Source: Octopus bimaculoides | Taxonomy: Eukaryota | DNA: 38,993 nt | Reading direction: 5' to 3' | NCBI RefSeq assembly: GCF_001194135.2 | Contig: NC_068982.1 | Location: 112,933,474-112,972,466 of the forward strand | Part shown: piece by piece, positions 1 through 38,993 of the stretch | Numbering within the stretch: position 1 is the first letter of the stretch | How the letters are laid out: the number at the start of each line of letters is the position of its first letter | Translations under genes and position numbers: made by a program | The notes under the pieces: model-generated | Told to the model about the DNA's origin: nothing | Database searches by the model: none | The model's input: the letters and a program-made list of their open reading frames with translations, nothing else

Positions 1-30
1 AAGTGAAAGCACGTTATAAAACTAAAACTA

Positions 31-33
<3 letters not shown>

Positions 34-125
<92 letters not shown>

Positions 126-140
126 TAATAATAATATAAC
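34..140. repeat. (AAT)n microsatellite
   Basis: Direct read of near-perfect AAT run. Confidence 0.97.
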
Positions 141-280
141 AACAATACTAAAATATTTTTTATGATGAAATTATTTTATCATTCTAGCATTTTCTACCTT
201 GACTTACTTTTCTTATACACATCAACTCGTGTGTTCCTTTTCAAACTTCTACATATATATACATACAAATACACATATGA

Positions 281-669
281 TAGCGCAATATTGTTGAATG
301 GTTGAAAAGTTTGACTCACGAACACGGGGTACTGGTTTTGATTCTACAGCTTGCCATCATAGTCAAGTGTTGTTTTCCGTAGCCTTGGCTGGGCGTATCT
401 CTAGTAAGATTAATTGGGAAAACGTAAACTGAAGGATGTATTGGGTTGGTAATTTTAAAGCACGCTTTGAAACAACTTGTATCATGGTGACTTGTCTTCA
501 AAATTATGCTAAGGATAGCCATGTCTACGGAATACTAAGCCAATTACAGATTAATTCAGGAAATAAGCAAGTAATTCGACTGAACAATGTAATCCTACAT
601 ATCCAGCGTAGGTAGTTAGATAGGTGTATAGAAGTGAATTTATGTATATATCTACCGCTTTCCCTCTTT
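281..669 (+). mobile_element. Degenerate tRNA-derived SINE ending in an (AAT)n tail
   Basis: 5' end has decayed A-box (GTTGAATGGTTGAAAAG) and B-box-like (GGTTTTGATTCT) motifs; the body AGTCAAGTGTTGTTTTCCGTAGCCTTGGCTG resembles the SINE at 15005; it runs into AAT repeats at about 670. Confidence 0.5.
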
Positions 670-995
<326 letters not shown>

Positions 996-1196
996 TATAT
1001 GTATGTATGAATATATGTATGTATTTATATGGGCTTTATGCATTTATAGTAAATATATATTTGTAGACAGTTATAATAGCTATTAAAGAAAATTATGAAT
1101 ATTTAATTTACATGAAAATAACTGGGCATAATTTGCAAATTACAAGATTATAAAATTTAAATTTCAAAGTATATTAACTGCAGAAATGACACAATA

Positions 1197-1446
<250 letters not shown>

Positions 1447-1942
1447 TTAGTCATACATACATATCGATTTTTGCTGAATGCTAGGTGAAGGTGACCTTTG
1501 CAATTGAACTACATTCACTAATATATAAAACGTATATCATTAGATATTAATACTGACATTATATGTTAATATTTGAACAGATAGGAAGAAAAATGAAATT
1601 AATGTTACTCAAGAGGCCAGAGTGAGAAATTATTGCATTGATATTTTCTATTTCAGCGACATGAAAATTACTTCATTTCTTTCATATAACAAATCACGAC
1701 ATGTTAAAACCCAACTGTGAAAACGGGGAATACTGAATATAGTAAACGTAGTTATACTTAGAATGCACATATGCAGACACCAGAGTTATTAACACATGCG
1801 CACTGAAGAAAGCGATGGCTTCTACATACGCATGTGTGCGCACACATACATGAACATTGCACACAGTTCAGATGTATATTAAATTATCTGATAAATTAAT
1901 CATATAATCCATAATTCACTGCAAATTTCTGAGTTTTGCTGG

Positions 1943-2030
1943 AGTTATTATTATTATTTTCATTATTATGTTTGCTGTTCTTGTTTTTATTATTATCATC
2001 ACCATTATCATCATTATTATCATTATCAAT

Positions 2031-2093
<63 letters not shown>

Positions 2094-2186
2094 GTCATTG
2101 TTTTTGTGGTTATTATTATTAGTATATTGTTATTATTATAGATATTATTATTATCATTGTTTTTGTGGTCATTATTATTATTATTA

Positions 2187-2224
<38 letters not shown>

Positions 2225-2226
2225 TT
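1943..2226. repeat. Imperfect (ATT)n/(ATC)n microsatellite
   Basis: Direct read; explains ORFs 1916..2290, 1936..2238 and 2157..2369. Confidence 0.95.
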
Positions 2227-2873
2227 GTTCTAACTTAACATGTCTGCCTCCTGTAGCAACAGCAGTGACGTCACGGATGAAATCATGCATTATAATTGCT
2301 AATCAGTTAACACTAATCTATTTCTATTCACATCAGACCGTGAGTTCAAATACAATGAACTATATTTAAAATTAAAGTGCATAAAGACAAATTTAGTTTC
2401 CTAAACTATAACGGACTATAGAAAAAAATGTGCAAACCTCGTAATACAAAGAAACCGATGACGGTACACATCATCAGCAATTAGTCAATTGTAGATTGTT
2501 ATCGTGTCCTTCATCAGGGAGTGTAAGAAAAAGTGTAAAACTTAGTGTAGACTAATAAAAAAAAATGCAGATCTAGTAACAGTGTATTTTGTGAAAAAAT
2601 AGACAAGTATGGCATCCAAGGCAGGAGAATGTGAAGATACCTCGTTGCATGTTGGCAAAATGGAAACTCCAACTGGAAGTTCAGGCAAACTTTAACCGCT
2701 AGAGACAAGAAGGATGGGGCCTTACGAATGATTGGAGTAGTTATTAAATCCGATGGAGGCAATTAATCTCAGAGATTTGAAGCGGATATGATGAGAGGTA
2801 GAATAATTACCTCCGAAAGTAACTTATAGCTAAAATATAATACCCGTCCTTATATACACAACCACATGCATAT

Positions 2874-2948
<75 letters not shown>

Positions 2949-3353
2949 NNNNNNNNNNNNNNNNNNNNNNNNNNNNNNNNNNNNNNNNNNNNNNNNNNNN
3001 NNNNNNNNNNNNNNNNNNNNNNNNNNNNNNNNNNNNNNNNNNNNNNNNNNNNNNNNNNNNNNNNNNNNNNNNNNNNNNNNNNNNNNNNNNNNNNNNNNNN
3101 NNNNNNNNNNNNNNNNNNNNNNNNNNNNNNNNNNNNNNNNNNNNNNNNNNNNNNNNNNNNNNNNNNNNNNNNNNNNNNNNNNNNNNNNNNNNNNNNNNNN
3201 NNNNNNNNNNNNNNNNNNNNNNNNNNNNNNNNNNNNNNNNNNNNNNNNNNNNNNNNNNNNNNNNNNNNNNNNNNNNNNNNNNNNNNNNNNNNNNNNNNNN
3301 NNNNNNNNNNNNNNNNNNNNNNNNNNNNNNNNNNNNNNNNNNNNNNNNNNNNN
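2949..3353. other. Assembly gap (405 N) between an (AC)n run and an (AAT)n run
   Basis: N run. Confidence 0.99.
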
Positions 3354-3467
<114 letters not shown>

Positions 3468-4305
3468 AGTGATCCGTAAGGATGCACTGAGGCGCTGAGG
3501 CACTGACATGAAGCGTCCAAGAACAAGCTCTGAGAATCAATTACACCAAGTTCCAAATAGAAAAGAGCAGTGAATCGCTTCCTTCTGTGGCAGCAAAAAG
3601 AAAACAATTTCATATTGTGAGTGAGTGTAGTAAGCAGGAAAAGGAGGCATGATAACGTGGATAAGTTTATTCACTGGGGACTGTCTGAAAAGTACAGTCT
3701 GGGCAGAACACGTAAATAGCACAAACATGAACCCAAGGGTGTCACTGAGAATAATGGATATAGGATATTACAATCCAACGTGACTCCCTAATCGATGCTC
3801 GGAGACCAGATATTGTTGTGGTAGATGAAAAGAAAGTAGTAAACTAAGATCTTAGTTATCATCGATCAGATATATGCCATACTTGTTGATATACTCGTAG
3901 ATGACAAAGACCTGGAAAACATGAAGAAATACAGACTAGTGAAAGACGAAATTGTGAGAATATGAGCAATGAGGAGAATAACTGTTATCTCACTGATTGT
4001 AGGGGCACTCGGTGCACTAACAACCAGGTTCGAGAAATATGTCGGAGAAACTGGAATTGTCATGAAGGCAGAGCAGGCAAAAAATAAATAAAAACTGCTC
4101 AGTTGGAGACAGCTAGGATTTTGAAGATGGTGCTTGGGTCTTGAGTGCCTTTAAGGATAAATTAACATTCAAGTACCAAAGCTTATAATTTGCGGAAACA
4201 GAACCCGCGAGACTTCTGACAACAGGCTACTGGCCGCTCTCACGGAATAAACCCGAGCAAGTAAATCCGAGAGGTCTGAGAAGTAAACTAATAATAATAA
4301 TAATG
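3468..4305 (+). mobile_element. R4/Dong-clade non-LTR retrotransposon, decayed 3' fragment (CCHC knuckle, restriction-like endonuclease, 3' UTR, TAA tail)
   Basis: Manual translation across frameshifts gives EQALRINYTKFQIEK, HIVSECSK, RRPDIVVVDEKK (about 3800), IVGALGALTTRFEKY and KTAQLETARILKMVLGS* (about 4091-4144), matching the R4/Dong C-terminus as I recall it; ends AAACTAATAATAATAATAATG. Confidence 0.85.
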
Positions 4306-4418
4306 ATAATCCTTTATACTAATGGCACAAGGCCTGAAATTTTTGGGGAGAGGAATAGTTGATTACATCGACCCCATAGTTTCACTAGTACTTAATTTAT
4401 CGACTCTGAAAGGATGAA
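4306..4418 (-). mobile_element. Nin/Deu-domain SINE fragment
   Basis: Reverse complement reads TTCATCCTTTCAGAGTCGATAAATTAAGTACTAGTGAAACTATGGGGTCGATGTAATCAAC..., homologous to the copies at 24887 and 31612. Confidence 0.7.
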
Positions 4419-4454
4419 TAATAATAATAGTAGTAGTAGTAGTAGTAGTAGTAA

Positions 4455-4536
<82 letters not shown>
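4418..4536. repeat. Compound (AAT)n(AGT)n(AAT)n microsatellite
   Basis: Direct read. Confidence 0.95.
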
Positions 4537-4589
4537 CAGCTTTGAAACCTTTGATTTCTACACCTGTGAATAGCTATCATTTCGTTCCC

Positions 4590-5510
4590 CGCCGAGTATG
4601 CGAAAATGTGAGCACCTTCTTTATTTCAAGAACACTACTGTTTTCTGTTCGGAAAACTACTGTTCGGACAGACAAAAGATCATCTTTAAAAAACTTCATA
4701 TCTATAATTTTGTGATAAAAAATTTTAACTTACTTTTTCCATGAATATTAGAAAATGTAAACATCCTTTTTATTGTAAAAAAAAAATTAAAAAAAAAAAA
4801 AATACCACAGTATTCTCTGAACGGGCATGCAAAGGAACATCGCAAAAAATTTAGAAATTTTTGTGTGAACATTTTGCCTTCCCGTCTTCCCTGACTAACA
4901 GAATAGGTAAACATGCCTTTTATTATAATACAATTAAATGCACCCTAAACAATTAAGGAAGTAAGCACCTTCCAATATATACATACTGCACAACTACAAA
5001 AACTGTAAACCACAGCAAAACGTCTAAAAAGAAAAGGAAAATTCCAAAAGGAAAAGAAATTCAGAAATTCAAAAATCCAACAAGGTGAACATCGCTTCCT
5101 CCTGCTGGAATGTCTACAATATCTTGTGAATGTTTTAAATTTCCCTCAAAATAAAATAAGTTAGGAAACTTACATACCTACAGCTTTCGAACACACAAAC
5201 GATCAGTTTTAAAAACAAAAACATTAATATCTACATTTACTGTGTGTATACTTATCCTTTCCTCTCTCCGTGAGTATTCGAAAATGCAAACATCATCTTC
5301 CTTTTTTATTCTACGAACACTACCATTTCTCTCTGTGCGGTCATACAAAAGACCAGATTTAGTAAACCTTAAAACTTTACTTGTTTTCTTTTCTTTTTGA
5401 CTCTCCCTGAGTATTCGAAAATGTAAACATCCTTTTCATTACAAAAGTCCAACTGTATTCTCCGAATGGAAAGACAAACGAACATCTGAAGAAAACTTAC
5501 AAACCTTACT
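4590..5510. repeat. Diverged direct repeat pair (about 4590-4860 and 5265-5510), each with two GAGTATTCGAAAATGTAAACATC-like subunits
   Basis: Motif at about 4594, 4742, 5271 and 5409, followed in both copies by shared CACTAC...ACAAAAGA and GTATTCTCYGAAYGG...GAACATC segments. Confidence 0.65.
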
Positions 5511-5576
5511 ATATTACCCAAATACGTAAACACACATATTATTGCAACAACACAACTGAATTCAGTAATTCAAAAA

Positions 5577-5664
5577 NNNNNNNNNNNNNNNNNNNNNNNN
5601 NNNNNNNNNNNNNNNNNNNNNNNNNNNNNNNNNNNNNNNNNNNNNNNNNNNNNNNNNNNNNNNN
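5577..5664. other. Assembly gap (88 N)
   Basis: N run. Confidence 0.99.
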
Positions 5665-5693
5665 TATATATATATATATATATATATATATGA

Positions 5694-5729
<36 letters not shown>

Positions 5730-5989
5730 ATATATATTATTATTGTTGTTTCGTCTACCAGTAATTACAAATAGAACAGGTGGAATTGCTTCTTTTCAAG
5801 GCAGTGCCCCCAGTGGCCACTGGTAATAGTAAACACATTTGAACTGTGCTGTTGCTGTTGCTGTTGCTGCAACCACTGCTGCTGCTACACATAAAAATAA
5901 TAATGTCAGTGATATCAGTGATGATAATAATAATAATACTGAAAAGAAACGGGTGGAGCCTCATGGGCTGATTAATGATACATATATAT

Positions 5990-8122
5990 AGTGATGGTGT
6001 CACAATAAATACACTGGTAAATGCGCAACCTGATAATCGCTACCTCATATGAATGAAAATGAAAGAACAAAATATTATGAATAACGGTGGTAATGAAACT
6101 GAACCCAATGATGGTGACAGTGTTGCACCCGGTAGGCTCAGAGATTCTTGTCCGGTTTCAGCCTGTCAATAGCCAGAAATGGACCACCACACACGGCGTA
6201 GATGGAGCAAGCAAATTAATGCTGTGGTCATGGAGCGTTACTACTTGAGCAGTCCGGTCGATGAAAATGGTGCTCAAATTAGGGGTTACCGACAACGCAT
6301 GTATGATCATTGGAGAGAAAAGTGATTGTTTCAACTCACGGAACAGAGACTATGTGATTAAGCTAGAGCAATAAGGAAAAATTGTTGGTTCCCAAAAGTA
6401 GAGCTCGAAGCTATCAACAGCAGCAGAGATAACGATGAAAATAGAGTTCTTACTAATAAAAGTAATCTCATGGCACAGGAAAGGAACGATGGTGGCTTAC
6501 TTGATGAGAGACTTATAGATGATCTCAAAGAAGACAATAAAACTAATGGCGACATGACAGATGAACAAAAGGCAATCTACGACAGAATAAAGGCACGACG
6601 CCAGGAGAACGATAGCAACATTATTTGTGACATTATTTGATCGATGGGAATTGAACCAAGAAACGTAAAATGTCAATTAAATTCTGAAATACATCAGAAC
6701 AGAAATATATCGCAGAAACAAATAATTTGATTAAGGCAGCAATTATTGTAGCAGGAAACGTAGGTGTTGATGTCAAGAAAAAGAAACATAATGAGAGTGA
6801 CAAAAGAAAAGATCCATGGTAGAAAAGAAGAATACAAGCAGGGTTAGATATGCTCTCGAAGGAAATCTCTGTCTTAGACCGAAAAGAGAAAAGGGAGCTT
6901 AAAAGTGAACAAAAATACAAGGCGCTGAAAAGGAAGTATGATATTGAAATAAAGGGCCTGAAAGTAGTAATGGAGGAAGCGAAACAGCGCCTCGATGCAA
7001 AGAAAGCAAAGATGGTAAGATACAACTAAAGAATGAAGGGATACCAGCAGAATAGGTTATTCAGAGTAGATCAGAAGAGATTCTACAAAGAAATAAATGG
7101 AGAATGTACAGATGAAAGGCTGATACCAGATAACATTCATAGTCAAAGGTTTTCGAGTGACATCTGGAGCAAAGACAAAGAGCACAAGAAGGATGCTGAA
7201 TGGTGGCAAGAACAGAAACAAACTGCAGTCTGTCCAAAACAGACAGAACAAGTCATTTCAGTTATGAAAGTGAAGGAAATCAGCAAAAAAATGGGCAATT
7301 GGAAGTTCCCGGGATGAGATGGAGTTCAAGGCTACTAGATCAAAAGATTTGGTGAATGTCATGCACGAATAACTGCACAGCTCAACGCCTTGTTAAATAT
7401 CGACCAAGTAACACCAGAGTGGTTGGCAATGTGTAGAATTGTGCCGTGCTTGAAAAACATCGTAAAGTCAATACGGTGGACAATTACAGGCCTACATTTT
7501 GCTTGCTACTTATGTGGAAGTTATTAAATGGAATAGTTGTAGAGTCAATGTACGAACATCTGGAATAAACTGGAGTCCTGCCACATGAGCAGAAGGGATG
7601 CAAACATGTGCAGAGGTATCAAGGATAGACAAAACTGTACTTAGAGACTGCAAGAAGAGGAAAAGTAATTTAGCCATATCATGGATCGACTATCGTAAGG
7701 TGTACGATATGATCCCACATTGCATCGAATGTTGAGCGATTGCTTGGAAAAAGTATCGGGAAGCGGAGGACTGATCTGACAGCATATGGAAGAAGTTTAG
7801 GGACAATAGAAATGAGGAGAGGCATGTTCTAATGGGACTGCTTGTCCCCACTAATCTTTGTACTGTGCATGATACCGCTAACACTGATTCTGAGGAAAGC
7901 AAAGGCTGGGCAGAAAAGAGCTGACAACAAAAAGTCAACCAATTGTTATTCATGGATGACCTCAAACGTTATGGTAAAGATGAAGCCCAAGTCAGTTCCC
8001 TCGTTGATAGGGTGTATATATTCAGTGCTGATATCAGAATGGTGTGTGTGGTGTGTTAAATTTGAAGAGAGGCAAAACCAAATGTACGGGCGGGCTAGTG
8101 ATACTGTCAGAGGAGGTTATGA
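5990..8122 (+). mobile_element. R4/Dong-clade non-LTR retrotransposon, decayed N-terminal region plus reverse transcriptase, 3'-truncated at (TAG)n
   Basis: Translation across stops and frameshifts: RRRWSKQINAVVMERYYLS, GYRQRMYDHWREK*LFQLTEQRLCD*ARAIRKN, QQNRLFRVDQKRFYKEING, NWKFPG*DGVQGY, WIDYRKVYDMIPH, LSPLIFVLCMIPL, QLLFMDDLKRYGKD (FMDD at 7949-7960). Confidence 0.9.
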
Positions 8123-8124
8123 TT

Positions 8125-8181
<57 letters not shown>

Positions 8182-8281
8182 CAGAAGGAGCAGCAGCAGC
8201 AGTAGTATTAGTAATAGTTGTCGTGGTGGTGTTAGTAGTAGCAGAAGTAGCAGCAGCACTAGTAGCAACAGCAGCAGCAGA

Positions 8282-8363
<82 letters not shown>

Positions 8364-8365
8364 AT
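8125..8365. repeat. Compound (AGT)n/(AGC)n/(AGT)n microsatellite
   Basis: Direct read; source of the poly-V/A tail of ORF 7842..8420. Confidence 0.95.
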
Positions 8366-8540
8366 GATGTACCAACAAATGACACCTAATGGTTGTTTTA
8401 CTGTGAACTCAATGCTATGATAAGCCAGTCCCTTTTGTTGATATACCTAGATCCAAATGGATCCTGTAACTAATCAATAAATATAAATATGTGTGTGTGT
8501 GTGAGCGCACGTGCGTGTGTGTGCGTGCTGGTGTATGTTA

Positions 8541-8576
<36 letters not shown>

Positions 8577-9689
8577 ATGGATGATTTATTAGAACACCGA
8601 ATACTGCATTAATTACCTTCAGAGGGCATGGGGGGGGGGGGGTTAACAGCCGTATCCCACAATCTGCGATATATAGAATTTCAAGGTCCTTTCAAGCAGT
8701 GATGTCGCATAGAGCCAGTGACTAGCACCCACACTGAATTGCGGTAGCATAATTTTTACTGCAAACTATTTACAAATAATGTGAATACATTTACGTTATC
8801 CTTTATTGACAGTCTCTTTAAATTCTTTTGCTGGCAATTAGTACTTGTTATTAGTTTTGTAACAGATTCTGCTTAAAATAGGAAGCAAGCTGCGTTTCTA
8901 TGGCTATTAATGCCACATTTAGTATTCATAATTAAAATAGAAAATTCAATTAGAATTGTAATTTGAAAAGTTAATTTTGTTAATATGTCTATAATGAGGA
9001 TTAGAAATTTGAAATTAATTTATCAGTGATCACCATCGTATCGCGTTAATGATATAAAGTGTTTTTAATGTTATACTCATATTATAGTTGTTTAATATTT
9101 TTAGATTAAACTTTCATCCATATTCTGGTATGCTATGCATTTTCTAGAGTTTTATTATCCTACGGCATAATGCAGTTAACAGAAATAAACAATAATAAAA
9201 AAATTACTTTAGGAAGTAGGTTATCGAATAATTTACACAAGCTTTTAGTCCATGAGAATAATTTGGTATAAATTTTCAATGAGTATAGGTCAATATTTTG
9301 AAAGAATTTCCACTCTGGAAGGAAAAGCTGGATAATTTCCAAAGCAGGGATTCACTTGTATCCACACAGTGTTCATTTCTTTTCATAAATATCAATAACG
9401 ATGAATCCTTTTCTTCTTTGAATGGGTGCCACTGGTTGTCATTACCAGGAATGACATTAAGGAATTATGTTTAACTTTATAGATCATCAGTTGAAATGAA
9501 ACGTTAAGAGAATGCTAAGTTTGGAATTATATTGAAATCTAACCATGCGATTAAATGAAGCATAACAGTGTTAGGAAGTTAGAAGTAAAATTACATATTA
9601 AATGTATTATAATAATTACAAGTAAACATGTATTAACATCTAAAAATAAGATTAGAAGAACAGCTAATGTGATAATGAGTTACAAACAG

Positions 9690-9690
<1 letters not shown>

Positions 9691-9747
<57 letters not shown>

Positions 9748-9829
9748 GTGTGTGTGTGTGTATAAATACGTACACACAGTTATATATCCTCACATACATA
9801 CATACATACATACATACATACATACATAC
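9691..9829. repeat. (AT)n, (GT)n and (TACA)n microsatellite cluster
   Basis: Direct read. Confidence 0.93.
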
Positions 9830-10640
9830 GGGAGATGTGGTAATTTGGCCGTAGAAATTGTCTTACAGATATGACTGGGTTACCCTGATTGTGTAACATG
9901 GTGCATATTCCTGTTGCCAGACATAGAGTCTTCCAGCAGCCACCCTTTTGACCCAAGGCAGCACTACCTCTTCCAGGCACTTGATGTAGGCCTCCGTGCT
10001 GAGTCTGAGGACGTGTGTGAAATTGAATGGAGGCATAACATCGCCATCACTAGTGATCACTCCAAACACCATGATGTTCACTGCTTGTTTGATCTTTATC
10101 TCACATATTTTCGGTACATGGCAAGCCAACGGTTGTTCTGTGTTCACCATCTGATCCTGGCAGAAATTGTTTTCGTCTGAGAAAAACCAATGCGTGTTCG
10201 GATAGAGGGGATGCTTGAGTTTATTAAAAAAAACTGCCTAGCATGGTCTTTCCTATTGTCTTCGATGGTTTGGGATAAAAATTGGCACTTTCTCATCTTG
10301 TATCATCCACACCGAATGTTTTCATGCAATCCCTGATGGATAAGAAACACAGACACTTCCACATCTCTGGCAATGGTCCTGATTGACTGTCAATCGTAGC
10401 CTGGATCTCACACACAAATTCAGGAGTTGTTTTCTTATCAGAACGATCAGAGTGAGTTTTCCGAGCTGCCTTCGTAATCATCATTAGACTCATCTAACTT
10501 TTTTCCGAATCCTCCGCACTGCCCTCAGATTTAACCAAAGCACAATGAAATGTTCGTATTAGAGTTTCCGGCGGGAATGCTAAGCAATAAAGCATGCCGT
10601 TTCCAAATTTCCGGCAGAGTGAATTGCATCATGGTGTTGT
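9830..10640 (-). mobile_element. IS630/Tc1/mariner transposase pseudogene (DD37D/maT-like), 3'-truncated
   Basis: Minus-strand translation: start near 10632 (MMQFTLPEIWKRHALLL), RKTHSDRSDKKTTPEFVCEIQATID, WFFSDE (10172-10189), IMVFGVITSDGDVMPP, LEEVVLPWVKRVAAGRLYVWQQEYAPC. Frameshifted; the third catalytic Asp is missing, so the subfamily call rests on motif recall. Confidence 0.88.
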
Positions 10641-11450
10641 TTTTTTCTCACACACGGTGCCCAAGAGAAAAAGAAAACGGGGGAAAAATCGCCAACGATT
10701 CACATATATATACACATATACATATATAAGGTATATGTATATACATATACATATATAAGGTGATTTGCGACTTCGTAAAATTTGTTATTAATTCTTTGTA
10801 TTTCTTGTTAATTCGAGAAATGAAAAAGTTTTTTCTTGCAGAAAATTATATATAAAATATTGCTACGGTTTTTGCTTCTTTTATGCATAACAAATTCTCA
10901 ATTCATATTGTAATTTTTTTATATTTAACATAGAAAACATTAAAATATAGAAACATGTAATTTTTCGAAAAATCTTTTTTACGATTTTATCTTAGTCTTA
11001 TCTCCCCTACATTTCTACCTTATTCAACCTCTCAAAAACACTTCTTTATCACCGTACAATCTTTTTCAATAATCCTAACCACAGCATGTATTTTCTTTCT
11101 AGATTCTGTAATATTAACAACTATTCTTCTATCTTTATTCCTTCTTCTTAGACTTATTTCGCATAAACGAATGTAAACTTTTGACTAATAATAACATTTT
11201 TCCCTATAAAATTAAGCTAATAATTATCCACTCACAATCCTATATCTTTTTTCGTTTCAAATTCTAGTAACTTATATAAAACTATATTAACTATTTGTAT
11301 TTCTTATTCAAGGATTTAAAAAAAAACAATTTAAATATACACCATATTTTATTTTCATATATACCACTCATAACTGTGAAATGAAATATAAATTTAGATA
11401 GAGCTCTGCTCTCCCATTGGACGCTTATTCATTTATATATATACATATAT

Positions 11451-11789
11451 ATGCTGAGATACCCTTCGGTCATGACTGACCATGGGATTGCACCTAGAAA
11501 GTTACCTTCCCATGCACAAGGCCGGGTAAGGATGTTTTTTTATGGAAGACCAGCAGTTCGCCCATGCATACAGGCTTCCCCTCTCCACGCCACAAGTGTT
11601 ATCCAAAGGCAAAGGCAGATACAGCTTGGCACCTGTGATGTCGCAACTCATTTCTACAGCTGAGTGAACTGGAGCAACGTGAAATGAAGTGTCTTGCTCA
11701 AGAACACAACACGCAGCCCGGTCCGGGATTCGAACTCACAATCACGATTGTAAGCTCGACGCTCTAAGCACTGAGCCATGCGCCTTCAC
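11451..11789 (-). mobile_element. tRNA-derived SINE (CORE-like central domain)
   Basis: Minus strand starts GTGAAGGCGCATGGCTCAGTGCTTAG (A box) ... GAGTTCGAATCCC (B box), then TTGTGTTCTTGAGCAAGACACTTCATTTCAC. Confidence 0.85.
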
Positions 11790-11822
11790 TACACATACAT
11801 ACATACATACATACATATATAT

Positions 11823-12360
11823 NNNNNNNNNNNNNNNNNNNNNNNNNNNNNNNNNNNNNNNNNNNNNNNNNNNNNNNNNNNNNNNNNNNNNNNNNNNNNN
11901 NNNNNNNNNNNNNNNNNNNNNNNNNNNNNNNNNNNNNNNNNNNNNNNNNNNNNNNNNNNNNNNNNNNNNNNNNNNNNNNNNNNNNNNNNNNNNNNNNNNN
12001 NNNNNNNNNNNNNNNNNNNNNNNNNNNNNNNNNNNNNNNNNNNNNNNNNNNNNNNNNNNNNNNNNNNNNNNNNNNNNNNNNNNNNNNNNNNNNNNNNNNN
12101 NNNNNNNNNNNNNNNNNNNNNNNNNNNNNNNNNNNNNNNNNNNNNNNNNNNNNNNNNNNNNNNNNNNNNNNNNNNNNNNNNNNNNNNNNNNNNNNNNNNN
12201 NNNNNNNNNNNNNNNNNNNNNNNNNNNNNNNNNNNNNNNNNNNNNNNNNNNNNNNNNNNNNNNNNNNNNNNNNNNNNNNNNNNNNNNNNNNNNNNNNNNN
12301 NNNNNNNNNNNNNNNNNNNNNNNNNNNNNNNNNNNNNNNNNNNNNNNNNNNNNNNNNNNN
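11823..12360. other. Assembly gap (538 N) flanked by (TACA)/(TA) and (TA)/(TG) repeats
   Basis: N run. Confidence 0.99.
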
Positions 12361-12403
<43 letters not shown>

Positions 12404-12884
12404 ATATGTATGTGAGTGTGTGTGTGTATGTGTGTGTGTGTATGTGTGTGTGTGTGTGTGTATGTGTGTGTGTGTGTGTGTATGAAATTTGGAAGACAGA
12501 TATCGATATATATTATATGCCGTATTAACATCACTCAGTAGCAAAACGTAGCATCCTTTTTCATTAAATATCAAATATATGCATTTTCAGTCAATTCATC
12601 TTCACACGTTTTACTCACCTTGATATTGAACAAACTCATGAAATGCAATGAGCTACCAACATAATGAAATCTAGAAATATTTCGTCTTCCCATATTATTT
12701 TTCTCCTTTGTCATTATTCCTTTCGTTTCTGTAATTAATTTTCCATTGACGTTTCTGTTTCTCCACAAATTACAGATAATATAATGTTCATCGACGTTAT
12801 TTCTTTCTAAGATTATATCCAATATATTCGAAGAAATCTTTTATAAGCAGCTATTCCGAAATACAATCTTATATGTATGAGTGT

Positions 12885-12968
12885 ATGTATATAAGTATGT
12901 ATGTATGTATGTATGTATGTATGTATGTATGTACGTACGTACGTACTTAGTATGTATGTATGTATGTA
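12885..12968. repeat. (TATG)n/(TACG)n run, i.e. the (CATA)n 3' tail of the adjacent LINE
   Basis: Direct read. Confidence 0.9.
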
Positions 12969-14055
12969 TGTTTTGCTTCATGCATGTATTCCCATGCATA
13001 TAGTTGCATAACTAAACATGCTGATATATATTTAAACGATGAACTTTTTACAGTTCCAGTCATGGATTGGGTTTGTAGTAATCGAATAAGCTTTCTCCTT
13101 TCTTGTTTTGAGAAGCCTAAATTCTCAAGATTGGTATTTAGGCAGTGTGTTATATATCTCAGGTCCCCAATAATTACAGGTATAAACCTGAACCTGTAAT
13201 CTCGATAGAGTAACTGCAGATTTCTCAATAGATCAGCGTAGGTATTCTCTTTTTCACTGATCATCAGCTTTGTGTTAACTTCCACTGGGCATCTAATTTC
13301 CATATCTGTACGCAGTTTCTCTTCTCTATCCCAAATCATTATATCAGGTCTGTTGTCCTTGCATTTTATTGCGGTCTTCACTGAGATATTCTACCAGTAC
13401 TTCTTTTTGTTATGAGTAGCTATGGCTTCTACCAAACTGTGGTTTCTTATTTCTTTGTCTTCGCGGTTATCCTCCCGACGGATTTCATTATAGAGTGACC
13501 GAGCTACAACGTCATGTCTCCTCGGTAGATAAAACCGTGATGACATTTTCGGACAACTGCTTATAATGTGAGTGATATCTCCTGTGATAACACTACAAAG
13601 GCTGCATCGGCTGTCACATTTTCTTACTTTCCCTGCATCTCTATTCCTTTTGTACATCAGGTACTTGGTTGATATTTCCTGTTCCTCGATTGCAAACCTA
13701 TACTCTTCAAAGTGAAAGGTAGTAATCCGACTATTGGTCTATGATAAACTACTTTGATGAACTCTGTTACTATCCTTTCGGAGCTTTCTACTAACATATT
13801 CAAACATAGTCTTCTGCACATATAGGCTCATCTTTGGACATGTATTCTAGGTTCTCAGGCAAAGAATGATGCTCAAGATGCTGCGTTCCAAGTTTTATGA
13901 TGTTATCAGTCTCATGCATGGAAACTTGGACAAGGGATGCACTTCGACACTTGGTAGTTAAAAGATGTTGCCGAAGGCATGTGATAAACAATCAAAGGCA
14001 TGCTAGATCGATGTTAAGCCTCTGCCGCCTTGTTTTCGTTTTAGCGATCATCGTT
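12969..14055 (-). mobile_element. R4/Dong-clade non-LTR retrotransposon 3' fragment (second family)
   Basis: ORFs 13391..13657 (CSLCSVITGDITHIISSCPKMSSRFYLPRRHDVVAR, a CCHC knuckle) and 12947..13381 (NRPDIMIWDREEK...EKENTYADL...FIPVIIG, restriction-like endonuclease); upstream KRKQGGRGLTSI motif. Confidence 0.9.
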
Positions 14056-14109
14056 TGTTACTGACAGAACGCTGGTTCACAAACAAACTTTCACATATTT
14101 CCCTTGTAC

Positions 14110-14320
14110 ACGCACACATACACACATATATTCACAGAGAGTTGAAACGCTGTTTGATTTTTCTCCTCACTTCCATTGCACACACGCACATACACACACA
14201 CACACACACACACATATACATGCACACATACACACACAAACAAACATCACATACCTCCTTTTTACATACACACACATCTACTCACACAGAGTTGAAAAGC
14301 TGTTTGATTTTTTCATCCCC
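14110..14320. repeat. (CA)-rich region with an about 35-bp direct repeat (ACAGAGAGTTGAAACGCTGTTTGATTTTT at about 14133 and 14284)
   Basis: Direct read. Confidence 0.7.
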
Positions 14321-15004
14321 CAGCTACCAGTTTGCCATCACCCCTTCCTTCCTTATTCATCTATCTATCTTACTCATCTACTGCCCCTTCCTTTCTCGTC
14401 CATATGTTGTGACGGAGAACAACAGATGAGTATTATTATAGTAGAAGATTCCAAATTCTTGTTAGAGTGGAGATTGGACCAGTCAGTCTGTACGGTGATG
14501 GCTTGATTGAAGAAGACCTTGCGTAATGGATGCCCTTCCTGATAAATATTTCAAAGAGTTGAAACGAAATATGCTTACATATCCTTTTAACAAGATTATC
14601 GTTCAGTTATTTTACAAGAAAGATGTTACTGTTCCTCGATTTTCGGTGAATGGTTCAAACTACCCTCTTCATGTTAAATACTAAAAATGATGTTCCGGAT
14701 ATTATATATTTATACGATTCTATACGTTATGGTATTGCATTATGTTATTGTGTGTCTGTATGTATGTTATGAAACTAATATCCGATAGCATAGCATGCAA
14801 TGTGATGTGCCAACGATACATCAACTGCGCAATCATTTGCGCTCCGAAGAATAACAATCAAATTTCTAAAATAAAACACGGTACCTTCTTATAACAGGAT
14901 GAAGATGAATAGTTTAATTCCAAGGCGAACACACTATATAGGAATATCATGAGCAAAAACGGACCTCAAGTTTTCTCTCTTTTAAATGAACTAAATGAAC
15001 TATA

Positions 15005-15417
15005 GGCGCAGGAGTGGCTGTGTGGTAAGGAGCTTGCTTACCAGCCACATGGTTCCGGGTTCATTCCCACTGCGCGGCACCTTGAATAAGTGTCTTCTAC
15101 TATAGTCTCGGGCGGACCGAAGCCTTGTGAGTGGATTTGGTAGACGGAAATCTGAAAGAAGCCCGTCGTATATATGTATATATATATATATGTGTGTGTG
15201 TGTGTGCATATGTTTGTGTGTATGTGTTTGTCCCCCCAACATCGCTTGATAACCGATGCTGGTGTGTTTATGTCCCCGCAACCTAGCAGTTCAGCAAAAG
15301 AGACCGATACAATAAGTACTAGGCTTCCAAAGAATAAGTCCTGGGGTCGATTTGCTCGACTAAAGGCGGTGCTCCAGCATGGCCACAGTCAAAGGATTGA
15401 AACAAGTAAAAGAGTAA
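15005..15417 (+). mobile_element. Full-length bipartite tRNA-derived SINE with internal (TA)/(TG) microsatellite
   Basis: GGCGCAGGAGTGGCTGTGTGGTAAG (A box), GGTTCATTCCC (B box), GCACCTTGAATAAGTGTC (CORE-like), and tail GGGGTCGATTTGCTCGACTAAAGGCGGTGCTCCAGCATGGCC...GAAACAAGTAAAAGAGTAA. Other copies at 15551, 30628 and 38755. Confidence 0.92.
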
Positions 15418-15550
15418 TTTGAACTTATGCATTTCCAGGGAAGGATCGAAATGTTAAATCAAATATTACTATACTTTACATTCTTTTAGTAGCCCATTTT
15501 CACATTACTCTCCCATTTAATCTTATTGTTCGAATTTAATATGCATAGTT

Positions 15551-16010
15551 GAGTGACTGTGTGGTAAGTAGCTTCCTTACCAACCACATGGTTCCGGNNN
15601 NNNNNNNNNNNNNNNNNNNNNNNNNNNNNNNNNNNNNNNNNNNNNNNNNNNNNNNNNNNNNNNNNNNNNNNNNNNNNNNNNNNNNNNNNNNNNNNNNNNN
15701 NNNNNNNNNNNNNNNNNNNNNNNNNNNNNNNNNNNNNNNNNNNNNNNNNNNNNNNNNNNNNTGTATGTATGTATATATGTATGTATATGTAAGTGTGTGT
15801 ATATGTTTTTGTGTCTGTGTTTGTCCTCCCAACATCGCTTGACAACCAATACAGGTGTGTTTACGTCCCTGTAACTTAGCGGTTCGGCATAAGAGACCGA
15901 TAAAATAAGTACTAGGCATACAAATAATAAATCTTGGTGTCGATATGCTCGACTAAAGGCGGTGCTCCATCATGGCCGCAGTCAAATGACTGAAACAAGT
16001 AAAGAATAAA
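15551..16010 (+). mobile_element. Second copy of the same SINE, spanning a 164-N gap (15598-15761)
   Basis: Head (TGTGTGGTAAGTAGCTTCCTTACCAACCACATGGTTCCGG) before the gap, tail (…GACTGAAACAAGTAAAGAATAAAAA) after it. Confidence 0.88.
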
Positions 16011-16529
16011 AAAATATTTACTTCTAAGTATTATAATATATATATAATATGAAATATGTATTTTGCTTCTAACCTCCTAACACGTTTGTGCTTCATTTAA
16101 TCTCATGGTTAGATTTTAACATCATTTCAAGCTTAGTATCCTGTTAACCTTTCCTTTCAACTTGATATTTTCAAATGCTTTCTTTAGTATTTAGTTTGTC
16201 TTTGAGTGAATTTTATTGTCATTTTCTTATATTTTAGTATTTCGTTACTCTTTTATTTCATCCTATTGTTAATGTCTTTTATTCTTTCATTTAAACTTAC
16301 TTTTAACATTTTCTAAATCATCAGTATTTTAATAGTCTTAGAAGTAACCTTATGCGAAACTTTTTTCTAAGATTACTTCCTTCATATCTTACATCATCAG
16401 TTTTCAAAACCTTTAATGTAATCACGAAGACATGCACTTTTCAACTGTCGCTCATTTTACTTTTTGTCTTTTCGAAGAGGTTATATGTAGTACTTTCAAT
16501 CTTCTGTCATCGTTTCTCCACTCTGTCTC

Positions 16530-16690
16530 TCCTCCTCTCCCCCCTCTCTCTCTCTCTCCACTCTCTCTCTCACTGTATACACACACATATATACACACAC
16601 ACACATATATACACACACAAACACACACACACACAAACACAAACACAAACACAAACACACATATATACATACAACACGTACACATACAAC
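16530..16690. repeat. (CT)n/(CA)n/(ACAAAC)n microsatellite cluster
   Basis: Direct read. Confidence 0.9.
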
Positions 16691-16849
16691 TGAACGTACA
16701 AATAAGCAGCATGCTTTAATCAGTATGTTGAACCGACGTGTTTGGTTATGAATAAGTAAACAAAACTAAGAATATGCCTGAATATAAAGCATGACACATT
16801 AAATTGAGACAGATAACAACACAAAAGCATGCCAAAAACTTGTACCACC

Positions 16850-17270
16850 ATCCACTACACGACACACATAATAAAGCAAAAGAACTAAATATTCCATCCA
16901 AACACCAATCACAACCTGAAACGCCTCATCGTGTGCTCACACTTCATAAATCTTACGAATCATTTGGTCACAGTTACATTCCCAACACTAATTTTAGGTT
17001 AATAATCAATTTAGAGATTTCACTGAGTTTAATTGTCAAAAGTGTTCTCTTCACAATCAGCCGTAAGATTAGAAACGCTGTTATTCAGAGCTTCAGAAGT
17101 ATAGAAAACAAATCATTCTGCTAATTCACCCAGTTCAATATAGTTGATTTCTATGCACCGCTAGCTCAACTTTTTCTGAAAACCTTAGAATTTGAGAGAC
17201 GTTAACCATCGTTAAAAGCATCGAGCCCAAGATGATAATGAAATTTTAGAAGTTTCTCTTTGAGTATGAC
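16850..17270 (+). mobile_element. Penelope-like element reverse transcriptase fragment, decayed
   Basis: Translation TLHKSYESF...TNFRLIINLEISLSLIVKSVLFTISRKIRN...IENK...FTQFNIVDFYA...KTLEF matches the PLE RT pattern (TLKDHK..F...P.CRLINP...SK.IL...FDIV.FYPSI) as I recall it. Confidence 0.7.
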
Positions 17271-20200
17271 AATTCTTACTGAGTAAAATATGAGAGTGTT
17301 TTTTCAGTCGATATTTCAATCGGAAACGATAAATATGTAGATGCGTATATATATATATGCGTGTATGTATGCATGCATGCATATATATATGCGTTGTGTG
17401 TGCATGTATGTAAAGAAAGTGCGCTGTTTTTTATAACCACACTCTCTCCAACATTATAACCAATAAACAGAAATGTATTATCTAATACTCATCTTCATTG
17501 CATTCTATTACCTTTCTTTCGAAGTATTTTTTTTCTTTTTTTTTCTTTTTTGTTTTCTTTTAGAATAATTCACCTGAATAATGGATCTTCTTGAAGACAT
17601 AAAGGCTTTCACTACTTCATGGCAAAAAGAGACATGCAACATAGAGAAACATAATAACGATCAAAACGAAAATGGAATATAATAACAAAAATGACAAAAT
17701 AGATGCTAAATAAATCATTGTAAAAGTCGCAGGTGGATAGAAAATAGAAAATCCTGTGCAAGGAAAAATAATTTTTTAGAAGAAAGAAACTATGAGGAGA
17801 ATTTTTGTAGAACCTTGAAGTATACTCCCATTTTTATAATTCGATTAATGGAAAAATGAGATGTCATTATGATAAAAAATTTTCTGTACCTATAGAATAT
17901 CAAAGTTTATTGTTGATGAGTAAATTTGAGAAAATTGCTTTCTAAAATTCGATCATTACAACATAATAGACGTGCTCTTTTCAGCTTCAGCAGTTAAACA
18001 GGCAAATAGAATTAAGCAAGAAAACTAAATTATTATTATTTCTTTGAGAATTGTCAATGACAATGGAACCTATTTACATTTATAACTACGGGCATGCAGT
18101 TTGTTTTTGGTTAATGCGCAGTTATATATGCGTATGTGTGTGTGTGTGTGTGTATAAATATATACATACGAACTCACTCACATGCACACACACATCTGTA
18201 CATATATATGTATGGAAGCAATCAGTTTCACACATATCCTTATTCATAATCACACACAGATACACGTATATGTTATCGAAGCACGGACTTGTACTTATGG
18301 ATGTGTGTGTGTGTGTGAATATGCGTTAATGCATTTCTCAGATGCCTTATCAGTAAAAGAGGTTTTATAATTCCTTCTGATATGAATGCGTTAAAAAAAA
18401 ATCATGCTGTTTGATCAATATATTCTAGGATGAACCTAGGTATCAGAATCTTAAGCGTAGTTATTTCTAAGCTAATATCATATATTGTTATCATAGCTGA
18501 AAAATGAGTGCAAGATTGTTCGTTGTTCTTGAATATAAAGCGCACACTTTTGCCAAAATCTCTGGAGAATAAGGAATATAAACAGTTCCTTTCCAATAGT
18601 AGACTCAGACTCAGGGGCAGCTGTTGAAAAACCATTAATTTATCTTCTCTAATTCAAAAGCTCATAATAAAATATAACATACAATCATCGGTACCTCCAG
18701 ATGCATGTGATATATATAATGCAGTGCTCCAGCATGGCTGCAGTCTATATATATGTGGTAGAATTCGGGTGAAAACCTCGTAATGTGCACTTAAAAACTC
18801 TTATACCGTTACCACTTGATATCTTGCAGTAGTGTGTATTCCAGGGTTGCATACGCATGCGGAACTTCCCTTCATGTGAGATTATTACAAGGATAATATA
18901 AAAGTATAGAGGATAACAGGTTTTAATAGTAAATCACAACATTTTTTTCTGCACCGCAGACGGTTGTAACAAGAACAAATTCAGTAACATTATCAGCAAG
19001 AACATCAATATTAATCCACATATTTAGTTCACGTTGGATGCTAAATAGCAAATCATTATTTTCAGACTAAACAGGCTAGGTATAGATAGCAAGAGTAAAT
19101 TATGTCTACTCCACGGATATTTACATGACATATCTATGCTAGAAGCACCAGAATGTATACGTGAGATCCTCATCTGCTCTCCACACGATTGATGGACTTT
19201 TATGACACATGTTTTTGAGAAATATTATTCCAATATCGTATGAGGTTTTCAAACATACCTTAATGTGAGGAAATCAACCTACTTAGCAGAGTTATTAAAA
19301 CGACTCTGTGCAGTAAAACTGGGTAATCGATAGGATAGTAATCATACAGTGATCTGAACTGTGACCCCGACTACCCAGCAAAAATATCTTGAATTTATGC
19401 TGTGATCTCGAAATTAATATCTAACTATACATACTTATTGCTTTACTTGAAATAGAGGTATCATAACAGGTGTTTTATTAATTTAAGTATGTTTAATTAT
19501 ATATCATAGCTCTAGTTGTTCGCCATTTTTCTTTTCTTGTGTAGTGATGTTGAATACATATCAAACACCTTACAGCTATTAGTGCTTAGCGAAGAGAAAG
19601 TGTTCTTATGAGAAAAGCTGTATAAGTTGTACTCATTTCTTCCAAGTTGGAATGTCACTTGTTTTCTTTTCAAAAGAATTGTGTCATTATGATGTATAAT
19701 TCGGTCAAAGGTACTTAGCTTTGCGTGGTTAGTATTCAGAACTAAATGCAATAAATTCAATACCTTTTAATTCGTCACTGAAAAAGAACAAGCGATATAT
19801 TAATGGTTAAATATATTTTCTGTGAAGAACATCAAAAAACTTAATATGCTGCGACAGAAATCCATTCTGATTTTTCCTATATATTACTTATATTTGCATG
19901 TCGTTCTCAAATGTCGTTGGTTATTGGAACATACTTAATTTCAGATATTGGCCTCGTGACCTACGATTACTGATGTCATGCCGATCATTTTAAAAGAATA
20001 TTTTGGCTTCTAACTCAGCTGACTTGTCTATGTTTACTTGTTATTAAGAGAGAGTCCTTATAATTTTCTGATTATGTGTAACTATAATTTGATATAACTA
20101 ACTAGTATATAATCACATAACATCAGAGGCTTAATGTTTTAATTATGGGAGACGTTATGTCAAGTGCTTCTACAATATTTGGACATATTGAAAAGAATTT

Positions 20201-22504
20201 ATGATGAATGCAAGAAAGGAATTATTTTTACTCTGAGAACATAATTTAAGTTGTGGGATTTATAAACGAGGATGCAAATTACCCATGTCACAAAAATAAA
20301 CGCTGTTTAAAAGAATACGATGAGCATTTTACGTAGAAGGCCACATGCGTTTGGTAAGGGGCGCTATACGTTTACAGGGATTGCAATAGTCAACAGGCAC
20401 ATATTTTATTGTTTGCAGAAGTTGAGAAGCAAAAATGACTTAGATTTGAAAGTAAAAGCATAAATAGTTGTAATTCACTATCACAATTTATGCAATTGTT
20501 GAGATTCGTCGCCATTTTTCTTCTTATGATTGTATTTGTAAAATTATATCGATAGAAATGTGGTTCACATAACGCGTCGTTATTAAAGAACGATTATAAC
20601 ATAACATACATTTAAAATATATCTAAATATAATACATTAAAATATAATTGACTAGAACATTTATGGTTCAATTAACACCAATTCAGAGTTTTATGAATAT
20701 ATCTTTTCACGTTGCCGTCTTAAAAGCAAGTGAGATTTCAGAATATAGTGAAGTTTATTCTTTAAAATATAAGTGAAGAATATCAGTTCTCTTTCTTTTA
20801 GGTTAGCATTCCATTGTCGTATTTTATAGTGTTGCAATTTACATTGAAGCTTGAAGCATTTATTGAATACAGTCACTGAGAAAATACTTAGAACATTCAT
20901 TTATCACATTTAAAGAAACCTCCAGTTTTACCAGAATATTAACGAATGTTTTGCCACACATACAAAAAAAACAAAAAACAGCGGCGTGAGGTGCATATTT
21001 GCTGCCAAGTCAATACTTACAAGAAAGTTCCAATTATAACCTCGAAAAATGCGTGAAACCTTAATTTAATACAAGACAATGACTGAGTGAAATCTCAATG
21101 TTATACAAAACGATGACTGAGTTTCTGCAATGTGTTCATGGGATCTGCTATAAATCATATAAAAGTGACCACATATACGTGAAAGCACGCAGAAGAAAAG
21201 GATATATTGAATAATATATTTCAAGATATAATTTTTCTCGAAAAAATATAGCTTGGTCAGGGTTGGTACGTGTTTCATTATATTTGTGCTCAATACGCTA
21301 TCAGTTTCTTTATAATTCCCAGTATTTTACTACAAACATTTTCTAGCTATTATTGAAACATAGAATATTGGATTAAACAGTTAGCATAAAATATCATATA
21401 TGTTACTTAAAAGATTTGTAAAATATCATCACATTTATAAAGATTGCTCTTAAAACCTAGAAAAGATTATTCAAATTTGATTAAATATCTATTCTTCAGT
21501 TTAAGTGAATCAGGAATTATTAAGAATATATATAGGTAAAAATATAGTACCCACAAGAGTTGTTCTATTCCAACAATGAGATCTTCACTTACATAATTAA
21601 AGAACATACCTGCAAACATGATACATGGCTACGCACTATATGAATATCTATAGGATGGAGAAGTATGTAAAAAGTAGTGCCAAGAAGTGAGAACAATATG
21701 TAAGTACTCAGGTTTCAATGTCATTTCACGCGACCACAGACCTGTGGAGTAAGGTATCTCAATATATACTCGAAGGAAAAATATTATGTAGAACAAAATA
21801 ACATTATGCATCTATACATTTCTTGCAAACTTTAAAACTGGACTACTGATCTTAATATTACATCACAGTTTTATGGTTATCCTTTTACAATTCGAGAAGA
21901 TAGCTACAGAATGCCTACTGAACAAATGATCGTTAAGCGTTTACACCACGAAAATACGACGGAAAATGTCAATAATGTCACTTATCTTAAAAGGATATTA
22001 TACGTGTTATCAGTAGCTTTCCTAAAATATCATTGAGGTACTACCATGGAACGGGATCTTATTGCTAAAACAATGTAAAATGATATTCATGGAAAATAGT
22101 ATCCGGGATGATAAACGTTTGTTTTCCCCTGATGCTTGGTACATACCTCTATTTCAGCATTGAGGATATTAGTTGAGCGTTTTCACAAACAGTTCCACCA
22201 AATAATAGAAAACACACACACAAACAAACAGTTTAATATAGTTCTTTGGATCAGAAAATAAATATTAATACAGTAATATTGTTTAGTAGCCTGGCAAATT
22301 TGAACATTTCATTAAAATTACTGAGAGAGAGAATGGATATGAATAAATTATAAAAGGTACAGCTTTTCTTGACACATTATGAATTTACAAACTTACTGAA
22401 CAGGATACTTAATACAGTTCTATATTTAAGAGATGATGAATTATGTACGTTATTTGCATTATTTACATTTGACGGATACTTGTCCTCATCTTGTTTTGTT
22501 GTTA

Positions 22505-22552
22505 ACATAACGTTTCGGCTGATATACCCTCCAGCCTTCATCAGGAGGTGTC
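22505..22552 (-). ncRNA. Minimal type I hammerhead-ribozyme-like motif (core intact, stem I disrupted)
   Basis: Minus strand: GACAC-CTC-CTGATGA-A-GGCTG-loop-CAGCC-GAAACGTT-ATGT. Confidence 0.55.
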
Positions 22553-22769
22553 TTGGAGAAATTTCGAACCTGTGGGATGAAGTTAAAATAATTGACAGAG
22601 AACATCATTGGAAAATACGAAAACTAAAAGAAGTAGCACATATGCTAGGACACAACAACCTCACAAGCAGACCGAGTGCCGATATAACAGCATATGGGAA
22701 CCAGTATTAAGGAATGATAGGAAAATATTAGATTTATAAGGCCTAAAAATTCACTCCATAATTTCCCAC

Positions 22770-22837
22770 GGGCATATGGTGTAGTGGTTAAGAGTGCGGG
22801 CTACTAACCTCAAGATTCCGAGTTTGATTCCAGGCAG

Positions 22838-22839
<2 letters not shown>
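22770..22839 (+). other. tRNA-like (SINE-head-like) segment inside the PLE 3' region; not a functional tRNA
   Basis: TGGTGTAGTGGTTAAG (A box), anticodon-like loop CTACTAA, GAGTTTGATTCC (B-box-like); no proper acceptor stem; followed by (AAT)n at 22840-22870. Confidence 0.65.
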
Positions 22840-22873
<34 letters not shown>

Positions 22874-22920
22874 TCGAAAAATACCTTAGGAACGAGAACC
22901 CAGGTTCAAAATTTCCCCAA

Positions 22921-22966
22921 GACACCAGACGAAGGCTGGAGGGTATATCAGCCGAAACGTTGTGTT
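22921..22966 (+). ncRNA. Minimal type I hammerhead-ribozyme-like motif (stems intact, one core substitution)
   Basis: GACAC-CAGACGA-A-GGCTG-GAGGGTATAT-CAGCC-GAAACGTT-GTGTT. Confidence 0.55.
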
Positions 22967-23228
22967 AACAACAAACAAGATGAGGATAAATATCTGTCAA
23001 ATGTAAATAATGTAAATAGTATCAATAAGGATCCTTAATATTCACTTATTTTTCGATATATTTAAACAAAATACTTCATTTTCTCTTGCTTTTCGACATA
23101 TTTAGATGAACGCCGATATCACTTATATTTTTACATATTTAGATGAACGCTGATATCAATGCTAGAATATGAGTTTAGAAGATCGCAGGTTGAAAGTATA
23201 AGCTGTACATGAACACGTGTTTCTTTTA

Positions 23229-23910
23229 CCCGGCCGCGAAATTTTTTTCCCCAACAAGAGTTCTGGACCCCAGTTATGAACTTATTTGTATACAGCCAAT
23301 CAGAGCTCAAATACCACCTAGTCACGAAAACACTCTGGTTGAGTTCAGTGTAAAATGTGCGTTATAGCCAAATCTAACTGTTCTAAACGGGCTTATAGGC
23401 GTGACAAATGTGAAATTTAGTGTATAAAGTGAATAGAGAACTCCTCACCGATGATGCCATAAGTGTTGCCAATTTGCATAATTTACTAAAAGATGTAAAT
23501 GTGTGTAGTTTCCTAATTTTTTTACTGACTATGTTCATTCTTAATTTAAAATGTTGGTGTTGATCTGGAAATATCGTAATCAATACAGCGTTGTGCCGTA
23601 CTGCGCCCTCCTTATATATATCAATGGGTACATGCAGTATCACTAATTTCAGTCTGAGCGTAGGTGCCTAATGTTAGCTCCATATAGAGATGGTGTTCAA
23701 TTGATCTATGAGGACGGTGTGGGGGTAGATGTGGTGCTTATGTGAGACCTATGTTGTACTCACAGAGTGACATACACCATTCTATGCCTGACTGGCTGTA
23801 CTGTAGTAGTATACAGTATGTCGATTTTCAAGGTGAGCTGTGATTGGCTGTATGCAAATGAGTTCATTACTGGGGTCCGGAACTCTTGTGGTAAAAATTT
23901 CGCGACCGGG
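23229..23910. mobile_element. Non-autonomous TIR element, cassette 1 (about 80-bp TIRs starting CCCGG, TA on both flanks)
   Basis: TA|CCCGGCCGCGAAATTTTT...CAGCCAATCAGAGCTC (23229-23308) is the inverted match of GAGCTGTGATTGGCTG...AAAAATTTCGCGACCGGG|TA (23835-23910). Confidence 0.75.
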
Positions 23911-24447
23911 TAGCGAAATTTTTCCTTACGAGAGTTCCGGAACACGGTAATGAACTCATTTGCATACAGCCAATCACAGCTCATAGTGACCTTGTTGTTA
24001 AGTTAACAAACACACTCTACCAAGTAAACTCAAGACGAAGAACGGTGTTATAAGTCGACCAATCACCAAGTTATGTCTGATTTTAGGAGACAAATAATTT
24101 GATGGATTCGCATCTATACTTATTATCGGATTTTGTTAAGCCTCCATATGGTAAAGATGTCGATGGGAAAAGAGTGGTTAGATAGCAACTTACTGTTTTC
24201 CAAAGTAAACAACAACACAAACAACTACGCAGAGGCAGCCATGGTTGAAACAAGAACAAGAACGACAAGCATTCTTAAAAGAGAAAAGAAGCATGATCAT
24301 TCCTTATCCAAAAGCCCTTTTCTTATCGCCCATCACTTGTTATGCGCTGATAAATTAGTTTGATGGTTGAGCTCTGATTGGCTGTGTGTAAATGAGTTCA
24401 TAAGTGGAGGCCGAAACTCTCGTGGGAAAGAAAATTTCGCTACTCGA
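23906..24447. mobile_element. Non-autonomous TIR element, cassette 2 (same TIR family), carrying a MULE-like transposase remnant
   Basis: CCGGGTAGCGAAATTTTT...CAGCCAATCACAGCTCA (23906-23983) is the inverted match of TGAGCTCTGATTGGCTG...AAAATTTCGCTACTCGA (24368-24447). The interior encodes KEW...NLL...NNNTNNYAEAAM (24169-24243). Confidence 0.7.
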
Positions 24448-24619
24448 CTTCCCTTTTTAATCATTCTAGTAGCATTTACTTTGCTGCTCTATTCAATTTC
24501 CTCTAACCGCTACAAATGCAACGAATTTTAGTGTATAGTATATATATACTATACACTAAAATTCGTTATACCATATAATATGTTTTTGTGTGTACATATA
24601 TACATCCATAAATAAATGC

Positions 24620-24626
24620 ATACAAT

Positions 24627-24680
<54 letters not shown>

Positions 24681-24790
24681 TGTGCGTGTGTGTGTCTTTG
24701 TGTCTGTGTTTTCCCCACACGCATACACACACGTTTGACAATCGGTGCTGGTGTGTTTACGTCTCCGTAACTTTTAGTTTTGATGTCAAA
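24620..24790 (+). mobile_element. (TG)n plus truncated middle part of the bipartite SINE
   Basis: TGTCTGTGTTTTCCCC...TTTGACAATCGGTGCTGGTGTGTTTACGTCTCCGTAAC aligns to the 15225-15290 and 15810-15880 segments. Confidence 0.7.
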
Positions 24791-24886
24791 ATTGCAAAGT
24801 GTTAGCATCCTATAATTCTGCTTGTCATTCAGTTAGTAAGTCAGCACGTGCATTGCGATCTATTGGGCAATTATCATAAAAAATTG

Positions 24887-25100
24887 GCAGAATTTTTAAC
24901 ATGTCGGGCAAAAATGCCTCTCGGCACTTTTTCCGGCTTTACATGCCTGACTCAAATCATAGCAAGATCGACTTAGCTTTTTATCCTTTTATGGTCGATA
25001 AAATAAGAACTAATCAGGCACTGGGGTCGAGGTGATTCATTAATCCATCACTCGCAACACAGAAAATTGCTGGCCTTGTGCCAATGATAGGAAAAATTAT
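24887..25100 (+). mobile_element. Degenerate full-length Nin/Deu-domain SINE
   Basis: Head GGCAGAATTTTTAACATGTCGGGCAAAAATGC..., Nin-like GATCGACTTAGCTTTTTATCCTTTTATGGTCGATAAAATAAGAAC...CACTGGGGTCGA, tail GGCCTTGTGCCAA. Confidence 0.7.
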
Positions 25101-26086
25101 ATCTCCTTCATTACAATTAGAAATGCTGCTCTCTGGCTGGTTTCTTATTCGAAAGGATATTGAATAGTGGAATAGTGAAATTCATGCTTCAGAATATATT
25201 GAACACATTACCACGATTCGTCGTCAGAAAAGTTAGAACGCAAAATCAAAATGACAGCAAATTTAGTAGAATCCAGTTTAAATGTACGTGTTTGTGAAAT
25301 TATTTAACAATGTATCGCCATTATAAATAGGGAAATCAGTCGCAAGGGTTATATGTACTGTTGCGTCTATTTATTTCCTTCTCCATGAATACGTTGTTTT
25401 GCAACCGTGCTTACCTTAACTCTTTTAATAGAGCTTTATTATATATTAATGCACTGAATATTGGATATTCTTTTTGCAGTTGTTTATAACTGTCTCTAAC
25501 ATTAGATCAATGGAAACAACATTCAATCATGAAAACAGATAGGAAAATAATTTTCAGTGTATGACTCTCTTTCAGTTCAGTAATTTGACATATTTAACCT
25601 CTCCGGTCTTTGTATTGATTGTAGCAACTGTATAACAGCCAGTCATTTTGTTTTGAAAAACCGGCGTTAGCTTGGTAATGTACCGAAACAGAAATTAAAG
25701 TAACAAATACTTTTATTACTATTTTATCTAATATTGTGCTTCTTTCAGCAGTAAACAGTAAAGTTACTTTCAACTTACAATTTCGACATGTCACCACACT
25801 CAAATTAATTTTTACTATCATTTGATACTAAAAATAAATCTCATAAGGTAGTAACTAAGTCTGCTTTGAATTACTATTGAATTGATACATCACGATGTAA
25901 CAGACATCATTATCATTCGCTTCTTATTTTTTCTTTCTTTCTTTTTTTTTCATCATTAACATCATCAAAACAGCCGTTACCACTAACATGGCAACTACTG
26001 TCATTGTCGTCACCGTCAGCATCACCGTCGTTGTTATGATGGTTGTCAACACCACATCATCATCATTATTATTATAATCATTATTG

Positions 26087-26623
26087 AATGAGAGAGCAGT
26101 GCATGCCATCAAAGAGACACCGAGGTACAAATAAACGAAGCTCAGTATACTTATTATGACTTCCCGTTTGATAGAGGAAAGCACATGCATCACAAACATA
26201 AGTGCACACCATGGTGATGTCATATCAAGATAAACAGCGCATGACCTTGCAGGTGACGCCAAGTTAGAATTTTCTTCCGCTCGAGTAGACCATCCCGCTG
26301 AAAAGGTCCCTGAATAAGGTTTATTTTAAGGATGATGAAGGAAACACATGTTTCCAGAGGTGAAATATTCAAACCCCAAAGAATTCCTCTCAACACATGC
26401 TCTCCCACTACTTCTGTCGTGATCAGAGATGCATATATCGTCAACCACTAAGGGACATGCCCAACTGGTTATGGTCAAGCAACTGGCAAGCAAATCTGTG
26501 GTACTGAGCAGAATATTTGATGAAGCGCATATTTTACACCAAGACAAAACATGTATCATACATGATAACACTTCCAGTCATTTACGATCAGAAGACATGA
26601 GAGCCAGTACCTGGTATTGCATA
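26087..26623. mobile_element. About 540-bp non-coding interspersed repeat (probable non-autonomous retroposon), copy 1
   Basis: Its ends recur in copy 2 (26624-26735 plus 31393-31470), which ends in (ATT)n. I recall it as a common octopus repeat; no coding similarity seen. Confidence 0.6.
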
Positions 26624-26735
26624 GCAAAGTGACATTGGAGGACAAATATACACATCATGACTACTCGTCTGATAAGGACATCTGCTCTATTGGTTATTAT
26701 CAAGCAAGTGACAAGCAAATCTGTATATTGAGCAG
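26624..26735. mobile_element. Left part of internally deleted copy 2 of that repeat, interrupted by foldback element A
   Basis: CAAAGTGAC..ATCATGACTACTCGTCTGATAAGG matches 26113-26175; AAGCAAATCTGTATATTGAGCAG matches 26488-26510; resumes at 31393. Confidence 0.7.
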
Positions 26736-28200
26736 GAGTGTAGGACAAAGACCTCCTAAGACAAAAGACACAGGAGCAAAAGCTCCTGGGAAAAAAGCCC
26801 CATAGTTAAAGTGTGAAGGTGGACAAAAGCCCCACGAACAAAAGGCCCACGGTTATATTCTTCGATTATTTTTCCGTTCTTTTTTTTTTCACCTTTTACG
26901 TGTTTTAGTCATTATATTGAGTCCACGCTGAGGCACCGCCTTGAAGAATTTTTAGTTGAACGTATCGACCCCAGAACATTTTTTTTACCTCTTATTACTT
27001 GTCGCAGTTATTAGACCGCGACCATGCTGGGGCACCACATTCAAGAATTTTTAGTCGAATGTATCGACGATAGAATTTTTTTATTTTCACTTGTTGCAGT
27101 TATTAGACTGCGGCTATTCTGGGGCACCACCTTGAAGAAATTTTATTCGAATGTAACAATCCCAGAACTTTTTTGAATGATTTTCAACCTGCGCATAAAG
27201 TTAAGCCTAGAAGGTATCTCCACATGCTAGAAATAACAGCCAAATCTCTTGAATTTTTTTTATAACCCCTTCGTTTTTTTTTTATTTTCTAAAAATCTTT
27301 TCATTTGTTTCAGTCATTGGACAGCGGCGATGCTTGGGCCCCAGCTTGAAGAATTTTTGGTCGTAGTAAATTCAGCATTTTAAAATATAATACTTAAAGT
27401 CTTTTGTTTTCTTCTCTTATCACTTACAGATTAATGAGAATAAATTGACCTTTTGAACTTTCTCCGGCCGTTGAAGTTCTAACAGAATTATGGCGCCGAA
27501 TGGCAGTCATTCAAACGCACTTCTTGCTGTTTTTATGTTTTAACAAATTTCCTGAAGTAAATTCTTTCCCGTTTGTTAGAATTCAAACAATACGTACATT
27601 GATTAATAAAGAGTCCTGTGCTCTGTTATTTTATTATTGATGTTATGGTTGATTTATTTTCATTTTAAAATTATAAAATTATGCTAAACACTTGGAAAAT
27701 AATTGTAACACACGGAACATACCATTGTGAGGGTCATAGATGTTTTGTCACCGATTTACGATTGAATATATTTTGTTAACTTAAAAATTGGATTTTGGAA
27801 AATAATTTTATTTTTACAACAACAATTTCTGTTTTGTTTACTTGAAATTATAACAGAAAATTTTGTAATATTTACCTACTATTTCTAGCATGTGCAGGGA
27901 CATTTTAGGCTTAACCCTATGTGCTTGTTGAAAATCACCTAAATAACATTCTGGGGTCGATATATTCGACTAAAAATTCTTCAAGGCGGTGACCCAGTAT
28001 GGCTGCAGTCCAGTAACTGGAAGAAGTAAAAAAGATTTTTTGAAAATATAAAAAAAAGAACGAAGAATAACCAAAAAATATTACCGGAGTAGGAGGGTTA
28101 TAAAAAATTTCAAGAGATTTGGTTCTTATTTCAAGAGATTTGGTTCTTATTTCTAGCATGCTTAACTACAAGCCTTAGTTGAAAATCATCTAAAAAATTT

Positions 28201-28735
28201 CTTTCATGCTTCTATACTGAATACCAGAGCCCTCATTTATTCCGAGGTATTTGTATGTTTGTTCCTGCTCGAGTTCTTTTATAACTGTATCAACTTCTAA
28301 CACCATTGAATGTGAAGTCTTCAATTTCCCTTTCTGGAAATTGACTTTGGCACATTTATCAAGACCAAATTCCATCCCGATGTCATCACTAAATGCTTTC
28401 CCAGTACGTAGTAGTCCTTCAAGCTCATTATCGTCTTTGCCATAGAGTTTTATGTCGTCCATATAAAATATACGACTTATTTTCTTGTCACCAATTTTAT
28501 ACCCATATCCAGTTCTGTTAAGTTCACTTGTAAGAGGTATTAGGGCTGTGCAGGAAATTAAAGGTGAAAGTGAGTCACCTTGGAAAATGTCACAGTTGAT
28601 ATTAATATTTTTGTGGTCAGTCCTCCATTAGAGTGGCATAATTGGTGATTCGTATTCCACGCTGATATGTTGTGCTTCAGGAAGTTTGAAATTACATGAG
28701 AAATTATTTTTATATGGCTGTAAAGAACCCAGAAT
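28201..28735 (-). mobile_element. Internal RT fragment of an R4/Dong-clade LINE embedded in element A
   Basis: WVL...NFLKHNISAWNT, then (frameshift) DIFQGDSLSPLISC, then ORF 28190..28462 YMDDIKLYGKDDNEL...GMEFGLDKCAK...YKYLGI. No 3' end or tail. Confidence 0.9.
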
Positions 28736-29810
28736 TCTTTTTTAAGCTCGAACAAAATCATTTTTATTTTTATTTTTGTTGCAGTTATTAGACTGCGGCC
28801 ATGATGAAGCACCACCTGGAGGAATTTGTAGTCGATTGTATCGACTCCAGAATTTTTTAAGATGATTTTCCACCAGGGCATGAAGTTAAGCATAGAAGTT
28901 CTCTTGACTTGCTAGAAATAACAGCCCAATCTCTTGAATCTCTTTTATAACCCGCCCCCTCGGTTATATTGTTTGGCTACTCTTCGATCTTGCTTATTTT
29001 CTAAAAAACCTTTTTACTTGTTTCAGTCACTAGACTGCGGCCATGCTGGGTCACCGCCTTGAAGAATTTTTAGTCGAATGTATTGACCCCAGAATCATTT
29101 TAAGTGATTTTCAACCAGCACATAATGTTAAGCCTAGATGGTGTCTCCACATGTTAGAAAAAATAGCTAAGTTTTCTAAATTTTTTTTTTATAATTTCAC
29201 GTAAACAAAACGGAAATCGCGGTTATAAAAAAAAATATATTATTTCCCAAAACGCCAATTCTTAAGTAAACAAAATATATTCAATCGCAAAACGGTGTTA
29301 AATCATCTATGTCCCTCACAATGGTATGCTCCGTGTGCTTCAATTATTTTCCTCGGTTTTAGAATAATTTTAAAGTTTTAAATTAAAATAAATTAACTTT
29401 AACATCAATAACAGAATAACCGAACACAAGACACTTTACTACTAATATTGTCTGAATTCTAACAAAAGGGAAAACATTTACTTCAAGAAATGTGTAGAAA
29501 CATAAAAACGATAAGAGGGACGTTTGAAGGACTAAAATGAAAGTAGATATTACACATGTTTCTGAGATGTTTTCTCTTTACAAAACCAGAATGTCATTTT
29601 TATGGAGAAACATCCATCTTCCTATTTAGGCAAACGATAAGTAGTACGTTTCAATGACTAGCCTCGTGTCAGACATTCAACGGTCGGAGAAAGTTCAAAA
29701 GGTCAACTCATTCTCATTAATCTATAAGTACTGAGAGAAGAAAACAAAGACTTTAAATATATATTTTAAAATGCTGAGTTTTCTGCGACCAAAACTTCTT
29801 GAAGCTGGCG

Positions 29811-30010
29811 GGAGAATGTACGAAAAAAAAAACAATAACAGACGAGGACAGGTGGTGTAAACAACAAAAGGATGTATTAGTATGACGCTCGGGAATACGG
29901 AAAGTCTTTAACGTTTCAAACTACGCTCTTCAACAGAAAGAATACGGAGAAAACAAGGAGAAAAACACGGAGAAAAAAAATTGAATGGTATTGGTCAACG
30001 GTCTATCATA
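29811..30010 (-). mobile_element. Penelope-like terminal-repeat fragment inserted in element A
   Basis: Splits a foldback module (…GAAGCTGGCG | GCCCCAGCATGG…). Contains minus-strand TCTTT-CTGTTGA-A-GAGC-GTA-GTTT-GAAACGTT-AAAGA, similar in design to the motif at 22921. Confidence 0.6.
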
Positions 30011-30627
30011 GCCCCAGCATGGATGTAATCCAGTGACTGAAACAAGTAAAAAGATTTTTAGAAAACAAAAAAGCGAGTGAGTTATAAAAGTATTTCAAGA
30101 GATTTGGATGTTATTTCTAGCATCTGGAGATTTCTTCTAGGCGTATCTCCCAGAATGTCTTTTAAATTATTTTCAACTGGCGCATGAAGTTAAGCCTAGA
30201 AGGTATCTCAACAGGCTAGAAATAACAGCCAAATCCCTTGATCGTTTTTTTATAACACCCTCCATTTTTTTTCGTTTTCATTTTCTAAAAATCTCTTTAC
30301 TTGTTTCAGTCATTAGACTGCGGCCATTCTGGGGCGCTGGCTTGAAGAATTTTTAGTCGCGAAAAATCAGCGTTTTAAAAAATATATTTAAAATCTGTTT
30401 TCTTCTCTCGGCACTTACAGATTAATGAGAATAAGCTGACCTTTTGAACTTTCTCCGGCCGTTCAAGGTCTAATAGAATTATGGCGCCGAAGGCTAGTTA
30501 TTCAAACGTACTTCTTATCGATTTTATGTTTCTACACATTTCTTGAAATAAATGCTTTCCCGTTTGTTAGAATTCAGACAATATGTACGTTGAGTAGTAA
30601 AGTCTTGTGGTTTGTTATTCTATTCTA

Positions 30628-31006
30628 CTTACTCTTTACTCTTTTACACGTTTCAGTCATCTGACTGCGGCCATGCTGGAGCACCGCCTTTAGTCGAGCA
30701 AATCGACCCGAGGACTTATTCTTTGTAAGCCTAGTACTTATTCTATCGGTGGCTTTTGCCGAACCGCTAAGTTACGGGGACGTAAAAACACCACCATCTG
30801 TTGTCAACATATACACACACATACATATACATATACATATATACGACGAGCTTCTTTCAGTTTCCGTCTACTAAATCCACTCACAAGGCTTTGGTCGGCC
30901 CGAGGCTATAGTAGAAGACACTTGCCCAAGGTGCCACGCAGTGGGAATGAACCCGGAACCATGTGGTTGGTAAGCAAGCTACTTACCACACAGCCGCTCT
31001 TGCGCC
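30628..31006 (-). mobile_element. Bipartite tRNA-derived SINE inserted in the third core unit of element A
   Basis: Reverse complement of the 15005 copy with a short internal deletion. Confidence 0.92.
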
Positions 31007-31392
31007 TACTAATTTATTTTCGATTGAAAATACTTTGTTTACTTAAAATTTGGAATTTTGGAAAATAAATTTATTTTTACAACTGCGATATCCGTTTATG
31101 TTTATGTGAAACTATAAAAAAATAATAATTTGGCTGTTATTTCTAGCATATGGAGAGACCTTCTAGGCTTAATTTCATGCGCTGGTTGAAAATCATTTCG
31201 AAAAATTCTGAGGTCGATATATTCGACTAAAATTTCTTCAATTTGGTACTCCAGCATGGCCGCAGTCTAATGACTGAAACAAGTAAAAGGTGAAGAAAAA
31301 ATAATAATCAAAAAATATAACCGTGGGGCTTTTGTCCACTTTCATACTTTAACTCTGGGGCGTTTGTCCTAGGGAGCTTCTGTCCTACACTC

Positions 31393-31470
31393 AGATAAAA
31401 CAATGTACATGGTAACACTTACATTCAAAAAGCCTTGAGAGCCAGTGCTTGGTACTGCATCAGGGCATCT
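31393..31470. mobile_element. Right part of interrupted repeat copy 2
   Basis: AGATAAAACAATGTACATGGTAACACTT...TGAGAGCCAGTGCTTGGTACTGCATC matches 26541-26622. Confidence 0.7.
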
Positions 31471-31493
31471 ATTATTATTATCATTATTATTAC

Positions 31494-31541
<48 letters not shown>

Positions 31542-31553
31542 GATTATGATTAT

Positions 31554-31609
<56 letters not shown>

Positions 31610-31610
31610 T
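31470..31610. repeat. Compound (ATT)n(ACT)n microsatellite
   Basis: Direct read. Confidence 0.96.
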
Positions 31611-31611
31611 T

Positions 31612-31735
31612 TATTCAGTCGAGGTCGACTTTGTCTTTAATATTTTCGGGGTCGATAAAAAAGGAGTACCAGTTGAGCACTGAGGTCGATGTAATCGACT
31701 TAATCTCCTCTCCCAAATGTGTCGCCTTGTGCGGT
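31612..31735 (+). mobile_element. Nin/Deu-domain SINE, 5'-truncated
   Basis: GAGGTCGACTTTGTCTTTAATATTTTCGGGGTCGATAAAAAAGGAGTACCAGTTGAGCACTGAGGTCGATGTAATCGACTT. Confidence 0.75.
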
Positions 31736-31744
31736 AGCGGTAGA

Positions 31745-31793
31745 CGTAGTAGTAGTAGAGGTAGTAGTAGTAGTAGAGGTAGTAGTAGTAGAG

Positions 31794-31834
<41 letters not shown>

Positions 31835-31842
31835 TGTTGTTG
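31745..31842. repeat. (AGT)n/(AGG)/(TGT) microsatellite
   Basis: Direct read. Confidence 0.93.
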
Positions 31843-32269
31843 TTTAGGTAATAACAGTAGGTTTTATGTTTATTCCTATAGTTGTCATATTACACTACGT
31901 ATTTTTACCACACAAACACAGATCTGTGCGTCTTTGTATGGACAGTCGGTTGTTTCATTTTGTTTAGTTTCGCTTTTGTGTTGTATTAAGACATCTGAGA
32001 AAATGTGAATGTATCACTCATAAGTTCTATTTTCTGAATGCCGCATGTGTTTTTTTATTTTTCTTGTTCCGGCCTGTTTGTGGACTAATTACCTTCATGT
32101 CTTATTTGTTTTTATCTTTTATTTATATTAATTGTAGTCGAGTTGTAGAAACTATTAATTAGTATTAGAAATTATACAGTTATTGATACATGTGACTTAA
32201 CCCCTTCTCTACGGATCTGTTGGCATGTGGATATTTCCTTGTTTATTGTCTCTTTGATCTTGGTTCCAG

Positions 32270-32275
32270 AATTAT
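32270..32275 (+). other. Candidate 6-nt microexon AATTAT
   Basis: ...CTTTGATCTTGGTTCCAG|AATTAT|GTACGT; about 88 nt free of AG upstream; pyrimidine tract; CTTAAC branch-like motif at about 32196. Confidence 0.45.
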
Positions 32276-32774
32276 GTACGTGATTTGTTTTGCTGTGATT
32301 GGATATGATTTAATTGAGTTGTACTTTTTTTTTTCGTAGTGTTTATAGTTTCATCCATACCCTATTCATTAACATTATTATCAGATATTTTCCGTACCTT
32401 TTTTTCTTATTTACGTTTACGGTATAAGTGTATTATATTAGTAATTTCTTCATAGATCGAAAGAAGCTTTCTAATAATATGCGCTCGGTTCGAATTTGTC
32501 ATTTAATATAAAACAGAAAGTCAGAGAACTTATTAATACAAAATCGGATGGCATTATTAGTTGGTGACGTTAAGAGCTGACATCCATGTGCTGCTTTGGT
32601 AATGTACAGCTTGTAGTGCGTTCATAGGAATGATAATCAATATTGCTTTCCTACAACTACATACCAATATAGAAATTTTATATTTATTGTTTCAGTTCTT
32701 ATCATTTACTATGAAAAAAAAAATCTATAAATATTGCAATTACGAGGAAATGTGCCATTTTGAAAAAATAACAT

Positions 32775-32935
32775 CATCAGTATCATCATTTTCTTGGTCA
32801 TAATTATCATTATAATCATTCTGTCCATCGGCAAATTATCCACGCCATCATCATCATCATAATCATCATCATCATCATCATCATCCTCATCATCATCATC
32901 ATCATAATCATCATCATCGTCATCATCACCGTTAT
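32775..32935. repeat. Imperfect (CAT)n microsatellite
   Basis: Direct read. Confidence 0.92.
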
Positions 32936-33796
32936 CAATGTTAATTTTAATATCAAGCTTAAAATGTTATTCATGTTAATGGTGTTAACGAGACTAAGAA
33001 ATTATCTGTTAACATGCATTAAAATATTGGCTTATTTTTCAGATTTTATTGTTTTAGTCACTGTTTGAAATCATGTAAATATTTTAGAAGAACGCGTAAA
33101 CTAAAATTGTTACAATTTTTATAAGAAAGTTTAATGAATGCTCTGAATTTTGAAGTGGAATTTTCTTTAGGTAAATTTACAAACATTTTATACATTTCTC
33201 TATATGCTATTTCTTAATTTCTAGTTTATTGAAAGGCAAGAATATATTCTGAAGTAAATGATTTCTCGAATAAATGGTTTAAAATTAGATATTTTAAACG
33301 AAATAAATTTTGTATTTCTATTGTACGTTTACTTTGAGCGTTTTCATTGACAAAAAACGGAATACATATTGATTTCAGACATACATATTCTTCTCGTACA
33401 AACACAAGACTGTATCGATGGTATGTTGATTGAGTCAATTTCTATATATGTATAGGTCGCGTATGGATGAAGAGCAAAGTTAACTTGAGCAGGATTTGGA
33501 CTCATAAAGTAAAAAGAAGAAACGTTTGGTCATGTACTCAAATGTTGTGCTATTGACCGCTTCAATACGAACCTCAAGATGAACTTCAAGTTGAAACAAA
33601 AAAAAAGAAAAGAAAAAAACTGAGTTGGGATTCCTTACATATTTCCTTTTATTGCTCCGATAATCCTGTAAACTATTGTGCATAAAATAAAGCAGTTTAG
33701 CAAGTTACAAACATTCTACGCAATGCCATAAATTAAAAAAATGTTTTTCACTTTTTTCTCTGGCAAAATAATGATTCTAACCACTTTCTCTTGCAG

Positions 33797-33801
33797 AGTT
33801 G
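33797..33801 (+). other. Candidate 5-nt microexon AGTTG
   Basis: TTCTAAC (33775-33781)-CACTTTCTCTTGCAG|AGTTG|GTAAGA; about 90 nt free of AG upstream; second pyrimidine tract upstream of the branch site. Confidence 0.6.
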
Positions 33802-34124
33802 GTAAGAATGCGTATTTCTTATTTGTTTACATCTGAATTATTTAAGAGTTAATTTCTGTTCCTTTTCTTTTATATCTATTTTGTTAAGCTACATCGAGGT
33901 TAAGCTACATCCCGTGATACAAACTTAATTCCGCAAACACCGAACTGGTATTTAATGGTCTCGGTCTGGACTTACAGGTTACCCTAGCGTGACCTAGAGG
34001 TACATATGGTTGAATGTAACCTCATTATTCCTACGTCGAGACTCCTCAACGAGATACAGCTTGACGTCATATCGACGACTTTTATCGCCATACCCTAGCT
34101 TCCATCACCAACAGGCTCTGCAGT

Positions 34125-34310
34125 TTCTTTACTGGAATTGGAGTGACTGTGAGTTGCATTAATTAAAAAATCTGTTGTATTGAGAACAGCAAGGATTGTA
34201 AGAAAGGTCCTCGATATCTAAAGAAACTGGTATACAGGTCATTGATTCGGTATCTAGGACAATGACTCCGAATATAAAACATTCGGGAAAAACATGAATA
34301 ATAATAGTTA
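34125..34310 (+). mobile_element. Extreme 3' end of an R4/Dong-clade LINE
   Basis: GIGVTVSCI..KSVVLRTARIVRKVLDI* followed by a short UTR ending GAATAATAAT. Confidence 0.65.
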
Positions 34311-34354
34311 TGAAGAATAATCTTTAATCGCTGTAGCTTCATGGCAATAAGGGT

Positions 34355-34711
34355 GGGGCCATTCCGTCGCTTACGACGTCGAGGGTTGCAGTTGATCCGA
34401 TCAACGGAACAGCCTGCTCGTGAAATTAACGTGCAAGTGGTTGAGCACTCCATAGACACGTGTACCCTTAACGTAGTTCTCGGGGATATTCAGCGTGACA
34501 CAGTGTGACAAGGCTGACCCTTTGAATTAGAGGCACAACAGAAACAGGAAGTAAAAGTGAGAGAAAGTTGTGGTGGAAGAGTACAGCAGGGTTCACCCCC
34601 ATCCTCTGGCGGAGCCTCGTGGTGCTTTAGGTGTTTTCGCTCAATAAACACTCACAACGATCCTATGACAGCGAGTCCGCTGCCCTAACCACTAGGCCAT
34701 TGCGCCTCCAC
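34355..34711 (-). mobile_element. tRNA-derived SINE (third family), B box apparently deleted
   Basis: Minus strand GTGGAGGCGCAATGGCCTAGTGGTTAGGGCAGCGGACTCGC.. (A box and anticodon arm) joined directly to GATCGTTGTGAGTGTTTATTGAGCG, with no GTTCGA-type motif. Confidence 0.85.
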
Positions 34712-35544
34712 TTATCATAGTAATAACTTCATCTATATAACCTGTGAGAACATATGATGGCAGGGTAAAAATTGCACTATTCCAAAGAAAGTTTGTTGCA
34801 ATTTTTCATGAAATGTACACGTGAAAGTCTTCTACTCAGAATACACAACCCTGTAGACTTTTAATCCTTTACTAATAAAATGAAACATATTTTTTTAATG
34901 TTTAAAAGATTAGCTGATATAATATAAAATATTAACAAAATCTAAAACATTAGGTTCCAACAAATATCGATTTTTGTATGCTACCATACTGCTCTTTGAT
35001 AACAGTTCTGTAACTAAAATAGCCTGCAAATGACACTAACACATGAAAGACAACCGAAAAAAATGAAACAAAACCCAAATCATTAAAGGATAGCTAAATA
35101 CAGTGTGAAACAGCTAATGCATATTTATAGATAAGTTAGTCCATTTAATAAGAAGTTATAGGGTAATATAGACCTGCATAACTCTGAACTCATAGATGAA
35201 ATCTCTTTGAGAATAGATATGCTTGATATACGCCACAAAATAATTGAACATGCTTTATCAATTTAGACAGTTGTCACTTTTTTCATGACTTTAGAGGGAC
35301 GTTCAGTAAAGGCGGGATAAGCTTTTGCGGTTATGACGGATGTAGAGCGCAGATAATATAATGTTCACAGTTCGATGTTCATCAACCCATAGATCATTCT
35401 TTTTCGCCCACTATTGCTGGGAAGAGCGTAGGGGCAGATTCCTCATGTTCTTCTTCCATAGGATCCTATCAGCAGCAATCAACATTAGATTTTCCCGCTG
35501 GATTCCTAGGCTTCAGGGTTTTCATGACTGATTGAGGCGGGAGG

Positions 35545-35560
35545 GAGAGAGAGTGTGTGC

Positions 35561-35613
<53 letters not shown>

Positions 35614-35645
35614 AGAGCTGGAGAGAGCGAGAGAGAAAGAGAGAA
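35545..35645. repeat. (GT)n(GA)n microsatellite
   Basis: Direct read. Confidence 0.93.
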
Positions 35646-36220
35646 TGTACAAGCTGCCTGGGGCATTCAGATAATATTATTTGGTTGATGTCGACATTGT
35701 TCAATGAAATTGTAAGAGTATTTCTAAATTTCATTTTCACTAAAGAATTCCTTCCTGTTTTTACAAAGTACAATTTGATTTCAAAGTTATTCTTCTCGCG
35801 TAATACCAGATAGGCAGCCAAGCTGGGAGACTACTTTCCAAGGTTTTTAGTCTATCATTTCTATATGACAGTTATATTTTCTAGTTTCCTTTTTATTTAA
35901 TCAATATTTTATGATAAAGCTAAGTTACGGTGAGTGAAACAACACAAATTTTATACCAGTAAAATGTGAACATTGACACAGAGTTGTAAATACACACATA
36001 TATTTATGTATGCGTATGCACACAAATTTTCTTTCAAGCATTTTACATAGAAGACTTTACTGTCTTACATTGTACACTTTTTTAATGATTTTTCTTCATA
36101 TTTCCTTAATATTCCTGAATGTTTAATCTAGAAGAGGCGATTTAAAGTTTTAAGAAATCCGAGATTTCATCATTTATATGAAGTTATGGGGAAGGCGCAT
36201 CGTTGCTCTGAGTTTAGTGA

Positions 36221-37327
36221 GAGTGCGGGGAAAAAGACACCAAGGACAAAAGGCCCACGGACAAAAGCCCTCGGACAAAAGTCCAACGGTTATATTTTTC
36301 GATTATTTTTCGTTTTTTACATCTTTTACTTGTTTCCGTTATTAGACCGTGGCCATCCTGGAGCACCATCTTGAAGAATCTTTAGTTAAATGTATCAACG
36401 CCAGAATTTTTATTTTTACTCGTTGCAGTTATTAGACTGCGACCATGCTGGGGCACGACCTTGAATTTTTAGTCGAATGTAAAGACCCCAGAATGTTTTT
36501 TTAAATGATTTTCAACCAGCGCATGAAGTTAAGCCTAGAAAGTATCTCAACAGGCTAGAAATAATAGCAAAATCCCTTGATCACTTTTTATAACCCCCTT
36601 TTCGTGGCTACTCTTCGTTTTTGTTTATTTTCTAAAAAAACTTTTTACTTATTTCAGTCATTGGACTGCGGCCATGCTGTAGCTTGAAGAATTTTTAGTC
36701 GCCAAAAATCAGCGTTTTGAAAAATATATTTAAAGTCTTTTGTTTTCTTCTCTCAGCACTTACAGTTTAATGAGGATAAGCTGACCTTTTGAACTTTTAC
36801 AACTGCGATATCCGTTTTTGTTTATGTGAAATTGTAAAAAGAAAAATTAAAGATCTAGCTATTTTATCTAGCATATGGAGAGACCTCCTAGGCTTAACTT
36901 CATGCACTGGTTGAAAATCATTTACAAAAAATCTGGGGTAGATACATTCGACAAAAATTCTCTAAAGTGGTGCCCCTGCATGGCCGCAATCTAATGACTG
37001 CAACAAGTAAAATGAAAACAAAACCAAATATATAACAAAAGTGGTTTTGATGAGGTTTAAAAAAAAAAATTCTGCGTTCCATACAGTCATCTAAAAATTC
37101 TTCAAGGTGTCGTCCCATCATAGCCGGCCGCAGTCTAATAACTGCAACAAGTTAAAAAGAAAACATACTTGAATTGATACGTTTAACAAAAAATTTTAAT
37201 TAACTAAATATAACCAAAAAGTGCAACCGTGGGACTTTTGATCTAAGGGCTTTTGTCCACTTCCACACCTTAACTATGGGGCTTTTTCCGAGGGGATCTT
37301 GTCCTAAGGGGCTTTTGTCCGGATTCC
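36221..37327. mobile_element. Foldback (probably MULE-type) element B, single-unit copy with degenerate 9-bp TSD
   Basis: TIRs with GGACAAAAGCCC subrepeats at 36221-36290 and 37225-37327. Flanks GTTTAGTGA (36212-36220) and ATTTAATGA (37328-37336) match 7/9. Interior modules as in element A, with about 360 bp of the core missing. Confidence 0.85.
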
Positions 37328-37894
37328 ATTTAATGAACAGCCAGCGATCATGGGACTGACGTTGTAAATGACAAAATAACCATTGTCGTTGGCTTACGAA
37401 TTGTTTAACGGTCAATTCCACTTATTTTGAGTTTTGGTGTATATTTTGTTCTTAACGAAGTTCCTGTTGCTAATCTTCGTAAACAGAAACCTAACCGTAA
37501 ACTTACAATATATTTTCATAAATAAATCCTGTCACACGTGGAAAAACTCTCAATAACAGTAAGCTTCTTCTTAAAAGTTAATGACCGTACTTCATACAGT
37601 TTGTATAATATAAAAAGTTGAACACAAACTAGTAATTTATGACTTGCACACAAGTCAAGTACTTACTCATCGGTTAACGATGCATTTATTACAAGGAGCT
37701 ATTTCAGAACCTTATAATAGAGGACATCAAAGAAAACTAAATTTTGAGAAATTCATTGATTAGAAGCACTAAAAGTTATGAAGCCTTGATAATGGCTAAA
37801 CAACAATCTAGTTATCAATATACAGACACCGCGCACGCGAAATAAATTGTGGAAGTAATTTGGGGTTGATCGTTTCGCTGTTTTATATCCACCG

Positions 37895-37993
37895 ATGATC
37901 AGGCTTAAAAAAATTCTGCGTTCCATACAGTCATCTAAAAATTCTTCAAGGTGGTGTCCATCATGGCCAGCTGCAGTCTAATAACTGCAACAA
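37895..37993. repeat. Orphan copy of an internal foldback module (37060-37150) outside element B
   Basis: Shares AAAAAAATTCTGCGTTCCATACAGTCATCTAAAAATTCTTCAAGGTG exactly with 37060-37110. Confidence 0.8.
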
Positions 37994-38754
37994 TATTTAT
38001 CCTTCTTTATCTCTGACGTTTTCCGTTATATAAATTATTATCTGTATTCTTCGATTGCAAATAGTCTTTCCCAAATAAAGTTGAACTGATGGAATATGCA
38101 TTTGCGAACGAAATAAAGCTAATACGCAATAAAAAGTAACCAGAAGTACAATCTACAATCTGTAAACATCTTTTCTTTTATGACATTTAGTGGAAGATTC
38201 TCCTTCATTGATTTTTTGTAGACGTCACCTCGATTTTAAAACAAAATGAGACTAATACAATTTTCTGTCGTATTTAGCAAGCTAAAATGCTATGTGATGG
38301 TCCACTAACTCCATGTCAGCTCGAATATTAGACTAAGAGGTATATCTTCTATACGCTACTAACCCTTTTCTTTTGGTACTGCTTTAGACTAAAACTTGAA
38401 TTATGTGATTTAAAAAATTACACTTCTGAGAGATTATCTCGCCACATTCTTCAAATGTATGCAGATTACAAAAGTAATTCAATAAAAATGATAAACATGT
38501 GTATGAATTTTGTTTACCTCAATCGGAGTACACAATATAAATACCTCAACCCAGAAATATAGAATTACATTGTGAGACTTCGTTTTACAGATTCAAGATT
38601 CTAATGATTGAAGGTCGATTTTTTTTTTTTTTGTCACCGAAGAGAGAAAATAATACTTAAAGGATATCTCTTCGATCGAATTCAAACAAATTGCTGTGAT
38701 ATCTTTATATCAGGAATGAATATTCTTCAATGAATATTTTTATACTTTTATTCC

Positions 38755-38955
38755 TTTTATTCTTTTACTTGTTTCAGTCATTTGACTGCAGCCATGCTGG
38801 GACACCGCATTTAGTCGAGCAAATCGACCCTAGGATTTATTATTTGTAAGCCTATCTTCTTCTGTCAGTCTTTTGAGCCGAACCGCTAAGTTACGGAAAC
38901 GGAAATGAACCAGCATCGGTTGTCAAGAGATGCTGGTGGTGGTGGTGGGGAAACA

Positions 38956-38993
<38 letters not shown>
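38755..38993 (-). mobile_element. 3' half of the bipartite SINE, running into (AC)n at the window end
   Basis: TTTTACTTGTTTCAGTCATTTGACTGCAGCCATGCTGGGACACCGCATTTAGTCGAGCAAATCGACC... Confidence 0.9.

Follow-up and report, generated by a model that had tools for sequence, protein, structure and literature searches.

A four-arm inverted-repeat block in the Octopus bimaculoides genome, best read as two non-coding transposable elements placed end to end

An 80-base repeat occurs in four copies of alternating orientation, spread over 1.2 kb, within the 38,993-base stretch of Octopus bimaculoides DNA that we analysed (the window). We propose, with a probability of roughly 55%, that this block comprises two relics of non-coding cut-and-paste elements with terminal inverted repeats (TIRs), which belong to one family and lie end to end in opposite orientation. 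The block has four sharply bounded repeats, related 9-mers at their tips, no coding capacity and outer junctions that lack a second arm; from these features we infer former mobility, an order of insertion, a flip of the middle 9-mer and a transposase superfamily. If this reading is true, the block is an ordinary transposon relic and its value is that of a worked caution: abutting transposon ends always mimic the arm-spacer-arm layout of a recombinase site, and a trapped target copy can flip, so that each element seems to have its own matching tips.

The arms were located within 1–2 nt of the positions at which a preliminary description of the stretch had placed four arms of ~80 bp. Arm A (GCGAAATTTTT...CAGCCAATCAGAGCTCA) occupies positions 23236–23309 on the forward strand, or begins at 23227 when the left 9-mer is included, and arm C (23913–23983, or from 23905 in the longer reading) has the same orientation. 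Arms B (23834–23903, or to 23912 with the central 9-mer) and D (24368–24440, or to 24449 with the right 9-mer) lie on the reverse strand. Aligned over 37 + 37 columns, they define a TIR of ~74 bp, with GCGAAATTTTT at its tip and CAGCCAATCA(G/C)AGCTCA at its inner end, where the edge is sharp. This inner edge falls on the same base in all four arms, as expected for TIRs of one family. BLAST comparisons between arm pairs gave E values of 3e-21 to 5e-12, with 85.5% identity for A/B (83 nt) and 78% for C/D (79 nt). Similarity is lowest for C/D, whose outer parts match at 24/36. Arms A and D are complementary at 79% over 71 nt, giving inverted terminal repeats to the block as a whole.

An arm 27-mer matched only the four arms in the 38,993 bases (0 matches expected, 100 shuffles), and a profile HMM built from the arms recovered them at E values of 4e-25 to 1.5e-24, with no fifth copy in the window below E=11. 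A degenerate 27-mer that fits all four arms had no match in metagenome contigs, viral contigs or GTDB genomes, and the TIR as a whole matched nothing among the sequences searched. No second locus of the arm family was found in the DNA searched, which comprised the 39-kb window and 20 kb from chromosome OX597824.1 of O. vulgaris.

Comparison of the arms indicates that they have diverged unevenly. Private changes number 5 in A, 0 in B, 3 in C and 10 in D (the tip being counted for D), such that D is the most diverged arm and B has no private substitution. At the five informative columns A pairs with D and B with C, and a 3–4-nt indel with substitutions, 12–16 nt from the tip, separates A and D from B and C. 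This grouping fits left- and right-type ends, with two complete elements meeting right end to right end. Over the inner 37 nt, arms B and C are identical (37/37). This identity and the uneven private changes are suggestive of gene conversion between B and C, yet not decisive, and we rejected conversion as a required step.

The arms pair as inverted repeats, A with B and C with D, and each pair encloses a MITE-sized, non-coding interior. Interior 1 (23310–23833, 524 bp) and interior 2 (23984–24367, 384 bp) share no similarity, in line with the preliminary description, and neither resembles any other sequence in the window. Such unrelated interiors may be likened to those of MITEs or Pack-MULE-like elements, and they rule out an inverted duplication of a single element. 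No Pfam domain was detected in the block, in six frames or in the long ORFs, no Rfam family reached its gathering score, no tRNA was found, and no frame of the block contains remnants of a reverse transcriptase, methyltransferase or recombinase. A protein search with the ORF spanning the central palindrome found no homologue, and none of the 1,646 word candidates obtained with a 1,464-residue concatenate, made of all arm and interior ORFs together with ORFs of octopus SINEs, reached E <= 1. Two window ORFs had no database record. The surroundings of the block are repeat-rich, with a foldback element on one side and SINE copies on the other. The immediate flanks have no second copy in the window, which offers no paralogous empty site to reconstruct.

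Arms B and C, together with a central 9-mer, form a near-palindrome of 150 bp (23834–23983) with 67-nt arms that are 87% complementary. Its centre reads exactly AAAAATTTCGC-GACCGGGTA-GCGAAATTTTT (23893–23923), and both the length and the 11-9-11 centre had been recognized previously, to the letter. The central 9-mer, M (GACCGGGTA, 23904–23912, reverse orientation), is the reverse complement of TACCCGGTC and forms the loop between the abutting ends. Two further 9-mers adjoin the outer tips, L (TACCCGGCC, 23227–23235) and R (TACTCGACT, 24441–24449), both in forward orientation. The new point to arise from our comparison is that L, M and R appear to be three copies of one sequence, arranged along the forward strand as T(+), T(-), T(+). 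L matches the reverse complement of M at 8/9 positions and R does so at 5/9, in accordance with earlier claims that the left outer end is the inverse of the spacer and that the right one approximates it. R is a direct relative of L, with 6 matches, 3 transitions and 0 transversions, a resemblance with an empirical frequency among window 9-mers of 0.0024 (at least 6/9), or 0.00013 when transversions are disallowed. The mismatches among the 9-mers are transitions in every case, including all four between R and the reverse complement of M. The tips are also quasi-palindromic, since 6/9 positions of M agree with its own reverse complement. The statement that the two cassettes 'overlap by CCGGG' stands as a reading of the sequence and not as an observation. 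There is no second arm at the outer junctions, which match the expected partner arm at 2/11 and 4/11 positions, or 20/70 and 27/70 over a longer comparison.

The identity of L depends on the model: it would be a copy of a 9-bp target site, or TA followed by a tip of 7 nt belonging to arm A, or TAC and a left extension of 6 nt in a DIRS-like element. Within the two-element explanation, the 9-bp target is our preferred variant and takes about two thirds of the weight. The first element would have entered the target TACCCGGCC, within a pre-insertion site ...GTGTTTCTTT-TACCCGGCC-TTCCCTTTTTAATC..., and duplicated it. The second would then have entered one of the two copies, a 'double insertion' that would leave three target copies, at the left, at the junction and at the right. 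The junction copy would thereby become a 9-nt loop between ends that share 11 perfect and ~67 imperfect complementary bases, and a microinversion would later have reversed it, by template switching or by repair involving the inverted repeats on its two sides.

Double insertion of DNA transposons at one target leaves a single target copy in the junction, and can give rise to inverted tandems (PMC5932611). The dimers described by McGurk & Barbash (2018, PMC5932611) share with the block the abutting elements, the single target-length spacer and the same sequence outside, and inverted dimers, head-to-head or tail-to-tail, are among those reported. The block differs in that its partners have unrelated interiors and its junction copy is reversed. 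This reversal calls for a later microinversion, of the kind seen between human and chimpanzee, where 59 of 59 cases are flanked by inverted repeats of 3–75 nt (PMC8755829); inversion of loops through template switching has also been reported (PMC8794818). The flip of the middle copy is thus an extra event that the 9-bp variant has to accept. Two further points weigh against the two-element reading in general. An exact second insertion into the same target is rare unless target preference is strong, and similarity stops exactly at the TIR edges, a pattern not expected if the two were simple derivatives of one parent by internal deletion.

Long TIRs combined with a duplication of 9 bp suggest a transposase of the Mutator-like or Merlin-like kind. 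Mutator-like elements (including Pack-MULEs) and Merlin likewise combine long, sharp-edged TIRs (74 bp in the block) with short, non-coding interiors, unrelated from one relative to the next, and a 9-nt sequence repeated beyond the tips. In contrast, the outer copies in the block match at just 6/9, the middle copy is inverted, no transposase is present in the block, and a single locus was found in the DNA searched. The direct 9-mer match is 5/9 for the flanks of element 1, 3/9 for those of element 2 and 6/9 for the outer pair, and we rejected a direct 9-bp duplication for each element taken singly. In Octopus vulgaris, TIR elements amount to 190 Mb, including 119 Mb of Tc1-Mariner, 13.9 Mb of Mutator and 2.2 Mb of Merlin (PMC13282606).

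The fallback within the two-element reading, with about one third of its weight, is a duplication of TA by Tc1/mariner- or Mirage-like elements. Element 1 would then span 23229–23910 and element 2 23913–24440, the middle TA would be common to both, and the pre-insertion site would read ...GTGTTTCTTT-TA-CTCGACTTCCC.... TA does flank both elements, at a TA dinucleotide frequency of 0.096 in the window, and it lies directly outside CCCGG...CCGGG in the first pair and GCGAAA...TTTCGC in the second, as in Tc1/mariner or Mirage (CMC) MITEs; Tc1-Mariner also dominates the TIR class in octopus (PMC13282606). However, the tips of element 1 would be 7 nt longer than those of element 2, and why two relatives should differ in this way at both tips is unexplained, as is the resemblance between right flank and left tip (7-mer, p ~0.02). 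The 9-bp target duplication fits better than TA, since R is a direct, transition-only relative of L (6/9). The suggestion of two non-autonomous TIR elements in the preliminary description is the best supported one, whereas its assignment to CCC-terminated, TA-flanked CMC/EnSpm elements is not sustained: the CCC tip occurs on the A/B pair only, C and D start with GCGAAA directly after TA, and the block lacks both a CACTA-type terminus and a duplication of 3 bp. Flanks of TTTA and TAGC, instead of TTAA, ruled out piggyBac, and no matching 3-bp repeat was found for PIF/Harbinger.

The same central junction had led to a more unusual proposal, in which the arm-spacer-arm figure is a tyrosine-recombinase site used to stack or invert cargo cassettes. 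In its favour, two perfectly matched inverted arms of 11 nt enclose an asymmetric spacer at the centre, one 9-mer recurs at all three junctions, and the inverted middle copy would give a circle of the block two inverted sites, so that inversion is geometrically permitted. The resemblance to loxP and FRT (13-8-13) or dif (11-6-11) lies in these inverted, binding-arm-like repeats around an asymmetric spacer and concerns geometry only. Any two abutting TIR ends form an arm-spacer-arm figure, and the geometry by itself is thus no evidence. What look like 11-nt 'arms' are just the start of repeats that run for 74 nt, and the 9-nt spacer exceeds the 6–8 nt of characterised tyrosine-recombinase cores. 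The partner arm is absent at the outer junctions, which would be half-sites, and the window contains no further arm. Sites that point in the same direction flank an integrated circle, as in the lox, FRT and att systems, and in stacked cassettes all three spacers should therefore point the same way; the middle spacer of the block is reversed relative to the outer copies, the wrong orientation for integration. The window ORFs tested against Pfam matched reverse-transcriptase domains only, which were taken to be LINE remnants. We consider an array built by a recombinase very unlikely, with the missing partner arms at the outer junctions and the inverted central spacer counting most directly against it.

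A single element, of a rarer kind, offers the main alternative account of the same features, one that we regard as possible but improbable. The block would be one non-autonomous DIRS1-like tyrosine-recombinase retroelement, with the palindrome as its internal complementary region (ICR). DIRS1-like elements are defined by having inverted terminal repeats (ITRs) as well as two ICRs without a target duplication; in the overlap of the ICRs lies a circular junction of 3 bp, complementary to the start and end trinucleotide, and terminal extensions are matched by their own ICR only (PMC3266345, PMC8969392). The ICR is essential for retrotransposition (PMC7192593). Applied here, arms A and D would be the ITRs and the palindrome would be complementary to the circle junction. 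The element would start and end with TAC (23227–23229 and 24441–24443), the ICR halves would overlap on GTA (23910–23912), and the left ICR alone would match CCGGCC, a short extension on the left. Copying would proceed via RNA and cDNA, with the ends restored on the ICR, and a recombinase from an autonomous partner would integrate the circle.

The tip geometry fits this DIRS-like scheme exactly, with no extra event needed. M corresponds to L and R in reverse complement, the extra 6 nt are confined to the A/B side, and the terminal TAC...TAC pairs with the central GTA; in a comparison of ICR and termini, B-GACCGG-GTA-C agrees with TAC-CCGGCC-A ... D-TAC. The inverted M and the unequal tips, which a single element accounts for in this way, accordingly weigh against the two-element reading. 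The block thus resembles the elements of Piednoel et al. (2011, PMC3266345) in its inverted terminal repeats with an internal, inside-out copy of both termini, whose halves overlap on a complementary trinucleotide, and in a one-sided extension matched by its own internal copy. The repeats are also close in size, as the ITRs of mollusc DIRS1-like elements measure 66–70 bp, with an outer 'divergent' part of ~35 bp and an inner 'conserved' part of ~32 bp (PMC3266345), on the scale of the 37 + 37 columns here. A DIRS class has been plotted for the giant squid genome.

Against the DIRS-like scheme, all four arms are of full length and reach the same end base, such that the internal copy covers the whole ITR, whereas known ICRs span only the outer ITR part and the extension (PMC3266345). 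The indel and substitutions that separate A and D from B and C fall inside the stretch that would be copied from the ICR, so that ITR and internal copy disagree near the tips, and the supposed right ICR and right terminus, C and D, are the least similar pair. The trinucleotide is TAC, whereas 23 of 28 described DIRS1-like elements have NTT and all five mollusc elements have ATT or AAT (PMC3266345). The palindrome is central, 384–524 bp from either ITR, instead of lying at the internal region's 3′ end. The block has no ORFs and, as noted above, no remnant of the three expected enzymes, and DIRS is not among the classes in a curated repeat table for O. vulgaris (PMC13282606). Among the titles and abstracts listed by a literature search for non-autonomous DIRS derivatives, none concerned such elements.

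What this alternative amounts to is an ORF-less miniature DIRS-like element, mobilised as a circle by a tyrosine recombinase, with an ICR that reproduces both terminal repeats in full, inside out, and we judge its existence unlikely. Two palindromic sites, equivalent and oppositely oriented, would lie on its circle, and interior modules could then also flip or swap; the cassette idea would be an extreme form of this circle-mobilised reading, with only a slim chance of being correct. If the DIRS-like scheme were true, the block would represent the first non-autonomous DIRS-type family described in a cephalopod, as far as the literature examined shows, and a variant whose internal complementary region copies the whole terminal repeat. 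It would then bear on how poorly understood retroelements rebuild their ends.

An origin as a scar of aberrant or alternative transposition seems distinctly improbable. The ends of two linked elements might have reacted as reversed or hybrid ends and then been rejoined, or palindromic tips might have collapsed by slippage. The inverted middle 9-mer and the quasi-palindromic tips would suit such an origin, and reversed-ends transposition, as in maize Ac/fAc, leaves target duplications in inverted orientation. However, three 9-mers, of which the middle one touches two ends, are not derivable from the standard reversed-ends products, the flanks have no visible supporting rearrangement, and more steps are needed than for either leading model.

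Least probable of all, and hardly to be expected, is that the arms are immobile cis-regulatory modules, locally duplicated around two non-coding units. All four arms contain AGCCAATCAG and TTTCGCG, which we take to be candidate transcription-factor sites of CCAAT-box-like and E2F-like type, respectively. However, neither the sequence that separates the arms nor that adjoining them contains a gene, an RNA family or a conserved ORF, the setting between the foldback element and the SINE copies is that of repeats, and sharp-edged inverted repeats with short repeats adjacent to their tips are a transposon signature.

Finally, we considered the central palindrome in its own right. It is not a minimal MITE within a larger element, since its tips point inward and not outward. 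In Rfam searches the palindromes gave sub-threshold miRNA-like noise only. As single-stranded DNA the 150-nt palindrome is predicted to fold at -73.7 kcal/mol (z = -19), strongly prone to hairpin or cruciform formation, and under either leading reading it is likely to be a hairpin-forming, rearrangement-prone spot.

Four arms of about 80 bp lie in alternating orientation in the block at 23229-24447 (A, 23229-23308, +; B, 23835-23910, -; C, 23906-23983, +; D, 24368-24447, -), just as the preliminary description had placed them. A 27-mer from the arm matched these four sites only, against none expected in the window, and a profile HMM built from the four arms agreed, scoring each at an E-value of about 1e-24 with no further copy at E < 1.8 in the window or the O. 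vulgaris locus. The inner boundary falls on the same base in A, B, C and D (...CAGCCAATCA[G/C]AGCTCA), and no similarity was found past this shared edge. Arms B and C form a 150-nt near-palindrome (23834-23983) with its centre exactly at AAAAATTTCGC-GACCGGGTA-GCGAAATTTTT, which confirms the 11-9-11 geometry described previously. As single-stranded DNA, this region has a predicted folding energy of -73.7 kcal/mol (z = -19).

We compared the arms in a four-way alignment, where their relationships are almost star-like. Five columns group A and D against B and C, including a 3-4-nt length difference situated just 12-16 nt from the tip; in three others A goes with B, two of them inside the 9-mer. 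Over the inner 37 nt B and C are identical, and private changes are uneven (five in A, none in B, three in C and ten in D). The uneven divergence and the inner identity of B and C could reflect gene conversion in the central palindrome, or pre-existing left and right end types.

Three 9-mers sit outside the GCGAAATTTTT tips, namely L (TACCCGGCC, 23227-23235) to the left of arm A, M (GACCGGGTA, 23904-23912) between arms B and C, and R (TACTCGACT, 24441-24449) to the right of arm D. M is a 9-nt loop flanked by 11 perfect (67 imperfect) complementary bases. When M is reverse-complemented, L agrees with it at 8/9 positions; with R, read in the same direction, L agrees at 6/9, the three mismatches all being transitions. 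Among all window 9-mers, 0.24% match L as well as R does, and the share falls to 0.013% when transversions are excluded, a criterion picked after the data were seen. On the + strand, a single 9-mer is therefore read three times, forward-reverse-forward. The preliminary description, in which each outer end co-varies with its own partner, had captured half of this pattern. There was no trace of a partner arm beyond L and R (2/11 and 4/11 matches; 20/70 and 27/70 in a longer comparison), thus the outer junctions are plain element-to-flank junctions. The related 9-mers with the middle one reversed, the outer junctions lacking a partner arm and the division of A and D from B and C are newly established here.

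These junctions bear on the earlier suggestion that a recombinase built the block as a cassette array. An arm-spacer-arm figure arises whenever terminal inverted repeat (TIR) ends abut, and the outer junctions are half-sites only. When a tyrosine recombinase integrates DNA, every spacer ends up pointing the same way; the middle spacer of the block is reversed. Reverse transcriptase was the only match among the window ORFs tested. The suggestion is not supported, and we regard it as very improbable.

The interiors between A and B (interior 1, 524 bp) and between C and D (interior 2, 384 bp) are, as had been claimed, unrelated to each other, and neither resembles the remaining window. No protein-coding or RNA-family match was found in the block in any frame, and protein searches returned no ORF relatives of the arms or interiors. 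Each arm pair encloses a non-coding, MITE-sized interior, and all arms are equal in extent. We propose that the block comprises two TIR elements end to end (probability about 0.55). Real and neatly constructed as the structure is, it most likely represents an unremarkable pair of dead transposon relics. The grouping of A and D against B and C fits left-type and right-type ends, in two complete elements with their right ends abutting. Of the preliminary description's first model, the two adjoining TIR elements are kept as the favoured reading; its CMC/EnSpm label is not needed, nor is the proposed overlap of the two cassettes by CCGGG.

Two sub-variants of this two-element arrangement are separated by the length of the target duplication, and we weight the 9-bp form against the TA form at about 2:1. 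In the preferred 9-bp form, the elements would begin at GCGAAATTTTT, the first would leave target copies and the second would insert into one of them, with L, M and R being three copies of a single 9-bp target. A 9-bp duplication together with long TIRs and unrelated interiors would point to Mutator-like (Pack-MULE-like) or Merlin elements, both of which are annotated in O. vulgaris. Double insertions that leave exactly one target copy at the junction are known for DNA transposons, inverted dimers included (PMC5932611). The sole misfit is the reversal of M, a loop between complementary ends that a small inversion may have flipped. Inverted repeats flank 59/59 human-chimpanzee microinversions (PMC8755829), and template switching can invert loops (PMC8794818). 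In the TA form, element 1 would span 23229-23910 and element 2 23913-24440, the middle TA being common to both. The TA form is in keeping with Tc1-Mariner being dominant in octopus; it requires a 7-nt difference between relatives at both tips and makes the likeness between CTCGACT and CCCGGCC a matter of chance (p about 0.02).

The reversed 9-mer also bears on the main rival, a reading of the block as one DIRS1-like element, which we consider unlikely. DIRS1-like retrotransposons have inverted terminal repeats (ITRs) and a pair of internal complementary regions (ICRs), with the left one the inverse complement of the element start and the right one of the element end; the ICRs overlap on a 3-bp 'circular junction' complementary to the trinucleotide at both element ends, extensions are matched by their own internal copy only, and integration occurs without target duplication (PMC3266345; PMC8969392; PMC7192593). 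The block can be parsed in this way (TAC-CCGGCC-A ... B-GACCGG-GTA-C ... D-TAC), and a single such element would therefore give the reversed middle 9-mer and unequal tips without an extra event. In length, too, the arms come near to mollusc DIRS1-like ITRs (66-70 bp). However, the internal copies are full-length arms with the same end base as the terminal arms, whereas known ICRs cover the outer part only. Near the tips, where the ICR should template the termini, A and D differ from B and C, and the least similar arm pair is C/D. The trinucleotide would be TAC in place of NTT (5/5 mollusc elements have ATT or AAT), the palindrome occupies the centre and not the 3' end, and the block holds no coding remnant. 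The DIRS class is missing from the curated O. vulgaris repeat table, yet is plotted for giant squid.

Every arm carries AGCCAATCA(G/C)AG at its inner end (23290-23305, 23838-23853, 23964-23979 and 24372-24387), which we take to resemble a canonical CCAAT/NF-Y box, and the tips presumably hold an E2F-like motif, TTTCGCG in A and B and TTTCGCT in C and D. These motif readings suggest that the repeats may have promoter activity; that the arms are non-mobile regulatory modules seems extremely improbable. Interior 2 has a further CCAATCAC, near 24060.

A pattern fitting all four arms had zero matches in metagenome, viral and prokaryotic genome contigs, and the arm is absent from 20 kb of O. vulgaris chromosome OX597824.1. 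Our explanations of the block are built on one locus and the literature, and include a scar of alternative (reversed-ends) transposition, which we judge improbable.

At a GC fraction of about 0.33, the window is AT-rich; microsatellites are abundant, and there is no tRNA or Rfam family at the gathering score. Four N runs, at 2949-3353, 5577-5664, 11823-12360 and 15598-15761, each lie beside microsatellites in this gapped draft scaffold. The neighbourhood of the block is repeat-rich, with a foldback element upstream and SINE-like repeats downstream. This foldback or MITE-like element (568 bp, 22451-23018, ~210 bp upstream) has 122-bp inverted arms, 89% identical, and no similarity to the four arms; by eye, its interior contains a tRNA-like SINE head then an (AAT)n tail (about 22768-22871). 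Directly left of the block are three tandem 37-40-bp units, TCACTTATATTTTTACATATTTAGATGAACGCTGATA-like (23042-23155). A perfect 48-bp palindrome (24520-24567; 24 + 24 nt, 100% complementary) lies ~70 bp to the right, and half of it has a 15-mer (14/15) in common with interior 1 at 23412-23426; Rfam returned only sub-threshold, miRNA-like noise for it.

Further downstream, a 92-bp unit in 2.7 tandem copies (26923-27174) recurs as dispersed SINE-like copies in the right half of the window (near 27.9-29.2, 31.1 and 36.9-38.0 kb), with the ORF signature ...TAAMLGHRLEEFLVECIDPR.... A second SINE-like family (14994-15417, 15794-16021, 30629-31008 and 38756-38975) matches several sites in the 20-kb piece of O. 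vulgaris OX597824.1 at 74-87% identity, which supports an octopod source for the window. For SINE copies of the window overall, identity to this piece was put at 75-87%. A 124-aa open frame at 9866-10237 (-) appears transposase-like by eye (…WQQEYAPCYT…), with no support in Pfam, NCBIfam or PDB sequence searches. Decayed LINE remnants lie at 7030-8100 (+), 12950-13738 (-) and 28193-28627 (-), the last with a reverse-transcriptase domain (RVT_1, E 3e-9). The remnant at 12950-13738 comprises a C-terminal piece homologous to octopus hypothetical proteins, adjoined by a weak zf-RVT match; the sole homologues of the decayed ORF at 12950-13381 (-) are hypothetical proteins, with 84% identity in Octopus vulgaris and 70% in O. 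bimaculoides.
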